Below, one piece after another: positions 1 through 64,000 of a stretch of DNA of 64,000 bases. This stretch comes from Candidatus Latescibacterota bacterium (GTDB lineage Bacteria; Latescibacterota; UBA2968; UBA8231). The position numbers and the translations under genes are program-made. The DNA is taken from NCBI GenBank assembly GCA_964291625.2, contig OZ220089.1, positions 4,576,001-4,640,000 of the forward strand, written 5' to 3'. The notes below the pieces were generated by a model, which ran no database searches, was not told the DNA's origin, and saw only the letters and a list, made by a program, of their open reading frames with translations. Each line of letters starts with the position of its first letter. Positions within the stretch are counted from its first letter, which is position 1.

Positions 1-3000
1 GAGCGTGGTCCGGCCGATCGCCGCCAGGGCGTCGCTGACGATCTGCGTCTCATTCGGTTCCGTGATCACGGTCACCGCAAAGCTCTGGGACGCGTCGGGA
101 CCGATGGTGTTCATGGCGGTCACGGCGATCGAGGACGAGCCCTCGATCACCGGCGAGACCGTTACCTGGGATCCGTCCACGGAGACAGTGGCGACGCCCG
201 GGTTCGAGGAAGTGGCGCTGAAGGCCATGTCGAGACCACGGAACTTGTCCGACAAGTCCACGACGCCGTCAGCCCCGCCAACATACAGAGTCATGTCGGG
301 AATGGGAGTCACCACCGTCGGCTCATCGTCGTTGTCGGTGAGTGTGATCGTCGCCGACTGAACGGTGAATCCGGACGCGGACCCCTCGACAACGATTGTT
401 TCATCGTACTCGGGAATGAGCTCGTCGGGCGGCGTCAGTGTCAGGACGCCGTCGGCTGAGGTCTCCGTGGCTGCGACCGTGATCGACGGCACGGAAGCGG
501 AGTAGTCCGATCCTTCCTCGGCCGTGCCCGACAGGGACAGGGTGATCTGGGTGTCGTTCAACAGGGCGGTGCCGCCGTCGCCCAGGACGGCGGTCACGGT
601 GATGGCCGTCTCGCCGTCGCTCTCGTCGAGGCTGTCCCTGCTGAGGCTGAGAGTGATCGTGGTGGGAGCCACGTCGTTGTCGGTAACGGTGAGCGTGACG
701 TCACCGATGTCGTAACCGTCGGCGGTTCCCGTGAGTGTGATGGTTTTGTCGCCGTCAACGAGGTTCTCCTCGATGAGCGTCAGCGCCAGAGTTCCGCTGC
801 CGACGGTCTCGCGCTCTTCAATCCTCAGGGCACCGCCGGCAGCGCCATTCTCATCGCTTCCGGCTATGGCGAGGTCGACGTCGATATGGCTCAACAGGGC
901 GGTGCTTCCGTCGCCCAGGGTGGCGGTGACGGTAAGGCTCGTCTCACCGTCGCCCTCGTCGAAGGTATCGTTGTCCACCTCGAGAGTGATCGTGGTGGGA
1001 GCCACGTCGTTGTCGGTGACGGTGAGCTCGACATCGCCGATGTTGAAGCCGGCGGCGTCTCCGGTCAGCAGGATGATCTTGTCGCCGTCGACGAGGTTCT
1101 CCTCGATGAGCGTCAGCGACAGGGACCCGCTGGTGGAGGTCTCACCGGCGGAGATGGTGATGCTGGTTCCGGTGGCGGCATTGTCATCGCTCTCGGCCAC
1201 CGCGAGAGCAACCTCGGTGTCGCTGAGCAGGGCGGTGCTTCCGTCGCCCAGGGTGGCGGTGACGGTCAGGCTCGTCTCGCCGTCCCCTTCGTCAAAGGTG
1301 TTGTTGTCCACGGCCAGGACGATCGAGGTGGGAGCCACGTCGTTGTCGGTGATGCCGATCGACGCGGATTCGACGGTGAAGCCGTCGGCCGCACCGGCCA
1401 CCTCGATGGTCTCGTTCCCTTCGGCCAGGTTGTCGTCATTGGGCGTCAGGGTCAGGGTGCCGCTGCCACCGGTAGCCCCGGCGGCGACGGTGATGGTGAC
1501 CTCGGATGCCGTGTAGTCGGGGCCCAGGGCCTCGTCGGTCCCCGACAGGGACAGGGTTACCTGGGTCTCGGTGAGCAGGGCGGTGCTGCCGTCGCCCAGG
1601 GTGGCCGTCACCTCGATGGCCGTCTCCCCGGCGCTCTCATCCAGGCTGCCGGTATCGACGGCCAGGCTGATGGAGGTCGGAGCTGCATCGTCGTCGATCA
1701 GGGTAACCATCGTCGACTCGACGGCGAACCCCTCGGCCGCACCGGAGACCTCGATCGTCTCGTTGCCCTCGGCCAGGTTGTCGTCGACCACGGAAACCGC
1801 CACGGATCCGCTGCCCGCGGTAGCCCCGGCGGCAACGGTGATGGTGACCTCGGACGCCGTGTAGTCGGGGCCCAGGGCCTCGTCGGTCCCCGACAGGGAC
1901 AGGGTCACCTGCGTGTCCGTCAACAGGGCGGTGCTGCCGTCGCCCAGGGTGGCCGTCACCTCCACGGCCGTCTCACCGGCGCCTTCGGCCAGGCTGGCCG
2001 GGGGTGCCACGATGAGGTTGATGGAGGTGGGAGCCACGTCGTTGTCGGTGAGACCGATCGACGCGGACTCGACGGTGAAGCCGTCGGCGGCGCCCGCCAC
2101 CTCGATGGTCTCGTCCCCTTCGGCCAGGTTGTCGTCATTGGGCGTCAGGGTCAGGGTGCCGCTGCCCGCGGTAGCCCCGGCGGCGACGGTGATGGTGACC
2201 TCGACGGCCTCGTAGTCGGATCCCAGGGCCTCGTCGGTCCCCGACACGGAGAGGGCCACCTGCGTGTCCGTCAGCAGGGCGGTGCTGCCGTCGCCCAGGG
2301 TGGCCGTCACCTCCACGGCCGTCTCGCCGGCGTCCTCACCCAGGGTGGCTGTGTCGACTGTGAGGTCGATGGAGGTGGGAGCTACGTCGTTGTCGATGAG
2401 ACCGAGCGATGCGGACTCGACGGTGAAGCCGTCGGCCGCACCAGAGATCTCGATGGTTTCGTCTCCCTCGGCCAGGTTGTCGTCGGCCACGGAGATCGAT
2501 ACCGATCCGCTGCCATCGGTGGCGCCGGGGGCGACGATAATCGTGACGTCGGCCGCCGTGTAGTCGGCCCCGAGGACCTCATGGGTGCCGGACAGGGACA
2601 GGGCGACCTGGGTTTCCGTCAGCAGGGCGGTGCTGCCGTCGCCCAAGGTGGCCGTCACCTCCACGGCCGTGTCGCCGGCGCCCTCGTCGAGGCTGCCCGG
2701 GTCCACGGTGAGCGTGATGGAGGTGGGAACCACATCGTTGTCGGTCAAGGTGATCATCGCCGACGCGACGGTGAAGCCGTCGGCGGCGCCGGCCACCTCG
2801 ATGATTTCGTCCCCTTCGCCGGCCAGGATGTCGTCGATCGGTGTCAGGGGCAGGGTGCCGCTGCCATTGGTGGCCCCGGCAGGGACGGTGACGGTGACCT
2901 CGACTTCCTCGTAGTCGGGGCCCAGATCCACATGGGTCCCCGAAAGTGACAAGGCGACCTCAGTATCGGTGATCAGGGCGGTGCTGTCGTCACCGAGGGT

Positions 3001-4635
3001 GGCGGTCACGGTGATGGCGGTCTCGCCGGCGCCTTCATCCAGGCTGGCGGTATCGACGGCGAGGGTGATGGAGGTGGGAACGACATCGTTGTCGGTCAGG
3101 GTGATCGCCGCCGATTCGACGGTGAACCCGTCGGCGGCGCCGGCCACCTCGATGGTCTCGTCCCCCTCTCCGGCGAGGTTGTCGTCGTTGGGTGTCAGGG
3201 TCAGGGTGCCGCTGCCATCGACGTCGCCGGGGGCGACGGTGATGGTGAGCTCGTCTGCCGAGTAGTCGTCGCCCAGGGTCTCGTCGGTCCCCGACAGGGA
3301 GAGGGTGACCGCTGTCTCGGTGATCAGGGCGGTGCTGCCGTCACCCAGGGTGGCGGTCACGTTGATGGCGGTCTCGCCGGCGCCTTCAGCCAGGCTTTCG
3401 GTATCGACGGCGAGGGTGATGGAGGTGGGAACGACATCGTTGTCGGTCAGGGTGATCGCCGCCGATTCGACGGTGAACCCGTCGGCGGTGCCGGCCACCT
3501 CGATCGTCTCGTTCCCCTCGCCGGCGAGGTTGTCGTCGTTGGGCGTCAGCGTCAGCGTCGCGCTGCCCGCGGTCTGCTCTGCCGGAACGGTGATGGTGAT
3601 CTCGTCTGCCGAGTAGTCGTCTCCCAGGGTCTCGTCGGTCCCGGACAGGGAGACGGTTACCTGGGTGTCGACGATCAGGGCGGTGCTGCCGTCACCCAGG
3701 GTGGCGGTCACCTCCACGGCCGTCTCGCCGGCGCCCTCGTCCACCGTGGACGTGCCCACGGTGAGCGCGATCGTGGTGGGGGCCACGTCGTTGTCCGTCA
3801 CGGTGAGCCCGGTCCCGGTTACCTCCAGGTCCACCGGGGTAACCGTGGCACCCGCCGTCACGGCCGAAGCTCCCTCGACGATGATGGTCTCGGGGGTATC
3901 TCCCTCGGCCAAGTTGTCGTCGTTCAAGGAGATTGACAGGGTCGTGCTGCCCTGGGTCTCGCCGGCGGGAATGGTGATCGGCTCCGGCGACTCGGCCGTG
4001 TAGTCGCGGCCTTCCGCCTGCTCTGCCGTACCGGCATCCGATATCGAAACCTCCACCGGCGTGTTGATGGCCCACGCCCTGTCCAGCGTTGCCGTCACCG
4101 TGACCGACGCAACACCATCTCCCTCGCCAAGGTTGGTCCGGTCGACTGTGAGCGTGACCGCCGGCGGGGGACCCACGTCGACTGGTGCGTCGGCCACCGC
4201 GGGCTCGCTCTCATTGTCGCCGGCAGGGGGGGTGGCGGTAACCGAGTACGTATAGGTCGTCCCCACCGTGAAGGATTCATCGACGAATGTATTGACCCCG
4301 GCATTGACCGAGCCCACAAGCATGGGCTCGGCGTCGTCGGCGCCCTGGCGGTAGATGAGGTAGTCATCCACGCCATTGATGCCCGCAAAGGAGCCGCCCG
4401 AGGTGAAGTCGCCGGTGCCGACGGGAACGCTGCTGATCCGGTCGGAATCCGACAGCTCCCAGGAGACGGTGATGCCCGTTCCTTCGGCATTCATCTCGGC
4501 ACGTACCCCAGTGACCGACTCCGGCGTACGCTCGGCCTCGCCAGCTACTTGAGCGGTAGCCGGCAGACTCGTCCAAAGGAAGGTGCTCAACCCTATCGGG
4601 ATCAGCCTCCCAATCAATCCTCTGCTATGCGACAT
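1..4635 (-). CDS. Giant secreted/surface repeat protein: signal peptide, FN3-like domain, about 11 Calx-beta-like repeats, Ig-like domain; 3' end outside the window
   Basis: Hand translation from ATG 4635 (AAAGGA RBS upstream) gives MSHSRGLIGRLIPIGLSTFLWTSLPATAQ, then an FN3-like segment (ITVSW...DYLIYR...TTYTYSVTA), then repeats (TLTPNDDNLAGEGNETIEV...ITLTDNDV). The same frame is still open at base 1 (...EPNETQIVSDALAAIGRTTL). Repeat spacings are all multiples of 3; not every codon was checked. It is absent from the ORF track because no stop lies in the window. Confidence 0.88.
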   Translation of the reverse strand, partial: MSHSRGLIGRLIPIGLSTFLWTSLPATAQVAGEAERTPESVTGVRAEMNAEGTGITVSWELSDSDRISSVPVGTGDFTSGGSFAGINGVDDYLIYRQGADDAEPMLVGSVNAGVNTFVDESFTVGTTYTYSVTATPPAGDNESEPAVADAPVDVGPPPAVTLTVDRTNLGEGDGVASVTVTATLDRAWAINTPVEVSISDAGTAEQAEGRDYTAESPEPITIPAGETQGSTTLSISLNDDNLAEGDTPETIIVEGASAVTAGATVTPVDLEVTGTGLTVTDNDVAPTTIALTVGTSTVDEGAGETAVEVTATLGDGSTALIVDTQVTVSLSGTDETLGDDYSADEITITVPAEQTAGSATLTLTPNDDNLAGEGNETIEVAGTADGFTVESAAITLTDNDVVPTSITLAVDTESLAEGAGETAINVTATLGDGSTALITETAVTLSLSGTDETLGDDYSADELTITVAPGDVDGSGTLTLTPNDDNLAGEGDETIEVAGAADGFTVESAAITLTDNDVVPTSITLAVDTASLDEGAGETAITVTATLGDDSTALITDTEVALSLSGTHVDLGPDYEEVEVTVTVPAGATNGSGTLPLTPIDDILAGEGDEIIEVAGAADGFTVASAMITLTDNDVVPTSITLTVDPGSLDEGAGDTAVEVTATLGDGSTALLTETQVALSLSGTHEVLGADYTAADVTIIVAPGATDGSGSVSISVADDNLAEGDETIEISGAADGFTVESASLGLIDNDVAPTSIDLTVDTATLGEDAGETAVEVTATLGDGSTALLTDTQVALSVSGTDEALGSDYEAVEVTITVAAGATAGSGTLTLTPNDDNLAEGDETIEVAGAADGFTVESASIGLTDNDVAPTSINLIVAPPASLAEGAGETAVEVTATLGDGSTALLTDTQVTLSLSGTDEALGPDYTASEVTITVAAGATAGSGSVAVSVVDDNLAEGNETIEVSGAAEGFAVESTMVTLIDDDAAPTSISLAVDTGSLDESAGETAIEVTATLGDGSTALLTETQVTLSLSGTDEALGPDYTASEVTITVAAGATGGSGTLTLTPNDDNLAEGNETIEVAGAADGFTVESASIGITDNDVAPTSIVLAVDNNTFDEGDGETSLTVTATLGDGSTALLSDTEVALAVAESDDNAATGTSITISAGETSTSGSLSLTLIEENLVDGDKIILLTGDAAGFNIGDVELTVTDNDVAPTTITLEVDNDTFDEGDGETSLTVTATLGDGSTALLSHIDVDLAIAGSDENGAAGGALRIEERETVGSGTLALTLIEENLVDGDKTITLTGTADGYDIGDVTLTVTDNDVAPTTITLSLSRDSLDESDGETAITVTAVLGDGGTALLNDTQITLSLSGTAEEGSDYSASVPSITVAATETSADGVLTLTPPDELIPEYDETIVVEGSASGFTVQSATITLTDNDDEPTVVTPIPDMTLYVGGADGVVDLSDKFRGLDMAFSATSSNPGVATVSVDGSQVTVSPVIEGSSSIAVTAMNTIGPDASQSFAVTVITEPNETQIVSDALAAIGRTTL
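330..4150 (-). repeat. Intragenic tandem repeat, about 11 units of 333-351 bp
   Basis: The core CAGGGCGGTGCTGCCGTCGCCCAGGGTGGC (minus strand ATLGDGSTAL), or a close variant, starts at 562, 895, 1228, 1576, 1924, 2275, 2623, 2974, 3325 and 3676. A divergent unit lies at about 3790-4150. Confidence 0.9.
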
Positions 4636-5359
4636 TTCTGAGATCCTTTCTGAGTCGACTCGGATTTTTCTCGGTCGGGAACGGAACCACGCGCGGGATT
4701 GCCGTGGAAGGCCGTCCCGGGCAATGGTTCGTGTGGGCCAGGGCCGCGGCCCCGCAGGATGGGCGGTCGAGCCCGAGCCCGGTGTCCTGCGGTCTCAGCC
4801 GCGGTCGATCAACCAGCCGGCCCCGCTGGTGGCCTCCGGCGCGGCCACCATGGCCACGGAGGGGGGCATCCAACGGCGGGAACCCGCCAGGGGAGGAACG
4901 TCCCACAAGTGCGTAGAAGGGCTGAAGAATCGGGCCCGGGCCATGGGACACCATCACCGGGGCCCTGTCGAAGTCCTGGCCTGGCTGCCTGTGGAACCCA
5001 GCCCAGCCGGGCGCATCTGGATTCAGCATGAGCCTGGCACCACTGGGCCGTAAGCCGACCGTATCGGACCGGAGCGGCCTTGCGGGAGGCAAATGCCGCC
5101 GCTGGGTTCGGAATGGGAAGATCCGCTGAGGAGTTGGGACGGCGTCACCATGCCGTTTGGGGAGCCGACGCCCCCGCGTCTGGAGAGGTGTCCAAGCGAC
5201 CGAGTGCGCTGGACGCGCGAGGGAGGACAGCAGATATGCAATCTACGAGTCCAGGTTAGTTCGGAAACGGTGCGGCCCCCCGCTGGAAGGCAACCTGCAC
5301 CAGACGCGGCGCACCCAACCCTACCCGATTTGGTAGCGTATGACGAGGCAACGCCGAGG

Positions 5360-5388
5360 AATATAGCGATCACCCCAAAATACAGCAA
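5360..5388 (-). promoter_or_regulatory. Putative sigma70 promoter TTGCTG-N17-TATATT directed at the repeat protein
   Basis: The minus strand reads TTGCTG tattttggggtgatcgc TATATT, in an AT-rich patch of a GC-rich region. Confidence 0.5.
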
Positions 5389-5412
5389 GTAGCCGCACAA
5401 ATCAAGGAATCG

Positions 5413-5428
5413 GGGGCTTCGAGGCCCC
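5413..5428 (-). terminator. Possible terminator hairpin after nadC
   Basis: GGGGC..GCCCC stem just after the nadC stop; the U-tail is weak. Confidence 0.3.
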
Positions 5429-5442
5429 TGTTTCGGGAGGAT

Positions 5443-6411
5443 TCAGGGCCGCCCGGGGCGCCGTTCGTCGGACTGCGGAGAGCCGGGCTCGAACTCACGG
5501 GCCCTTCCCTCGGGCCGGGGGCCGTCTCCCGCCTCGAACAGCAGGCTCAGGTCCAGGGCCGGTGCCGAGTGGGTGAGGGCACCCACGGAGATCCAGTCGA
5601 CCCCGGTCTCGGCCACGGAGCGGATCTCCTCGAGGGTGATGCCGCCGGTGGCCTCGGTCTCCACGCCCGCCGCGGCGGCCTGCACGAGCCGCACGCAGTC
5701 AGCCATCGTGGTCCGGGGCATGTTGTCGAGGAGGATCCGGTCCGGCCGGCCCCGGGGACCGGCCCCCACCAGAGCCCGAACCTCCTCAAGGGTTTCCGCC
5801 TCACACATGATCGCGGTCCGTTCCCACCCAGGCTCCGTGGTCCCCGCCCGCGCCCGGCGGACCGCCTCGACCACCCCCCCGGCGGCGAGGGCGTGGTTCT
5901 CCTTGATGAGCACGGCGTCGTGCAGCCCGAAACGGTGATTGAAGCCGCCTCCGCTGCGTACAGCCTCCTTCTGCAGGCGCCGCAGGCCGGGGGTGGTCTT
6001 GCGGGTATCCGTGATGCGGGCGCGGGTCCCCCTCACGGCATCGACGTAGATCCGCGTCAGGGAGGCGATGCCCGACAACTGCTGAAGCAGGTTGAGAGCG
6101 GTGCGTTCGCCCACGAGGATGGGGGCGGCGGGGCCACTCAGGTGGAGGACGGTGGCGCCCGGGACCAGGGCGTCGCCATCGGCCAGGGCGGCGTCGACCG
6201 ATAGTCCTGGATGGAGCCGCCGGAAGACCAGGACCGCCGCTTGCACCCCGGCCGCGACCCCGGCGGCGCGGGACAGGATCCGGGCGCGGGCCTCCACGGC
6301 GCCGCCCACCGTCCACCGGGTGGTGACGTCCGCATCGGGGTCGAGTCGGCCGCCGAGATCCTCACGCAGGGCGCGTTCCACGATCTCCAGCAGGCCGGGG
6401 TCGCCCTTCAT
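5443..6411 (-). CDS. nadC: Nicotinate-nucleotide pyrophosphorylase (quinolinate phosphoribosyltransferase)
   Basis: Motifs GERTALNLLQ, DTRKTTPGLR, NHRFGLHDAVLIKENH, ILLDNM, EATGGI and SVGALTHSAPALDLSL. Confidence 0.96.
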   Translation of the reverse strand: MKGDPGLLEIVERALREDLGGRLDPDADVTTRWTVGGAVEARARILSRAAGVAAGVQAAVLVFRRLHPGLSVDAALADGDALVPGATVLHLSGPAAPILVGERTALNLLQQLSGIASLTRIYVDAVRGTRARITDTRKTTPGLRRLQKEAVRSGGGFNHRFGLHDAVLIKENHALAAGGVVEAVRRARAGTTEPGWERTAIMCEAETLEEVRALVGAGPRGRPDRILLDNMPRTTMADCVRLVQAAAAGVETEATGGITLEEIRSVAETGVDWISVGALTHSAPALDLSLLFEAGDGPRPEGRAREFEPGSPQSDERRPGRP

Positions 6412-8783
6412 CCAGGGACTTCCGCCCTTGCAGCGGACCTGGCGTCGGGGGGCTCGTAGTCGCCGAGGAGACCCAGTCGCTCCAGAAGGGGCATGAAGGC
6501 GAAGAGGTCCTTCAGCATGTAGGTGGAGACCTGACCCTCGTCGACGAGCCAGCGGAAGAGCCGGTACCCCGCATCGAGCAGGTTGGCCTCGCCGGTCTGC
6601 TCGTGGGCCCAGGCCAGGGGGCCGAGAAGCATGACCGTCGAGGTGTGGGGATCGGCCGAGATGGGAGCTTCTTTGTAATAGAATAGACCTTCCGGGGTGC
6701 GGCCCTTCCGGGACAGGAAGCGGACGCCGTCAAGCAGCATCCTTCGTGCCCGCTCTTCACCGGTGGCGGCGTGGTATAGCTGCAGCCCCTGGAGAACGCC
6801 GGAGACCATGAAGGGGGTCTCGCCCAGGTTGTGCGTGCCGATGCGATCGCGCCAGCGGCCCTGCTCGTCCTGCCAGACCTCGAGCAGGTCGACGAGGGCC
6901 TCCATGGCGGGCAGGAAGCGGTCCTCCGGGAAAGCGTCGTAGTAGGTCCCCATCCCCGTCAGGGCCCACCCCACGCTGCGGGTAGAGAACGGCCAGGGGA
7001 CGGGCTCGCCGGCGGCCGCCGCGGCAGCTCGTTCGGCTGTGAGCTCCTGCTTCCAGTGATACGGTGCCGAGCGGCGGCAATAGTCGGCGCACATCTCGGC
7101 GACCTGCCGGGCGCGGGGACAGCCGGTGAGGAAGTGGTAGTCCAGGAGCGACCCGAGCCAGGTGTGGCTCGTGCGAGGGCCGGTCAGATCGGTCTCGTCG
7201 GTCGTGGCATAGTGGTGGTTCTGCGACCACTGGAAGTACGGTCCGCCGACCCACTCCGGATGCTCTGACTGGTGGTGCACGGTGTCCACGTCCATGAGGT
7301 GGCGGACCGCGGCCTCGCCCTCCCAGAAGAGACGCTGGTCGCCCGAGCGCAGGTACTGCCGCAGGATCGAGCGCGGCAGGTCGTACGCCAGGTTCTCGGT
7401 GGTCCGTGTCACCGTGCGGCCATCGGGAAGGCTCTCCAGGCGCACCTCGTCGCCGTCGTTGAGAATGCCCCGGCCACTCGGCGTGCGGCAGAACCGCCGC
7501 AGTTTCGCCTCCAGCGGCCAGCAGGCCTCCGAGAAAGGGGCGAAGGGCCCGAAGACACCGGTCTCGGAGTAACGGTTGGAAGGCAGCTGCAGTAGCAGCG
7601 GCATCTCCGCGGCAAGGCAGAAGCGGTCGACCTCGGCCGCGTCGGCCGCCCGGGGGCCGAAGTGCAGGTAGACCTCGTGGGTCCGCGCCATGCCCTGGGG
7701 CAAGCGCAGTGGTCCGTCGTGGCCGGCGCCGCCGGCATAGTCGATCTCCGTGTACCTGCGTCCGGAGCCGCTCCCGGCGTCGGCCAGACCGGAGAGATCC
7801 GGGTACAAATCCAGACACAGGCGGTCGTCCTCGAAGGCCCATCTCTTCGGATAGCTCTGGAACGGGCGTCGAAGCTTGCAGGTCACCCCGGCCTCGCCGT
7901 CGGCGACGTGCAGCCACCCGAGGCCGTTCGTCCGCAGGTCGGTGCGGCGGCCGGTCCCCCAGCGGAGGCAGTGGCGCTCGAGGTTCCATTGCGTCAGATC
8001 GATGCTGTCGGTGGGCGCCAGATCGATGGGCTCGTGGAAGGTCCATCCCGAGACCTGGGAGCCCGCCAGGGCCCGGCGCGGAGTCGCGGCCAGGGACAGG
8101 GGCAGTTGCAGCGCGAGCCTGCGGAGGAACAGCTCGGAGCGGTGGTCGAGGTCGTGGACGAAGGTGAAGTCGATGCGCACGAAGGGCTGATGGGCGAAGC
8201 AGATGATGCGGGCCTCGAAGCCCAGGAAGGGACCCGCCGGACCGGTGAAACGGCCCCGGCAGCGGACCACGAGGCGCAGGGGATTCGCCGCCTCGATCCC
8301 GGCCTCCTCGATCCGGCCGGAACAGGCGTTCCCCTCTCCGTCCCAGGCCGTCAGGTCCCCCTCGTCTCCCCTGGCGAGGAACTCGCGGCGCCCCCTGGAG
8401 ACGGACCGGATCAGACGGCGCCCCCGGCGGCCGATGCGCAGGGCCAGCGCGCCCGTGGCAACATCGATGGAGTCGCCGCGGACTTCGGCGTGCAACGGCG
8501 AACTGAAGTCACCCGGGCCGGCCTGCGGATCGATCCGCAGGCCGAGCCGCTCCTGCGCCCCGATCTCCACCTGCAGATCGACAAGGGCCCAGCGCACCGA
8601 GCCGTCCGGCCAGCGGGCGCGCACGTGGGCCCGTGCCGGCAGGGGCTGGGCGTCCTCCGTGGAAACGCCCAGGCCTTCCGTCACCCTCAGTTCGCCGGGA
8701 GCAAAGGGCAGGCCCGCGGTGACCGGCCAGCGGCTCCTCGCAACGCCGGCGGGTTCGAGAATGTGAGCGGAAAGGGTCGGCAC
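6408..8783 (-). CDS. PcRGLX/YetA-like protein (exo-rhamnogalacturonan lyase-like; N-terminal RIFT barrel and alpha/alpha toroid)
   Basis: The N-terminal WPVTAGLPFAPGEL...RWPDGSVRWALVD is typical of this family; C-terminal HLMDVDTVH and W..LLDYHFLTG helices. GTG start at 8783 is a best guess. Confidence 0.65.
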   Translation of the reverse strand: MPTLSAHILEPAGVARSRWPVTAGLPFAPGELRVTEGLGVSTEDAQPLPARAHVRARWPDGSVRWALVDLQVEIGAQERLGLRIDPQAGPGDFSSPLHAEVRGDSIDVATGALALRIGRRGRRLIRSVSRGRREFLARGDEGDLTAWDGEGNACSGRIEEAGIEAANPLRLVVRCRGRFTGPAGPFLGFEARIICFAHQPFVRIDFTFVHDLDHRSELFLRRLALQLPLSLAATPRRALAGSQVSGWTFHEPIDLAPTDSIDLTQWNLERHCLRWGTGRRTDLRTNGLGWLHVADGEAGVTCKLRRPFQSYPKRWAFEDDRLCLDLYPDLSGLADAGSGSGRRYTEIDYAGGAGHDGPLRLPQGMARTHEVYLHFGPRAADAAEVDRFCLAAEMPLLLQLPSNRYSETGVFGPFAPFSEACWPLEAKLRRFCRTPSGRGILNDGDEVRLESLPDGRTVTRTTENLAYDLPRSILRQYLRSGDQRLFWEGEAAVRHLMDVDTVHHQSEHPEWVGGPYFQWSQNHHYATTDETDLTGPRTSHTWLGSLLDYHFLTGCPRARQVAEMCADYCRRSAPYHWKQELTAERAAAAAAGEPVPWPFSTRSVGWALTGMGTYYDAFPEDRFLPAMEALVDLLEVWQDEQGRWRDRIGTHNLGETPFMVSGVLQGLQLYHAATGEERARRMLLDGVRFLSRKGRTPEGLFYYKEAPISADPHTSTVMLLGPLAWAHEQTGEANLLDAGYRLFRWLVDEGQVSTYMLKDLFAFMPLLERLGLLGDYEPPDARSAARAEVPG

Positions 8784-8892
8784 CTTGGTAGCTCGGGCGA
8801 TGATACCAACAATGGACACCGCCGGCAAAGTGGCCGGGATGACACGGAGACCGGGGGGCTTCTACATTAATTCCACAGCCTTCGAGAGGGAC

Positions 8893-11052
8893 ATGACGAG
8901 AAAGACAGACCGGTACATCGGTTGGGCCGAGCTGGAGCCCTCGGGGTCGGTGATGGCGGGCAGCGTGGGGACCTGGACCCTCACCTACCACGTCGGCGAG
9001 TACGGGATCGACGACGGCGGAACCCTCAAGATCGCCTGGCGCTTCGCCTCGGACTGGGGCCGGCCCCAGAGCGAGGACCCCACGGCTCTCGACTACTGCA
9101 CGGTCACCACCGACGGCCCCGGACGGATCTCTCACCACTGGGACCCCAAGGGCTACGTCCGGCCCTGGCAGAAGTGCCTGGTCATCGACGTCGCGGAGTG
9201 GGCCCTGTCCCGGGGAGACAGGATCACGGTGGTGTACGGCGATCGCTCCGGAGGCTCGGCGGGAACGGTGGCCCAGACCTTCCAGGAGAGGAGCTTCGAG
9301 TTCAAGGTCTGCGTCGACCCCTTCGGCACCGGACGGTTCATCGAGATCGAGGACCAGCCCGTGGTCGAGATCGTGCCGGCCTCCCCGGCGAGGCTGGTCC
9401 TGACCGCTCCCACCCGGGTCGTCCGGGAAGAGCCCTTCGCCCTCGGCGTCAAGCTCGAGGACGAGTGGGGGAACCCCGTCCGCGCTCACAGGGGCCGGGT
9501 GGCGCTGTGCCCGGGAGGCCTCGAGGGCGTCCCGGCAGAGGTCGTCTTCACCGGCGGCGAGGGGGGGGTCCTGCGGATCCCGGAGGTCTCGGCGGAAGCG
9601 GCCGGTACCTACCGGGTGAGCGCTCGCAGCGGCTCCCTGAGAGCCGAGAGCAATCCCGTGGTCTGCGTCGACGGCGGGGAGCGTTTTGCGCCGTACTGGG
9701 GGGACCTGCACGGCCAGAGCGAGGAGACGGTGGGCACCAACAGCCTCGAGGACTACCTCCTCTTCGCCCGCGACGTGGCCCTCCTCGACTTCGCCGGCCA
9801 CCAGGGGAACGACTTCCAGATCACCCCGGCCTTCTGGGACCGCATCGGCCGGAGGGCGCGCGAGTTCGACGCCCCGGGGCGCTTCGTCTTCTTCCCCGGC
9901 TACGAGTGGTCGGCGACGACGCCCGCCGGGGGCGACCGCAACGTCTACTACCTCGACGACGGGCTCCCCATCCACCGAACCAGCCACTGGCAGGTGGACG
10001 ATCGGGAAGACCTGGCCAGCGACCGCTACCCGGTGGAGGAGCTGTTCGCCGAGCTGCGCAGGGGGGGACGGGCCCTCGTCGTGCCCCACATCGGGGGCCG
10101 CCCGGCCAACCTGCGGTACCACGATCCGGAGCTGGAACCGGTCATCGAGATCTACTCCGCCTGGGGCCAGTTCGAGTGGCTCCTCGAGGAGGCCCTGGAA
10201 CGCGGCTGCCGGGTCGGCTTCGTCGCCGGCAGCGACGACCACAAGGGGCGTCCGGGGGCCAGCTATCCGGGCGCCGCCTCCTTCGGCGTGTACGGGGGGC
10301 TCACCTGCGTGCTGGCCACCGAGCTGACGAGGAAGGGCGTGTGGGAGGCGCTCAAGGCCCGGCGCTGCTATGCCACCACCGGCCGGAGAATCGATCTGGA
10401 CGTGCGCGCCCAGAACGGCACCCGCTGGATCGGAGAGGCCTTCGACGCCGACCACATCCAGCTTTCGGTCTCCGTCCGGGGAACCGCCGACCTCGAAGAG
10501 GTGCTCGTCATGCGCGGAACGGAGTGCGTCCACAGCTACCCCGAGCCCCTCGAGCGGGACCCGGACCGGCTCCGCGTCGTCTGGAGCGGAGCCCGCATCC
10601 GGGGCCGCGCCCGCATGGCGCGATGGGACGGATCCCTCACCCTCGATGGAGGCAGAATCCTCTCGGCCGAGGGGTACGCCTTCGACAGTGCCGCCGAGGG
10701 CATCGTCGAGCAGACGCGAGAGCGGGTGGCCTGGCGATCGGTCACCTCCGGAGACGAGGACGGCGTTCTCCTCGACGTCGAAGCCGGCCCCGGGGCCAGG
10801 CTCCGCTTCGAGACGGGGATCGCCCGCTTCGAGGTGCCCCTGGGGGAGGTCACCGGGACGCCCTGGGTGCACCACGCGGGAGGGGAGGGCCTCCAGGTCC
10901 GGGTCGAGCAGGCGCCGCTCGGCTGCGGAGGCAGTTGCCGCTTCGAGTTCTCCGAGCCGGTTCCCGCCGCCGGCCCTCATCCCTACTACGTCCGGGTAAC
11001 CCAGACCGACGGATCGCGCGCCTGGACGAGTCCCTTCTACGTGAGCTCGTGA
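8893..11052 (+). CDS. DUF3604 domain protein (PHP-like metallohydrolase)
   Basis: Motifs YWGDLHGQSEETVG, GHQGND, PGYEWS, PHIGGR, GSDDHKGRPG and YYVRVTQ.DG..AW.SP; GAGAGGG RBS before ATG 8893. Confidence 0.8.
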   Translation: MTRKTDRYIGWAELEPSGSVMAGSVGTWTLTYHVGEYGIDDGGTLKIAWRFASDWGRPQSEDPTALDYCTVTTDGPGRISHHWDPKGYVRPWQKCLVIDVAEWALSRGDRITVVYGDRSGGSAGTVAQTFQERSFEFKVCVDPFGTGRFIEIEDQPVVEIVPASPARLVLTAPTRVVREEPFALGVKLEDEWGNPVRAHRGRVALCPGGLEGVPAEVVFTGGEGGVLRIPEVSAEAAGTYRVSARSGSLRAESNPVVCVDGGERFAPYWGDLHGQSEETVGTNSLEDYLLFARDVALLDFAGHQGNDFQITPAFWDRIGRRAREFDAPGRFVFFPGYEWSATTPAGGDRNVYYLDDGLPIHRTSHWQVDDREDLASDRYPVEELFAELRRGGRALVVPHIGGRPANLRYHDPELEPVIEIYSAWGQFEWLLEEALERGCRVGFVAGSDDHKGRPGASYPGAASFGVYGGLTCVLATELTRKGVWEALKARRCYATTGRRIDLDVRAQNGTRWIGEAFDADHIQLSVSVRGTADLEEVLVMRGTECVHSYPEPLERDPDRLRVVWSGARIRGRARMARWDGSLTLDGGRILSAEGYAFDSAAEGIVEQTRERVAWRSVTSGDEDGVLLDVEAGPGARLRFETGIARFEVPLGEVTGTPWVHHAGGEGLQVRVEQAPLGCGGSCRFEFSEPVPAAGPHPYYVRVTQTDGSRAWTSPFYVSS

Positions 11053-12818
11053 CGACCGTCGTCCACGTCACCCACGAGGCGGTCCACAAGGTCGGCGGCA
11101 TCGGCGCCGTGCTCACGGGGCTGATCACCACCGAGTCTTGTCGGCGGGCGGTCGAGCGGACGATTCTCGTGGGGCCGCTCATCGAGCGTCCGGGGAGCGA
11201 GGCCCTGGGCCCGGAGGGCACCCTCCTCCACGACAGCCGGAACGGGGTGCGCTCCGACACGGCGGGGGAGGCGCTGTCCAGGGTGGAGGCCCGCCGCGGA
11301 GTGCGCATCCTCTACGGCCGGCGGCGGCTCCGGTGCCCCGACGGGTCCGCGGTGGAACCGGAGGTGCTCCTCGTCGACGCGGAAAGGGGCGCCCCCAAGG
11401 GACTGGATCGCTTCAAGCACCAGCTCTACCAGGCCTTCGGGCTCGCCTCCGACCGCTACGAAGGGGAGTGGGAGTACGAGCTCTACGTACGTCTGGCGGA
11501 GCCCGCGTACGAGGCCGCCATCGCCCTCCTCGGCGACCGCCGCGGGCGGCCGCTGCACATCCTCGCCCACGAGTTCATGGGGCTGCCCACGGCCTTCAAG
11601 GCCCTCCTGGCCGACGAGTCCGGGGTGTACACCCTGTTCTACGCCCACGAGGTGGCCACCGCCCGGCGCCTCGTGGAGCGAGGCCGGGGAGGGGACGCCC
11701 GCTTCTATGGAGCCTTGCGCTCGGCCCCCCTCTCCGGGAGCTTCGTGGAGGATGTCTTCGGTCCCCAGGACGACTTCTTCAAGCACGCCCTGGTCTCCCG
11801 GGCCTGGCGCTGTCACGCGGTGCTCGCCGTCGGCGATCTCGTCGTCGAGGAGCTGCGTTTCCTCGGCCGGGAGTTCGCCGGCCTCGAGATCGACCGGGTC
11901 TACAACGGCCTGCCCCCCCCGCCGGCCTTCGCCCCGGCGGACCGGCGCCGGGCGCGGGAGAGCCTCGCAGGGCTCATCGAGAGCCTGCTGGGCTGCCGGC
12001 CCCGCGGGGTCTTCACCCACGTGGGGCGGCTCGTGCCGAGCAAGGGGTTCTGGCGGGATCTGCAGGTCCTGGAGGGGCTCGAGGCCGTGGCGCCGCCGTC
12101 GACAGGCCCCTGGGCGTTGATCGTCCTCGCCACCGATGCGGAGCCCCGTCCGTCGGAGGCGGTGGCGGCCATGCGCGCCGAGTACGGATGGCCCACCGCC
12201 CATCGCGAGGGCCCTCCCGATCTGACCCCGGGGGAGCTGGGCTTCGACCTGCGGGTGAGAGACCACAACGCCCGCAGCCGTCGGACGAAGGTGGTGTTCT
12301 TCAATCAGTTCGGTTTCGACGCCGGGAGCACCGGGGGCGCCGTTCCCCCGGGGATGGGTTTCGATGACCTGCGGCGGGGCAGCGACGCCGAGTTCGGGCT
12401 GTCGACCTACGAGCCCTTCGGCATCGCCCAGGTGGAAGCCCTCGCTTTCGGCGCCCTGAGCGTCGTCAGCGACGCCTGCGGCTGCGTCGGCTTCCTGCGC
12501 CAGGCGACGGCCCCCGGGAAGCCGGCCACCCACGTCTGCGGCGGCTACACACTCCGGGGCGGGGCGGGCCCGGCAGAGGGCGCCGATCCGGCGGCCTTCC
12601 TCGATCTGGACGACGGCTTCCTGGAGGCCGGCGAGCGCGCCTGCGGCGCGGCGGTGGCCTCGGCCCTGGCCGACGCGCTTCCCACCTCCGACGCGGAAGG
12701 GGAGCTGCTGCTGGAAGCCGGGCACGAGGCGGCCTCGGGAATGAGCTGGGAGAGGATCGTGGCCGGGAGGTTCCTGCCGGTCCTGCGGCGCCTCGAGAAG
12801 GCAGGGTCCGCACCGTGA
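11049..12818 (+). CDS. GT-B glycosyltransferase, glycogen synthase (GT3)-like
   Basis: N-terminal HEAVHKVGGIGAV (compare GT3 EVxNKVGGI), AHEFM, and STYEPFGIAQVEA; GTGA overlap with the upstream stop. Confidence 0.7.
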   Translation: MTTVVHVTHEAVHKVGGIGAVLTGLITTESCRRAVERTILVGPLIERPGSEALGPEGTLLHDSRNGVRSDTAGEALSRVEARRGVRILYGRRRLRCPDGSAVEPEVLLVDAERGAPKGLDRFKHQLYQAFGLASDRYEGEWEYELYVRLAEPAYEAAIALLGDRRGRPLHILAHEFMGLPTAFKALLADESGVYTLFYAHEVATARRLVERGRGGDARFYGALRSAPLSGSFVEDVFGPQDDFFKHALVSRAWRCHAVLAVGDLVVEELRFLGREFAGLEIDRVYNGLPPPPAFAPADRRRARESLAGLIESLLGCRPRGVFTHVGRLVPSKGFWRDLQVLEGLEAVAPPSTGPWALIVLATDAEPRPSEAVAAMRAEYGWPTAHREGPPDLTPGELGFDLRVRDHNARSRRTKVVFFNQFGFDAGSTGGAVPPGMGFDDLRRGSDAEFGLSTYEPFGIAQVEALAFGALSVVSDACGCVGFLRQATAPGKPATHVCGGYTLRGGAGPAEGADPAAFLDLDDGFLEAGERACGAAVASALADALPTSDAEGELLLEAGHEAASGMSWERIVAGRFLPVLRRLEKAGSAP

Positions 12819-13972
12819 TGCAGCGAAGCGGGAGCGGCCGCCCCGGCCGCTCCCCGAAGGCCGCCGGATGGGCGTCCCTCGCGGCCCTGGCCCTCTGCCT
12901 CGGCTGCGGCTTTCCGGGACGAAGCGCCCCCCGGCCAGCCGATGCCGAAGCCTCCCTCGGCAGGCTCCTCGGCGACTGGCCCCACCGGGGCCGGACGGTG
13001 ACCATCGCCGGGTTCCGGCATGCCGACGGCAGGACCTCGGTCGAGACCGAGGCCCTCGACGAGGCGTGGCTCTCGGCTGCGGTGCGCGCCGGGGTGCTGA
13101 CTCTGCCCGACGCCGGCATCGCCGGCTCGGCCTCGGCGGAGGACCTCGACTGGTCCGGCGAAGCCCCCCTGCCCGACGACTGGCGGGAACTGCCGGGCGA
13201 CCTGGTGGCCGGGGGCCAGCTGCGCGTCGAGCCGCCGTGGGCCTACCTGCGCCTGGTGGTGGCCGATCCCCTGACCGGCCGGGTGCATCAGGATCACGGC
13301 ACCAGGATCGCCGAGCGCGACCTGGTCCGTCTCGTCCGGGACCGAAGCCGCCGCCTGACCGGTGTCGTCGCCGAGGTGGCGAGACCGATCGAGATCGAGC
13401 TGCACCTGCTGGTGCGGCGTGAAGAGGGGGGGTTCCCGGAGAGGATCGACTTCGAGGAGGGGGGCCTGCTGGCCGTGGACGACCGGTTCCAGCTGCGCTA
13501 CCGGGCCGACCGGGACTGCGAGGTCTTCGTCTTCCTGCTGCTCTCCGACGGCTCGAGGCAACTGTTGGGCGGTGGGGCCACGATCTACGGGGGAAGATGG
13601 TACTACGCCCCCGGCGAGAACCGCTGGCACACCCTCTCCCGGGACGATCTGGTCCACACCCTCTACTTCCTGGCCGCGCCGCGCATCGAGGAGGATCGTG
13701 GCTCCCTGTGGGAAGATCTCGATCGGCTGCAATCCGAGGGGCGTCTCGACCGGTTCGTCGGCCTCGACCTGGTGGACGCCGCCGTGGCCCGCCTGCTGCA
13801 GCGCACCGCGGGGGCCGACTCCATCGTGGTCAGCCGTGGTGCCGAAGGGGTGGAGAGGGGAGAGAAGGAGCGTTTCGTGTACGACGACGGCACCACCTTC
13901 GACAGCCGCGGGGAGCGCCTCGAGGGCACGGTCATCGCCCGCGCCTACAGCGCCCTCGTGCGCTACCGCTGA
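12815..13972 (+). CDS. Putative lipoprotein with FlgO/CsgG-like N-terminal domain and DUF4384-like domain
   Basis: Lipobox-like LALCLGC; TVTIAGFRHADG; DRFQLRYRADRDCEVFVFLLLSDG is DUF4384-like. Confidence 0.5.
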   Translation: MMQRSGSGRPGRSPKAAGWASLAALALCLGCGFPGRSAPRPADAEASLGRLLGDWPHRGRTVTIAGFRHADGRTSVETEALDEAWLSAAVRAGVLTLPDAGIAGSASAEDLDWSGEAPLPDDWRELPGDLVAGGQLRVEPPWAYLRLVVADPLTGRVHQDHGTRIAERDLVRLVRDRSRRLTGVVAEVARPIEIELHLLVRREEGGFPERIDFEEGGLLAVDDRFQLRYRADRDCEVFVFLLLSDGSRQLLGGGATIYGGRWYYAPGENRWHTLSRDDLVHTLYFLAAPRIEEDRGSLWEDLDRLQSEGRLDRFVGLDLVDAAVARLLQRTAGADSIVVSRGAEGVERGEKERFVYDDGTTFDSRGERLEGTVIARAYSALVRYR

Positions 13973-13974
13973 AG

Positions 13975-15108
13975 GTGATCTACCTCGACCACAACGCCAC
14001 GACGCCGGTGCGGCCCGAGGTCCGGGAGGCGATGTGGCCGTACCTCGGCGAGGAGTTCGGCAATCCTTCCAGCCGCCACGGCCCGGGACGGAGGGCCCGC
14101 GACGCCGTCGAGAGGGCCCGCGGACAGATCGCCCGGCTCATCGCCTGCGATCCGGCGGAGATCCACTTCACCAGCGGCGGGACCGAGGCCGACAACTGGG
14201 CCCTGCGAGGCATGTCGGCCTCCTCGCAGGGCTCCGTCGTCGTCTCCTCGGTGGAGCACCACGCCGTCCTCCACGCCGCCGGCGAGCTGGCGCGGGCCGG
14301 CCGCGAGGTCGTGGTCCTCCCCGTGGACGGGGCGGGCCGGGTCGATCCGGAGCGGGTCCTGAAGGCGTCCGAAGGCGCCGCGGTGGTCTCCCTCATCCTG
14401 GCCAACAACGAGACCGGGACGATCCAGCCGGTGGCCGGGATCGGAGCCGTCCTGCGCCAACGCGGGGTTCCCTTCCACGTCGACGCCGTGCAGGCCTTCG
14501 GCAAGATCCCCACCCGGGTCGACGACCTGCAGGCGGACCTGGTCTCCCTCTCGGCCCACAAGATCAACGGTCCCAAGGGCGTGGGCGCCCTGTACGTGCG
14601 CCGCGGCACCTCCCTGGAGCCCTGGCAGGTCGGGGGCGGGCACGAGCACGGGCTGCGAGCCGGCACCGAGAACGTGGCGGCCATCGTCGGCTTCGGCGCC
14701 GCCGCCGCGATCCGGCGGGTGGAGATGGCGGACCAGGAGCGGCGGCACGGGCGCCTCAGGGACCGCCTGGAGTCGGCCCTGCGGGAGCGCATCGGCGACG
14801 TGGTCGTCCACGGCCACCGGGTGCACCGGTTGAGCAACACCCTCAACCTCTCCTTCCGCGGCGTCGAGGCCGAGGCGGTCCTCGTCGGCCTCGACCTGGA
14901 GGGGATCTGCGCCTCGAGCGGCTCGGCGTGCACCGAGGGCGCGGCCGATCCCTCCCATGTCCTGCTGGCCATGGGCGTCGAGCCGCGGCTGGCGGCCGGG
15001 GCCCTGCGCTTCAGTCTGGGGTGGGGCAGCGACGAGGCCGGGATCGACCGAGTCGTCGAGGTCCTGCCGGCGATCGTGGCGCGGTTGCGGGACCTCTCGG
15101 TGTTCTGA
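13975..15108 (+). CDS. Cysteine desulfurase (NifS/IscS group I)
   Basis: Motifs IYLDHNATTP, FTSGGTEADN, SAHKINGPKG (PLP lysine), RAGTEN and SSGSAC. Confidence 0.93.
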   Translation: MIYLDHNATTPVRPEVREAMWPYLGEEFGNPSSRHGPGRRARDAVERARGQIARLIACDPAEIHFTSGGTEADNWALRGMSASSQGSVVVSSVEHHAVLHAAGELARAGREVVVLPVDGAGRVDPERVLKASEGAAVVSLILANNETGTIQPVAGIGAVLRQRGVPFHVDAVQAFGKIPTRVDDLQADLVSLSAHKINGPKGVGALYVRRGTSLEPWQVGGGHEHGLRAGTENVAAIVGFGAAAAIRRVEMADQERRHGRLRDRLESALRERIGDVVVHGHRVHRLSNTLNLSFRGVEAEAVLVGLDLEGICASSGSACTEGAADPSHVLLAMGVEPRLAAGALRFSLGWGSDEAGIDRVVEVLPAIVARLRDLSVF

Positions 15109-15146
15109 AGCGGCGCCGCGCCGGGGTGGGCCCGGGGCGCGTCCCC

Positions 15147-15623
15147 TCACCCGCGCCGGTAGCTTGCGAAGCGCAGCCTCCCCTCCTCCCTCTCTTCCGT
15201 GACCGTCCATTCCCGGGCCGGCCACTCGGGGAAGCGGGTCTCTCCCTCCACGCGGTCCGGCACGTGGGTCAGGATCATCTCGTGGGCCAGGGGAAGGGCT
15301 TCGGTGTAGACGCTCGCGCCCCCGCACACGAAGACCCGGCGCCGCCCGGAGCGGCGGCAGTGCTCGAGGGCCGACTCCAGGTCCGGGAAGGGCCGCATCC
15401 CCTCCACGGCGGAGTAGTCGGTCCTGCGGGTCAGCACCAGGTTGGCACGCCCGGGCAGCGGTCGGCGCGGCAGGGACTCGTACGTGCGCCTCCCCATGAG
15501 ACAGGCGTGGCCCATGGTGGTACGCATGAAGTGGCGCATGTCCGCCGGGTAGTGCCAGGGCAGGCCGCCGTCGCGGCCGATCACCAGATCTGGGGAGACC
15601 GCCGCGATGAGGCAGATCTTCAT
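15147..15623 (-). CDS. folA: Dihydrofolate reductase
   Basis: Motifs VIGRDGGLPWHYPADMRHF, MGRRTYESL, PLPGRANLVL, VCGGASVY and EGETRFP. Confidence 0.93.
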   Translation of the reverse strand: MKICLIAAVSPDLVIGRDGGLPWHYPADMRHFMRTTMGHACLMGRRTYESLPRRPLPGRANLVLTRRTDYSAVEGMRPFPDLESALEHCRRSGRRRVFVCGGASVYTEALPLAHEMILTHVPDRVEGETRFPEWPAREWTVTEEREEGRLRFASYRRG

Positions 15624-16402
15624 GCCGCGGAGGGATTGAAGAACCGCCGCAAGTCGTCGCGCTGCTCCTCCCGGGCGGCGCCCACCGTGCCGTCGAAGAC
15701 GACCCGTCCCCCGTCGAGCATGACGAGCTGGCCGTCGAGGCGCTCGATGCTCAGCAGCTCGTGGGTGACGACGACGACCGTCGTCCCCTGTCCCCGGTTC
15801 AGGGAGAGCAGCAGGCGGTCGATGCCGGCGGCGGTCACCGGGTCGAGGCCGGCGCCGGGCTCGTCGCAGAACAGTACTTCCGGCTCCAGGGCCATGGCGC
15901 GGGCCAGGGCGGCGCGCTTGCGCATGCCCCCCGACAGCTCGCTCGGCAGCTTGCCGCCGCTCCCCTCCAGGCCGACGAGTCTCAGACGGGTGTCGACGAC
16001 GTCGCCGATCAGGGCCGGCTCCAGGTCGGTGTGCATCTGCAGGGGCAGACCGACGTTCTCCGCCACCGTCAGGGAGCCGAGCATGGCGCCGTACTGGAAC
16101 ATCACCCCCACCCGCTTCAGCAGGGCGTCGCGCTCGGCCTCGGCCAGCTCGTGCAGGGGCTCCCCGAGCAGGCCCAGATCACCGGCGCGGGGGGAGACGA
16201 GGCCGATCACCGTCTTCAGCAGCGTGCTCTTTCCGCAACCCGAGCCGCCGACGATGCAGGTCATGTCGCCGCGGCGGACGGTGAGGTCGACGCCGTCGAG
16301 AACCGGCGGCGCCTGCTCTCCGTAGGCCACGGAGAGGCCGCGGACCTCGACCACGGGCTCGCCGGGCGGGAGTCCCCCGGGGGGTGGAGGTGCGGCGGTC
16401 AC
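15620..16402 (-). CDS. mlaF: MCE-system ABC ATPase (MlaF/Mkl family)
   Basis: Motifs GGSGCGKST, VMFQYGAML, ELSGGMRKRAALARA and DEPGAGLDP; GTGA overlap with the mlaE stop. Confidence 0.85.
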   Translation of the reverse strand: MTAAPPPPGGLPPGEPVVEVRGLSVAYGEQAPPVLDGVDLTVRRGDMTCIVGGSGCGKSTLLKTVIGLVSPRAGDLGLLGEPLHELAEAERDALLKRVGVMFQYGAMLGSLTVAENVGLPLQMHTDLEPALIGDVVDTRLRLVGLEGSGGKLPSELSGGMRKRAALARAMALEPEVLFCDEPGAGLDPVTAAGIDRLLLSLNRGQGTTVVVVTHELLSIERLDGQLVMLDGGRVVFDGTVGAAREEQRDDLRRFFNPSAA

Positions 16403-17496
16403 AGGTAGAAGACCAGGCCCCAGGTGAGGTCGAGGACGATGATCGCGAAGATCGACGAGACCACCGAGGAGGTGGTCGCCGCCCCGACGCCGGCGGCGCC
16501 GCCTCCCGCCCGCAGGCCCCGGTAGACGGAGACGACGGTGATGATCCAGGCGAAGGAGAGGGACTTCACCAGGCCGGTGAGGACGTCCTTCAGCAGCAGG
16601 GCGCTCTGCACCCGCCCGGCGAAGGCGGCGGGCGAGATGTCGAGGGAGAGGACCCCCGTCACCGTACCGCCCAGGAGACCGACGAAGTCGGCGGCGATCG
16701 TCAGCAGGGGAAGGGTGAGGAGCATGGCCCACATCTTCGGCACGGCCACGAGCCGCAGCGGGTCTAGGGCCATGGTGCGCAGGGCGTCGATCTCCTCGTT
16801 GAACTTCATCGAGGCGATCTCGGCGGCGAAGGCCGACCCCGAGCGTCCGGCGATGACGATCGCCGTCATCAGCGGGCCCAGCTCGCGGGTGATGCCGATG
16901 GACAGGAGATCGGCCACCAGCACGTTGGCCCCGAAGCGGCGCAGCTGGGCCGCCGCCTGCAGGGTGGAGACGCCCCCCACCAGGAAGAGGATGACGGCGA
17001 CGATGGGCAGACCATCCGCTCCGACGACGGCGGCCTGACGGACGGAGTCCCCGCGGCGAACGCCCCGGCGCCGCAGGAGGGCGGAGCCCGCGGCCCAGGT
17101 CAGGTCGGAGGCGAGGTAGAGGAAATCGAGAATCCCCTGGAACGCGTCCAGGGACCGTTCCCCGAGGCGCTCGAGGGGTCCCATCTCCCTCACCGCGGCG
17201 CCGTCGCCGGCCGGCCCGGGGCCCGCGCCGACACTCTCGATCATGGCCTGCACCGATGCCGGCGCCGCGGCCAGATGCAGCCCGCGTCCGGCCTCGGATG
17301 CCAGGGAGGGCAGGCGCCGCAGCCACACGGCGCCCACCGTGTCGAGGCGGGTGATCCCCGACAGGTCGGCGGTCAGCTCGGCGTGCGGGCTCTTGCGGAG
17401 GAGCAGCCGGACCTGACGGGACCCCGCCGCCACCGAGTCCACGGTGCAGGCCCCGGTGATGCGGAGGCGGCCGCCGGCATCGGGCTGCACGTCCAC
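16399..17496 (-). CDS. mlaE: MlaE-family permease with N-terminal STAS (MlaB-like) domain
   Basis: STAS-like DLSGITRLDTVGA; RELGPLMTAIVIAGRSGSAFAAEIASMK.NEEIDAL; GVGAATTSSVV. Confidence 0.9.
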   Translation of the reverse strand: MDVQPDAGGRLRITGACTVDSVAAGSRQVRLLLRKSPHAELTADLSGITRLDTVGAVWLRRLPSLASEAGRGLHLAAAPASVQAMIESVGAGPGPAGDGAAVREMGPLERLGERSLDAFQGILDFLYLASDLTWAAGSALLRRRGVRRGDSVRQAAVVGADGLPIVAVILFLVGGVSTLQAAAQLRRFGANVLVADLLSIGITRELGPLMTAIVIAGRSGSAFAAEIASMKFNEEIDALRTMALDPLRLVAVPKMWAMLLTLPLLTIAADFVGLLGGTVTGVLSLDISPAAFAGRVQSALLLKDVLTGLVKSLSFAWIITVVSVYRGLRAGGGAAGVGAATTSSVVSSIFAIIVLDLTWGLVFYL

Positions 17497-17500
17497 GGTG

Positions 17501-19015
17501 TCAGAACAGCCGGGAGAAGCGCAGCAGGACCTGCTCGCGGGCCGCCAGCCGGCGCAGCCCCTGCGTCCGCTCGAGGTCGGCGATGATGTCGAGGTTGATG
17601 AAGCTCGTCAGGGCGATGCGCAGGCGGTTCTCCCAGGTGAAGAACCACTCCTGCGAGTCCCGCGAGCTCAGGAGGATGTCGAACTCCGAGTCGAGGCTGA
17701 CCAGCCTCGACAGGCGGGCGTCGAGGATCACCAGGGCCTCGACGCCGGAGGTGGAGGAGCTCTTGAACTCGGTGGCCCTCACGGGATTCGAGTTGGTGCT
17801 GATCTCGTAGAAGTCCTTGTACAGCTCCTGGAGCGATCCGACGCCCAGCCGCAGGTCGGTGTTCAGGGCGAAATACCGGAAGACCCGGGAGTTGATGCCG
17901 ATGCCCTCGCGGAAGGTGATCGGCGAGAACGAGGGCGCTGTCGTGAGTATCGTGATCCCGCGAAGGGTGTCGACGCGGCCGCTCCTCGACGTCCGGATCA
18001 CGTCGCGAGGCATACGGAAGCGCGTTTCCGAGGGGAAGACGTTCGAGTTGACCACGCCGCGCAGGTAGGGACCGATACGGGGCGACAATCGGAAGATGTA
18101 GGTGGCTCGCCCCTCGGCGCGGTCGATGCCCTTCTGCAGCTCGTGGTCTTCCTGCCAGTTGGCGCCCTGCTCCACCAGGAGCCGGAGGCTGGCGAAGTGG
18201 CGGTCGGTGTTGTAGCGCGTGTGATTGAAGAGCTGGAAGACCAGGTTGGCGCTCGTCAGGTTGTCGCCTGCCGTCTGCTGCGAGGTATTCATCCGGACGG
18301 AGCCGGAGACCTCGGTCTGGGCGAGGAGGGCGTCGGTGGCGCGGGGCACCAGGGCATGCAGCACCGGACGCTGGTAGAAGGAGGTGAACTCCCCCGACTC
18401 GCTGTCGTATACGAGGTTGCGCCGAGTGACGACGCCCGGCAGCAACTGCACGCTGAACTTGTCGATGGTGGCGAAGGAGCCGCCGAGGCGCACGACGCTG
18501 TAGACCCCGGGCCGCAGGATCCAGGTGCGCACCCGTTCGCCGCGCTCCTCCTCGATGCCGAAGCCGGGTCCGTAGCTCTCGCCGCTCTCGTCGAATATCT
18601 CGTAGCTCTCGTTGACCGAGGTCCGCGTCCGGTCGATGACGTCGATGACCAGGGCCGACCAGGTCGGCTTCAGCAGCGTCGTCTCGCCCTCGAAGATCGG
18701 CACGTCCTTGCGGATCAGCTGCGAGAGGTTCCCGGAGCCGAACCGGATCTGGTACATCCCGGGGTCGAGGGGCAGGCCGCGCCCCGGCGACGCGGAGCGC
18801 ACCTCGCGGCCGTCGCGGAAGACCTGGAACTTGGGTTCGTTGCCGATGGGCAGGGTCATGGTGGGGATGAAGAGCATCCCCTTGCCCTTGGGCAGCAGGG
18901 CCGGATCGCGCGCCAGTTGGGCGTGAGGCGAGGCGGCGGACCAGGTGCTCTCGTCCGCGGCGGCGGCCATGGCCAGGGCGAGGAGGAGGGCTCCAGCCAG
19001 CGGGGTGCGCACCAT
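17501..19015 (-). CDS. Hypothetical exported protein, probable outer-membrane beta-barrel with N-terminal PEGA-like domains
   Basis: Signal peptide MVRTPLAGALLLALAMAAAA; two PGxYxI/V-type segments; amphipathic beta-strands in the C-terminal half; ends in Phe (QVLLRFSRLF). TGATG coupling to the upstream gene. Confidence 0.65.
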   Translation of the reverse strand: MVRTPLAGALLLALAMAAAADESTWSAASPHAQLARDPALLPKGKGMLFIPTMTLPIGNEPKFQVFRDGREVRSASPGRGLPLDPGMYQIRFGSGNLSQLIRKDVPIFEGETTLLKPTWSALVIDVIDRTRTSVNESYEIFDESGESYGPGFGIEEERGERVRTWILRPGVYSVVRLGGSFATIDKFSVQLLPGVVTRRNLVYDSESGEFTSFYQRPVLHALVPRATDALLAQTEVSGSVRMNTSQQTAGDNLTSANLVFQLFNHTRYNTDRHFASLRLLVEQGANWQEDHELQKGIDRAEGRATYIFRLSPRIGPYLRGVVNSNVFPSETRFRMPRDVIRTSRSGRVDTLRGITILTTAPSFSPITFREGIGINSRVFRYFALNTDLRLGVGSLQELYKDFYEISTNSNPVRATEFKSSSTSGVEALVILDARLSRLVSLDSEFDILLSSRDSQEWFFTWENRLRIALTSFINLDIIADLERTQGLRRLAAREQVLLRFSRLF

Positions 19016-19809
19016 CAGTCCCCCTGCGGCGCCGGTTTCCCGGGCATCACGACGTAGTCCTCGGTCTCCCGTGGCACCTCCTCCGCCCGCTCCCCGGTCG
19101 AGCCGGCGGAGCCGTTCCCGTTCTCCTGGTGCAGCAGCCCCGCCAGGTCGCGGCCCTCGGCGCTGGCCTTGCGGATCAACAGGGCCCGGTCGAGGGAGCG
19201 CACGGCATCGATCATGGTCTGACGCAGGATCTGGTTCATCCCCTGCACGGTGTAGACCATGTCCCGTTCGAAGATCTCCACTTCCTTCGGATCGAACCGG
19301 TGCTGCCAGAAGATCCGGCCCTCGCCGTCCACCAGTTGCAGCGAGCCGTCGAGGCGCGCCCACCAGCGGTCGCCGGAGTCGAAGCGCTCGATGGCGTCGA
19401 TCGTCCCGGTGAGAGTGAACTCCGGCGCCTCGTCGAGGAAGTCCGGCCGGAAGTCGGTGAACAGGTTCGCCGTCCGCAGGTAGCCGGCGACGGCGTTGGT
19501 GATCATCTCGCTCGGACGGACGGCCCAGAGGTTGTAGCGGTCGTCCCGGATCTCCTCCGGGGAGAGGCGGAAGATGATCTGATCGCGCTCGTAGAACTTG
19601 GCGATGGCGAAGCGCTCGATCTGCACCTTCAGCTCGTAGGGGCGTTCGGAGAGGGGCAGGTTCAGGCCCAGGGACTTCTCCTGGATGATGAACTTGCGGC
19701 GGTCGGGGACCTCGGCCTTGCCCGCCAAGAGGCTCGAGCAGCCGCTGCCCCCCAGCGCCGCCAGAAGGGCCGCCGCAGCCACCGCCGGCATGGACCGGAT
19801 CGGACTCAC
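19015..19809 (-). CDS. ABC-type transport auxiliary lipoprotein (PqiC-like)
   Basis: Lipoprotein-like signal ending GSGC; YERDQIIFR, W...PSEMI and LTGTIDAIE; directly downstream of the MCE gene. Confidence 0.75.
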   Translation of the reverse strand: MSPIRSMPAVAAAALLAALGGSGCSSLLAGKAEVPDRRKFIIQEKSLGLNLPLSERPYELKVQIERFAIAKFYERDQIIFRLSPEEIRDDRYNLWAVRPSEMITNAVAGYLRTANLFTDFRPDFLDEAPEFTLTGTIDAIERFDSGDRWWARLDGSLQLVDGEGRIFWQHRFDPKEVEIFERDMVYTVQGMNQILRQTMIDAVRSLDRALLIRKASAEGRDLAGLLHQENGNGSAGSTGERAEEVPRETEDYVVMPGKPAPQGD

Positions 19810-20777
19810 GGGTCGGTCCTTCCGCGAAGCAGCACGGCGGGGTTCTCGCGGATCAGCTCGGTGGCCTGGCGCACGTTGAGGAGCGTCTCCTCCAGGCTCT
19901 GCATGGCGTCGAGGATGTTCTTGCGGCTCTGCAGGACGGTGCGGTCCACGTGGGTCACGGTGGCGTCGATGGTGCCCGTCATCTGGTGCAGGCTGGCCAG
20001 CAGCTCGGGCACGGGGCCTTCGAGATGCTCGCGCAAGACACGGACCGACCGGCCGAGGTCGCGCAGGGCGGTGCGCGTCTCCTCGGCGGAGGTGAGGACC
20101 CGCACCGAGTCCATGGTGGCGCGCATGGAGGCGGTGGTGGCGGCGAGGTTGTCGGTGACGCGGGCGAGGTTGGCGACCGTCTCCCCGAGGTCGCCGCTGC
20201 TGTCGGTGATCAGGGTGTTGGTGCTCTCCATCAGCTCCGAGCCGGCCTCGATCATCCGCCCCAGGCGGCGCTGGTTCTGCTCCGCCGTCATGGCCGTGAG
20301 GTTGGTCAGCAGGTCCTCGATGCGCACCATGAGCACCTCGGCCCGTTCCTCCATGTTCGACAGGAAGGTCGCCCTCGCCGGCAGCACCTCACCCGGCTCG
20401 AGAAGCGGCGCATCGGGGGATCCGGAGCTCAGCTCGATGTACTTCAGGCCGGTCACGCCCTGGCTGTAGAGCCGGGCCTGCGTGTCGGCGCGGATCAGGT
20501 TGGGGACCTTGCGGGCCTCGAGGGAGATCTCCACGAGGACGACGCCGATCTCCTCGGGCGAGACCCGCGTGTCCTCCACGCGCCCGACGGTGATGCCCTG
20601 GTACTTGACGGGATCACCGGCCGACAGACCGCCGACGGACTCGTCGAACTCGATGTAGTAGATCACCCGCTTCTGCAGCAACTGGGACCCGGCCACCACG
20701 AGAAGGAAGCCGGCCAGAACGCTGAAGGAGAAGACGAGAAAGAGGGCGAGACGGACTCTCTGTGCCCGGGTAGCCAT
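19806..20777 (-). CDS. mlaD: MCE/MlaD family protein with long helical C-terminus
   Basis: Single N-terminal TM; SVGGLSAGDPVKYQGITVGRV; QGVTGLKYIEL; C-terminal ENPAVLLRG. Confidence 0.88.
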   Translation of the reverse strand: MATRAQRVRLALFLVFSFSVLAGFLLVVAGSQLLQKRVIYYIEFDESVGGLSAGDPVKYQGITVGRVEDTRVSPEEIGVVLVEISLEARKVPNLIRADTQARLYSQGVTGLKYIELSSGSPDAPLLEPGEVLPARATFLSNMEERAEVLMVRIEDLLTNLTAMTAEQNQRRLGRMIEAGSELMESTNTLITDSSGDLGETVANLARVTDNLAATTASMRATMDSVRVLTSAEETRTALRDLGRSVRVLREHLEGPVPELLASLHQMTGTIDATVTHVDRTVLQSRKNILDAMQSLEETLLNVRQATELIRENPAVLLRGRTDP

Positions 20778-20906
20778 GCGCTCGGGGGGTGCGGGCTGGG
20801 TCAGGGAGGAGTCCGCCGGGGGGAGCGGCCTCCGCCAATATGCGGAATCGTCCGCGTATCCGCCACCGCTGGGTGCGGTTCCCGGCCCCGCGGGCGGAGG
20901 CGCCGC

Positions 20907-21848
20907 CTAGGCAGAGGCGGGTTGGATCACCCTGAGGGCCTGGTGCTCGACGCGCAGGACGGCCGGGGTCTCGCACAGACGCTCGCCGTCGGCGCGCAGG
21001 GACATGGGAACCCCGTCGAGGGCCTCGATCTCCACCCAGGAGGAGCGCAGCATGCGCACCGCGCCGGAGCGCAAGTGGCCGCCCCGGAAGATCCTGGGAA
21101 CCAGGGCGAGCACCTCGCGGGGGGAGATGCTGCCGTCCACCAGGCAGAGATCCAGCCGTCCGTCCGTCGGGTCGGCTCCCGGGCAGATGCGCATGCCGCC
21201 GCCGTAGGACGGGGTGTTGCCCGCGGCCGCGAGGAAGACCTCCTGCTCGCGCACCCCGAACTCGCCCCGGAGACGCACCGCGGCGGGGCGGTACCCCCGC
21301 AGGTGCCGGAGGGCGGTGTACAGGTATCCGGCCGTTCCGGGGAACGGCGAACCGCCTTCGGCCATCTCCTCGCCGACCTCCGCGTCGAAACCGAAGGAGG
21401 CCACCGTGGCGAAGCGATGACCGCCGCAGCGTCCCAGGTCGATCGGCCGCGGCCGGCCCTCGAGAAGCACCCGCAGGGCCGGCTTCAGGCGGACCGGGAT
21501 CCCGAGAGCGCGGGCGAGGTCGTTGCAGGTCCCGGCGGGCAGGAGTCCGAGGCTACGGTCCCGGCCGGCCAGCTCCGGCAGCACCTCCGCCACGGTCCCG
21601 TCGCCGCCGCAGACGACGACCACGGCGGAGCCGCGGTCCCGGGCGGCGGCGGCCAGCTCCCGGGCCTGCCCCCGCCGTTGCGTCCAGTCGAGGGAGACCT
21701 CCAGGCCGGCCCGGAGCAGGCGCCGCCGGCCGCGCTCCGCCGCCCGCGCGCCCCGCCCCCCGCCCGCCGCGGGATTCGCGATCAAGGTCCAGGCTCCACC
21801 CCAGCGGTCCGGAGGGGTCATTTCAGCCTCCGGGGACACGGCGTACAC
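20907..21848 (-). CDS. Diacylglycerol kinase family lipid kinase (YegS/BmrU)
   Basis: Motifs IANPAAGGG, GGDGTVAEV, LPAGTCNDLAR, GNTPSYGGG and ADGE. The start may be the ATG at 21821. Confidence 0.9.
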   Translation of the reverse strand: MYAVSPEAEMTPPDRWGGAWTLIANPAAGGGRGARAAERGRRRLLRAGLEVSLDWTQRRGQARELAAAARDRGSAVVVVCGGDGTVAEVLPELAGRDRSLGLLPAGTCNDLARALGIPVRLKPALRVLLEGRPRPIDLGRCGGHRFATVASFGFDAEVGEEMAEGGSPFPGTAGYLYTALRHLRGYRPAAVRLRGEFGVREQEVFLAAAGNTPSYGGGMRICPGADPTDGRLDLCLVDGSISPREVLALVPRIFRGGHLRSGAVRMLRSSWVEIEALDGVPMSLRADGERLCETPAVLRVEHQALRVIQPASA

Positions 21849-22130
21849 TTGGGCTCATGGAAGATGGACCTGGCAGCTCGGGGGCCTCGGGCCGTCCCGA
21901 GCCGGATCGAGAGGCTCTGCGCCGGCGGGTGCGGCATCCCTACATCACCCGGCAGGAGCCGCGGCGGCAGGCCGATGACGAGGATCGCGGCGAGGGGGAA
22001 GAGGGCCGATCCACGCCGGCCGGCTGACGCCGCCCGTCTCCTTGTTCGGCCGCAACCATATCCATAACATACAGATTCCACGGAGAGTTAGGTCCTCCTT
22101 CCCCTCCCGTCCCACGGCCCTCCACGTCCC

Positions 22131-25100
22131 ATGATCCGCAAGTACTACACGGACCGAAGTCTGTTGATCACCGGCGGCACGGGGTTCGTCGGCCAGGCGC
22201 TGCTGGCCAAGATCCTGCGCGACCTCGGGGACGAGGTCCGCCTCGTCTACCTGCTGATCCGGCCCCGCCGCCGGCCCGACGGCCGCGAGATCTCGCCCTC
22301 CGAGCGCCTCCAGGAGCTCTACGGGACCGCCCTCTTCCAGTGGGTCGCCGAGGCCGACCCCGGACGCTGGGAGCGCCTGCGCCGTAAGGTCGTCCCCGTG
22401 GCCATCGACGAGCGCCAGCCCGACCTCGGGTTGTCCACCGAGGACCGGCAGCGCCTCACGGCGGAGGTCGACACGATCTTCAACAGCGCCGCCACCGTCG
22501 TCTTCGATGAACCTCTGGACGTGGCGCTCCAGGCCAATGTCGGGGGGCCGATGGCCCTGATCGATCTCGCCCGGGCCTCCGGGCGGCGCGTCGACTTCGT
22601 CCACGTCTCCACCGCCTACGTCAACGGCAGGCGCCAGGGGACGATCCCCGACGAGCCCCTGCCCGTCGACAGCGACATGCGCCGGGTCATCGACGGCGGC
22701 GGACCCGGCTTCGATCCGGTGAGCGAGGTGGCGGACTGCCGCGCCGCCTGCCGCCGCCTTCGGGAGGAAGCCGCCGAGGAGGGGTTCACGCGGCGGCTGA
22801 AGCGCGAGGTAATCCGCGAGTACGGGAAGTCCCGCAGCGGCAAGCTGACGCCCGACCGGTTGGAGCAGCTCGTCGAGGACCGCCGGGACCGCTGGGTCCG
22901 GGGAGAGCTGGTAGCCGAGGGCATGCGCCGAGCCCGCGAGCACGGGTGGAACGACGTCTACACCTATACCAAAGCCATGGGCGAGCAGGTGCTCACCCTG
23001 CGGCGAGGGGACGTGCCGGTCGTGGTCGTGCGTCCCAGCATCATCGAGAGCAGTCTCGCCGATCCGGAACCCGGCTGGATCACGGGCCTGAAGGTGATGG
23101 ACCCCCTGCTGGTCGCCTACGGCCGGGGACTGGTGCCCGACTTTCCCGCGCGGCCGGAGATCGTCCTCGACGTGATCCCGGTGGACAAGGTGGTCAACGC
23201 CACCATCGCCGCCGCGGTGCGCGCGCGGCCAGAGGCCGTGGAGGTCTTCCAGGCGGCGACGGGCACCGAGAACCCGGTGCGTGTGAGCTCCCTCTTCGAC
23301 AGCGTGCGCGCCCACTTCCGGCGGTCGCCCATGCCGGACCGCGACGGCCGCTGTCCGTCGCTGCCCGATTGGCGCTATCCCAGCCTGCGCCTCTTCCGGT
23401 TCATATTCCGGCTCCGGTACCTGGGTCCGCTCCGGCTCCGCGAGCGGCTCCTCGAGCTGCCGGGCCGTTCGCCGCGCCCCCGGCAGCGGCGGCTCCTGGC
23501 GACGGCCCGGATCCGGCTGCAGCGGGTGCTCTACTACGTGGAGATCTACCACCCGTACACCCACCTCGACTGCCGCTTCGAGACCGGCCGCACCCGGGCG
23601 CTGTACGAGTCGCTGCCGCCGGACGAGCGCGCCACCTTCGACATGGACGTGACCGCCATCGACTGGCACGGGTACGTCTCCGGAATCCACCTGCCAGGCC
23701 TGCGGCGCCACGTGCTGCGCGAGGAGAGCGCCGTGGAGGCGGCGCTGCCGGAGCCTCCCGGGGAGCCGGGGGCCGAGGAGGAGCGTCTGCGGGCCGAGCG
23801 CGAGATCGCCACCCTGCCGGACCTGCTGCGCTGGGCCTGCGCCCGCCACGCCGGGCGCGTCGCCTTCGAGGCCCGCCGCGGCGGCCGCTGGCGGAAGATC
23901 ACCTACGCCGACCTGCTGCAGCGCGTGGAGGAGCGCGCCGGCCGCTGGCAGGGACTCGGCCTCGGCGTGGGGGACCGCGTCCTGCTGGCCGGGGAGAACG
24001 GCCCCGAGTGGGTCGTCTCCTACATGGCCTGTTCCTTCCTCGGCGCCGCTGTCCTGCCCGTGGACCCGCAGACGCCGGGGGAGGAGGCGGAACGGATGGC
24101 CGCCTTCTCCGAGGCCCGGGCCATGGTGGCCGATGCCGCGTTCCTCGCCCGGGTCGCCCCGGCTGCGGTCCGCACCCGGATCGACCTGCCCTCCGGCGAT
24201 CCCCTGGATGCGGCGGAAGGGACGGGATCCGTCTTCCGGGAGCCGGAGATCGACTGGGATCGGGAGGCGTCCATCATCTTCACCTCCGGCACCCGGGTCG
24301 AGCCCCGGGGGGTGGTCCTGACCCACGGCAACCTGATCTCCGATCTACTGGCCCTGGGGGAGCTGCAGCGCGTGCACGACACCGACCGCATCCTGTCCCT
24401 GTTGCCGCTCCACCACGGCCTCGAGTTCACCGGGGTCCTGCTCATGTCCCTGTGGAGCGGGGCCTCGACCATCTACCTAGACGGTCCTCTCAACAGCCGC
24501 AACATCCTGGAGGCCATCCGGGACCGCGGCATCACCGCCATGCTCGCGGTGCCGCGCATCCTGAAGATCCTGGCGGATCGGGTGCAGCGTCTGGACACGA
24601 GGGCGGAGGGGGGGCGGTCGCCCGACATCGACGTGCTTCGGCAACTGCGCCTGATCGTCTCCGGAGGCGCGCCCCTCGGCGAGACGCTGTTCGACACCTA
24701 CCGCGGTCTCGGCCTCACGGTGTACGAGGGCTACGGGCTGACCGAGACCTCCCCCATCGTCACCGTCAATCCTCGGGGCGGGGCCCGCCGCGGCTCCGTG
24801 GGCGTCGCCCTGCCCTGCGTCGAGCTGCGCATCGACGCTCCCCTCGGGCACGACGGCGAGATCCTGGTCTCGGGGCCGTCGGTCACCGCGGGGTACCTGA
24901 ACCGCCCGGACCTGACCGCCGAGGTCCTGCGGGACGGCTGGCTGCACACCGGCGACGTGGGTCACATGGACGAGGACGGCTACCTGTTCATCACCGGCCG
25001 GCGGCGGGCCCTGATCGTCACCGGCGGCGCCAAGAACGTGTATCCCGACGAGGTGGAGGATCTCTACGGGGGCCTGCCGCACACGGCCGAGCTGGCCGTC

Positions 25101-26324
25101 GTCGGCCTGCCGTCGGCGCGCACCCTCGGCGAAGAGGTGCACGGCGTCGTCGTCCTCGATCCCCGCTCCCGGGACCTGGACCTGCCGGAGGCGGAGGAGG
25201 AGATCCGGCAACGGGCCTATGCCCTTTCCCGCGACCTGCCGGCCTGGCAGCGGATCGCCCGGCTGCACATCCAGCGTCGGCCCCTGCCGCGGCTCGACGA
25301 CGGCCGCGTCGACCGCAGCGCCCTGCGCGAGGACCTGGAGCGGGGAGCCCCCGAAGAGGTGGATGCCGCCGACAGCCTGGCTCCCTGGGAACGGCAGGTC
25401 TACCACCGGCTGAGCCAGTTGTCGGGGCTGGCCGTAGGAGAGATCGTGGCCCATGCCGACGCCCCTCTGGACACCGTGATCGACTCGCTCATGGCGGTCG
25501 AACTGGCGGCCTCCCTGCAGGAGGCCGGGGCCGGACAGGTGACCATCGACCGCGAGCGGACCACCCTGCGCCGGCTCCTCGACGAGGTGGGGCCGGGTCT
25601 GACCCTGGCGGAGTCCGAGGCGGAGGGCTACTGGTCCTCCGTGCTCCGCCGCCCGGGATCGGTGGCGCGCAGCGGGAGATCGGCCTTGGGCACGGCCGCG
25701 TCCAAGGTGTTGAGAGCCGCCTTGCAGGTGGAGGTGGACGGCGCCGGGGGCCTGCCCGAGGGACCCTTCCTCCTGGCCGCCAGCCGCCCCGGCCCGGCCG
25801 CCGCCGCGGCGGTCTTCGCCGCCTTGAGGCCCGAGTTCGACGGGCTCTGTCTGCTCGTGGAGCGGCAGGACGCCATCGGGGGCCGGTGGGAGTCCCGGTT
25901 GTGCCGCTGGTTCGCCGAACTCGTAACCCTCTCGGGGCCGGCCGGCCTGCCGCGGGCCCTGGAGGAGGCGGCGGCACGCATCGGCCGGCGCCGGCCCCTG
26001 CTGCTGTTCCCCGAGGGTGCGCCCCGTCCCTCCGCCGTCGGCGCTTACAGGCCGGGCATAGGTCTCCTGGCCCTGGAGCTGGACCTCCCGGTGGTTCCGG
26101 TCCGGGTCGATCTCGCCGGCGCCCGCAGCGACAGCCCCCGCCGCGCCCGGGTGCGCCTCGGCGCCGCCGTCGAAGCCGGCTCGTTCCGGTCCCTGCTGGA
26201 GCGCCTGACCCCTTACGAAGTCTACCGGGAGATCGCCGAGTCCCTCCGCCGGAGCATCGTCGATCTCGGTGCCGGACCCCCGGCCGCCGCCGCTCCGGGT
26301 GGTGGGCCGCCTTCCGCGGACTGA
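22131..26324 (+). CDS. ElbD-like multidomain lipid enzyme: fatty acyl-CoA reductase + AMP-dependent acyl ligase + ACP + PlsC-like acyltransferase
   Basis: Reductase: TGGTGFVG, HVSTAYVNG, YTYTK, RPSIIES. AMP-binding: FTSGT, EGYGLTETSP, WLHTGDVG, KNVYPDEVE. Phosphopantetheine site: IDSLMAVEL. PlsC-like: LFPEG and LDLPVVPV. Confidence 0.85.
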   Translation: MIRKYYTDRSLLITGGTGFVGQALLAKILRDLGDEVRLVYLLIRPRRRPDGREISPSERLQELYGTALFQWVAEADPGRWERLRRKVVPVAIDERQPDLGLSTEDRQRLTAEVDTIFNSAATVVFDEPLDVALQANVGGPMALIDLARASGRRVDFVHVSTAYVNGRRQGTIPDEPLPVDSDMRRVIDGGGPGFDPVSEVADCRAACRRLREEAAEEGFTRRLKREVIREYGKSRSGKLTPDRLEQLVEDRRDRWVRGELVAEGMRRAREHGWNDVYTYTKAMGEQVLTLRRGDVPVVVVRPSIIESSLADPEPGWITGLKVMDPLLVAYGRGLVPDFPARPEIVLDVIPVDKVVNATIAAAVRARPEAVEVFQAATGTENPVRVSSLFDSVRAHFRRSPMPDRDGRCPSLPDWRYPSLRLFRFIFRLRYLGPLRLRERLLELPGRSPRPRQRRLLATARIRLQRVLYYVEIYHPYTHLDCRFETGRTRALYESLPPDERATFDMDVTAIDWHGYVSGIHLPGLRRHVLREESAVEAALPEPPGEPGAEEERLRAEREIATLPDLLRWACARHAGRVAFEARRGGRWRKITYADLLQRVEERAGRWQGLGLGVGDRVLLAGENGPEWVVSYMACSFLGAAVLPVDPQTPGEEAERMAAFSEARAMVADAAFLARVAPAAVRTRIDLPSGDPLDAAEGTGSVFREPEIDWDREASIIFTSGTRVEPRGVVLTHGNLISDLLALGELQRVHDTDRILSLLPLHHGLEFTGVLLMSLWSGASTIYLDGPLNSRNILEAIRDRGITAMLAVPRILKILADRVQRLDTRAEGGRSPDIDVLRQLRLIVSGGAPLGETLFDTYRGLGLTVYEGYGLTETSPIVTVNPRGGARRGSVGVALPCVELRIDAPLGHDGEILVSGPSVTAGYLNRPDLTAEVLRDGWLHTGDVGHMDEDGYLFITGRRRALIVTGGAKNVYPDEVEDLYGGLPHTAELAVVGLPSARTLGEEVHGVVVLDPRSRDLDLPEAEEEIRQRAYALSRDLPAWQRIARLHIQRRPLPRLDDGRVDRSALREDLERGAPEEVDAADSLAPWERQVYHRLSQLSGLAVGEIVAHADAPLDTVIDSLMAVELAASLQEAGAGQVTIDRERTTLRRLLDEVGPGLTLAESEAEGYWSSVLRRPGSVARSGRSALGTAASKVLRAALQVEVDGAGGLPEGPFLLAASRPGPAAAAAVFAALRPEFDGLCLLVERQDAIGGRWESRLCRWFAELVTLSGPAGLPRALEEAAARIGRRRPLLLFPEGAPRPSAVGAYRPGIGLLALELDLPVVPVRVDLAGARSDSPRRARVRLGAAVEAGSFRSLLERLTPYEVYREIAESLRRSIVDLGAGPPAAAAPGGGPPSAD

Positions 26325-26328
26325 ACTC

Positions 26329-27111
26329 GTGTATCCCTACTGGCTCGAGATCGGCGGCCTCCGCCTCCCCACCTTCGGCCCCATGGTGGTCCTGGGTTTC
26401 CTGTCCGCCCACCTCGTCATCAAGAACGAGCTGAGGCGCCGCGGCATCGATCCCGAGCTATCCACGAACCTGATCACCGCCGCCATCCTGGGCGGCCTGG
26501 CGGGGGCGAAGCTCTACTTCATCCTCTTCGAGATGCCCGACGGGTCGACCTGGGGCGAAACGCTGCGCACCACGTTCTCGGGCAGCGGCCTCACCTGGCA
26601 CGGGGGCTTTCTCGTGGCCACCGCCGCGGTGATCTGGACGATCCGCCGGCACGCCGCGCCGCTGCCCGCCGCGGCCGACGCCATCGGCATGGGTCTGGCC
26701 CTCGGTTACGGCATCGGCCGCATCGGCTGTCAGCTGGCGGGGGACGGGGACTACGGCGTCCCCACCGACCTGCCCTGGGGCATGGCCTATCCCGAAGGCG
26801 TGGTGCCCACCACCGAGATCGTCCACCCGGCGCCGGTCTACGAGACCCTTCTGGGTGTGGCCACATTCGGCCTGCTCTGGCGCCTGCGCAGGTCTCTTGA
26901 GGGGCGGCCGGGACTGCTGTTCTGCGTCTATCTCGTGCTCGCCGGGGCCGCCCGTTTCGGGGTGGAGACGATCCGCCTCAACCCGGAGGTCATGTGGGGC
27001 CTGACGGGGGCCCAGCTGTTCTCCATCGTCCTCGTGGCGGTGGGGATCGGAATCGGGGCCCGCCTGCTGAGGCGACAGCCATCGGCGGCAGACCTGGCGA
27101 AGGGCTCCTGA
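26329..27111 (+). CDS. lgt: Prolipoprotein diacylglyceryl transferase
   Basis: Motifs GAKLYF, GLTWHGG, GRIGCQLAGDGDYG, HPAPVYE and RFGVETIR. Confidence 0.92.
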   Translation: MYPYWLEIGGLRLPTFGPMVVLGFLSAHLVIKNELRRRGIDPELSTNLITAAILGGLAGAKLYFILFEMPDGSTWGETLRTTFSGSGLTWHGGFLVATAAVIWTIRRHAAPLPAAADAIGMGLALGYGIGRIGCQLAGDGDYGVPTDLPWGMAYPEGVVPTTEIVHPAPVYETLLGVATFGLLWRLRRSLEGRPGLLFCVYLVLAGAARFGVETIRLNPEVMWGLTGAQLFSIVLVAVGIGIGARLLRRQPSAADLAKGS

Positions 27112-27116
27112 GAGCC

Positions 27117-28604
27117 TTGGCCGAGCGGCTCCGGCACAAGAGGGTCTCCTCCTTCAAGAGCGCCGCCGATCTGCGCGACCACTGCGCGGCCCTCGGCGTG
27201 CGCATCCCCTGCGACGACGAGGTCCTGGCCGCGCCGGCGTCGCCCCTGGCGCAGCCGATCGACGCCGGGGGCGGCCTGCGCATCGGCAACCGCTTCGCCA
27301 TCCATCCCATGGAGGGCTGGGACGGGACCGGCGACGGCCGGCCCACGGATCTGGTGCGGCAGCGCTGGCGCAACTTCGGGACCTCGGGGGCGAAGCTGAT
27401 CTGGGGAGGCGAGGCCTTCGCCGTCTGCCCCGAGGGGCGGGCGAACCCGAACCAGTTGATCTGCTCGCCGGAGACGGCCGGCGGCATCGCCGAGCTGCAT
27501 GGGCTGCTCCGCAGCGCTCACCGGGAGCGGTTCGGCTCCGACGAGGGCCTGGTGTCGGGCCTGCAGCTGACCCACTCCGGGCGGTTCTGCCGACCCTTCC
27601 GCAAGGACCGCCCGGAGCCGGTCATCGCCTACCGCCACCCGATCCTGGACCGCCGGTTCGGGATCGGCCCCGGCCACGAGCCGATCACGGACGAGGAACT
27701 GCACCGCCTGATCGGGCTCTATGTCGGCGGAGCCCGCGTCGCCCGCGAGGCCGGGTTCGACTTCGTCGACGTCAAGCACTGCCACGGGTACCTGGGCCAC
27801 GAGCTGCTGTCGGGCTTCACCCGGCCCGGGGAGTTCGGCGGCTCCTTCGAGAACCGCACCCGCTTCCTGCGCGGGATCGTCGAGGGCATCCGCGCCGACC
27901 AGGGGAGCGGGGCGATCGCCATCGGCGTCCGGCTCTCGGCCTTCGACTGGGTGCCCTTCCGGCCCGATCCGGCCGGCGCCGAGGGCGGACGGCCGGGGCC
28001 GGGGATCCCCGAGCCTTTCGCCGATCACCTGCCCTACCGCTACGGATTCGGCACCGACGCCGGCGATCCCGTCGCCTGGGACCTGGGGGAGACCTTCCGG
28101 TTCCTCGACCTGCTACGGGACCTCGACATCCGCCTGGTCAACCTCTCCTGCGGCAGCCCGTACTACAATCCCCACATCCAGCGGCCGGCCCTCTTCCCGC
28201 CGTCCGACGGGTATCAGCCGCCCGAGGACCCCCTCGTGGGCGTGGCCCGCCAGCTGGCCATGGTCGGCGAGGTGAAGGCGCGCCGCCCCGACATGGTGAT
28301 CGTCGGCTCGGGCTACTCCTATCTGCAGGAGTACCTGCCGCACGCCGCCCAGGCCCTGGTGCGCGCCGGCGAGGTCGACCTGGCCGGCCTCGGGCGCATG
28401 GTGCTGGCCTACCCGGAGCTGCCGGCGGACGTTCTCCAGGGGCGGCCCCTGGCGCGCAAGCGGATCTGCCGCACCTTCTCGGACTGCACCACGGCGCCGC
28501 GCAACGGCATGATCTCCGGGTGCTTCCCCCTCGACCCCCACTACAAGGCCCTTCCCGAAGCGGCCGAGCTGAAGCGGATCAAGGCCTCGGCCGGAGCGGA
28601 CTAG
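27117..28604 (+). CDS. NADH:flavin oxidoreductase (Old Yellow Enzyme family)
   Basis: Motifs NRFAIHPMEGWDG, LQLTHSGR, GFDFVDVKHCHGYLGHELL, GGSFENRTRF and GLGRM. TTG start inferred. Confidence 0.88.
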   Translation: MAERLRHKRVSSFKSAADLRDHCAALGVRIPCDDEVLAAPASPLAQPIDAGGGLRIGNRFAIHPMEGWDGTGDGRPTDLVRQRWRNFGTSGAKLIWGGEAFAVCPEGRANPNQLICSPETAGGIAELHGLLRSAHRERFGSDEGLVSGLQLTHSGRFCRPFRKDRPEPVIAYRHPILDRRFGIGPGHEPITDEELHRLIGLYVGGARVAREAGFDFVDVKHCHGYLGHELLSGFTRPGEFGGSFENRTRFLRGIVEGIRADQGSGAIAIGVRLSAFDWVPFRPDPAGAEGGRPGPGIPEPFADHLPYRYGFGTDAGDPVAWDLGETFRFLDLLRDLDIRLVNLSCGSPYYNPHIQRPALFPPSDGYQPPEDPLVGVARQLAMVGEVKARRPDMVIVGSGYSYLQEYLPHAAQALVRAGEVDLAGLGRMVLAYPELPADVLQGRPLARKRICRTFSDCTTAPRNGMISGCFPLDPHYKALPEAAELKRIKASAGAD

Positions 28605-28652
28605 GCGGGAGCGGTCCGCGCCGCCTCCCATCGGGCTCAAGGAGAGACTTCC

Positions 28653-29570
28653 ATGCACGAGGGCTGGTACGCGGAAGACACGACCCATGGTCCGGTGAGG
28701 ATCGACACCTTCGACGAGTCGCGGCCCCACGAAGGCAAGGTCCTCGGCATCGTCCAGGCCCACGCCGACGACATGCCCCTCTACTCGGGCGGGCTGGTGG
28801 CCAAGCTGATCGCCGAGGGCTACAAGGCGTTCCTCATCCAGACGACCAACGACGAGAAGTGCGGTCCCGGCACGATCGCCGACGCCATCAAGAGCAACGA
28901 GGTCGACGTCGGCGGCCTGGTGGACAGCCTGGGCATCGAGGACGTCTTCAACCTCGGCTACCGCAACCACCGCCAGGAGGAAAACTCGATGCTGGAGCAG
29001 CGCTGCCGGCTGATCTTCCTCTTCCGCCACCTGCAGGTGGACACGGCCATGAGCTTCCACCCGTGGGCCCGCTGGGAGGAGAACCCCGACCACTACATCA
29101 CGGGGCAACTGGTGGAGTCGGCGTGCTGGATGGCGGCCTCGGCGAAGGACTACCCCGAGCAGGTGCAGGCCGGGATGAAGCCCCGCGGCGTGCAGGACAA
29201 GTACTACTGGGCCATGCGCCCCGGGTCGCCCTACAACCTGGTCACCGACATCGGCCCCTTCCTGGAGCCGAAGATCGAGTCCATGGCGGCCAACAAGTCC
29301 CAGGGGCCGGCCGGTTCCCACGGGCGCCGGCTGAAGGCGCGGCTGGCGGCGGAGGGCAGGAAGCTGACGGCACTGGGCGACGACGACGAGACCGCCGACC
29401 GGGAGTACATCCGGCTCTTCGGGCTGGAGGAAAACCGGCGGATGGCCGCGCCCTACGGCCTGGAGTACGCCGAGTACCACTACTACTTCCCGCCCGGCGG
29501 GACCTTCCCCTGGAGGGACACCCAGGGGCAGGTCGAGACCTACGTGAAGGAGCACGCGGTCGAGCTTTGA
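28653..29570 (+). CDS. PIG-L/LmbE family deacetylase
   Basis: AHADD metal motif and ENPDH; AGGAGA RBS. Confidence 0.8.
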   Translation: MHEGWYAEDTTHGPVRIDTFDESRPHEGKVLGIVQAHADDMPLYSGGLVAKLIAEGYKAFLIQTTNDEKCGPGTIADAIKSNEVDVGGLVDSLGIEDVFNLGYRNHRQEENSMLEQRCRLIFLFRHLQVDTAMSFHPWARWEENPDHYITGQLVESACWMAASAKDYPEQVQAGMKPRGVQDKYYWAMRPGSPYNLVTDIGPFLEPKIESMAANKSQGPAGSHGRRLKARLAAEGRKLTALGDDDETADREYIRLFGLEENRRMAAPYGLEYAEYHYYFPPGGTFPWRDTQGQVETYVKEHAVEL

Positions 29571-29582
29571 GGCAGGTCCCGC

Positions 29583-31244
29583 TCAGCCGGTGACGGCCCC
29601 CGTGGAGGCGCTCGACACGAGCCGCGCGTACTTGGCCATCACCCCCGAGCGATAGCGGGGTTCCGGCGCCGTCCACCGCGCGCGGCGGTGCTCCAGTTCC
29701 TCCGGGTCGAGGGCCACGTCGACGCGGCGGGCCTCGGTGTCGATGGTGATCTCGTCGCCGTCGCCTATCAGCGCGATCGGCCCCCCGGAGGCCGCCTCGG
29801 GAGCGACGTGGCCGATCATGAGGCCGCGGGTGGCGCCCGAGAACCGGCCGTCGGTGAGCAGGGCCACCGTCTCCCCGAGGCCGGCGCCGACGATGGCGCC
29901 GGTGATCTGCAGCATCTCGCGCATGCCCGGGCCGCCGACGGGACCTTCGTAGCGGATCACCACCACGTCGCCGTCCTTGATCTCGCCGCCCGCGATCCTC
30001 GGGAGAACGTCGTCCTCGCGGTCGAAGACGCGCGCCGGGCCGACGTGCTTCGAGCGCTCGTACCCGGCGAGCTTCACCACGCACCCCTCCGGCGCCAGGT
30101 TCCCCCGCAGCACCACGAGGCCGCCGGTGGAGCGGATCGGCCGGTCGGACGGACGGACGACCTCCTGTCCGGGCGTCTCCCGGGCGAGGTCCGCCTCCTC
30201 GCCGATCGTTCGCCCCGTGACGGTCGGGCAGTCCTCGTTCAGGCAGCCGCGCTCCTTCAGCCGGTTCGCCACCAGCGCGACGCCCCCGGCCTCGTGCAGG
30301 TCGGAGGCGACGAAGAGCCCGCCGGGCTTGAGGCTGACCATCAGGGGCGTGCGCCCGGAGATGCGCTGGAAGTCCTCCAGCTCCAGCTCGATGCCGTACT
30401 CGCGGGCGATGGCGAGGAAGTGCAGGACCCCGTTGGTCGAGCCGCCCGTGGTGGCGATGGAGGCGATGGCATTCTCGATGGACGGTCGGGTCACGACCTG
30501 ACGGGGCCGCAGGCCGCGGCGCACGAGGTCGACGGCCATGGCGCCGACCTCCACCGCCGCCCCCTCCTTGGCGGGGTCGGCCGCCGGAATCGACCCGGAG
30601 CCCATGGGCGCCAGCCCGAGGATCTCCGCAGCCGTGGCCATGGTGTTGGCCGTGAACTGGCCGCCGCAGGAGCCGGGGCCCGGGCAGGCGGCGTCCTCGA
30701 CCGCCTTGAGCTCGTCGGCGCTGATGCGGCCCCCGGCCTGGGCCCCGATCGCCTCGTACACGTCCTGGATCGTCAGGTCGACGCCCCGGTGCTTCCCGGG
30801 CATGATGGAGCCGCCGTAGAACACGAGGGCCGGAACGTCGAGACGGCCGAGGGCGAGGATCGCCCCCGGGGTGGTCTTGTCGCATCCGGTCATGGCCACC
30901 AGGCCGTCGAGCATGTGCCCGCGCGCCACCAGCTCGATGGAATCGGCGATCACCTCGCGGCTCACGAGGGAGGTCTTCATGCCCTCGGTGCCCATGGTGA
31001 TGCCGTCGGAGACGACGACGGTGTTGAACTCGAGGGGCGTGCCGCCGGCCTCGCGCACCCCCCGCTTCACGTGCTCCGCCAGGTCCCGCAGGTGGTAGTT
31101 GCAGGGGCCGATCTCGGTCCACGTGTTGGCGATGCCGATCAGCGGCCGGGCGAGGGCCTCGTCGTCGTAGCCGACGGCTTTGTACATGGCCCGCGCTCCG
31201 GCGCGCGAGGGCCCTTCGACCATGGTTCGGCTCGGCCGCATCAT
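29583..31244 (-). CDS. ilvD: Dihydroxy-acid dehydratase
   Basis: Motifs PCNYHL, VSDGITMGTEGM, GCDKTTPG, CPGPGSCGGQFTANTM, GGSTN, GGPGMREM and TDGRFSG; GGAGG RBS. Confidence 0.96.
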   Translation of the reverse strand: MMRPSRTMVEGPSRAGARAMYKAVGYDDEALARPLIGIANTWTEIGPCNYHLRDLAEHVKRGVREAGGTPLEFNTVVVSDGITMGTEGMKTSLVSREVIADSIELVARGHMLDGLVAMTGCDKTTPGAILALGRLDVPALVFYGGSIMPGKHRGVDLTIQDVYEAIGAQAGGRISADELKAVEDAACPGPGSCGGQFTANTMATAAEILGLAPMGSGSIPAADPAKEGAAVEVGAMAVDLVRRGLRPRQVVTRPSIENAIASIATTGGSTNGVLHFLAIAREYGIELELEDFQRISGRTPLMVSLKPGGLFVASDLHEAGGVALVANRLKERGCLNEDCPTVTGRTIGEEADLARETPGQEVVRPSDRPIRSTGGLVVLRGNLAPEGCVVKLAGYERSKHVGPARVFDREDDVLPRIAGGEIKDGDVVVIRYEGPVGGPGMREMLQITGAIVGAGLGETVALLTDGRFSGATRGLMIGHVAPEAASGGPIALIGDGDEITIDTEARRVDVALDPEELEHRRARWTAPEPRYRSGVMAKYARLVSSASTGAVTG

Positions 31245-31444
31245 CCACCTCCCGTCCGTTCCGTCGCCGCGGCCGCGGCATCGTACCGAGGGGTCGCCTG
31301 CATGTGCTCGGAGAGATCGGAAGTCATGGGCAGGGGCAGCTCCGTGGGGGGTGAGGGCATGATAGCCGCAGCCTCGGGAAGGGGTCAACTCCGCGGCCCG
31401 AAGGCGCCTTGCAGGGCCGTGGGGCGTCGTCTACCATCCCCTCC

Positions 31445-31863
31445 ATGCCCCTGCATCCGATCGTCGTCCACTTTCCGATGGCCCTTCTCGCCTTCGGCTT
31501 CTGCCTCGATGCGGCCGGCCTGGTGGCTCGCCGGCCCTGGCACCGGCTCGGCTATGTGCTGCTCCTCGCCGGCACGGCGGGCGCCATGGCCGCGGTGATC
31601 ACCGGCAATCTCGAGGCCGCCGACTTCCGAGCCTCGGTGCACGCAGAGGCGATTCAGCAGCACGAGGACTACGCCACCCTCGCCCTCCTGGTCTACCTGG
31701 CGTCGGCCCTTGGCCGCCTGCCGGGTGTCCTGCGCGCCGGGGATGCCGGCCTGGCGCCGGCCTGGCTGCTGGTGGGAGCGGTCGCCCTGGGGCTCCTCGC
31801 CGCCGCCGGCCTTCAGGGGGAGCGCTGGTCTACGAGCGGGGGATCGGCGTCCGCAGGCCCTAG
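31445..31863 (+). CDS. DUF2231 membrane protein (apparent 1-nt frameshift in G run 31816-31820)
   Basis: LHPIVVHFP...HE motif; the family-type C-terminus GGALVYERGIGV continues in another frame and ends at TAG 31861-31863. Confidence 0.7.
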
Positions 31864-32549
31864 CCTTCGCGTTCCAGCACCCGGCACCGGCCGTTGTCGC
31901 CCACGACGACGGCGTCGACCCGGCCGATGAACAGCCCGTTCTCCACCACCCCGGGGATGGCGTTGACCTGGCGCTCCATGCCGCCGGGGTCGGCGATGCC
32001 TTCGGCGTACCGGCAGTCGAGGATGAAGTTGCCGTTGTCGGTCACGAAGGGCTGACCCTGCGGGTCCGGCCGGCGCTCGACCTGCGGACCCAGATCCATC
32101 AGACGCTTGCGGGCCAGCGTCCAGGCGAAGGGGACGACCTCCACCGGCAGGGGCGACCGCGTGCCGAGGCGGCCGACCCGCTTGGAGGCGTCGACGATGA
32201 TGACCACCCGGGCGCTGGCGCCGGCGACGATCTTCTCCCGCAGCAAGGCGCCCCCGAGTCCCTTGATCAGATCGAGGGCGGGATCGACCTCGTCGGCGCC
32301 GTCGATGGTCAGATCGACGGCCGGACAGTCCTCGAGGCTGCGGATGTCGAGACCGACCTGCTCCCCGAGGCGGGCGGAGGCGAGGGAAGTGGGCACGCAC
32401 CGGACCTCGAGACCCTCCGACCGCGCCCGCTCTCCAAGGGCGCGGATAGCGAAGTCCGCCGTCGAGCCCGTCCCGAGGCCGACCACCATGCCGTCGACCA
32501 CGTACTCCACGGCCCGGAGGGCGGCCAGCTCCTTGTCCCGATCGGACAT
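31860..32549 (-). CDS. rpiA: Ribose-5-phosphate isomerase A
   Basis: Motifs GLGTGST, IDGADEVD, IKGLGGALLREK, TDNGNFILD and GVVENGLF. Confidence 0.97.
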   Translation of the reverse strand: MSDRDKELAALRAVEYVVDGMVVGLGTGSTADFAIRALGERARSEGLEVRCVPTSLASARLGEQVGLDIRSLEDCPAVDLTIDGADEVDPALDLIKGLGGALLREKIVAGASARVVIIVDASKRVGRLGTRSPLPVEVVPFAWTLARKRLMDLGPQVERRPDPQGQPFVTDNGNFILDCRYAEGIADPGGMERQVNAIPGVVENGLFIGRVDAVVVGDNGRCRVLEREG

Positions 32550-32559
32550 CCGTCCTCCC

Positions 32560-33057
32560 TCAGAGGCGCATGGCGTAATGAATCTGGCGGGCCACTTCCT
32601 GGAACCCCACGTCCGGGTAGAAGCGGGCGCCGACCGGGTTCTGCTCCAGGGTCTCGATCCTGACCGCCTCCATCCCCTCGCCGCGCAGGAACTCGATGGC
32701 GTGCTCCATCAGTCGGCGGCCGATGCCGCGGCCCTGGTGGGCGGGGTGGACCGCCGTGTTCGGGATGTGGCCGATGCGGGAAGCCCCGTCGATCCGCGTG
32801 GTGATGTAGCCGACGATCTCGCCGCCGTCCTCGCAGATGAAGACGCCGCGGCCGTTTTCCCCGGCCACGTCGGCGTCGATGTGGCGCAGCTTGCGGAACC
32901 GCCAGTCGCGGCCGCCCATGAGGCCGAACATCCGCTCGATGTTGCGGTCGATCGACACGCTCTCGAAGCAGATGGCGGTGATCTCCTTCAGGCGCTCCAG
33001 GTCGGCGGGTCGGTAGGGACGGATCATGCCGACTCCGGGTTCGGGGGCGGAAGTCAC
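32560..33057 (-). CDS. GNAT family N-acetyltransferase
   Basis: IRPYRPADL; acetyl-CoA motif AVHPAHQGRGIGRRL; N..GARFY...GF. The start may be the ATG at 33027. Confidence 0.85.
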   Translation of the reverse strand: MTSAPEPGVGMIRPYRPADLERLKEITAICFESVSIDRNIERMFGLMGGRDWRFRKLRHIDADVAGENGRGVFICEDGGEIVGYITTRIDGASRIGHIPNTAVHPAHQGRGIGRRLMEHAIEFLRGEGMEAVRIETLEQNPVGARFYPDVGFQEVARQIHYAMRL

Positions 33058-33713
33058 GGCCCGGCCGACCGGCAGCAACGGAAGCCGATGAGGTCGAGGC
33101 TGTAGCTCTCGTCGAGGAGGCGGCCGTAGCGCGCGTCGGCGCGGGCGTAGTTCGCGCTGTGGAACCAGGACCCCCCGCGGACCACGCGCCATCCGCTCCC
33201 GGCGTCGTACCATCCGTCCGTCCACTCCCACACGTTGCCGATCATGTCGCGGACTCCGTAGTCGTTGCCGCAGCCGTCGTGGGCTCCGCTCGGGGCCGTT
33301 CCCCGGTCGCGCACCCAGGTCCCGTCGGCGCCCAGGAAGGGAGTGTTGCAGCGCTCCGGCTCGAAGTCGGGACCGTAGCCGTAGACGAAGTTCCGGGGAC
33401 CCCGGCAGGCGAGCTCCCACTCGCGCTCCGTGCACAGGCGCAGGCCCCGGGCGGCGCACAGCTCCGAGGCCTCGCGCCAGGTGACGTCCACCCGGGGCAG
33501 CTCTCCCTCCACGTTGGGGTACTCGTAGCGGTCGATCCAGAAGTCGTCGACGCGGACCATCCCGGCCGAGGCGGCGGGCGTTGCGCCCTCATCGGCCCGC
33601 AGGAGGACGGGCAAGGTGGAAAGGAGCAGGGCCAGGGCGGACAGGGCGGCGCCGGCCCGGAGTCCGGAGCAGGCGGCTCCTCCCCGGAGGTTCCCCCGGG
33701 GGGCGCGGCTCAC
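33054..33713 (-). CDS. FGE-sulfatase (SUMF1/formylglycine-generating enzyme family) domain protein, exported
   Basis: Motifs FWIDRYEYPN, RLCTEREWELACRG, DMIGNVWEW, RGGSW and IGFRCCR. Confidence 0.85.
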   Translation of the reverse strand: MSRAPRGNLRGGAACSGLRAGAALSALALLLSTLPVLLRADEGATPAASAGMVRVDDFWIDRYEYPNVEGELPRVDVTWREASELCAARGLRLCTEREWELACRGPRNFVYGYGPDFEPERCNTPFLGADGTWVRDRGTAPSGAHDGCGNDYGVRDMIGNVWEWTDGWYDAGSGWRVVRGGSWFHSANYARADARYGRLLDESYSLDLIGFRCCRSAGP

Positions 33714-34657
33714 GGCGCGAACTCCACCACGCCGAAGCGGGCGGGATGGTGGAAACCCCTCTGGAAGGTGGGGCTCCAGGCGGTGTACTCCGTCTCCTCG
33801 CGGTAGCGTTCGCCGAGGGGCTCGGACTGCGCCTGCAGCACCCGCAGCTCCCCCTCGAGGCGGGAACGCTCGCCGGGATCGCCGCCCTCGCCGAGGGCTT
33901 CCAGCTTCGCGGCCAGGCTCGCCTCGGCCTCTCCCAGCTCGCGCAGCCGGGCCCGGACCCCGGCGCCGGCGCCGCGCTCGATGCGGTAGAGGTTCAGCCG
34001 CCAGCGGTCGCCGACGCGCGGCTGTCCGCCCCCGGCGATGGTCGGCGCGAAGGCGGTCCAGGGGATGGCGATCTCCACCGTCCACCCGGCATCGACGTCG
34101 GTGCTGTCGTTCACCGTGCCCACCGCCTGGACGGCCGTCTTCAGCCCGAGGATGTCCCAGTCCTTGTCGGAGACCCACTCGGGGTGGATCCGGCCGATGT
34201 GGAGGTCGACGATGGCGTTGAGGGGGTTGACCTCGAGCTCGAGATAGTCGAGGCCGTCGCCGTCGGGATCGATGAAGACCTCGACGACCTCCTCCGACCA
34301 CATGGGGTCGTCTTCCTCGGTGAAGAGGGCCCACATGTCGGGGTCGCGGCAGGCGTAGGCGATGTAGAGGGCCTCGTCGTCCCAGAGCATCCGGGCCCGC
34401 GTGGGACGGGCGATGCGCCCGTAGTCGTTGAGGATGCGGGTGAAGGTGTCGATCTGGGGGGCCGCGGCCCAGTCGAACTCGTCGAGACGGCCGTCGACGG
34501 AGATCTCTGCGCCGGCCTGGCGGATCATGTAGAGGGGGAGGGGGGACTCGCTGAAGACGGCGGGCGGCTCCTCGGCGGCGGCGGCCTCCCGGGCCGCGAA
34601 GCTGGAGGCGATCAGGCCGACGGCGAGGAACCCGGGCAAGGCACGCGGAAGGGACAC
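33710..34657 (-). CDS. Carbohydrate-binding family 9 (CBM9/DOMON-like) exported protein
   Basis: Signal peptide; ISVDGRLDE..W, MLWDDEALY, VEVFIDPDGDG, WTVEIAIPW, WRLNLYR, WSPT and FHHPARFG; AAGGAG RBS. Confidence 0.8.
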   Translation of the reverse strand: MSLPRALPGFLAVGLIASSFAAREAAAAEEPPAVFSESPLPLYMIRQAGAEISVDGRLDEFDWAAAPQIDTFTRILNDYGRIARPTRARMLWDDEALYIAYACRDPDMWALFTEEDDPMWSEEVVEVFIDPDGDGLDYLELEVNPLNAIVDLHIGRIHPEWVSDKDWDILGLKTAVQAVGTVNDSTDVDAGWTVEIAIPWTAFAPTIAGGGQPRVGDRWRLNLYRIERGAGAGVRARLRELGEAEASLAAKLEALGEGGDPGERSRLEGELRVLQAQSEPLGERYREETEYTAWSPTFQRGFHHPARFGVVEFAP

Positions 34658-34794
34658 GGTCGCTCCTTGGCATGGGGGAGATCCACTCCGGTGGGGCCGC
34701 GGAAAGTTCGGCACGAGACAGGGCACCGGCAACCGGGGCGGAGGCAATCCGGGGATCGCCCCCGCGGGGTCCTGGCGGCGACTCTGCAAGCGGG

Positions 34795-34822
34795 TTGACA
34801 GGGTGCGGCTCGAACCTACCTT
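34795..34822 (+). promoter_or_regulatory. Putative sigma70 promoter for the hrcA operon (TTGACA-N16-TACCTT)
   Basis: Perfect -35 hexamer at 34795 with a plausible -10. Confidence 0.45.
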
Positions 34823-34951
34823 CACGAATTCGATCGAGATGGCCTCCCTCCCATACAACCCTCCCACGGTCAGGCCGGCGGTCCCGCCATCCGCCCGGGG
34901 TCCCGCGCCCCCGGGCCACGGAGGGGAATCGCAGGCGGGGACCTGCGCCTC

Positions 34952-35968
34952 TTGCCGGGAGAGCTGCTGACCCCCCGCGAGGAGACGGTCCTCGCGGCCC
35001 TGGTGCGCGTCCACGTCGAGGTCGGCAGCCCCGTGGCCTCGGCCGGACTGCTCGAGCGCGAGAGTCTCGAGGCCAGCCCCGCCACCATCCGCAAGATCCT
35101 GGTCAGCCTCGAGGAGAAGGGCTTCCTCCGGCAGCCCCACACCTCGGCCGGAAGGCTCCCCACGAACAGGGCCTACCGGTTCTACGCCTCCCACGCCCTC
35201 GACGGGCAGGACCTCACGCACATCGGCGTCCTGCGGCGTCAGCTCGAGGCCAGGCTCCAGCAGGTCTCGGCCGACGAGATCCACGGGCAGCTGGCCGGGA
35301 TCATCGGCGACCTGTCGATGCAGCTGGGGCTGGTGCTGGCGCCCGGCTTCGAGCAGGTGCGCCTGCAGCGGCTCGAGCTCATGCGCCTCGCCGAGGGCCG
35401 GCTGCTGCTGGTGGTCTCTCTCGAGACGGGGCCGGTCCAGAGCCTGGTGATCGAGGTCGGCTCCAGCGTCGATCCCGGCGAGGTGGTCGGCGTCTCGACG
35501 CGCCTCAACGAGTGCCTCGCGGGCCTGACCCTGGCCCAGGTGCGCGAGACCGTCCGCGAGCGCTTCGGCGACATGGCCAGGGGGCAGCAGGACCTGCTGC
35601 GCCAGGTGATCGAGCAGCTCGAGTCCATGGCGTCCCCCGCGGGACCCGCCCTGCACGTGGCCGGGGCGCGCCACATCTGCGCTCAGCCGGAGTTCCGGGA
35701 CGCCCTGGACGTGGCGGAGCTGATGGACCTGGTGGAGCACCGCGACGAGCTGGCCGGGCTGCTCTCCGACCGCGAAGGGGTGGTCGTCACCATCGGCGAG
35801 GAGCACGACCCGCAGGGGCTCCGCCTGTGCGGCCTGGTGACGGCGAGCTACGAGGTCAACGGCGCCATCGGCGTCATCGGCGTCATGGGTCCGGCGCGCA
35901 TGCCCTACGACCGCGTCATGGCCCTGGTGAACTACACCGCGTCGCGGGCACCGGAGCTGGTCTCCTGA
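34952..35968 (+). CDS. hrcA: Heat-inducible transcription repressor
   Basis: Motifs SPATIR, QPHTSAGRLPT..AYRFY, QPEF and GVMGPARMPY; directly upstream of grpE. Confidence 0.95.
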   Translation: MPGELLTPREETVLAALVRVHVEVGSPVASAGLLERESLEASPATIRKILVSLEEKGFLRQPHTSAGRLPTNRAYRFYASHALDGQDLTHIGVLRRQLEARLQQVSADEIHGQLAGIIGDLSMQLGLVLAPGFEQVRLQRLELMRLAEGRLLLVVSLETGPVQSLVIEVGSSVDPGEVVGVSTRLNECLAGLTLAQVRETVRERFGDMARGQQDLLRQVIEQLESMASPAGPALHVAGARHICAQPEFRDALDVAELMDLVEHRDELAGLLSDREGVVVTIGEEHDPQGLRLCGLVTASYEVNGAIGVIGVMGPARMPYDRVMALVNYTASRAPELVS

Positions 35969-36053
35969 AGCCCCGCACTTCCGGGAAGGACCGCTGCATC
36001 CGGCGGTCGGCGCCCCCGTGCGCCGCCGCTGCAACCACCGAGCGCGATCAGCC

Positions 36054-36728
36054 ATGAGTCGAGAAGCGAAGGACCAGCCCGACGAAGAGCCCCACGTCTC
36101 GCCTGAGGCGGAGCCCGAGGCCCCCGGGGTGGAGGCATCGGAGGAAGAGGCGGCGGAGCCGGCCGGGGCGGAGGACGAGACCGGCGGCGAGGCCGGGCCC
36201 ACCGACCTCGAGCGCGCCCTGGCGGAGGCCGAAGAGAGCCAGAACCGCTACCTCAGGACCGCCGCCGAGCTCGACAACTTCCGCAAGCGCACCGTCAGGA
36301 TCCGCTCCGAGACCCGGGACGACACCCTGCGCGACGTGCTCCTGCAGGTGGCGCCCCTCCTCGACAACTTCCGCCGCGCCCTGGGGCAGGAGGCATCCGA
36401 TTCGGCGGCGCTGCGCGAGGGGATCGAGATCATCTTCCGGCAGTTCAACGAAATCCTCTCCGGATACGGTCTCGAGGAGATCGAGGCCGAGGGACAGGCC
36501 TTCGACCCCAACCAGCACGAGGCCATGCTGCAGATGCCCTCCGAGGAACATCCGCCCGGAACGGTGATGCAGGAGATGGAGAAGGGCTACAAGCTCAACG
36601 GCCGCGTGATTCGTCCGTCAAGGGTCCTGGTCAGCACGGCACCGGTCGACGAGGACCCTTCCGGGGCCGGGTCCGGAGGACCGGACGGCGAGGGCGGCCG
36701 CGACGAGGGAGCCGAGGACGAAGGGTAG
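36054..36728 (+). CDS. grpE: Nucleotide exchange factor GrpE
   Basis: Motifs [23 protein letters not shown] and [15 protein letters not shown]. Confidence 0.96.
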
Positions 36729-36741
36729 GGGGCGAGACCGA

Positions 36742-37884
36742 ATGGCGAAGCGCGACTACTACGAGGTCCTCGGGCTCGAACGGGACGCGGGTGCGGACCA
36801 GATCAAGAGCGCCTACCGAAGGCTGGCGCTCAAGTACCACCCCGACCGCAATCCGGGCGACGGCGAGGCGGAGGCGAGCTTCAAGGAGGCCTCCGAGGCT
36901 TACGAGGTCCTCAGCGACTCGGAGAAGCGGCAGAAGTACGACAGCTACGGGCACGCCGGCGTGGAGGGCAACTTCGGCAGCGGCGGCTTCCAGTGGTCCG
37001 ACTTCACCCACGCCACCGACGTGGAGGACATCCTCGGCGATTTCTTCGGCGGCATCTTCGGCGGCGGCCGCCGCCGGGCCCGAGGTCCCTCCGGCCCCCC
37101 GAAGGGCCGGGACCTGCGCATCGCCCTCGAGCTCACCCTCGAGGAGGTGGCCACCGGCGCCGAGAAGAAGATCAACCTGACCCGTCAGCAGCGCTGCGGC
37201 GCCTGCGCGGGGAGCGGGGCGGCGGCCGGCTCCGGCGCCAGGACCTGCGGCACCTGCAACGGTGTGGGCCAGGTGCAGCAGGTGTCGCGCTCCTTTTTCG
37301 GACAGTCGGTCACCGTCACCGCCTGCCCCGCCTGCGGCGGCGAAGGCCGGACCGTCGCCGACCCCTGCCCCGAGTGCAGGGGCGAGGGCCGCGTGCGCGA
37401 CTCGTCGACGATCACCGTGCGCATTCCCGCCGGGGTCACCACCGGCAACTACATCCCCCTGCGCGGCCAGGGCGACGCGGGTCCGCGCGGGGGCCCGCCG
37501 GGGGACTGCCTCGTCTTCATCGAGGAGGAGGAGCACGAGCACTTCTCGCGCGAGGGCAACGACATCCTCTTCCGGCTGCCCATCACCATCGGGCAGGCGG
37601 CCCTCGGCGACTCGGTGGCCGTTCCGACCCTCCACGGCGAGGTGCGGATGAAGATCCCCGAGGGCACCCAGTCCGGACATGTCTTCCGGCTCCGGCAGAA
37701 GGGCATTCCCGATGTCGACGGGCGCGGTTGCGGCGACCAGCTCGTCGAGGTTCTGGTCTGGACGCCCACCCATCTGGGCGCCGAGGAGCGGCGTCTGCTC
37801 GAGCAGTTGGAAGAGATCCAGAAGAGCCGCGCCGAGAGCGAGGGCAAGAGTCTCCTCGACCGCATGCTGAGTGCCTTCGGCTGA
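36742..37884 (+). CDS. dnaJ: Chaperone DnaJ
   Basis: J domain (DYYEVLG, HPD), G/F-rich region and four CxxCxGxG repeats. Confidence 0.97.
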
Positions 37885-37913
37885 GGCCTCGAGGGCTGCC
37901 CACGGGTGTGACG

Positions 37914-38717
37914 ATGGCTTTCCCGCGGACCCTGCCAGAGGACTCCACGACGCTGCCGGGAGTGGCCAACGCGGTGGCCTTCTCCTCCGCCAAGGGGGGT
38001 GTCGGCAAGTCCACCGTGGCCCTCAACGCGGCCCTGGCCCTGTGCGGCCGCGGCGCCCGGGTCGGTCTGCTGGACGCCGACATCTACGGTCCCAGCCTGC
38101 CCGTGCTCACGGGGGTGCGCCAGGAGCCGGAGGTCGGCGACGGCGACCGCATCCGCCCTCTCCAGGCCCACGGCCTGGCCATGATGTCCATGGGCTTCCT
38201 GACCCGTCGGGAGACGCCGGTCATCTGGCGCGGCCCCCTTCTCGGCCAGGCGGTTCAGCAGTTCCTGCAGCAGGTCGAGTGGGGGGAGCTCGACTTCCTC
38301 CTCGTCGACATGCCCCCCGGGACCGGCGACATCGCCCTCACCCTGAGCCAGGTGGTCGCCCTCAGCGGCGCCGTCGTGGTCACCACGCCCCAGGGCGTGG
38401 CCCTCCAGGACGTGGAGCGCGGGATGGCGATGTTCGACAAAGTCGAGGTCGACATCCTCGGGCTGGTGGAGAACATGAGCTGGTACCTCTGCCCCCACTG
38501 CGACGCCCGGCACGAGATCTTCGGCCACGGAGGGGGACGGGAGGCCGCGGAGCGCCTCGAGGTGCCCTTCCTCGGAGAGATCCCTCTCGACGGCGAGATC
38601 CGCGAGGCGGGCGACCGTGGTCAGCCGCTGATGCTGGCCCAGCCGGACTCAGCGCGGGCCCGGGCCTTCGACACCGTCGCCGCCGGCCTGATCCGGATCC
38701 TGGAGAGCCTGTCCTGA
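37914..38717 (+). CDS. mrp: Mrp/NBP35 (ApbC) Fe-S carrier ATPase
   Basis: Motifs KGGVGKST, DADIYGPS, WRGP, DMPPGTGD and ENMS...CPHC. Confidence 0.92.
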   Translation: MAFPRTLPEDSTTLPGVANAVAFSSAKGGVGKSTVALNAALALCGRGARVGLLDADIYGPSLPVLTGVRQEPEVGDGDRIRPLQAHGLAMMSMGFLTRRETPVIWRGPLLGQAVQQFLQQVEWGELDFLLVDMPPGTGDIALTLSQVVALSGAVVVTTPQGVALQDVERGMAMFDKVEVDILGLVENMSWYLCPHCDARHEIFGHGGGREAAERLEVPFLGEIPLDGEIREAGDRGQPLMLAQPDSARARAFDTVAAGLIRILESLS

Positions 38718-39112
38718 TGCGGGACTGGGCGCGCCGACGGTCGATCTGGCTCCTGCCCTTCGGCACCAGCTGCTGCGCCGCCGACCTGGCCGCCCTCTTC
38801 GCTCCTCCCCACGATCTGGGCCGCTTCGGCCTGGGTCTGGTCCACGAGCCCTCCCGGGCCGACGCCATCGTAATCGCCGGCCGCGTCACCCGGACCCTGG
38901 CACCCCACCTCCTGCAGGCCTACCAGTCCATGCCCCGGCCGGCGCGGGCGGTCGCCTTCGGGACCTGCGCCTGCTCCGGCGGGGCCTACGACACCGACGA
39001 GGTAGTCTCCGCCGACGCGGTCATCCCCGTGGACGCCTACGTGCCCGGCTGCCCACCCGAGCCCGGGTCGCTGCGCACGGCGCTGCGGCAACTGGACTGG
39101 TCCGGGTCCTGA
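38717..39112 (+). CDS. Stand-alone NuoB-like (complex I subunit B / Fe-S small subunit) protein
   Basis: WARRRSIW...FGTSCC, DLGRFG, AD..VIAG, GTCACSGG and PVDAYVPGCPP; TGATG coupling to mrp; 131 aa. Confidence 0.82.
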   Translation: MRDWARRRSIWLLPFGTSCCAADLAALFAPPHDLGRFGLGLVHEPSRADAIVIAGRVTRTLAPHLLQAYQSMPRPARAVAFGTCACSGGAYDTDEVVSADAVIPVDAYVPGCPPEPGSLRTALRQLDWSGS

Positions 39113-39118
39113 GTCGCG

Positions 39119-39997
39119 ATGGCAGCCGAGGCCCGCAGTTGGCACCGGGTCGCGATCGACGTCCCGTCCCGCGCCAGCGACGAGGTGGCGGCCCTCTGCT
39201 TCGAGTTCGGCAGTTGCGGCGTCTACGCCGAGGAGCGGGGGGAGGGGACGCGGCTCCTCGTCTACTTCGAGGGTCCCGCGGACCTCCGCAGGCTGGACCG
39301 TCAGCTGCGGAGCGGCCTTCCGGACGGCCTCTCCGGGGAGTTCCCCATGGCCATGGATGTCCAGCCCGAGCGGGACTGGAGCGAGGGCTGGCGGCGCTTC
39401 TACCGCCCGCAGTGGGCCACCGAGCGGATCGTCGTGCACCCGCCCTGGCTTCCCGTCGACACCGGCCCCGGTCAGATCGCCATCGCCATCGACCCGGCCA
39501 TGGCCTTCGGCACGGGCGGGCACGAATCGACCCAGCTGGCCCTGCGGGCCCTGCAGGAGACGGGCTGCAAGGATCGCCTCTGCCTCGATGTGGGAGCCGG
39601 CAGCGGGGTGCTTTCCATCGCCGCCATCCTCCTCGGGGCCCGCCGGGTGACCGCTGTCGACACCGACCCCGCGGCCGTGGACAACGCGAGGCACAACCTG
39701 CGCCGGAACCTGGGAAGGGATGCCGGCCGGGCGAGGGTGCTCTGCGGCAGCCTGGAGGCGGCTTCGGACCAAGGCTGCCAGGTGGTGGTGGCCAATCTCG
39801 AGAGCCACCTGGTCCGTCCCTTGCTGCCCGCCATCGCCTCTTCCTTGACCGCCGCCGGCGTCGCTCTGTTCTCAGGTCTGGTCGTCAACGAGAGGGCCCG
39901 TTTCGAGGACTGGCTCATCGCCGTTGGCCTGGGCGTCGACGGGAGCTGGACCCGGGGAGAGTGGCTCGCCCTGCGAGCCCGGAGGGAAGGGGGCTGA
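39119..39997 (+). CDS. prmA: Ribosomal protein L11 methyltransferase
   Basis: Motifs DW...WRRFY, IDPAMAFGTGGHEST, LDVGAGSGVLSIAA and VVANL; dnaJ-prmA-rsmE context. Confidence 0.93.
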   Translation: MAAEARSWHRVAIDVPSRASDEVAALCFEFGSCGVYAEERGEGTRLLVYFEGPADLRRLDRQLRSGLPDGLSGEFPMAMDVQPERDWSEGWRRFYRPQWATERIVVHPPWLPVDTGPGQIAIAIDPAMAFGTGGHESTQLALRALQETGCKDRLCLDVGAGSGVLSIAAILLGARRVTAVDTDPAAVDNARHNLRRNLGRDAGRARVLCGSLEAASDQGCQVVVANLESHLVRPLLPAIASSLTAAGVALFSGLVVNERARFEDWLIAVGLGVDGSWTRGEWLALRARREGG

Positions 39998-40737
39998 TGC
40001 CGGCGTTCCTCGTCGACGCGGCCTCCGTGCGGGACGGGGGCGTGGTGCTGGGGGCGGAGGAGGCCCACCACGTCCGGGTTCGCCGGCACCGCCCCGGCGA
40101 CGAGGTAGACGTCATCGACGGCGAGGGGCAGGGGTACCGCATCCGCATCCAGGCGATCGAGGACGAACGGGTGACGGGCCGGATCGTGGAGCGGAGGCCG
40201 GATCTCGGCGAGAGCCCCGTGCGGCTCCATCTCGTGGCAGCTCTCGTCAAGGGCCTGCGGTTCGACCTGGTGGTCGAGAAAGCCACGGAGGTGGGCGTCG
40301 CCTCCATCACTCCGGTGACGGCGCGGCGCAGCGTGGCCCGGCCCGGGGGGCGCGGAGACCGCTGGCGGCGGTTGGCGCGATCAGCGGCCAAGCAGTGCGG
40401 GCGGAGCCGCGTGCCTCGGGTGAGCGAGCCGGCCCCCCTGCTCGAGGCCGCCGGGGCCATGGCGGCCGACGGCGCCGGGCTCCTGGTGGCCGACCCCGCG
40501 GCGCCCGGCGATCTTCGTTCGGTCTGCGACCCCGGGGTCCGGTCCGCGGCGCTCTTCGTGGGGCCCGAGGGGGGCTTCGCGCCGGAGGAGCTGCACGCCC
40601 TGGGCTCCCTCGGGGCGCGTAGGTTCGCGTGGGGGAATCGAAGGCTTCGCGCCGAGACCGCCGCCGTCGTCCTGTCGGCGATGGTCATCACCGTGATGGA
40701 GTGGCAATGCGAAGAGACTGCAGCATCCTCGTTCTGA
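39997..40737 (+). CDS. rsmE: 16S rRNA m3U1498 methyltransferase
   Basis: Motifs [32 protein letters not shown] and LRAETAA. Confidence 0.93.
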
Positions 40738-41162
40738 GCGGTCCCAACCTGAATCTCCTCGGCACCCGGGAGCCCGAGGTCTACGGTTCCCATACCCTCG
40801 CCGGCATCGAGGAGCGGGTGAGGGCCGCCGCCGCAGAGCTGGGCGCCGAGGTCCGCTGCCGGCAATCGAACCACGAGGGCGAGTTGGTCGAGGCCCTGCA
40901 CGAGGCCCGCGGCTGGGCCGATGGTGCCGTCTTCAACCCGGGGGCCTTCACCCACTACAGCCTTGCCCTGCGCGACGCCGTCTCCGCGGCGGGACTGCCC
41001 ACCGTCGAGGTGCACCTGTCCAACGTCCACGGCCGCGAGTCCTTCCGCCGCCGCTCGGTGATCGCCCCCGTCTGCCTCGGCCAGATCGCCGGCTTCGGCC
41101 CGGACAGCTATGTCCTAGGATTGCGGGCGGTGGTGGAACGGGTACGGGCGGAAGACGGCTGA
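40707..41162 (+). CDS. aroQ: Type II 3-dehydroquinate dehydratase
   Basis: Motifs [33 protein letters not shown] and [13 protein letters not shown]. Confidence 0.96.
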
Positions 41163-41236
41163 GGGCGGAACCGACCGCCGCCTCCGGAGAGAGAGTCCGC
41201 TTGCCGCAGGGCCGGAGCCCCGGGGGCCGCAGGTCC

Positions 41237-41833
41237 TCAGAAGGCGTGCCGGTAGACGAGTTGGACCGCGGGCTTTCCCGCGGCGTCGAGGGACAGGGTG
41301 GGAAAGACCTTCCGGGTCTTGGTGCGAGGGATCAGGGCCACACCCAGGCAGCCGGCGGCGAGCACGCCCGAGCTCCAGCCCCAGAGCCGAGCCCGGTCGG
41401 CCTTGTCCTCGAGGTCCTGGGCCCGTGCGAGCAGGCCGGCCTGATCTTCCAGACCCGAGTCGTTGGTCCGGTTGATCTGCGCCTCCTCATCACGGGAGGA
41501 GGCGGTGTCGAACTGGAGCCAGGAGATGAGTCCGAGGGCCACGGTCCCGCCGAGGAAGCTGATGTACGGGAACTCCCGGACCTGGACGACGCGGGCCTGG
41601 CTGCCCAGGGAATCGAGGGTGACCACCTTGGAGACTTCGGCAACGTCGAAGGTGTGGATCTCTCCGTCTCCGCTCCGCAGGACGAGGAGATCGTCGTCGC
41701 GATTGAGCAGCTGCCCCATGACCACGGTGCCGTCGGCCAGGTAGATGCGGGCGTCGGGAGCGCCCTGCGCCAGCAGCGCCGCGGGCTGCAGGGCGAGACA
41801 GGTGACCACGATCAGAGAGATCATCGGACGCAT
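41237..41833 (-). CDS. Hypothetical exported/membrane protein
   Basis: Signal peptide MRPMISLIVVTCLALQPAALLAQ; IYLADGTVVMG small beta domain; two hydrophobic segments; GGGAGG RBS. Confidence 0.65.
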   Translation of the reverse strand: MRPMISLIVVTCLALQPAALLAQGAPDARIYLADGTVVMGQLLNRDDDLLVLRSGDGEIHTFDVAEVSKVVTLDSLGSQARVVQVREFPYISFLGGTVALGLISWLQFDTASSRDEEAQINRTNDSGLEDQAGLLARAQDLEDKADRARLWGWSSGVLAAGCLGVALIPRTKTRKVFPTLSLDAAGKPAVQLVYRHAF

Positions 41834-41929
41834 GGCGTGCCTCCCGCGTAAGGTGTTGCACCGCAAGGCGAACTCGTTTCCAACGGCGGTCTTCGGCAAT
41901 ATACGGTTCGCCGTGGGGCCGTCAACGAC

Positions 41930-43099
41930 ATGAGGCTGGACGCGGACTCGATCCCGCGGGCCACGGTGGCGCAGATCGAGGCGGCCCTGGCGGGCGCCGG
42001 CGCCGGCCGGCGGGTCATCGCCCTCCTGGAGCGGGACCCCCGCGCCGGGGTGCGTCGGCTGGCGATGCGCGAGCGGCGGCGCTACCGGGCGCGCATGGCC
42101 GAGAACCGGCGCCGGCGCCGGCTGCGGGATCTCGAGGAGCGCTACTGGCAGGAGGGCCTGTCGCGGGTGGCCGGGGTGGACGAGGTCGGGAGGGGATGCC
42201 TGGCGGGTCCGGTGGTGGCCGCGGCCGTCGTGCTGCCCCCGGAGGCGTCCGGGGCCGTGGAGCTCTTCGACCTCGACGACTCGAAGGTCCTCGACGCCGA
42301 CGCCCGCTCCCGGCTGCGGGACGAGATCCTCGCCCTGGCCCTCTCCTGGGCCGTCGCCCCGGTGGCCGCGGAGGTGATCGACCGGATCAACATCCTCGAG
42401 GCCTCCATGGAGGCGATGCGCATGGCGATCTCGGGCCTCGTGCCGGCCCCGGACCGGGTCCTGGTGGACGGCGCCCGGGCTCCGGGCAGCGGCCTGCCCG
42501 AGACCGCCATCGTCGACGGCGACGCCCGCTCCCTGAGCATCGCCGCCGCCTCGGTGCTGGCCAAGGTGCACCGGGACCGGATGATGGAGGAGCTCCACCC
42601 GCGGTTTCCCGAGTACGGCTTCGACACCAACAAGGGATACGCGAGCCCGGCGCACCGGGAGGCCCTGGCGCGCCACGGTCCCTGCGCGCTCCACCGCCGC
42701 ACGTTCTCGCCCCTGACTCAGCGCGAGCAGCTGAGCCTGGACCTCGGCCCGGACACCGGGCGGGACGGTGAGACCGTCGCCGCCGACTACCTCCTCGAGA
42801 AGGGGTACCGCGTCCTGCACCGCCGCTACCGAGCCTCCGGCGGCGAGATCGATCTCATCGCCGCGGACGGCGACTGCTGTGTCTTCGTCGAGGTCAAGTC
42901 CACCGACCGGGCGTCGGATCGACCGGAGGACCGGGTCCGGCGGGACAAGCGCCGCAAGCTGATCCGCTGTGCCCGTCAGTTCGTGGAGAGATCCGCCGCC
43001 CCGGGGACGGAGTACCGGTTCGACGTCGTCGCCGTCGATCTCTCCGCCCGGACTCCGGCCGTCGAGCACATGGAGGACGCCTTCGACGCCGGGGCCTGA
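41930..43099 (+). CDS. rnhB: Ribonuclease HII fused to a YraN (UPF0102) PD-(D/E)xK domain
   Basis: RNase HII motifs AGVDEVGRGCLAGPV, DSK, SIAAASVLAKV.RD and NKGY, followed in frame by GE..AADYL...GY, GEIDLIA, VFVEVK and RFDVVAV. Confidence 0.9.
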   Translation: MRLDADSIPRATVAQIEAALAGAGAGRRVIALLERDPRAGVRRLAMRERRRYRARMAENRRRRRLRDLEERYWQEGLSRVAGVDEVGRGCLAGPVVAAAVVLPPEASGAVELFDLDDSKVLDADARSRLRDEILALALSWAVAPVAAEVIDRINILEASMEAMRMAISGLVPAPDRVLVDGARAPGSGLPETAIVDGDARSLSIAAASVLAKVHRDRMMEELHPRFPEYGFDTNKGYASPAHREALARHGPCALHRRTFSPLTQREQLSLDLGPDTGRDGETVAADYLLEKGYRVLHRRYRASGGEIDLIAADGDCCVFVEVKSTDRASDRPEDRVRRDKRRKLIRCARQFVERSAAPGTEYRFDVVAVDLSARTPAVEHMEDAFDAGA

Positions 43100-43114
43100 G
43101 ACGGACCGCCGGTC

Positions 43115-44404
43115 CTACCGCCCCGGTCCTCGGTACACCACCCGTCCGGCCACCACCGTCGCCACCGCCCGTCCGACGAGCTCGGAGCCGGCGAAGGGGG
43201 TGTTGCGCGCCCGGGAGCGGAAGGCGGCGGGGTCGACGGTCCAGCGGCGGGCCGGGTCGATCACCGTGACGTCGCCCGGGTCGCCCTCGGCCAGCCGTCC
43301 GCCGGGCAGACCCAGGATGCGGGCCGGCGCCGCGGACCAGCGATCGACGAGGGCCGGCATGTCGAGCAGGCCGGTCTCCACGAGGGATGCCATCGAGAGT
43401 CCGATGGCCGTCTCCAGCCCGACGATGCCGAAGGCCGCCTCGGGCAGGGGGCAGCTCTTTTCCTCCACCGTGTGCGGCGCGTGATCGGTGGCGATCGTGT
43501 CGACCGTCCCGTCGGCCAGCCCGGCGACGATGGCGGCCACGTCGGCCGCCGAGCGCAGGGGGGGCGCCATCTTCGCCAGCGGTCCCTGGCGGGCCACTTC
43601 CTCATCGGTGAGAATGAAGTGATGGGGCAGCGCTTCGCAGGTCACGGGCAAGCCCTCGGCCTTGGCGGCGCGGACCAGCTCCACCGTTCCCGCGGTGCTG
43701 ATGTGGGCGATGTGCAGGGGCCCGCCGGTCCGGCGGACGAGGTCGATGTCCCGCCGGATCATCTCCTCCTCGCCCGCCGCGGGCATGCCGCGCACGCCCA
43801 GACGGGCGGAGACGGCGCCCTCGTGCATGCAGCCGCCGGCGGTGAGGGACCGCACCTCCTCGTGCGGAAAGAGGGGACGGCCGAGCCGCCGAGCCTCATC
43901 GAGGGCGGCGCACATGAGACCCTCCTCCTCCACCGGGTCGCCGTCGTCGGAGAACGCCACCGCCCCGGCCTCTGCCATCTCCGCGAGGGGGGCCAGCTCC
44001 CGGCCGGCCCGGCCCAGGGTGATCGACCCGATGGCGTGGACCCGGACGCGGGCGTCCCGCGCGGCGCGCCCGGCGAGGTCGCGCACCCGGTCGGCGGAGT
44101 CCGGCGGCGGCTCGGTGTTCGGCATGGCGGCGACAGCGGTGAAGCCGCCCGCGGCGGCGGCGGTGGTGCCGGAGGCGATCGTCTCCTTGTGCTCGAACCC
44201 CGGCTCGCGCAGGTGCACGTGAGAGTCGATGAAGCCCGGGCAGACGATCAGCCCCGCCGCGTCGAGGACCTCCGCTCCCGGCGCTGCCCGGTCGGCGACC
44301 CGGCCTCTGGAGATGATCAGATCGCCCACGGTGTCGACGCCGCGGGCGGGGTCGACGACGTGTCCACCCCGCAGGATCAGGTCCCCCCCGGTCTCTCCCC
44401 TCAT
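43115..44404 (-). CDS. pyrC: Dihydroorotase
   Basis: Motifs PGFIDSHVHLREPG, MPNT.P, HIAHIST, ATDHAPH, FGIVGLET and RNTPF. Confidence 0.94.
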   Translation of the reverse strand: MRGETGGDLILRGGHVVDPARGVDTVGDLIISRGRVADRAAPGAEVLDAAGLIVCPGFIDSHVHLREPGFEHKETIASGTTAAAAGGFTAVAAMPNTEPPPDSADRVRDLAGRAARDARVRVHAIGSITLGRAGRELAPLAEMAEAGAVAFSDDGDPVEEEGLMCAALDEARRLGRPLFPHEEVRSLTAGGCMHEGAVSARLGVRGMPAAGEEEMIRRDIDLVRRTGGPLHIAHISTAGTVELVRAAKAEGLPVTCEALPHHFILTDEEVARQGPLAKMAPPLRSAADVAAIVAGLADGTVDTIATDHAPHTVEEKSCPLPEAAFGIVGLETAIGLSMASLVETGLLDMPALVDRWSAAPARILGLPGGRLAEGDPGDVTVIDPARRWTVDPAAFRSRARNTPFAGSELVGRAVATVVAGRVVYRGPGR

Positions 44405-46125
44405 TCTCTTCCTTCCTCTGCCTGCCGCAGGCCGCGTAGAAAGCCGCAGGCTTCGGCAGGAGTCATCCACGGCGGCACCGTCCACCCGCGGCGCCTCAGG
44501 GCGACGGCGAGCTGCAGGGCGCCGGGCAGCTCCACGGGATGCTCCGGGTCCGGGGAAGCGCTGATCCGGTCGAGGGTTTGCCGGGTGTCGCCGTGCCACC
44601 GCACCCGTCCGGCGTCCAGACAGGTGATGCGGCCGCAGAGCTCCGCCACGAGGTCCATGTCGTGGCTGATCAGAACCAGCCCGTGGCCGCCGGCGGCGAG
44701 TTCCGTGAGCAGCGCCGCGATTCTCTCCCGGTTGCCGCGGTCGAGCCCGGCGGTGGGCTCGTCCAGGACCAGGATGGAGGGACGGATGGAGAGCACGCCG
44801 GCGATCGCCGCCCGCCGCCGCTCCCCGCCGCTGAGGCCCAGGGGAGGCCGGGAACCGAACTCCGGGGCGGGCAGGCCCACGGCGTCGAGCGCGGCGAGGG
44901 CCCGCCGTTGCGATTCGGCTTCGTCATGGCCGTGGTTCCGCGGGCCGAAGGCGACGTCCTCCTGCACCGTCTCCTCGAAGAGCTGGGTCTCGGGGAACTG
45001 GAAGACCAGCCCCACCTCCCGGCGCACGGCGGCCGCGTCGCCCGTGCGCCATATGTCGCTGCCGTCGAGCAGGACCTGCCCGATCGTCGGCCGCAGCAGC
45101 CCGTTCAGGTGCTGCGCCAGGGTGGTCTTGCCCGAACCACCGGGGCCCAGCAGGCCGGTGATCAGGCCGCCGGGGACCTCCAGGTCGACCCCTTGGAGAG
45201 CCGCCACCGGCGTCGGCAGACCGCCGCGGTAGGTGTGTCCCACCTGCCGTGCGGACAGCCGGCTCGGAGCGGCTTCGGAATCGCCCGAGGTGGGAGCTTC
45301 CGGATGGTGACCGTGGGCGGAGAAGCGGTCCGTCAGCCAGCCGGCGAGTCCCTCCAGATCCAGGGCGTCGGCAGCACTCCCTCCCGCCGCTTCGGCGGCC
45401 TCGGCGGCAAAGGGCGCGGAGAGGCCGATCCGGCGCAGCCGGGAGCCGCCGGAAAACACCTTGGACGGCGGGCCGTCCTCCAGGATCCGGCCCTCGCACA
45501 GGACCAGGAGGCGCCCGGCCTCGGCCGCCTCCTCCGGAGACTGGGTGATCTGCAGGAGGGTCAGGCCGTGTCGGCGCCAGAGCCGGGCCATGGTCTCGAT
45601 CAGTCCCCGGCGGCTCCCCGGGTCCAGCAGAGCCGTGGGCTCATCCAACACGAGGTAGCGGGGCCGCACGGCCACGGCCGAGGCGACGGCGAGCCGCTGG
45701 CGCTCTCCGCCCGACAGCAGATGGGGCGGGTGGTTCCGGTAGACTTCGAGGTTGAACTCCCGCAGGACCTCCTCCACCCGGCGCCGCATGGCCCCCGGCT
45801 CGACGCCGTGGTTCTCCAGTCCGAAGGCGATCTCGGACTCGACCGTCGGTGCCACGAGCTGGTCGTCCGGATGCTGGAAGACCATCGCCACCCGGCGCCG
45901 GATCTCCGGGAGGTGGGCCTCCTCCGCCGTGGACAGACCGTCGACGCTGACGGTGCCCGAGGTCGGCCGTTGAAAGGCGTTGAGGGTGCGGGCGAGGGTG
46001 GTCTTTCCGGAGCCGTTCGGACCCATGAGCGCCACCCACTCGCCCTGGGCCACCTCCAAGTCGACGCCACGCAGGGCCTGGATGCCGCCGGGGTGCTCGA
46101 CGGAGAGGGCTCGAGTACGGATCAT
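44401..46125 (-). CDS. ECF transporter ATPase, fused A-A' (two ABC domains)
   Basis: First domain GPNGSGKT, FQHPDDQLV, LSGGERQR; second domain GPGGSGKT, FQFPETQLFEETV, LSGGERRR, ISHDMD. Confidence 0.88.
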   Translation of the reverse strand: MIRTRALSVEHPGGIQALRGVDLEVAQGEWVALMGPNGSGKTTLARTLNAFQRPTSGTVSVDGLSTAEEAHLPEIRRRVAMVFQHPDDQLVAPTVESEIAFGLENHGVEPGAMRRRVEEVLREFNLEVYRNHPPHLLSGGERQRLAVASAVAVRPRYLVLDEPTALLDPGSRRGLIETMARLWRRHGLTLLQITQSPEEAAEAGRLLVLCEGRILEDGPPSKVFSGGSRLRRIGLSAPFAAEAAEAAGGSAADALDLEGLAGWLTDRFSAHGHHPEAPTSGDSEAAPSRLSARQVGHTYRGGLPTPVAALQGVDLEVPGGLITGLLGPGGSGKTTLAQHLNGLLRPTIGQVLLDGSDIWRTGDAAAVRREVGLVFQFPETQLFEETVQEDVAFGPRNHGHDEAESQRRALAALDAVGLPAPEFGSRPPLGLSGGERRRAAIAGVLSIRPSILVLDEPTAGLDRGNRERIAALLTELAAGGHGLVLISHDMDLVAELCGRITCLDAGRVRWHGDTRQTLDRISASPDPEHPVELPGALQLAVALRRRGWTVPPWMTPAEACGFLRGLRQAEEGRE

Positions 46126-46265
46126 CGCCCGGGAGTGGAGGATGCGTTGCCCCGGCAACTGCGGGGGGTTACCTTCGAAATCCTGCTCATAAGGGCGCCT
46201 GTTCTCCGGCGCCAGTCAAGTGACGCATCGCGGCCGGTGACGGCCGCCAAGCCTGAGAGGCTGCT

Positions 46266-47108
46266 TTGATCCGATCCCTCCTCGCGAGCTTCCGGCGCTC
46301 GCTGGTGCTGGCCGCCGCGCTGTCCATCGGCTGCGCCGACGACGACGACCGCCCGCAGATCACGGGGCCCGAGTTGCCCGCCGCGGAGGGGCGTCTCTAC
46401 CGGATCCAGGAGGTCACCTTTCCCACGGTCGACGAGATCCCCGTGGCGGCCTCCTACGTCCGCGCCGGCGAGGAGACCCGGCCCGTGGTGATCCTCATCC
46501 ACGGCCTCGGAGATCCCCTCGCCCGCCTGGAGTGGGTGCTGTCCGATCGATTTCCGGCGATCCTGGAGGCCGGCTACCACGCCCTGGCCATCGACTTGCG
46601 AGGCCACGGGGAGACCCCCCTGCCCGACGACGGCCGTCCAGCCGGGCAGCTGACCTACGCCGATCTCGAGGAGATGCACCTGGAGGTAGGTGCCGCCATC
46701 AACTGGCTGCGAGGCCAGCCCACGGCGGACAAGGCCCGCATCGGTGTCATCGGCGTCGGCCTCGGCGCCAGTGTTGCCTTCGTGAGCATGGGGGCCTTCG
46801 CCGACGACCTTCGCGCCGGCGTCGCCCTGTCCCCGGGGTTCTGGGATCCCGACCTGCAGCCTGTCGTCATCGGCGGGGGCATCTCACCCTTCGCACCCCA
46901 CACCATTCTCTACCTGGTGGGGGGCGCGGATACCCTGACCCTCGGCGACACCGTCATCAATCTGTGGGAGTGGGCCTCCGTCCTGGCTGAGAACACGCCG
47001 GAGTCGGGCCTGCACATCGTCGAGGAGAGCCCCGCCCACGGCTTCGAGCTGCTGAACACGCCGGGGGTCATGCAGCGGATCCTCGACTGGCTTCAGGCGC
47101 ACCTGTAG
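46266..47108 (+). CDS. Alpha/beta-hydrolase-fold lipoprotein
   Basis: Lipobox LSIGC; VILIHG, AIDLRGHG, nucleophile elbow GVGLG and PAHGF. Confidence 0.75.
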   Translation: MIRSLLASFRRSLVLAAALSIGCADDDDRPQITGPELPAAEGRLYRIQEVTFPTVDEIPVAASYVRAGEETRPVVILIHGLGDPLARLEWVLSDRFPAILEAGYHALAIDLRGHGETPLPDDGRPAGQLTYADLEEMHLEVGAAINWLRGQPTADKARIGVIGVGLGASVAFVSMGAFADDLRAGVALSPGFWDPDLQPVVIGGGISPFAPHTILYLVGGADTLTLGDTVINLWEWASVLAENTPESGLHIVEESPAHGFELLNTPGVMQRILDWLQAHL

Positions 47109-47142
47109 CAGAGGCCGCCTCCGGGCGCCGACGGTCCTCCAG

Positions 47143-47832
47143 TTGGCGGGCAAGGTCGCGGTCATCATCCCTGCCCGCAACGAGCAGGACGCCATCCTCC
47201 GCGTCCTGGCCGACATCCCGCCCGCAACCGCAGACGACGTCATCGTCGTCGACAACGACTCCGCGGACGCAACCGCTCAGAGGGCCGCCGAGTGGGGCGC
47301 CCGCGTCGTCCACGAACCGCGAAGGGGGTACGGGCAGGCGTGCCTGGCCGGGATCGCCGCGCTGCATCCGGAGACCGAGATCGTCGTCTTCCTCGATGGC
47401 GACTACAGCGATTACCCCGGGGAGATGGTGGATCTCCTCGAGCCGCTGCGGGCGGGCCAGGCCGACTTCGTCGTCGGCTCACGGGTCCTCGGCCGGCGGG
47501 AGCCCGGGGCGATGCTGCCCCAGGCCCGCTTCGGCAACGCCCTGGCCACCGTCCTGATCCGCTGGCTGTACGGTGTATCGTACACCGATCTCGGGCCCTT
47601 CCGGGCGATCCGGCGGGAAACCCTCGAGCGCATCGGCATGTCCGACCGCGATTTCGGCTGGACCGTCGAGATGCAGGTCAAGGCGGCGCGTCTCGGGGTG
47701 GCCGCCGTCGAGGTGCCGGTCAGCTACCGGCGCCGACTGGCCGGTGCCTCGAAGGTCACCGGGACTCTGGCAGGGACGGTACGGGCCGGGTGGAAGATCC
47801 TGGGCACGATCTTCCTCCACGCCCGTCGGTGA
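47143..47832 (+). CDS. Glycosyltransferase family 2 (DPM1-like)
   Basis: Motifs IIPARNE, VVDNDSAD, RGYGQAC, FLDGDYSD, TDLGPFRAI and GWTVEMQ. Confidence 0.9.
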   Translation: MAGKVAVIIPARNEQDAILRVLADIPPATADDVIVVDNDSADATAQRAAEWGARVVHEPRRGYGQACLAGIAALHPETEIVVFLDGDYSDYPGEMVDLLEPLRAGQADFVVGSRVLGRREPGAMLPQARFGNALATVLIRWLYGVSYTDLGPFRAIRRETLERIGMSDRDFGWTVEMQVKAARLGVAAVEVPVSYRRRLAGASKVTGTLAGTVRAGWKILGTIFLHARR

Positions 47833-47903
47833 GCCGTGCGGAGGCTGTCTTGACCCCCTTTCCGACCACCCGTAGCTTGCCGCGTCCCGGAGCAAGCCCC
47901 CCC

Positions 47904-48962
47904 ATGCGCCTCGAAGACCTCGACTTCGACCTGCCCGAGGGGCTCGTAGCCCAGTACCCTTCCTCCCGCCGCGACGCATCGCGCCTGCTGGCCATCGATC
48001 GGGATGGCGGCAGCCGGCGCCATCTCCTCTTCCGACAGATTCCCGACCTGCTGTGCCCCGAGGACGTCCTCGTCGTCAACCAGAGCCGGGTGGTGGCCGC
48101 CCGCCTCAACGGACGCAAGGCGAGGACGGGGGGGCGCGTTCAGATCCTGCTCCTCGGCCGCGAGGAGGAGTGCTGGCTGGCCATGGCCCGGCCCCTGAGG
48201 GGACTGGCGCCGGGGGACCGCATCGACCTCGACGGCTCGCAGGAGTCCCTGGAAGTGGTCGGGCGGGTCGAGGACAGGATCCGCGTGCGTCTGCCCCGGG
48301 CGGGGGCAGGGGCGCCCGAGGACGATCCCACCGGTTTCAAGGTCCTCCTGCCGCTGCTGGAGCGGGCCGGCGAGGTGCCGCTGCCTCCCTACATCCGCAG
48401 GGAGGGCGAGCCCCTGGACCGGGACCGCTACCAGACCGTCTACGCCCGTGACCCGGGATCGATCGCCGCCCCCACGGCCGGACTGCACTTCACGGGCGAG
48501 CTGCTGGAACGCATCCGGTCGCTGGGTGTGGCGGTGGCGCACCTCGTCCTCCACGTCGGCCCCGGGACCTTCGAGACCATCCGCTGCGCCGACCCGCGGC
48601 GCCACCGCGTGGCGGCGGAGTACTACCGTCTGCCCGTCCAGACGGCCGAGGAGGTGAACCGGCGCCGCCGGGCGGGAGGCCGGGCGATCGCCGTGGGCAC
48701 CACGGCGGTGCGCGTCCTCGAGTCCGCCTGGGACGGCCGCGGCCTGCGGGCGGGAGAGGGCTGGACTGACCTCGTCATCAAACCTCCCCACCACTTCCGG
48801 GCGGTGGACGCCCTGATCACCAACTTCCACCGGCCGCGATCCAGCCTTCTCATGCTGGCCGCCGCCTTTGCCGGCCGCCACCGGCTGCTGGACGCCTACG
48901 CCGAAGCGGTGCGCAAGGAGTATCGCTTCCACAGCTATGGCGATGCCATGTTCATCGCCTGA
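47904..48962 (+). CDS. queA: S-adenosylmethionine:tRNA ribosyltransferase-isomerase
   Basis: Motifs DFDLPE..AQYP, PLPPYI, RYQTVYA, AAPTAGLHFT, LHVGPGTF, TNFH.P.S and SYGDAM. Confidence 0.96.
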   Translation: MRLEDLDFDLPEGLVAQYPSSRRDASRLLAIDRDGGSRRHLLFRQIPDLLCPEDVLVVNQSRVVAARLNGRKARTGGRVQILLLGREEECWLAMARPLRGLAPGDRIDLDGSQESLEVVGRVEDRIRVRLPRAGAGAPEDDPTGFKVLLPLLERAGEVPLPPYIRREGEPLDRDRYQTVYARDPGSIAAPTAGLHFTGELLERIRSLGVAVAHLVLHVGPGTFETIRCADPRRHRVAAEYYRLPVQTAEEVNRRRRAGGRAIAVGTTAVRVLESAWDGRGLRAGEGWTDLVIKPPHHFRAVDALITNFHRPRSSLLMLAAAFAGRHRLLDAYAEAVRKEYRFHSYGDAMFIA

Positions 48963-48963
48963 C

Positions 48964-50093
48964 ATGGCGACGGCCGCCGCCATCGTCCCCGCTGCCGGCC
49001 GGGGCCTCCGCATGGGCGAGGGGCCGGCCAAGCAGTACCGGCTGCTGGGCGGGCGCCCGATCCTCTGGCACACCCTGGCGCGCCTGCAGGCCAGCCCGAG
49101 GATCCGTCGGATCATCGCGGCCATCCACGGCGATGACGAGGAGCGCTTCGGGTGCATCTCCTCCGATCCCCTCCTCGACAAGCTCCAGGCTCCGGTCCTC
49201 GGCGGTTCCACGCGGTCGGAGTCGGTGCGGGCGGGGTTGGAGGCCCTCGGCGGCGAAGAGCTCGTCCTCGTGCACGACGCCGTGCGGCCGTGGGTGTCGA
49301 CGGACCTGATCGAGCGCATCGCGGCGGTGGCGGAGGAACACGGGGCCGCGGTGCCCGTCCTGCCGGTGACGGAGACGATCAAGGTCGTCGACGGCGGCCG
49401 GGTCCTGGAGTCCCCGGACCGCAGCCGTCTCTTCCGGGCCCAGACCCCCAGGGTTTCCGCCGCTCCCTGCTGGATGCGGCCTTTCGATCCCCCGCGCCGG
49501 GGCCGCAGCCGACGGACGAAGCCTCCATGCTGGAGCGGGCGGGGATCCCGGTGCACGTGGTGCGAGGAGAAGAGGCGAACGTGAAGATCACCCACCCCGA
49601 GGATCTCCGGATCGCCGCCGAGATGCGCACCGGGATCGGTTACGACGTGCACGCCTTCGCCGCCGGCCGGCCGCTGGTCCTCGGCGGCGTCACCATCCGG
49701 TCCGACCGGGGACTCCTGGGTCACTCGGACGCGGACGTCCTCACCCATGCCGTCATCGACGCCCTCCTGGGAGCCGCCGGCCTGGGGGACATCGGCCGCC
49801 TCTTCCCCGACGAAGACCCGGAGTACGAGGGCATATCCAGCCTCGTCCTGCTCGCCAGGGTGCGGGATCGCCTGCGGGCGGTGGCGGCGGAGGTCGTCAA
49901 CGTCGATGCCGTGGTCATGGCGCAGGCGCCGAAGCTGGCCCGCCACGCCGGCGCCATGGCCGAGGCCCTCGCCGGCGCCCTGGGGATCGATCCCGGCCGG
50001 ATCAGCGTCAAGGCGACGACCACCGAGCGTCTCGGGTTCGTCGGCCGGCAGGAGGGGATGGCGGCGCAGGCCGTGGCCTCGGTGCGGCTCTGA
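48964..50093 (+). CDS. ispDF: Bifunctional IspD/IspF (MEP pathway) with an apparent 1-nt frameshift at C run 49445-49449
   Basis: IspD motifs [19 protein letters not shown] and AQTP; in the shifted frame QGF...TDEAS...[10 protein letters not shown] runs straight into IspF motifs [22 protein letters not shown] and KATTTERLG. Confidence 0.88.
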
Positions 50094-50096
50094 CCC

Positions 50097-50741
50097 GTGG
50101 GGGAGTATTTCGAGCAGCTGGTGCAGCGGATCGGGGAGCTCCCGGCGCCCTGGGCCTATGCCGCCCTGGGCCTGAGCGCCTTCCTCGAGAACGTGCTGCC
50201 GCCGGTTCCGGGCGACATGGTGGTCGTGTTCTCCGCCTACCTGGCCGGCCGGGGGGTGCTCTCCTGGGTCCCGGTCTACGCCGTGACCTGCCTGGGGGGA
50301 ACGGCGGGGTTCCTGGTCATGTACGCCATCGGCCGGTCCCAGGGCCGCGGGATTCTCCATGGCGGCGGCTGGCGCGCCCGGGTATTCCCGGAGCGGCGGA
50401 TGCAGCGGGCGTCCCGGTGGCTGCAGCGCTACGGCGCCTGGCTCGTCCTCGGCAATCGGTTTCTCAGCGGCGTAAGGTCGGTCATCGCCATCAGCGCGGG
50501 CTTCGGGGGGCTGGGCTGGCCCACGGTGGCGGGGCTGGGCATGGTGAGCATGCTCCTGTGGAACGGCCTTCTCCTGTACGCGGGGATGGCCCTCGGGGAG
50601 AACTGGGACCGGGTCTCGGAGCTGCTTGCCCGGTACAACCGGGGGATGATGGTCCTGCTGGCCGCCGCCGCGGCCCTGGCCGGGCTACGCGTGTGGCTGC
50701 GGCGTCGTTCCATCATTGACAATCGGAACCGTTCGGGATAG
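50097..50741 (+). CDS. DedA family membrane protein
   Basis: Motifs [16 protein letters not shown] and [15 protein letters not shown]. Confidence 0.88.
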
Positions 50742-50744
50742 CTT
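50716..50744 (+). promoter_or_regulatory. Putative sigma70 promoter of the rplM operon (TTGACA-N17-TAGCTT)
   Basis: Consensus -35 and a 17-bp spacer upstream of rplM. Confidence 0.65.
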
Positions 50745-50818
50745 CACATGTTCCTTTCGAATTGCCGCGAGCAGCTGTCGCGCCTCCAATGCCGGGCTCT
50801 CAAAAGGTGGATCCGGAG

Positions 50819-51253
50819 TTGACGACACGGACCTATTCCCCGAAAGGGGCCGAGATCGAGAACCGCTGGTACCTGGTCGATGCCGAGGGCAAGACCCTCG
50901 GCCGACTGGCGACCCGGATCGCCCACTACCTGCGCGGCAAGCACAAGCCCGCCTATACGCCTCACCACGATATGGGAGACCACATCGTGGTCATCAACGC
51001 CGAGAAGATCCGCGTCACGGGCAACAAGGCCGAGCAGAAGGTCTACTACCGGCACACCGGCTATCCCGGCGGCATCCGCACCACCAGCTTCGCCCAGATG
51101 ATGGAGAAGCACCCGGAGCGCATTCTGCGCACGGCCGTCAGAGGCATGCTGCCCCGCACGCCCCTCGGCCGGCGCATGTTCAAGAAACTGAGGGTCTACG
51201 TCGGCGGCGAGCACGGCCACGGGGCCCAGCAACCCGAAGTGCTCGACCTCTAG
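50819..51253 (+). CDS. rplM: 50S ribosomal protein L13
   Basis: [35 protein letters not shown] and GMLP; TTG start inferred. Confidence 0.97.
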
Positions 51254-51274
51254 GTCGGAACGCGTCGAGGAATC

Positions 51275-51670
51275 ATGGCTGAGGAACACAGGTTCGAAGC
51301 GACAGGACGCCGCAAGACCTCCGTGGCGAGAGTGCGGTTGCACCCCGGGTCCGGGCAGATCCTGATCAACGGCCGCCGCGTCGAGGACTACCTGAGGCGC
51401 GACGCTCTCGAGATGATCATGGTCCAGCCCTTGCAGGTGACGGAATCGCGTGACAAGTTCGACATCCACATCAGCAGCCAGGGCGGCGGCCTGCGCGGTC
51501 AGGCAGGCGCCATGTCCCTCGGAATCGCCCGTGCCCTGGTGGCGTACGACCCCACCATGCGGACGACCCTGAAGAAGGCCGGCTTCCTGACTCGCGATCC
51601 CCGCGAGAAGGAACGCAAGAAGTACGGACTCGCCGGCGCCCGAAAGCGCTTCCAGTTCTCCAAGAGATAG
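51275..51670 (+). CDS. rpsI: 30S ribosomal protein S9
   Basis: TGRRKTSVARV, GGG..GQAGA and TRDPR.KERKKYG..GARK.FQFSKR. Confidence 0.98.
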   Translation: MAEEHRFEATGRRKTSVARVRLHPGSGQILINGRRVEDYLRRDALEMIMVQPLQVTESRDKFDIHISSQGGGLRGQAGAMSLGIARALVAYDPTMRTTLKKAGFLTRDPREKERKKYGLAGARKRFQFSKR

Positions 51671-51729
51671 GCGCGCCGCCGGCGAGCCGGGTGGAAGCCT
51701 CAACCAGCTCCCCAGGAGACGACTCCTCC

Positions 51730-52488
51730 ATGACAGAAGTGAGCCTCCGCGATCTGCTCGAGGCGGGCACCCATTTCGGCCACCAGACCCGCCGCTGGGA
51801 TCCGAAGATGAAGCCCTTCATCTTCACCGAGCGCAACGGCATCCACATCGTCGATCTCAACAAGACGGTAAAGCGCCTCCAAGAGGCCACCGACGCCGTG
51901 CGCCGCACGGCGCAGCAGGGGCGGGCGGTGCTCTTCGTCGGCACCAAGAAGCAGGCCGTGGACGTCATCCGGTCCGAGGCCGAGCGCTGCGGCATGTTCT
52001 ACGTCACCGAGCGCTGGCTCGGCGGCATGCTGACCAACTGGCAGACGATCCGGCAGAACATCCGCCACCTGGACCACCTCGACCGCATCGCCGGCGACGG
52101 CACCTACGAGAAGCTCAAGAAGAAGGAGGTCCTGCTCCTGGAGAAGGAGCGGACCCGGATGGTCAGGACCCTGGAAGGGATCCGCAGAATGAACGGCATT
52201 CCGGGGCTCATCTACATCATCGACATCCGCAAGGAGCGGCTGGCCATGGCCGAGGCGCGCAAGCTCGGCATCCCCTCCGTGGCGATCGTCGACACCAACT
52301 GCGACCCCGAGGCGGTGACATACCCCGTGCCGGGGAACGACGATGCCATCCGTTCGATCGAGCTCATCACGCGCGCCGTGGCTGACGCGGTCATCGAGGG
52401 GAGCGCCGCCGCCGACAAGGGCCGGGGCGCCCGTACCGAAGAAGACGAGCCGGCCGCAGCGCCCGCCGAAGCCGCGACCTCCGCCTGA
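51730..52488 (+). CDS. rpsB: 30S ribosomal protein S2
   Basis: LLEAGTHFGHQT, LFVGTK, RWLGGMLTN, DTNCDP and PGNDDAIRS. Confidence 0.98.
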   Translation: MTEVSLRDLLEAGTHFGHQTRRWDPKMKPFIFTERNGIHIVDLNKTVKRLQEATDAVRRTAQQGRAVLFVGTKKQAVDVIRSEAERCGMFYVTERWLGGMLTNWQTIRQNIRHLDHLDRIAGDGTYEKLKKKEVLLLEKERTRMVRTLEGIRRMNGIPGLIYIIDIRKERLAMAEARKLGIPSVAIVDTNCDPEAVTYPVPGNDDAIRSIELITRAVADAVIEGSAAADKGRGARTEEDEPAAAPAEAATSA

Positions 52489-52526
52489 GGGGCGTCCGGA
52501 GACCTGGAAGGGAGGCAGGAACAACC

Positions 52527-53126
<600 letters not shown>

Positions 53127-53159
53127 GTCCGGAGCCTGCCGTCGACGGCGCCCGATGAC

Positions 53160-53720
53160 ATGCTAGAAGAGATCTTCGACGAGGTTCGGCAGGCGATGGA
53201 AAACGCCATCGCCGCCCTGTTGCGGGATCTCGCCGGCATCCGCACGGGTCGCGCCACCGTCTCCCTTCTGGACGGGATCCGGATCGACTACTACGGCACG
53301 CCCACACCCCTGAACCAACTCGCCTCCATCAGCGCCCCGGAGCCGCGCCTGCTCACCGTCCGGCCCTACGAGCAGAGCCTCATCGATCCCGTTGAGAAGG
53401 CGATTCGCGCCGAGGCCTCTCTTGGCCTCAATCCCAGCAACGACGGCCAGATCATCCGCCTGCCGATCCCCGAGCTGACCGAGGAGCGCCGGATCCAGTT
53501 GACCCGGGTCGCCCGAAACCGGGCCGAGGAGGGGCGGGTGGCCGTGCGCCACGCCCGTCGGGACGGGCTGGACCTGATCGACGAGGCCAGGAAAGAGGGG
53601 GAGATTTCCGAGGACGAGGCGAGGCAGGGCCACGCCCGCATCCAGACCCTTACCGACGACTTCGTCAAGAAGGTGGACGAGACCATCAGGAACAAAGAGA
53701 CGGAGATCATGGAGGTCTGA
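53160..53720 (+). CDS. frr: Ribosome recycling factor
   Basis: IRTGRA, YYG.PTPLNQLA, LNPSNDG, PELTEERR and KETEIMEV. Confidence 0.97.
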   Translation: MLEEIFDEVRQAMENAIAALLRDLAGIRTGRATVSLLDGIRIDYYGTPTPLNQLASISAPEPRLLTVRPYEQSLIDPVEKAIRAEASLGLNPSNDGQIIRLPIPELTEERRIQLTRVARNRAEEGRVAVRHARRDGLDLIDEARKEGEISEDEARQGHARIQTLTDDFVKKVDETIRNKETEIMEV

Positions 53721-53745
53721 CCTGAGCATGTCCTCGGCGGTCCCC

Positions 53746-53777
53746 GGGCGATGCGGCACCGCCGCGTCGCCCTTTTT
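53746..53777 (+). terminator. Rho-independent terminator after frr
   Basis: GGGCGATGCGGC-acc-GCCGCGTCGCCC followed by TTTTT. Confidence 0.85.
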
Positions 53778-53930
53778 GCGCTCGCTGGTGAGGACTGATG
53801 TGCTCGGGGAGACCGCATGGCTCGCGATGAACGGGACCAGAGACAGCCTGAGGAGTGACGCGCAGGACGAAGGCAGCCACTGCGCGCTTTCGAGGCTCCC
53901 GAGAGTTGCAGCAGGCGAGGCCGCGTCGCC

Positions 53931-54815
53931 GTGATCGCCCCTCTCCTGCGCTCTGCGAGGCCCCGGCAGTGGGTGAAGAACCTGTTCGTTCTCGCCGCTC
54001 TCGTGTTCTCGGGGCACCTCCTGGATGCGGACTTCGCGCTCAACGCCCTGGCGGCGGCCCTGGCCTTCCTGCTCAGCAGCGCCTCCGTGTACCTGATCAA
54101 CGACGTGGCGGACGCGCATCGTGACCGGCTGCATCCGCAGAAGGCCCGGCGCCCCGTGGCCAGCGGCGCTCTCCCTCCCCGAGTGGCCGTCGGGGCGGCG
54201 GCGGTGCTCCTGGTGGGGAGCCTCGCGGGATCCTGGTTCCTGCAGCCCGCTTTCGCCGCCGTCATCGCCATCTACGCGGCCCTCAACCTCGCCTACTCCC
54301 TCGGGCTCAAGGACGCCTTCCTGGTGGACATTCTGATCGTGGCCGCCGGGTTCTTCCTCCGGGCCATGGGCGGCGCCGTGGCCATCGACGTGGCCATCTC
54401 CACCTGGTTCATCCTCTGCACCTGCACCCTCACTCTGTTCCTGGCCGCCGGCAAACGCCGCGGCGAGCTCGACCTGTTGCGGGAGGAGGCCGCCGGTCAT
54501 CGACCGGCCCTGGCGGCGTACGGGATCCCCTTCCTCGACCAGGTCATCGGAGTGCTGGCGTCGGCGACCATCGTCTGCTACGCCTTGTACGCAACCGGAG
54601 TCGGCGAGGGGGGACTCTCCGCCGGTCACCGGATGCAATGGACGATCCCCCTGGTGCTCTACGGGGTGCTGCGCTACCTCTATCTCGTTCACCGCAACGA
54701 GGCTGGAGCGGATCCGACGGCCCTGCTGTGGCACGACCGGCCCCTGCAGCTGGCCCTGGCCCTGTGGGCGGGACTTAGCCTGGCCCTGCTGTATGGAGTG
54801 GAACCGGCCGGATGA
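53931..54815 (+). CDS. UbiA family prenyltransferase (decaprenyl-phosphate phosphoribosyltransferase-like)
   Basis: RPRQWVKNLFV, YLINDVAD...DRLHP.K..RPVASG, YSLGLK and KRRGEL. Confidence 0.88.
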   Translation: MIAPLLRSARPRQWVKNLFVLAALVFSGHLLDADFALNALAAALAFLLSSASVYLINDVADAHRDRLHPQKARRPVASGALPPRVAVGAAAVLLVGSLAGSWFLQPAFAAVIAIYAALNLAYSLGLKDAFLVDILIVAAGFFLRAMGGAVAIDVAISTWFILCTCTLTLFLAAGKRRGELDLLREEAAGHRPALAAYGIPFLDQVIGVLASATIVCYALYATGVGEGGLSAGHRMQWTIPLVLYGVLRYLYLVHRNEAGADPTALLWHDRPLQLALALWAGLSLALLYGVEPAG

Positions 54816-54831
54816 AGGCCTCCGGGCTCCC

Positions 54832-54860
54832 TTGACGGCCCGTCCACGGCTCGTCAGAAT
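54832..54860 (+). promoter_or_regulatory. Putative promoter for cfa (TTGACG-N17-CAGAAT)
   Basis: Near-consensus hexamers with a 17-bp spacer. Confidence 0.4.
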
Positions 54861-54944
54861 CAGGTGGCCGGCGCGCGGGATCGACCCGGTCCGGCCCCAT
54901 GCGACGCCAGCCGTTTTGTCGGCGCTAGGTGCGCCGTTGCCGCC

Positions 54945-56126
54945 ATGAACGCTGACGATCCCAACGAGCAGTCCCCTCCGGGACGGGTTTCGGCAGATCC
55001 GAGGCCCCTCCTCTCCCGCCTCAACCCCCGTCGATTCGTCATCGGCCGGCTGGCCACGGTCGATGTCGGCGTCGACGGCAGGCGGGACTGGGACCTGCAG
55101 GTGCACGATGACCGGTTCTACGGCCGGTTGCTGCGTGCGGGCTCATTGGGGATGGGCGAGAGCTACATGGACGGCTGGTGGGACTGCCGCCGCCTCGACG
55201 AGATGATCCACCGGATCCTGCGGGGAGGTCTGAAGGAGAGCGCCAGAAGCTGGTCCCGCGTCGGTGCCAGCCTGCGGGCTTCCTTCGTCAACCTGCAAAG
55301 CGTCTCCCGCGCCTTTCAGGTCGGGCAGCGCCACTACGACATCGGCGAGGACCTGTTCCGGCGCATGCTCGACCAGCGCATGATCTACAGCTGTGCGTAC
55401 TGGAATGAGGCCGATGATCTCGACGCCGCCCAGGAGGCAAAGCTCGACCTCATCTGCCGGAAGCTGGGTCTGCGGCCGGGCATGAAGGTGCTCGACATCG
55501 GCTGTGGCTGGGGGGGGACGCTGCAGTATGCCGCCGAGCGCTACGGCGTCGAAGGCGTGGGCGTCACTATCTCACGGGACCAGGCGGAGCATGCGCGCCG
55601 GCGGTGCGACGGTCTGCCGATCGAGATCCGGCTTCAGGACTACCGCGAGTTGGAGGGGCCCTTCGATCGCGTCCTGTCCGTGGGCATGTTCGAGCACGTG
55701 GGCGTGAGGAACTACCGGGTCTTCATGCAGGTCGTGCGCCGCTGTCTCGCTACGGACGGGCTGTTCCTGTTGCACACCATCGGCAGCAACCGTTCCAACC
55801 TGGCCGGCGACGTCTGGATCGACCGCTACATCTTTCCGAATGCGAAGCTGCCTTCCGTCCGACAGATCGCCGAGGCGGCGGAGGGTCTGTTCGTACTCGA
55901 GGACTGGCACAACATCGGCGCCAACTACGATCCCACCCTGATGGCCTGGCACGCCAACCTCGAGCCCCGGTGGGACGAGATTCCGCACTACGACGAACGG
56001 TTCAGACGGATGTGGCGCTACTACCTGCTCGCCTGCGCGGGGTCCTTCCGGGCGCGGCGGAACCAGGTGTGGCAGATCGTCCTGTCCCCGGGGGGCGTGA
56101 CCAGCGGGTACCGGGGGCAACGCTGA
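54945..56126 (+). CDS. cfa: Cyclopropane-fatty-acyl-phospholipid synthase
   Basis: GESYMDGWW, HYDIG, YSCAYW, AQEAKL, LDIGCGWG, SVGMFEHVG and RMWRYYL..CAG.F. Confidence 0.93.
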   Translation: MNADDPNEQSPPGRVSADPRPLLSRLNPRRFVIGRLATVDVGVDGRRDWDLQVHDDRFYGRLLRAGSLGMGESYMDGWWDCRRLDEMIHRILRGGLKESARSWSRVGASLRASFVNLQSVSRAFQVGQRHYDIGEDLFRRMLDQRMIYSCAYWNEADDLDAAQEAKLDLICRKLGLRPGMKVLDIGCGWGGTLQYAAERYGVEGVGVTISRDQAEHARRRCDGLPIEIRLQDYRELEGPFDRVLSVGMFEHVGVRNYRVFMQVVRRCLATDGLFLLHTIGSNRSNLAGDVWIDRYIFPNAKLPSVRQIAEAAEGLFVLEDWHNIGANYDPTLMAWHANLEPRWDEIPHYDERFRRMWRYYLLACAGSFRARRNQVWQIVLSPGGVTSGYRGQR

Positions 56127-56165
56127 GCCGCGACGGTCCCCTGTCGCCGATGCGAGGCCTGGGAG

Positions 56166-56241
56166 TGGTGGAGCAGATCGGGATCGAACCGACGACCTCA
56201 GGCTTGCAAAGCCCGCGCTCTCCCAACTGAGCTACTGCCCC
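56166..56241 (-). tRNA. tRNA-Ala (anticodon TGC)
   Basis: Minus strand GGGGCAGTAGCTCAGTTGGGAGAGCGCGGGCTTTGCAAGCCTGAGGTCGTCGGTTCGATCCCGATCTGCTCCACCA: cloverleaf, G3:U70 identity pair, encoded CCA. Confidence 0.97.
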
Positions 56242-56260
56242 GTCCGGCTTGCCGCATTCG

Positions 56261-56289
56261 ACAATAGCCATGGGTGCAAAGAGCGTCAA
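56261..56289 (-). promoter_or_regulatory. Putative sigma70 promoter of tRNA-Ala (TTGACG-N17-TATTGT)
   Basis: Hexamers with a 17-bp spacer about 20 nt upstream of the tRNA. Confidence 0.65.
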
Positions 56290-56375
56290 TCGTGGACGAT
56301 TAGCCGGGACGCCGGGACGAACGGAGGTTCGCATGCGGGGGCCAGGCCTGACTTGCCGCGCCCCCGCGGCGCTCC

Positions 56376-56801
56376 TCAGGCCGCCAGTTCGAGCTCTTCG
56401 CCCTCCTCCTCCGCGACCTCCTCGGCCACGTCCTGAACGTCTCCGTTGACGGCGGAAGCGCGCTCGAGGATCTGCAGGTTGCGCACCTGCACCTCGACGA
56501 TGGTGTGGGAGTTCTCCTCCTCGTCCCGCCAACTGTTGCTCTTCAGGCGTCCGCTGAGGAACACGGGGGTGCCCTTGTGCAGTCGGTCGGCCATGCGCTC
56601 GGCGAGCTGCCCCCACATGACGATCTGGAAGAACGAGGCCTCGTCCTGCCACTCGTCGTTGCGGTCGCGGTAGGCGCGGTTGACGGCGATCCGAGCCGTG
56701 AGCCGGCCGAACCCGCCTTCGGTGATTCGGAACTCCGGATCCTGCGTCAACCGGCCGGCAAGGGCAACCTGGTTGATGGACGGCATCTTCAAGTCGGACA
56801 T
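56376..56801 (-). CDS. ssb: Single-stranded DNA-binding protein (no DDIPF tail)
   Basis: INQVALAGRLTQDPE, AVNR.Y, W..LAE, KG..V...GRL and W; GGAGG RBS before ATG 56801. Confidence 0.9.
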   Translation of the reverse strand: MSDLKMPSINQVALAGRLTQDPEFRITEGGFGRLTARIAVNRAYRDRNDEWQDEASFFQIVMWGQLAERMADRLHKGTPVFLSGRLKSNSWRDEEENSHTIVEVQVRNLQILERASAVNGDVQDVAEEVAEEEGEELELAA

Positions 56802-57075
56802 GACATCCTCCAAGTGGTGGTGGTGGGGACAGGTCGAGCGGGGCCGACCCGTGAACGGACCCTGGTGATGCACGACTCGTGCCAGGGCGGGTCGACGGTT
56901 CCATCTCGTTGGACCGCAGTCGACTGCGACCTCACGCTCCCGGCCGGGGGGGCGGGCGTGCGTGTGGCCTGACGGTGACGGCCCCGGGAACCGTGGCACC
57001 CGCTGGCATCTGCGGGGGACGCAGCCGTCATGCGGTCCGATTGTCCCGTACCAAGCCGCTCGTTAGATTCCGCCC

Positions 57076-59163
57076 GTGACCGCCGACTCCCCATCTTCTG
57101 TCCGCCCCAACCGTCTTTCCCGCGAGACCAGTCCCTACCTGCAGCAGCATGCCCACAACCCCGTGGACTGGTTCCCATGGGGGGATGAGGCCCTGGATCT
57201 GGCCCGGCGGCAGGATCGGCCGATCCTGTTGTCGGTGGGATACTCCGCCTGCCACTGGTGCCACGTGATGGAACGCGAGTCCTTCGAGAACGCGGCCATC
57301 GCGGCCCTGATGAACCGGCACTTCGTCAACATCAAGGTCGACCGCGAGGAGCGTCCCGAGGTCGACGAGATCTACATGGCGGCGGTGCAGGCCATGACCG
57401 GCAGCGGCGGCTGGCCCATGACCGTCTTCCTCACCCCCGACCTGCGGCCGTTCTTCGGCGGCACCTACTTCCCCCCCGACGACCGCTACGGGCGCCCCGG
57501 ATTCGGCCGGGTTCTGGAGGCCGTGGCGGCGCATTACAGCGATCACCGGGACCGCGTCGAGGAGAGGGCCGCCGAGCTGCGCCGGTTCCTGGTGCAGAAC
57601 GCGGCTCCACTGGCACGGTCCGGGGCGATCGCCGATGGCCTCGTGGAGGCCGCCGCCCGCCAGCTGGTGCGAGATCACGACGAGACCCATGGAGGGTTCA
57701 GCAACCAGGGCCCCAAGTTCCCCAACAGCGGCGGGCTCTCCCTGCTCCTGCGCCACTGGAGCGACGGTGGCGGGGGGGCGGCCCTGGAGACCGCCGCCCA
57801 CACCCTGACGCGGATGGCTCGCGGCGGCATCTACGACCACCTCGGCGGCGGTTTCCACCGCTATTCCGTCGACGAGCGCTGGCTCGTACCGCACTTCGAG
57901 AAGATGCTCTACGACAATGCGCTGCTGGTGCCGGTCTACCTCGATGCCTGGCAGGCCACGGGAACCGATCTCTACGAGTGCGTCGCCCGCGAGACCCTGG
58001 ACTACGTGATCCGGGAGATGACCACGCCGGAGGGGGGGTACTGCGCGACCCAGGACGCCGACTCGGAGGGCGAGGAGGGCCGGTTCTTCGTGTGGACGCC
58101 GGAGCAGGTGGAGGAGGTGATCGAGGACGAGGAGACGGCGCGCCTGTTCTGCCGTACGTACGACGTGACGCCGGAAGGCAACTTCGAGGGCCGCAGCATC
58201 CTCCATCTCTCCTCCGAGCCCGGGGAGCTGGCCCGCTTCCTCGGTGTCGATCCACAGCGGCTGGCGTCGTCCACTTCGGCGGCCAGGGCTGCCTTGTTCG
58301 AGGCGCGCCGGCGGCGGGTGGCCCCGGACCGGGACGACAAGGTGATCGCCTCGTGGAACGGCCTGATGATCGGAGCCATGGCCCGCGGCGCCCAGGTCCT
58401 GGGGGAGCCGGCCTATCTGGCCTCGGCGCGCCGGGCGGCTCGCTTCGTCCTCGACGGCATGGTCCCGGAGGGCCGGCTGCTGCACGTCTACAAGGATGGC
58501 GAGGCCCGCATCGCCGCCTGCCAGGACGACTATGCCGCCCTGGTGGCCGGCCTCGTGGACCTCTACGAGGCGACCTTCGAGGCGGGCTGGCTCCTCGAGG
58601 CCACCACCCTCGCGAGGGCGATGATCGAACGCTTCTGGGATCCCGACGAGGGCGGGTTCTTCTTCGTCGACGCCGGCCGCGGAGACCTCCTCGTACGCAC
58701 GAAGAACCCCTTCGATGGAGCGACCCCGGCCGGCAATTCGCTGGCGGTCCTGGCCCTTCTGCGCCTGGGCACCCTCACCGGCGAGGCCGACTTTCTCCGC
58801 TGTGCCGAGGAGACCCTGCACCTCTATGGCCGGCTCCTCGAGCGGTCTCCCGGGGCCTGTCCCTTCATGGCCTGCGCCCTGCACCAGTACCGCCGGGGCG
58901 CCGTGGAGGTCACGGTGGTAGGCGCGGAAGAGTCCCGCCGGCCCTTCGTCGAGGCCGCCAACCGGCCGTACCTGCCGACACGCGTGCTATCGGGAGGAGC
59001 CGGGGTCGCAGCCCCGGCGGAGGCCGTGGTCCCGGCCCTGGCCGAGCGCCGCCCCGGCGCCGCGGGGGAGGCCCGTGCCTACGTCTGCCGCGATTCGGTC
59101 TGCTCTGCTCCCGTGGAGGACGTGACCGAACTCACTCGCCTCCTCGCCGGGGAAGATGGCTGA
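57076..59163 (+). CDS. Thioredoxin-domain/six-hairpin protein (YyaL/SSP411, DUF255)
   Basis: [59 protein letters not shown] and [11 protein letters not shown]. Confidence 0.93.
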
Positions 59164-60109
59164 GGGCAGGGTCGCCACCTCGATCCTCGACACGGTCGGG
59201 GACACGCCCATGGTGCCCCTGCGCCGCATGGTACCGCGCGGGAGCGCCAGGATCCTGTGCAAGCTGGAGGCCCTCAACCCGGCTGGCAGCGTGAAGGACC
59301 GCATCGGTCTGAGCATGATCCGCGCCGCCGAGGGCGACGGACGCCTCAGGCCGGGCATGAGGATCGTGGAGCCCACCAGCGGCAACACGGGGATCGCCCT
59401 CGCCATGGTTGCAGCCGCCCTCGGGTACGACCTCGTGCTGACCATGCCCGACCACATGAGCGAGGAGCGCATCTCGGTGATGGCGGCGTACGGGGCCCGA
59501 ATCGAGCTGACGCCCGCCGAGCAGGACATGGCGGGAGCCATCGACCGGGCCGAGGAGATCGTCGCCGCCGATCCCGCGGGCTCCTTCATGCCGCAGCAGT
59601 TCGGCAATCCCGCCAACCCGGAGGTGCACAGACGAACGACGGCTCGGGAGATTCTGCAGGCTCTGGGCGGCCGGATCGACGCCTTCGTCGCCGGTGTCGG
59701 GACGGGGGGCACCATCAGTGGTGTCGGCGGCGTCCTCCGCGAGGAGCTGGGACCGGCGCTGCGGATCGTGGCTGTCGAGCCCGCTCGCTCCCCCGTGCTG
59801 TCCGGGGGCGAGGCGGGGGTCCACGGCATCCAGGGGATCGGCGCCGGGTTCGTGCCGGAGGTGCTCGATCGCTCGGTGATCGACGAGGTGATCGCCGTCG
59901 AGGACGAGGAGGCCTTTCTCCACACCCGGCGCCTGGCGCGCGAGGAAGGTCTGCTCGTGGGCCCCTCCTCCGGAGCCAATGTCGCCACGGCGCTGAGGGT
60001 GGGGCTCGAGCTGGGAGAGGGGGCCGCCGTGGTCACCGTGCTGTGCGACACGGGATTCCGCTATTTCAGCGTCGACGGCTTCGCCGGCGAGTCCGGCGGC
60101 ACGGGGTGA
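59156..60109 (+). CDS. cysK: Cysteine synthase (O-acetylserine sulfhydrylase)
   Basis: [45 protein letters not shown] and GPSSGAN. Confidence 0.92.
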
Positions 60110-60118
60110 GGGCTCGCG

Positions 60119-60159
60119 TTGACACTCCCGCGGGGGCTGGTTACATTCGCGAGAGTCAA
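60119..60159 (+). promoter_or_regulatory. Promoter TTGACA-N17-TACATT with an overlapping 12-bp imperfect inverted repeat
   Basis: -35 at 60119 and -10 at 60142; arm TTGACACTCCCG (60119-60130) matches the reverse complement of 60148-60159 (TTGACTCTCGCG) at 10 of 12 positions. Confidence 0.65.
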
Positions 60160-60173
60160 ATAGAAACAACCTC

Positions 60174-60656
60174 TTGGCAGTCCCTGAACCCACAATGCAG
60201 ATCGGTGACTTGGCCGCGCGCGCAGGTGTCTCAACGCGGACCCTCCGCTACTACGAGGAGCTCGGGATCATCGAGCCCGTGGCGCGGACCAACGGCGGCT
60301 TCAGGAGGTACGGCGCCGACCAGTTGCGCCGGTTGCAGATCATCCAGGGCCTCAAGGCTCTGGGTTTCGAGCTCGAGCAGGTGCGCCGGTTGTTCTCCGT
60401 GCGTGAGACGGCCGAGACCGGCGGCGACCTGGCATGTCAGATGATCGGTTTGCTCCAGGGTCAGCAGGAGGAGATCGACCGACGGATCGCCCAGTACCAG
60501 GAGATGAGGGAGCGGAACCTGCGCGGTATCGAAGTGCTGCGCGGATGTCTCCTCTGCGAGATACCGGTCTTCGAGCGTGACTGCCAGAACTGCGAGACCT
60601 ACCGATGTCACGAGGATGTCCCCGACCTCGTGGAGTACGCCATCTTCCGACGCTGA
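60174..60656 (+). CDS. MerR family transcriptional regulator with C-terminal Cys cluster
   Basis: IGDLAARAGVSTRTLRYYEELG, RT.GGFRRY and LGFELEQV; C-terminal CLLC-X8-CQNC-X4-C. The start is TTG 60174 or ATG 60195. Confidence 0.9.
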   Translation: MAVPEPTMQIGDLAARAGVSTRTLRYYEELGIIEPVARTNGGFRRYGADQLRRLQIIQGLKALGFELEQVRRLFSVRETAETGGDLACQMIGLLQGQQEEIDRRIAQYQEMRERNLRGIEVLRGCLLCEIPVFERDCQNCETYRCHEDVPDLVEYAIFRR

Positions 60657-60688
60657 GTACAACGTCGCCTGCCTCTCTGCCCAAGCCG

Positions 60689-61012
60689 ATGATCACCGTT
60701 TCCGACGAAGCCGCTGAGAAGATCCGGAACCTTCTGGACAGGGAGGGATCCCCGGGGCGCGGCCTGCGCGTGGCGGTCCGGGGAGGCGGGTGCTCCGGCT
60801 TTCAGTACCAGCTCGATTTCGAAGAGGCGGCCGGCGACATGGACCAGGTCGTCGAGTCAAACGGTGTCCGCATCTTCGTCGATCCCAAGAGCAGCCTCTA
60901 CCTCAACGGTGTCATCCTGCGTTACGACGACGGTCTGATGGGGGCAGGTTTCCAGGTGGAGAACCCCAACGCCCGGACCACCTGCGGCTGTGGCGAGTCC
61001 TTCTCCGTCTGA
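60689..61012 (+). CDS. iscA: A-type Fe-S carrier (IscA/ErpA/HesB family)
   Basis: LRVAVRGGGCSGFQY and NPNARTTCGCGESF. Confidence 0.92.
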   Translation: MITVSDEAAEKIRNLLDREGSPGRGLRVAVRGGGCSGFQYQLDFEEAAGDMDQVVESNGVRIFVDPKSSLYLNGVILRYDDGLMGAGFQVENPNARTTCGCGESFSV

Positions 61013-62195
61013 CCTGCCCCCGGGCGGGCCTTCCCGGCACATACCCTACCTCGACAATCTGGCCACCACGCCCGTGGACCCGCGCGTCCTGAAGGCGATG
61101 TGGCCGTACTTCACCACTCACTTCGGCAATCCTTCCAGCAGGACCCACGCCTACGGCTGGGGGGCGACGGAGGCCGTCGACCGGGCCCGCGCCCAGGTGG
61201 CCGCCCTGATCGGCGCCGCTCCCCGCGAGATCCTCTTCACCAGCGGCGCCACCGAGGCCAACAACCTGGCCATCAAGGGTGTGGCCGAGGCCAACCGGGA
61301 CCGCGGCGACCACCTCGTGACCTGCGTCACGGAACATCGAGCCGTGCTCGATGTCTTCGCCGCCCTGGAGCGCCGCGGCTTCCGGGTGACCCGTCTGCCC
61401 GTCGACAGCGCCGGAAGCGTCGATCTCGAGCGGTTGGAGGAGGCCCTCGCCGAGGAGCCGGTGCTGCTCTCCCTGATGGCCGCCAACAACGAGATCGGCA
61501 CCCTGCAGCCGCTGGAGGAGATCGGGCGCCTGGTGGCGGCCAGCGGTGTCATCTGGCACTGCGACGCCGCCCAGGCCGTCGGCAAGGTGCCGGTGGACGT
61601 CGCCGGTCTTCCCGTCGACCTGCTGTCGATGTCGGCCCACAAGCTCTACGGACCGAAGGGGCAGGGCGCGCTCTTCGTCCGCCGCCGGAAGCCGCCTCTG
61701 CGCCTGACCCCGCTCATCGAAGGAGGAGGGCAGGAGCGCGGATTGCGTTCCGGTACCCTGAACGTCCCCGGGATCGTCGGCCTCGGCGAGGCCTGCCGCC
61801 TGGGCGGCGAGGAGATGTCCACCGATGCCGCGCGCATCGGGGCCCTGCGCGACGATCTGGAGTCGCGGCTCCTCGATGGCCTTGCGGGACAGGTCCGCCG
61901 CAACGGTGACCCGCGCAGACGCCTGCCGGGCGCGCTGAGCGTCTCCTTCGCCGGCATCCACGGGAGCGATCTGCTGCTGGCTCTGCGGGACCTGGCCGTC
62001 TCCGCGGGCTCGGCGTGCTCTTCCGGTAGCGGCGAGCCGTCCCACGTGCTCAAGGCGATCGGGTGTGACGACGCCACGTCGGCCGCGACGCTGCGCTTCG
62101 GCATCGGACGCTTCAACACGGCCGGCGACATCGACCTTGCGGCGCGCCGCACCGTCCACGAGGCCCGGCGTCTCGCCACGCCTTCTCTCGCCTGA
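60990..62195 (+). CDS. iscS: Cysteine desulfurase IscS
   Basis: YLDNLATTPVDPRV, FGNPSSRTHAYGW, FTSGATEANN, SAHKLYGPKG, RSGTLNVPGIVG and SAGSACSS. The start is uncertain. Confidence 0.92.
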   Translation: MASPSPSDLPPGGPSRHIPYLDNLATTPVDPRVLKAMWPYFTTHFGNPSSRTHAYGWGATEAVDRARAQVAALIGAAPREILFTSGATEANNLAIKGVAEANRDRGDHLVTCVTEHRAVLDVFAALERRGFRVTRLPVDSAGSVDLERLEEALAEEPVLLSLMAANNEIGTLQPLEEIGRLVAASGVIWHCDAAQAVGKVPVDVAGLPVDLLSMSAHKLYGPKGQGALFVRRRKPPLRLTPLIEGGGQERGLRSGTLNVPGIVGLGEACRLGGEEMSTDAARIGALRDDLESRLLDGLAGQVRRNGDPRRRLPGALSVSFAGIHGSDLLLALRDLAVSAGSACSSGSGEPSHVLKAIGCDDATSAATLRFGIGRFNTAGDIDLAARRTVHEARRLATPSLA

Positions 62196-62271
62196 GACGG
62201 TCTTGCGGGAAGCGGGGTGGTCCCTAGCTTCTTGGCCGACGAGTACACCAAACAGGATGGAGAAGACCAGA

Positions 62272-63462
62272 ATGGCTCTCACTTCGAGCCAGCTCCTCGA
62301 AGAGGTCAAGAAGTCGATCACCGAGGTCACCGCCGAGGAGGTCAAGCGGTCCCTGAACAGCGGTGAGATCCGGCACGTCGTCGACGTGCGCGAACGCGAC
62401 GAGGTCATGGACGGCTACATCCCCGGCTCGCACCTCATCCCCCGGGGATTCCTCGAGCTCAACGTCGAGGAGGAGGTCACCCTGGACCGGGAGGAGCCGA
62501 TCGTCCTCTACTGCGCCGGCGGCAACCGCTCGGCCCTGGCCGCGCGCGACCTCGTGGCCATGGGCTATGCCCGGGTGAGTTCCATGGTCGGCGGCATCAA
62601 GGGGTGGAAGGACGCGGGATACGGCATCGAGCAGGACGGCCTCCTGTCCGACGAGGACCTGCAGCGCTACTCGCGGCACATCATCCTGCCCGAGGTCGGC
62701 GAGCGCGGCCAGCAGGAGCTGCTCAAGGCGAAGGTGCTCCTCATCGGGGCCGGAGGCCTCGGCTGCCCGACGGCCCTCTACCTGGCCGCGGCCGGGGTCG
62801 GCACCGTCGGCCTGGTCGACGCCGATGTCGTCGACCGGAGCAACCTGCAGCGGCAGGTCCTCTTCGGGGAAGACGTTCTCGGCCAGCCGAAAGTCGAGGC
62901 CGCCCGCGACCGGCTGCTGAAGCTGAACCCCGGCATCCGCGTTGAGGCCCACCAGGAGCTCATGACCTCCGCCAATGCCATGGACCTCATCGGCGGCTAC
63001 GACATCATCGTCAACGGCTGTGACAACTTCCCCACGCGGTACCTGGTCAACGACGCGGCCGTCATCTCCGGCAAGCCGGTCGTCGACGGCAGCATCTTCC
63101 GCTTCGAGGGTCAGGCGACGGTCTACCACCCCGCCGCGGGCGGACCCTGCTACCGCTGCCTCTATCCCGAACCGCCGCCTCCCGGCGAGGTGCCCAGTTG
63201 CGCCGAAGGCGGAGTTCTCGGCGTGCTGCCCGGAACCGTCGCCATGATCCAGGCCACGGAGGTCGTCAAGCTCGTCATCGGACAGGGCTCCCCCCTCGTG
63301 GGCCGGTTGATCCTGTACGACGCCCTCGACATGAGGTTCCGCGAGATGAAGCTGCGCCGGAACGCGGCCTGCCCCGTGTGCGGCGACGACCCCACCGTCA
63401 AGGAGCTGATCGACTACGACCAGTTCTGCGGTCTCCCGGGCCACAGCGAGGCGGCTGGCTGA
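62272..63462 (+). CDS. moeB: Rhodanese-MoeB/ThiF fusion (MoeZ-like sulfur-carrier adenylyltransferase)
   Basis: N-terminal rhodanese (DVRE..E, YCAGGNRS), then RYSRHIILPEVG, GAGGLG, SNLQRQ, PCYRC, SCAEGGVLG and CPVCG. Confidence 0.9.
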   Translation: MALTSSQLLEEVKKSITEVTAEEVKRSLNSGEIRHVVDVRERDEVMDGYIPGSHLIPRGFLELNVEEEVTLDREEPIVLYCAGGNRSALAARDLVAMGYARVSSMVGGIKGWKDAGYGIEQDGLLSDEDLQRYSRHIILPEVGERGQQELLKAKVLLIGAGGLGCPTALYLAAAGVGTVGLVDADVVDRSNLQRQVLFGEDVLGQPKVEAARDRLLKLNPGIRVEAHQELMTSANAMDLIGGYDIIVNGCDNFPTRYLVNDAAVISGKPVVDGSIFRFEGQATVYHPAAGGPCYRCLYPEPPPPGEVPSCAEGGVLGVLPGTVAMIQATEVVKLVIGQGSPLVGRLILYDALDMRFREMKLRRNAACPVCGDDPTVKELIDYDQFCGLPGHSEAAG

Positions 63463-63489
63463 GGCATCGGCCGCCTCGGCCGCCTTCCG

Positions 63490-64000
63490 ATGATCATGGC
63501 GCCGCCCGCCGGCGTCGACTCCCTCCTCATCGGTCTCGACGAGGAGACCGGCCAGGATCCGGTTCTCGACCTGGCGGCGCAGTTCGGAAACCCCCGCCCC
63601 GTGGAGCTCGAGCTCGGGATCGGCAAGGGGCGCTTTCTCCTCGACGCCGCCCTGCGCAACCCGGGGGTGAACTACATCGGTGTTGAGCAGGCGTCGAAGT
63701 ACCTTCGCCTCGCCCATGCCAGGGCCCTGCGCCGGGGCTGCGCCAACCTCCGCTTCGTCCACGGTGACGCCAGGGAGTTTGTCGAGTTCTTCCTCGCCGC
63801 CGCCTCGATCAGCGCCATTCACGTCTATTTCCCCGACCCGTGGCCGAAGAAACGGCATCACAAGCGGCGGCTGCTCGACGAGGCCTTTCTCGTGGAGGCG
63901 GAGAGAATCCTCATCCCCGGCGGGCGGCTCTGGATCGCAACCGACCACGATGGCTACTTCGAAGCGATCCTCGAGGCCCTCGACCCGTTCAACAGCCTCC
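63490..64000 (+). CDS. trmB: tRNA (guanine-N7)-methyltransferase, 3' end outside the window
   Basis: Hand translation gives VELELGIGKGRFL, NYIGVE, GDA, YFPDPWPKKRHHKRRL and ATDH..YF. It is not in the ORF track because there is no stop in the window. Confidence 0.93.
   Translation, partial: MIMAPPAGVDSLLIGLDEETGQDPVLDLAAQFGNPRPVELELGIGKGRFLLDAALRNPGVNYIGVEQASKYLRLAHARALRRGCANLRFVHGDAREFVEFFLAAASISAIHVYFPDPWPKKRHHKRRLLDEAFLVEAERILIPGGRLWIATDHDGYFEAILEALDPFNSL

Follow-up and report, generated by a model that had tools for sequence, protein, structure and literature searches.

A putative four-cysteine MerR-family regulator at the head of an erpA-iscS operon in Latescibacterota, with relatives at other Fe-S biogenesis loci

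Results and Discussion

Gene content and synteny of the locus

Near the end of the window (the 64,000-nt stretch of Candidatus Latescibacterota DNA analyzed here), a merR-family gene (60195-60656, 153 aa) lies on the forward strand, downstream of cysK (59156-60109; TIGR01139, 411.9 vs. 351) and upstream of further genes in the same orientation. Its open reading frame spans 60174-60656, with ATG 60195 taken as the start codon since homologs begin with MQIGDLA. The next gene starts 33 nt past the merR stop codon and encodes an A-type Fe-S carrier of the ErpA/IscA type (60689-61012; PF01521, Fe-S_biosyn, 79.7 bits; NF010147, ErpA, 122.9 vs. 117). It is followed by genes for a class V cysteine desulfurase of the IscS/NifS type (60990-62195; PF00266, Aminotran_5, 274 bits) that scored below the IscS equivalog cut-offs (481.7 vs. 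548), a rhodanese-ThiF/MoeB fusion of the sulfur-carrier adenylyltransferase/sulfurtransferase type (62257-63462; PF00581 and PF00899; NF006444, 535 vs. 449), and a Methyltransf_4 protein (63490-64000; PF02390, 126.5 bits), presumably a TrmB-type tRNA methyltransferase, whose gene is cut off at the window end. The desulfurase start codon is uncertain, and GTG 60990 overlaps the end of erpA. A preliminary description of this DNA had placed a MerR gene after a strong promoter and at the head of iscA, iscS and rhodanese-MoeB genes, with cysK upstream, and the promoter scan and HMM matches bore this out.

The arrangement is conserved well beyond the window. Among orthologous loci, erpA was the next gene after merR in 23 of 23, and the iscS-type, rhodanese-moeB and Methyltransf_4 genes followed at all 22 loci with room for them; the suggested synteny with iscA, iscS and rhodanese-moeB therefore holds. 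The window operon contains no iscU, hscBA or fdx, and elsewhere the genome carries a sufB/D/S-sufU-DUF59 cluster that ends, after sufS-sufU-DUF59, in the genome's sole Rrf2 gene (C1:4274435-4274836). We therefore regard the window operon as an accessory cluster-carrier/sulfur-relay operon. The earlier view that the MerR protein stands there "instead of" IscR or SufR was an overstatement, since an Rrf2 gene accompanies the SUF cluster that the genome keeps, and the operon is not a regulator-swapped isc. The organism is also present in public runs labeled sponge metagenome.

The MerR-family protein

The window protein comprises a winged helix-turn-helix domain, a long dimerization helix and a C-terminal Cys4 region. 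In a Pfam scan it exceeded the MerR family cut-offs (PF13411, MerR_1, 65.9 vs. 21.6 bits; PF00376, MerR, 56.5 vs. 28.2; PF09278, MerR-DNA-bind, 36.1 vs. 25.4) and gave no match to the Rrf2 domain (PF02082). Its AlphaFold2 model (mean pLDDT 93.3; helix at residues 76-116) has a long dimerization helix and an overall fold like those of solved MerR proteins; the best Foldseek match was 3gp4, a MerR-family protein without a name, followed by CadR, CueR, PbrR and SoxR (E of 1e-6 to 1e-5 for these five). All NCBIfam equivalogs remained below their cut-offs, including ZntR (NF007069, 75 vs. 143), CueR (TIGR02044, 71.9 vs. 147.4), TIGR02043 (67.2 vs. 168), MerR (TIGR02051, 64.9 vs. 150.9) and CadR (TIGR02047, 55.6 vs. 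151.5). The SoxR match (TIGR01950, 53.9 vs. 116.9 bits) extends only to residue 119 and leaves most of the Cys region uncovered, and the HspR match (NF047375, 43.5 vs. 105) covers only residues 3-74. The protein thus reaches no equivalog of the characterized MerR groups, and the proposal of an undescribed regulator in the preliminary description agrees with a literature search that found no paper on a Cys4 MerR family.

These scores bear on whether the protein might be a conventional Zn, Cd, Hg or Cu sensor of efflux or detoxification, of the ZntR, CueR, MerR or CadR type. Its nearest HMMs and solved structures are indeed of these proteins, whose ligand site lies in the same loop, and some homologs are labeled "Zn(II)-responsive regulator of zntA" in one data source. 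However, the equivalog scores fall far under cut-off, and the matches cover residues 1-115 and end ahead of the Cys region. The known sensors have fewer and differently spaced ligands, and 19-20-bp promoter spacers before efflux genes; here the spacer is 17 bp (see below) and the neighborhood is erpA-iscS-moeB-trmB, and neither the 23 orthologous loci nor the Pfam-scanned products of other loci included efflux or mer genes. The ligand sites of ZntR, CueR, CadR and MerR also include Cys from the partner protomer. Taken together, we consider a heavy-metal sensor of this kind highly improbable.

The Cys4 center

The four Cys (C118xxC121-x8-C130xxC133) are encoded at 60546-60593 on the forward strand, from C118 (60546-60548) to C133 (60591-60593), and follow directly after the helix at 76-116. 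A fifth, C138, lies at 60606-60608, and sequence reading confirmed the exact position of the whole CxxC-x8-CxxC-x4-C motif at 60546-60608. Conservation of the Cys, as raised in the preliminary description, applies to four and not to the fifth: C118, C121, C130 and C133 are kept in all 24 orthologs (the window protein and L001-L023), and C138 is present in just 7 of the 24. In a 34-sequence alignment (A1), C133 was invariant and C118 and C121 were at least 90% conserved. The persistence of the four-Cys pattern in the orthologs exceeds chance. The pattern CxxC-x8-10-CxxC also occurred in 86 of 146 new distant cluster representatives, among the 150 best listed, and among 99 family members selected by motif (alignment A2), identity to the window protein in the N-terminal domain went down to 27-42%.

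The motif spacing (CX2CX8CX2C) differs, as had been noted, from that of SoxR, CX2CXCX5C (CIGCGCLSxxC; PMC11672702). In alignment A5, only the first CxxC (C118xxC121) aligned with C119xxC122 of E. coli SoxR, and the helix of the window protein was ~7 residues longer. Both proteins nevertheless share the MerR fold and carry four Cys from one protomer directly after the dimerization helix. Zinc ribbons and knuckles, too, typically have paired, short-spaced CxxC motifs, and sequence alone does not separate Fe-S from Zn or Fe at this center.

Promoter and operator sequences

The sigma-70-like promoter of the operon (TTGACA-17-TACATT, forward strand, 60119-60147) lies 10 nt past the cysK stop codon. 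It was the sole promoter-like site in 59000-64000 (10/12 matches; mean for shuffles, 0.3), and the scan found no terminator-like site in that interval. The promoter falls within a block designated class A (cgTTGACACTCC-N4-GGGGCTGGTTACATTCGC, forward strand, 60117-60150), which spans the -35, spacer and -10, is without an ACGT dyad, and is conserved, unlike its flanks, in alignment A3 (window, L003, and L004-L007). Copies of the 29-bp promoter block also lie upstream of relA/spoT, both in the window's genome (25/29) and in its closest relative (21/25 shared bases); a version with one mismatch lies upstream of a ptsN-like gene (named by sequence reading, without an HMM) in another class-A genome. 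Contigs from RNA libraries merely bridge merR and erpA, and a transcript start is not resolvable from such contigs.

At their own promoters, many four-Cys MerR relatives have in common a palindromic operator, ACGT-N1-2-ACGT. It was found upstream of merR in 12 orthologs of the window gene, in apbC and nifU-nifS clades, and in 17 of 20 suf-linked loci from the class of a Vampirovibrionales MAG; across 80 loci, 18 sites in the 300 nt upstream compare with 30 in the complete 848,671 nt. The dyad fills the 17-bp spacer in class-B orthologs, as does a one-base-spaced ACGT-N1-ACGT in sister families, and the spacer is also 17 bp in suf-linked relatives, in examples read by eye. The 17-bp spacer of all these promoters, and of the window's, departs from the MerR activation paradigm, in which the dyad lies in an unusually long spacer of 19-20 bp (PMC11672702).

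The window itself lacks the family operator altogether: no ACGT-NN-ACGT, the dyad of the proposed group, occurs within 300 nt upstream of merR, and no T.ACGT..ACGT.A with up to two mismatches occurs in 59000-64000. Direct autoregulation there consequently has no site support. The only T.ACGT..ACGT.A site in the window's genome is part of a tandem pair (the second copy one base off) in the leader of a gene for an RpoS-like sigma factor, where both copies sit between the -10 and the start codon; all 10 of the family's genomes that were examined have the site at this position. Since operator copies occur only at this gene, it is the predicted direct target of the regulator in the window's genome. 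SoxR, which targets soxS, would offer a parallel, as its target is likewise a secondary regulator.

These results raise the possibility that the MerR protein is a passenger of the erpA-iscS operon, regulating the sigma gene elsewhere while another factor controls the operon through the promoter block. The missing operator would fit, as would the recurrence of the block upstream of relA/spoT and the ptsN-like gene. Against this, all 23 orthologous loci share the order merR-erpA-iscS, 12 of them with the operator in the operon's own promoter, which suggests autoregulation of merR-erpA-iscS as the ancestral state, and co-transcription would still tie the dosage of the regulator to the operon. We therefore consider a passenger role conceivable, although somewhat doubtful.

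Four-Cys relatives at other Fe-S loci

Distant four-Cys MerR genes head sufBCDS (in two lineages), nifU-nifS, apbC and nifS-like genes. An Fe-S gene lay directly downstream at 21 of 37 non-orthologous four-Cys loci vs. 1 of 20 motif-less MerR loci, counts that overstate independence, since loci within one clade are kin. A Planctomycetota clade, which is without the ACGT dyad, accounts for 15 of the 21; its loci always carry genes for a 183-aa unknown protein and a CarboxypepD_reg protein (both unrelated), whether nifS is present or not. In the tree, the Fe-S-linked groups fall into separate clades. The SUF link was found in 3 of 3 holders of the four-Cys MerR in one class (37-41% identity), and at 19 of 20 loci fetched from the class of the Vampirovibrionales MAG, where 46 of 201 genomes were holders. 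Five genomes from the latter class gave no full-length Rrf2 match, and the strict operator pattern occurred in them at 5 sites in total: three before merR-suf, one, the second site in its genome, before a gene pair of an iscA-type and a NifU-domain protein, and one inside a coding frame.

The link of homologs to Fe-S genes implied by the preliminary description thus stands for distant relatives, which head suf, nifUS and apbC, and fails in sister families of the same class, where the MerR homolog precedes a sigma gene with no link to Fe-S genes, and iscS-apbC-moeB occurs without a MerR gene. No Fe-S gene was nearby at 16 of the 37 non-orthologous four-Cys loci. The one motif-less MerR locus with an Fe-S gene has a variant four-Cys pattern.

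Could the Cys4 center instead be Zn(Cys)4, either structural or a thiol-redox switch, in a regulator of general oxidative or proteotoxic stress that counts Fe-S repair genes as one target class and does not sense cluster occupancy? Two CxxC with 8-10 residues between them are a common zinc-knuckle pattern. The loci without an Fe-S link would be accommodated, as would the sigma genes indicated by the sister-family homologs and by the operator of the window's genome, and a DnaJ-type gene follows apbC at the Bacteriovoracaceae loci L046 and L048. Yet 4 of the 5 operator sites in the five Vampirovibrionales-class genomes are at Fe-S genes, a distribution resembling that of a dedicated Fe-S regulon, and the first CxxC lies where SoxR has its cluster ligands. 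Moreover, the known dedicated regulators of Fe-S biogenesis, IscR, RisR and SufR, use Fe-S clusters (PMC9973013; PMC6034842). On balance, we judge the Zn(Cys)4 interpretation rather unlikely.

A candidate family of Cys4 regulators and its relation to known systems

Four-Cys conservation, synteny and the shared operator indicate that these proteins likely form an undescribed Cys4 MerR family regulating Fe-S biogenesis. More specifically, and with somewhat better than even confidence, we propose a widespread, uncharacterized MerR subfamily of repressors with a Cys4 sensor that couple Fe-S gene expression to cluster supply or oxidative damage. The sensor would be the CxxC-x8-10-CxxC center, directly after the dimerization helix, at the place of the ligand site in SoxR and in MerR-type metal sensors. 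From the positions of the operator, we infer that family members would bind ACGT-N1-2-ACGT at their own promoter, whose spacer, in the examples read, has the optimal 17 bp, and repress it; repression is a guess as to the direction of control, because this spacer departs from the 19-20-bp activation paradigm. The operator would be released upon a change in the state of the Cys4 center, most likely because an Fe-S cluster is lost or oxidized and less likely through a Zn/thiol switch, and expression of genes for Fe-S biogenesis and trafficking would thereby follow cluster supply or oxidative damage. The window's genome encodes the regulator in the leading gene of merR-erpA-iscS-rhodanese/moeB-(trmB), which, as an accessory operon, exists alongside the SUF cluster and its Rrf2 gene; the operator appears to have been lost from the operon's own promoter, leaving the sigma gene as the predicted direct target, and control of the erpA-iscS operon may be indirect or proceed via the clade-specific promoter block.

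Such a regulator would resemble known systems only in part. Unlike SoxR, Cys4 MerR proteins have promoters with the dyad inside a 17-bp spacer, Fe-S biogenesis genes as neighbors, and a cluster that is putative. They are like IscR, RisR and SufR in being Cys-rich regulators that head or adjoin Fe-S operons and in having operators in promoters. The fold is unrelated, however: the window protein has no Rrf2 domain, and the Rrf2 gene of its genome sits at the suf cluster. HspR is likewise a MerR-family repressor and controls stress genes, but its match is N-terminal only and no dnaK operon is present at the window locus; we know of no Cys4 motif in HspR. MliR, also of the MerR superfamily, is linked to iron homeostasis, and its deletion down-regulated Fe-S assembly genes among others; unlike the window protein, it has neither an effector-binding domain nor cysteines, as described in PMC9478572.

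Biological significance

The regulators of Fe-S biogenesis known to us are Rrf2 proteins (IscR, RisR and others) and SufR, and beyond well-studied phyla such regulators are, to our knowledge, largely unknown. An essential pathway would gain a new regulator family in a MerR protein that has its own Cys4 center and a recognizable operator and whose gene, in several phyla, precedes those for SUF, NIF-like, ApbC and ErpA-IscS. Should the Cys4 center hold a cluster, SoxR would no longer be the sole Fe-S-binding type in the MerR family, and the present group would be the second. Only tentatively do we extend this to a second class of Fe-S-cluster-binding MerR regulators, independent of SoxR, in which CX2CX8-10CX2C reads cluster supply and whose members would be dedicated feedback repressors of sufBCDS, nifU-nifS, apbC and erpA-iscS in several phyla, including non-photosynthetic cyanobacterial relatives in which no Rrf2 was found, and would additionally gate an RpoS-like sigma factor in the window's family. 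The operator T.ACGT-N1-2-ACGT.A, set in a promoter with a 17-bp spacer, permits regulon prediction in uncultured lineages and direct testing. In the window's organism, an alternative sigma factor is predicted on this basis to be linked to Fe-S or redox status; should the gating of the sigma gene prove true, Fe-S status would be wired into the general stress program in this family.

A four-cysteine MerR protein at the head of a sulfur-relay operon

The regulator is encoded by an ORF at 60174-60656 whose start, as judged from homologues, is the ATG at 60195. Its 153-aa product contains MerR_1, MerR and MerR-DNA-bind domains (Pfam) and has a C-terminus reading ...LRGCLLCEIPVFERDCQNCETYRCHEDVPDLVEYAIFRR, i.e., C118xxC121-x8-C130xxC133-x4-C138. 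The preliminary description had placed a CxxC-x8-CxxC-x4-C motif at 60546-60608, and reading the sequence showed these coordinates to be exact. The promoter it had claimed before merR was recovered as TTGACA-17-TACATT at 60119-60147 (10/12 matches; shuffles mean 0.3). This was the sole sigma-70-like site that a promoter scan returned within 59000-64000, lying 10 bases 3' of the cysK stop, and a scan of the same interval found no terminator-like site. The gene order also agreed with the claim of iscA-type, iscS-type and rhodanese-MoeB genes downstream and cysK upstream. On the same strand, 33 nt after merR, comes a gene for an A-type carrier that passes the ErpA equivalog model (122.9 vs a cut-off of 117). 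It is followed, at spacings of -23 (taking GTG 60990 as start codon), 61 and 27 nt, by genes for a cysteine desulfurase of IscS/NifS type that stays below the IscS cut-offs, a fusion of rhodanese and ThiF/MoeB (NF006444, 535 vs a cut-off of 449) and a Methyltransf_4 protein (Pfam), which we take to be TrmB. The upstream side has a DUF255 thioredoxin-like gene as well as cysK. Elsewhere in the window there is a second IscS/NifS-type cysteine desulfurase gene (13978-15105, + strand; Aminotran_5, 258.6 bits), adjoined by a DHFR gene on the opposite strand, and an apbC/mrp-like match at about 37956-38711 (+ strand; 45% identity by tblastn).

The 59000-64000 stretch was found, whole or in part, in twenty public runs from 13 studies, many of them labelled sponge metagenome, and in one contig from these runs CG is inserted after 60147, a feature shared with the orthologous loci L001-L003. 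Among runs labelled sponge or marine metagenome, RNA-library contigs bridged merR-erpA in two studies (records 19 and 10) and cysK-merR in one (record 18); such contigs cannot show transcription, start site or level.

Conservation among orthologues

At E<=1e-3, 223 proteins were listed by a word-index search. About 110 of them were 50-97% identical along the entire length, and across 34 aligned sequences C133 was invariant while C118 and C121 were at least 90% conserved. A one-genome-per-species scan then yielded 80 loci, of which L001-L023, from MAGs titled Gemmatimonadota or Latescibacterota, encode orthologues (57-99% identity). Four of the five cysteines first proposed as a motif held up, C118, C121, C130 and C133 being present in 24/24 proteins (the window's and L001-L023), but C138 was found in only 7/24. 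The synteny expected with Fe-S genes was complete: erpA came next in 23/23 orthologous loci, and the iscS-type, rhodanese-moeB and methyltransferase genes followed in all 22 with room (L021 ends early). The regulator is conserved in its co-location with Fe-S and sulfur-relay genes; cysK adjoins merR in some orthologous loci only. At E<=1e-30, matches to the window protein occurred in 63 of 75 other species of the window's own family and in 79/168 species genomes of its phylum (as grouped in the genome set). All relatives are MAGs, and the gene calls at each locus come from ORFs that we picked and checked with tblastn or Pfam. Since loci within one clade are kin, locus counts do not represent independent events.

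Placement in the MerR family

The protein fell in none of the characterised Zn/Cu/Hg clades, as all NCBIfam equivalogs scored far below cut-off (bits/cut-off: ZntR 75/143, CueR 71.9/147, MerR 64.9/151, CadR 55.6/151, SoxR 53.9/117, NmlR 52.2/175, HspR 43.5/105), with matches that stop short of the Cys region or just within it. Similarly, a profile search of PDB sequences returned MerR, CueR, CadR and their like, all confined to positions 1-120, and no chain spanning the Cys region. An AlphaFold2 model built from a motif-selected alignment of 99 sequences (mean pLDDT 93.3) showed a helix spanning residues 76-116 that leads into the Cys loop and two short helices; Foldseek ranked 3gp4, an unnamed MerR-family protein, first, followed by CadR, CueR, PbrR and SoxR (E ~1e-6 to 1e-5). 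C119xxC122 of E. coli SoxR aligns with the first CxxC of the window protein, whereas the second pair has no SoxR counterpart. Based on the model and this alignment, the protein has a MerR fold, and its four invariant cysteines sit, at a spacing that is new, in the loop that carries the ligand in MerR-family sensors. A feature search of the ESM Atlas with residues 108-153 gave as its best named match a "SoxR family" fragment cluster at 0.84, below the 0.9 reliability level, and is taken as a lead only. By likeness to IscR, RisR, SufR and SoxR, we favor an Fe-S cluster as the occupant of the Cys4 centre; the main rival is that the same four cysteines form a Zn/thiol switch.

A literature search found no paper describing such a regulator, and a description may exist in subscription journals or supplements outside that search. 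A search by motif gave two matches, to a polymerase of archaea and to a protein of a rotavirus. Within the sections consulted, the Gecko 3 paper lists merR and sufBCDS in unrelated table rows, MliR is without cysteines (PMC9478572), and the cluster-binding MerR type named in a review is SoxR (PMC11672702).

Distant relatives and their neighbor genes

An exhaustive search returned 29,024 MerR-like cluster representatives at E<=1e-3, and the 1,427 at E<=1e-10 are general MerR matches irrespective of the Cys4 motif. Of the best 150, 146 were new, and 86 of these carried CxxC-x8-10-CxxC, 75 of them with x8; the motif also occurred in the proteins of 37 of the 57 non-orthologous loci among the 80. 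Homologues were linked to Fe-S genes in part: in 21 of these 37 motif loci an Fe-S gene comes immediately after the MerR gene in the same orientation, but 16 have no Fe-S neighbor. The downstream genes are nifS/iscS-like in 15 loci (mostly titled Planctomycetota), nifU-nifS in two, apbC/mrp in three (with a dnaJ-type gene next in L046 and L048) and sufC-sufB-sufD-Rieske-sufS in one. Among loci lacking the motif, 1/20 has an Fe-S neighbor, namely L066 (sufB), from a Vampirovibrionales MAG, whose protein carries the variant CxxC-x9-Cx3C; a gene for a CDGSH iron-sulfur-domain protein lies just upstream of its MerR-sufB pair (L066:1896-2171).

Both suf arrangements recur. In the class of the L062 genome, 3/24 genomes hold a homologue, and these share only 37-41% mutual identity; all have CxxC-x8-CxxC, and in all three sufC-sufB-...-sufD-Rieske follows the MerR gene. 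In the class of the Vampirovibrionales MAG, a homologue occurs in 46 of the 201 genomes sampled; sufB and sufC follow in 19 of the 20 loci fetched from these holders, and sufD and sufS also follow where the sequence piece reaches far enough. An Rrf2 search of five suf-linked genomes of this class found no full-length Rrf2, with partial weak matches only. In a quick maximum-likelihood tree (86 rows, SoxR outgroup; L047 left out as too short), separate clades were formed by the erpA-iscS (24 rows; SH-aLRT 98), Planctomycetota (27 rows; 98), nifU-nifS (98) and apbC (99) proteins. Since the deep forks lack resolution, a single origin of the link to Fe-S genes may hold.

Two groups count against that link. 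Whether or not nifS is present, Planctomycetota loci always contain a CarboxypepD_reg gene and an unknown gene of 183 aa. The order there is four-Cys MerR, (nifS-like), a ~183-aa gene without Pfam family and a ~660-aa protein with six CarboxypepD_reg repeats (L055:7713-10403; same positions in L031, L032, L034-L036, L038, L041, L052, L057, L059, L065, L067, L070, L072, L078 and L079). Homologues from three sister families within the window's class are 40-45% identical and keep CxCxxC-x8-CxxC, but in 5/5 loci annotated they are flanked on one side by purA or a purH-like gene and on the other by a gene for an RpoS-like sigma factor; in these families iscS-apbC-(Rieske)-rhodanese/moeB follows ftsY (a name read from the sequence, no HMM) without any MerR gene.

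A palindrome shared by promoters of relatives

Promoters of the orthologues sort into classes, of which class B (ten loci) reads TTGACA-CTTACGTTCACGTCAAG-TACATT, with a dyad filling the 17-bp spacer. Its core, ACGT-NN-ACGT, also precedes the MerR gene in two class C orthologues, three apbC loci, two nifU-nifS loci and L066; across the 80 loci, 18 sites fall in the upstream 300 nt vs 30 in all 848,671 nt. The core was found in 17/20 suf loci of the Vampirovibrionales MAG's class, e.g., cTTGACGTTAACGTTAGGGT...TATCCT, and variants are present in the other suf lineage. Sister-family promoters read TTGACT-TTAACGTTACGTYAAAG-TATRTT, where ACGT-N-ACGT fills the 17-bp spacer and a second copy often lies upstream. 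When five genomes from the class of the Vampirovibrionales MAG were scanned with a stricter pattern, TGACGTNNACGTNA, only 5 sites emerged: three at merR-suf, one before iscA-type and NifU-domain genes, and one inside a coding frame. The site before the iscA-type (PF01521) and NifU-domain (PF01106) genes (L190:798-1520), TGACGTTTACGTTA, is directly upstream of them; the merR-suf operon of that genome lies 14 kb away.

The upstream scan of the 80 loci found no dyad in the Planctomycetota clade, in class A (the window and L001-L007) or in L008. Extra matches to a 22-bp form, TTGAC-N4-ACGT-N4-GTCAA, in five orthologue genomes were dropped as regulon members because the recurrent ones sit within coding frames (among them frames of 578 and 893 aa and a short one starting MIGPVFVDTN). 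Covariation of HTH residue 13 (S vs T) with promoter class was confounded by kinship and is not taken as evidence.

Class A shares the hexamers of class B and has the spacer CTCCCGCGGGGGCTGGT, a block kept in L003-L007 while its flanks are not. By eye it contains no convincing dyad, CCC-N3-GGG being too weak for a GC-rich genome. A 29-bp copy of the window's block (25/29 identical, spacer included) lies at L113:215-243 (G000:C1:273614-273642 in the window's own genome), ~150 nt upstream of a 762-aa gene that reads as relA/spoT-like (no HMM). A conserved relA regulon was rejected, since the block precedes relA/spoT only in the window's genome and its closest relative, and four other class-A genomes lack it before relA. 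A one-mismatch block in a class-A relative (contig C12, L103:1501-1525) precedes a 152-aa gene resembling PTS EIIA (PtsN-like; likewise named by reading). Together, the relA and PtsN-like sites hint at a nutrient-stress promoter type in the class-A subclade.

Operator sites and Fe-S genes elsewhere in the window's genome

No operator-like site with <=2 mismatches occurs in 59000-64000, and the 10 matches in the whole window are at chance level. The 5.9-Mb genome as a whole has a single T.ACGT..ACGT.A site. It belongs to a tandem pair (CCTTAACGTGAACGTA twice) in which the partner copy departs from this pattern by one base. This pair lies outside the window (L165:2319-2352; G000:C1, about 3581818-3581851), between the -10 (TATTGT) and the ATG of a 281-aa, RpoS-like sigma-70 r2-r3-r4 gene preceded by an RF-1-domain (ArfB-like) gene. 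The sigma gene is the genome's best match (44.5%) to the one beside the MerR homologue in a sister family, and the same dyad lies just after the -10 of its orthologue in 10/10 family genomes examined (five class A, five class B). The palindrome is conserved inside or beside promoters of Fe-S/sulfur-relay genes and of the sigma gene.

Also outside the window, a SUF cluster, sufB-sufD-sufS-sufU-DUF59 (L081:74-1974; G000:C1:4272935-4276336), ends in the genome's only Rrf2 gene; the sufU (sufU/iscU-like) and DUF59-like names come from sequence reading, and the Rrf2 gene has a Cys-rich stretch, FCDHFTGAEESCCHTPVDC. The genome holds two further IscS/NifS-type genes, one NifU_N gene and two apbC genes.

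Proposed mode of action

We propose that the regulator would bind the palindrome as a dimer and repress by occupying the core promoter or, at the sigma gene, the transcription start. Repression is more likely than activation because MerR-type activation works on spacers of 19-20 bp, as described in the review (PMC11672702), whereas those read here have the optimal length of 17 bp. In the window's genome the sigma gene is the predicted direct target, and the erpA-iscS operon may still be controlled by the product of its own first gene. An altered state at the Cys4 centre would release the regulator from DNA. If that centre is the favored Fe-S cluster, its loss or oxidation would de-repress the genes for cluster carriers and sulfur mobilisation.
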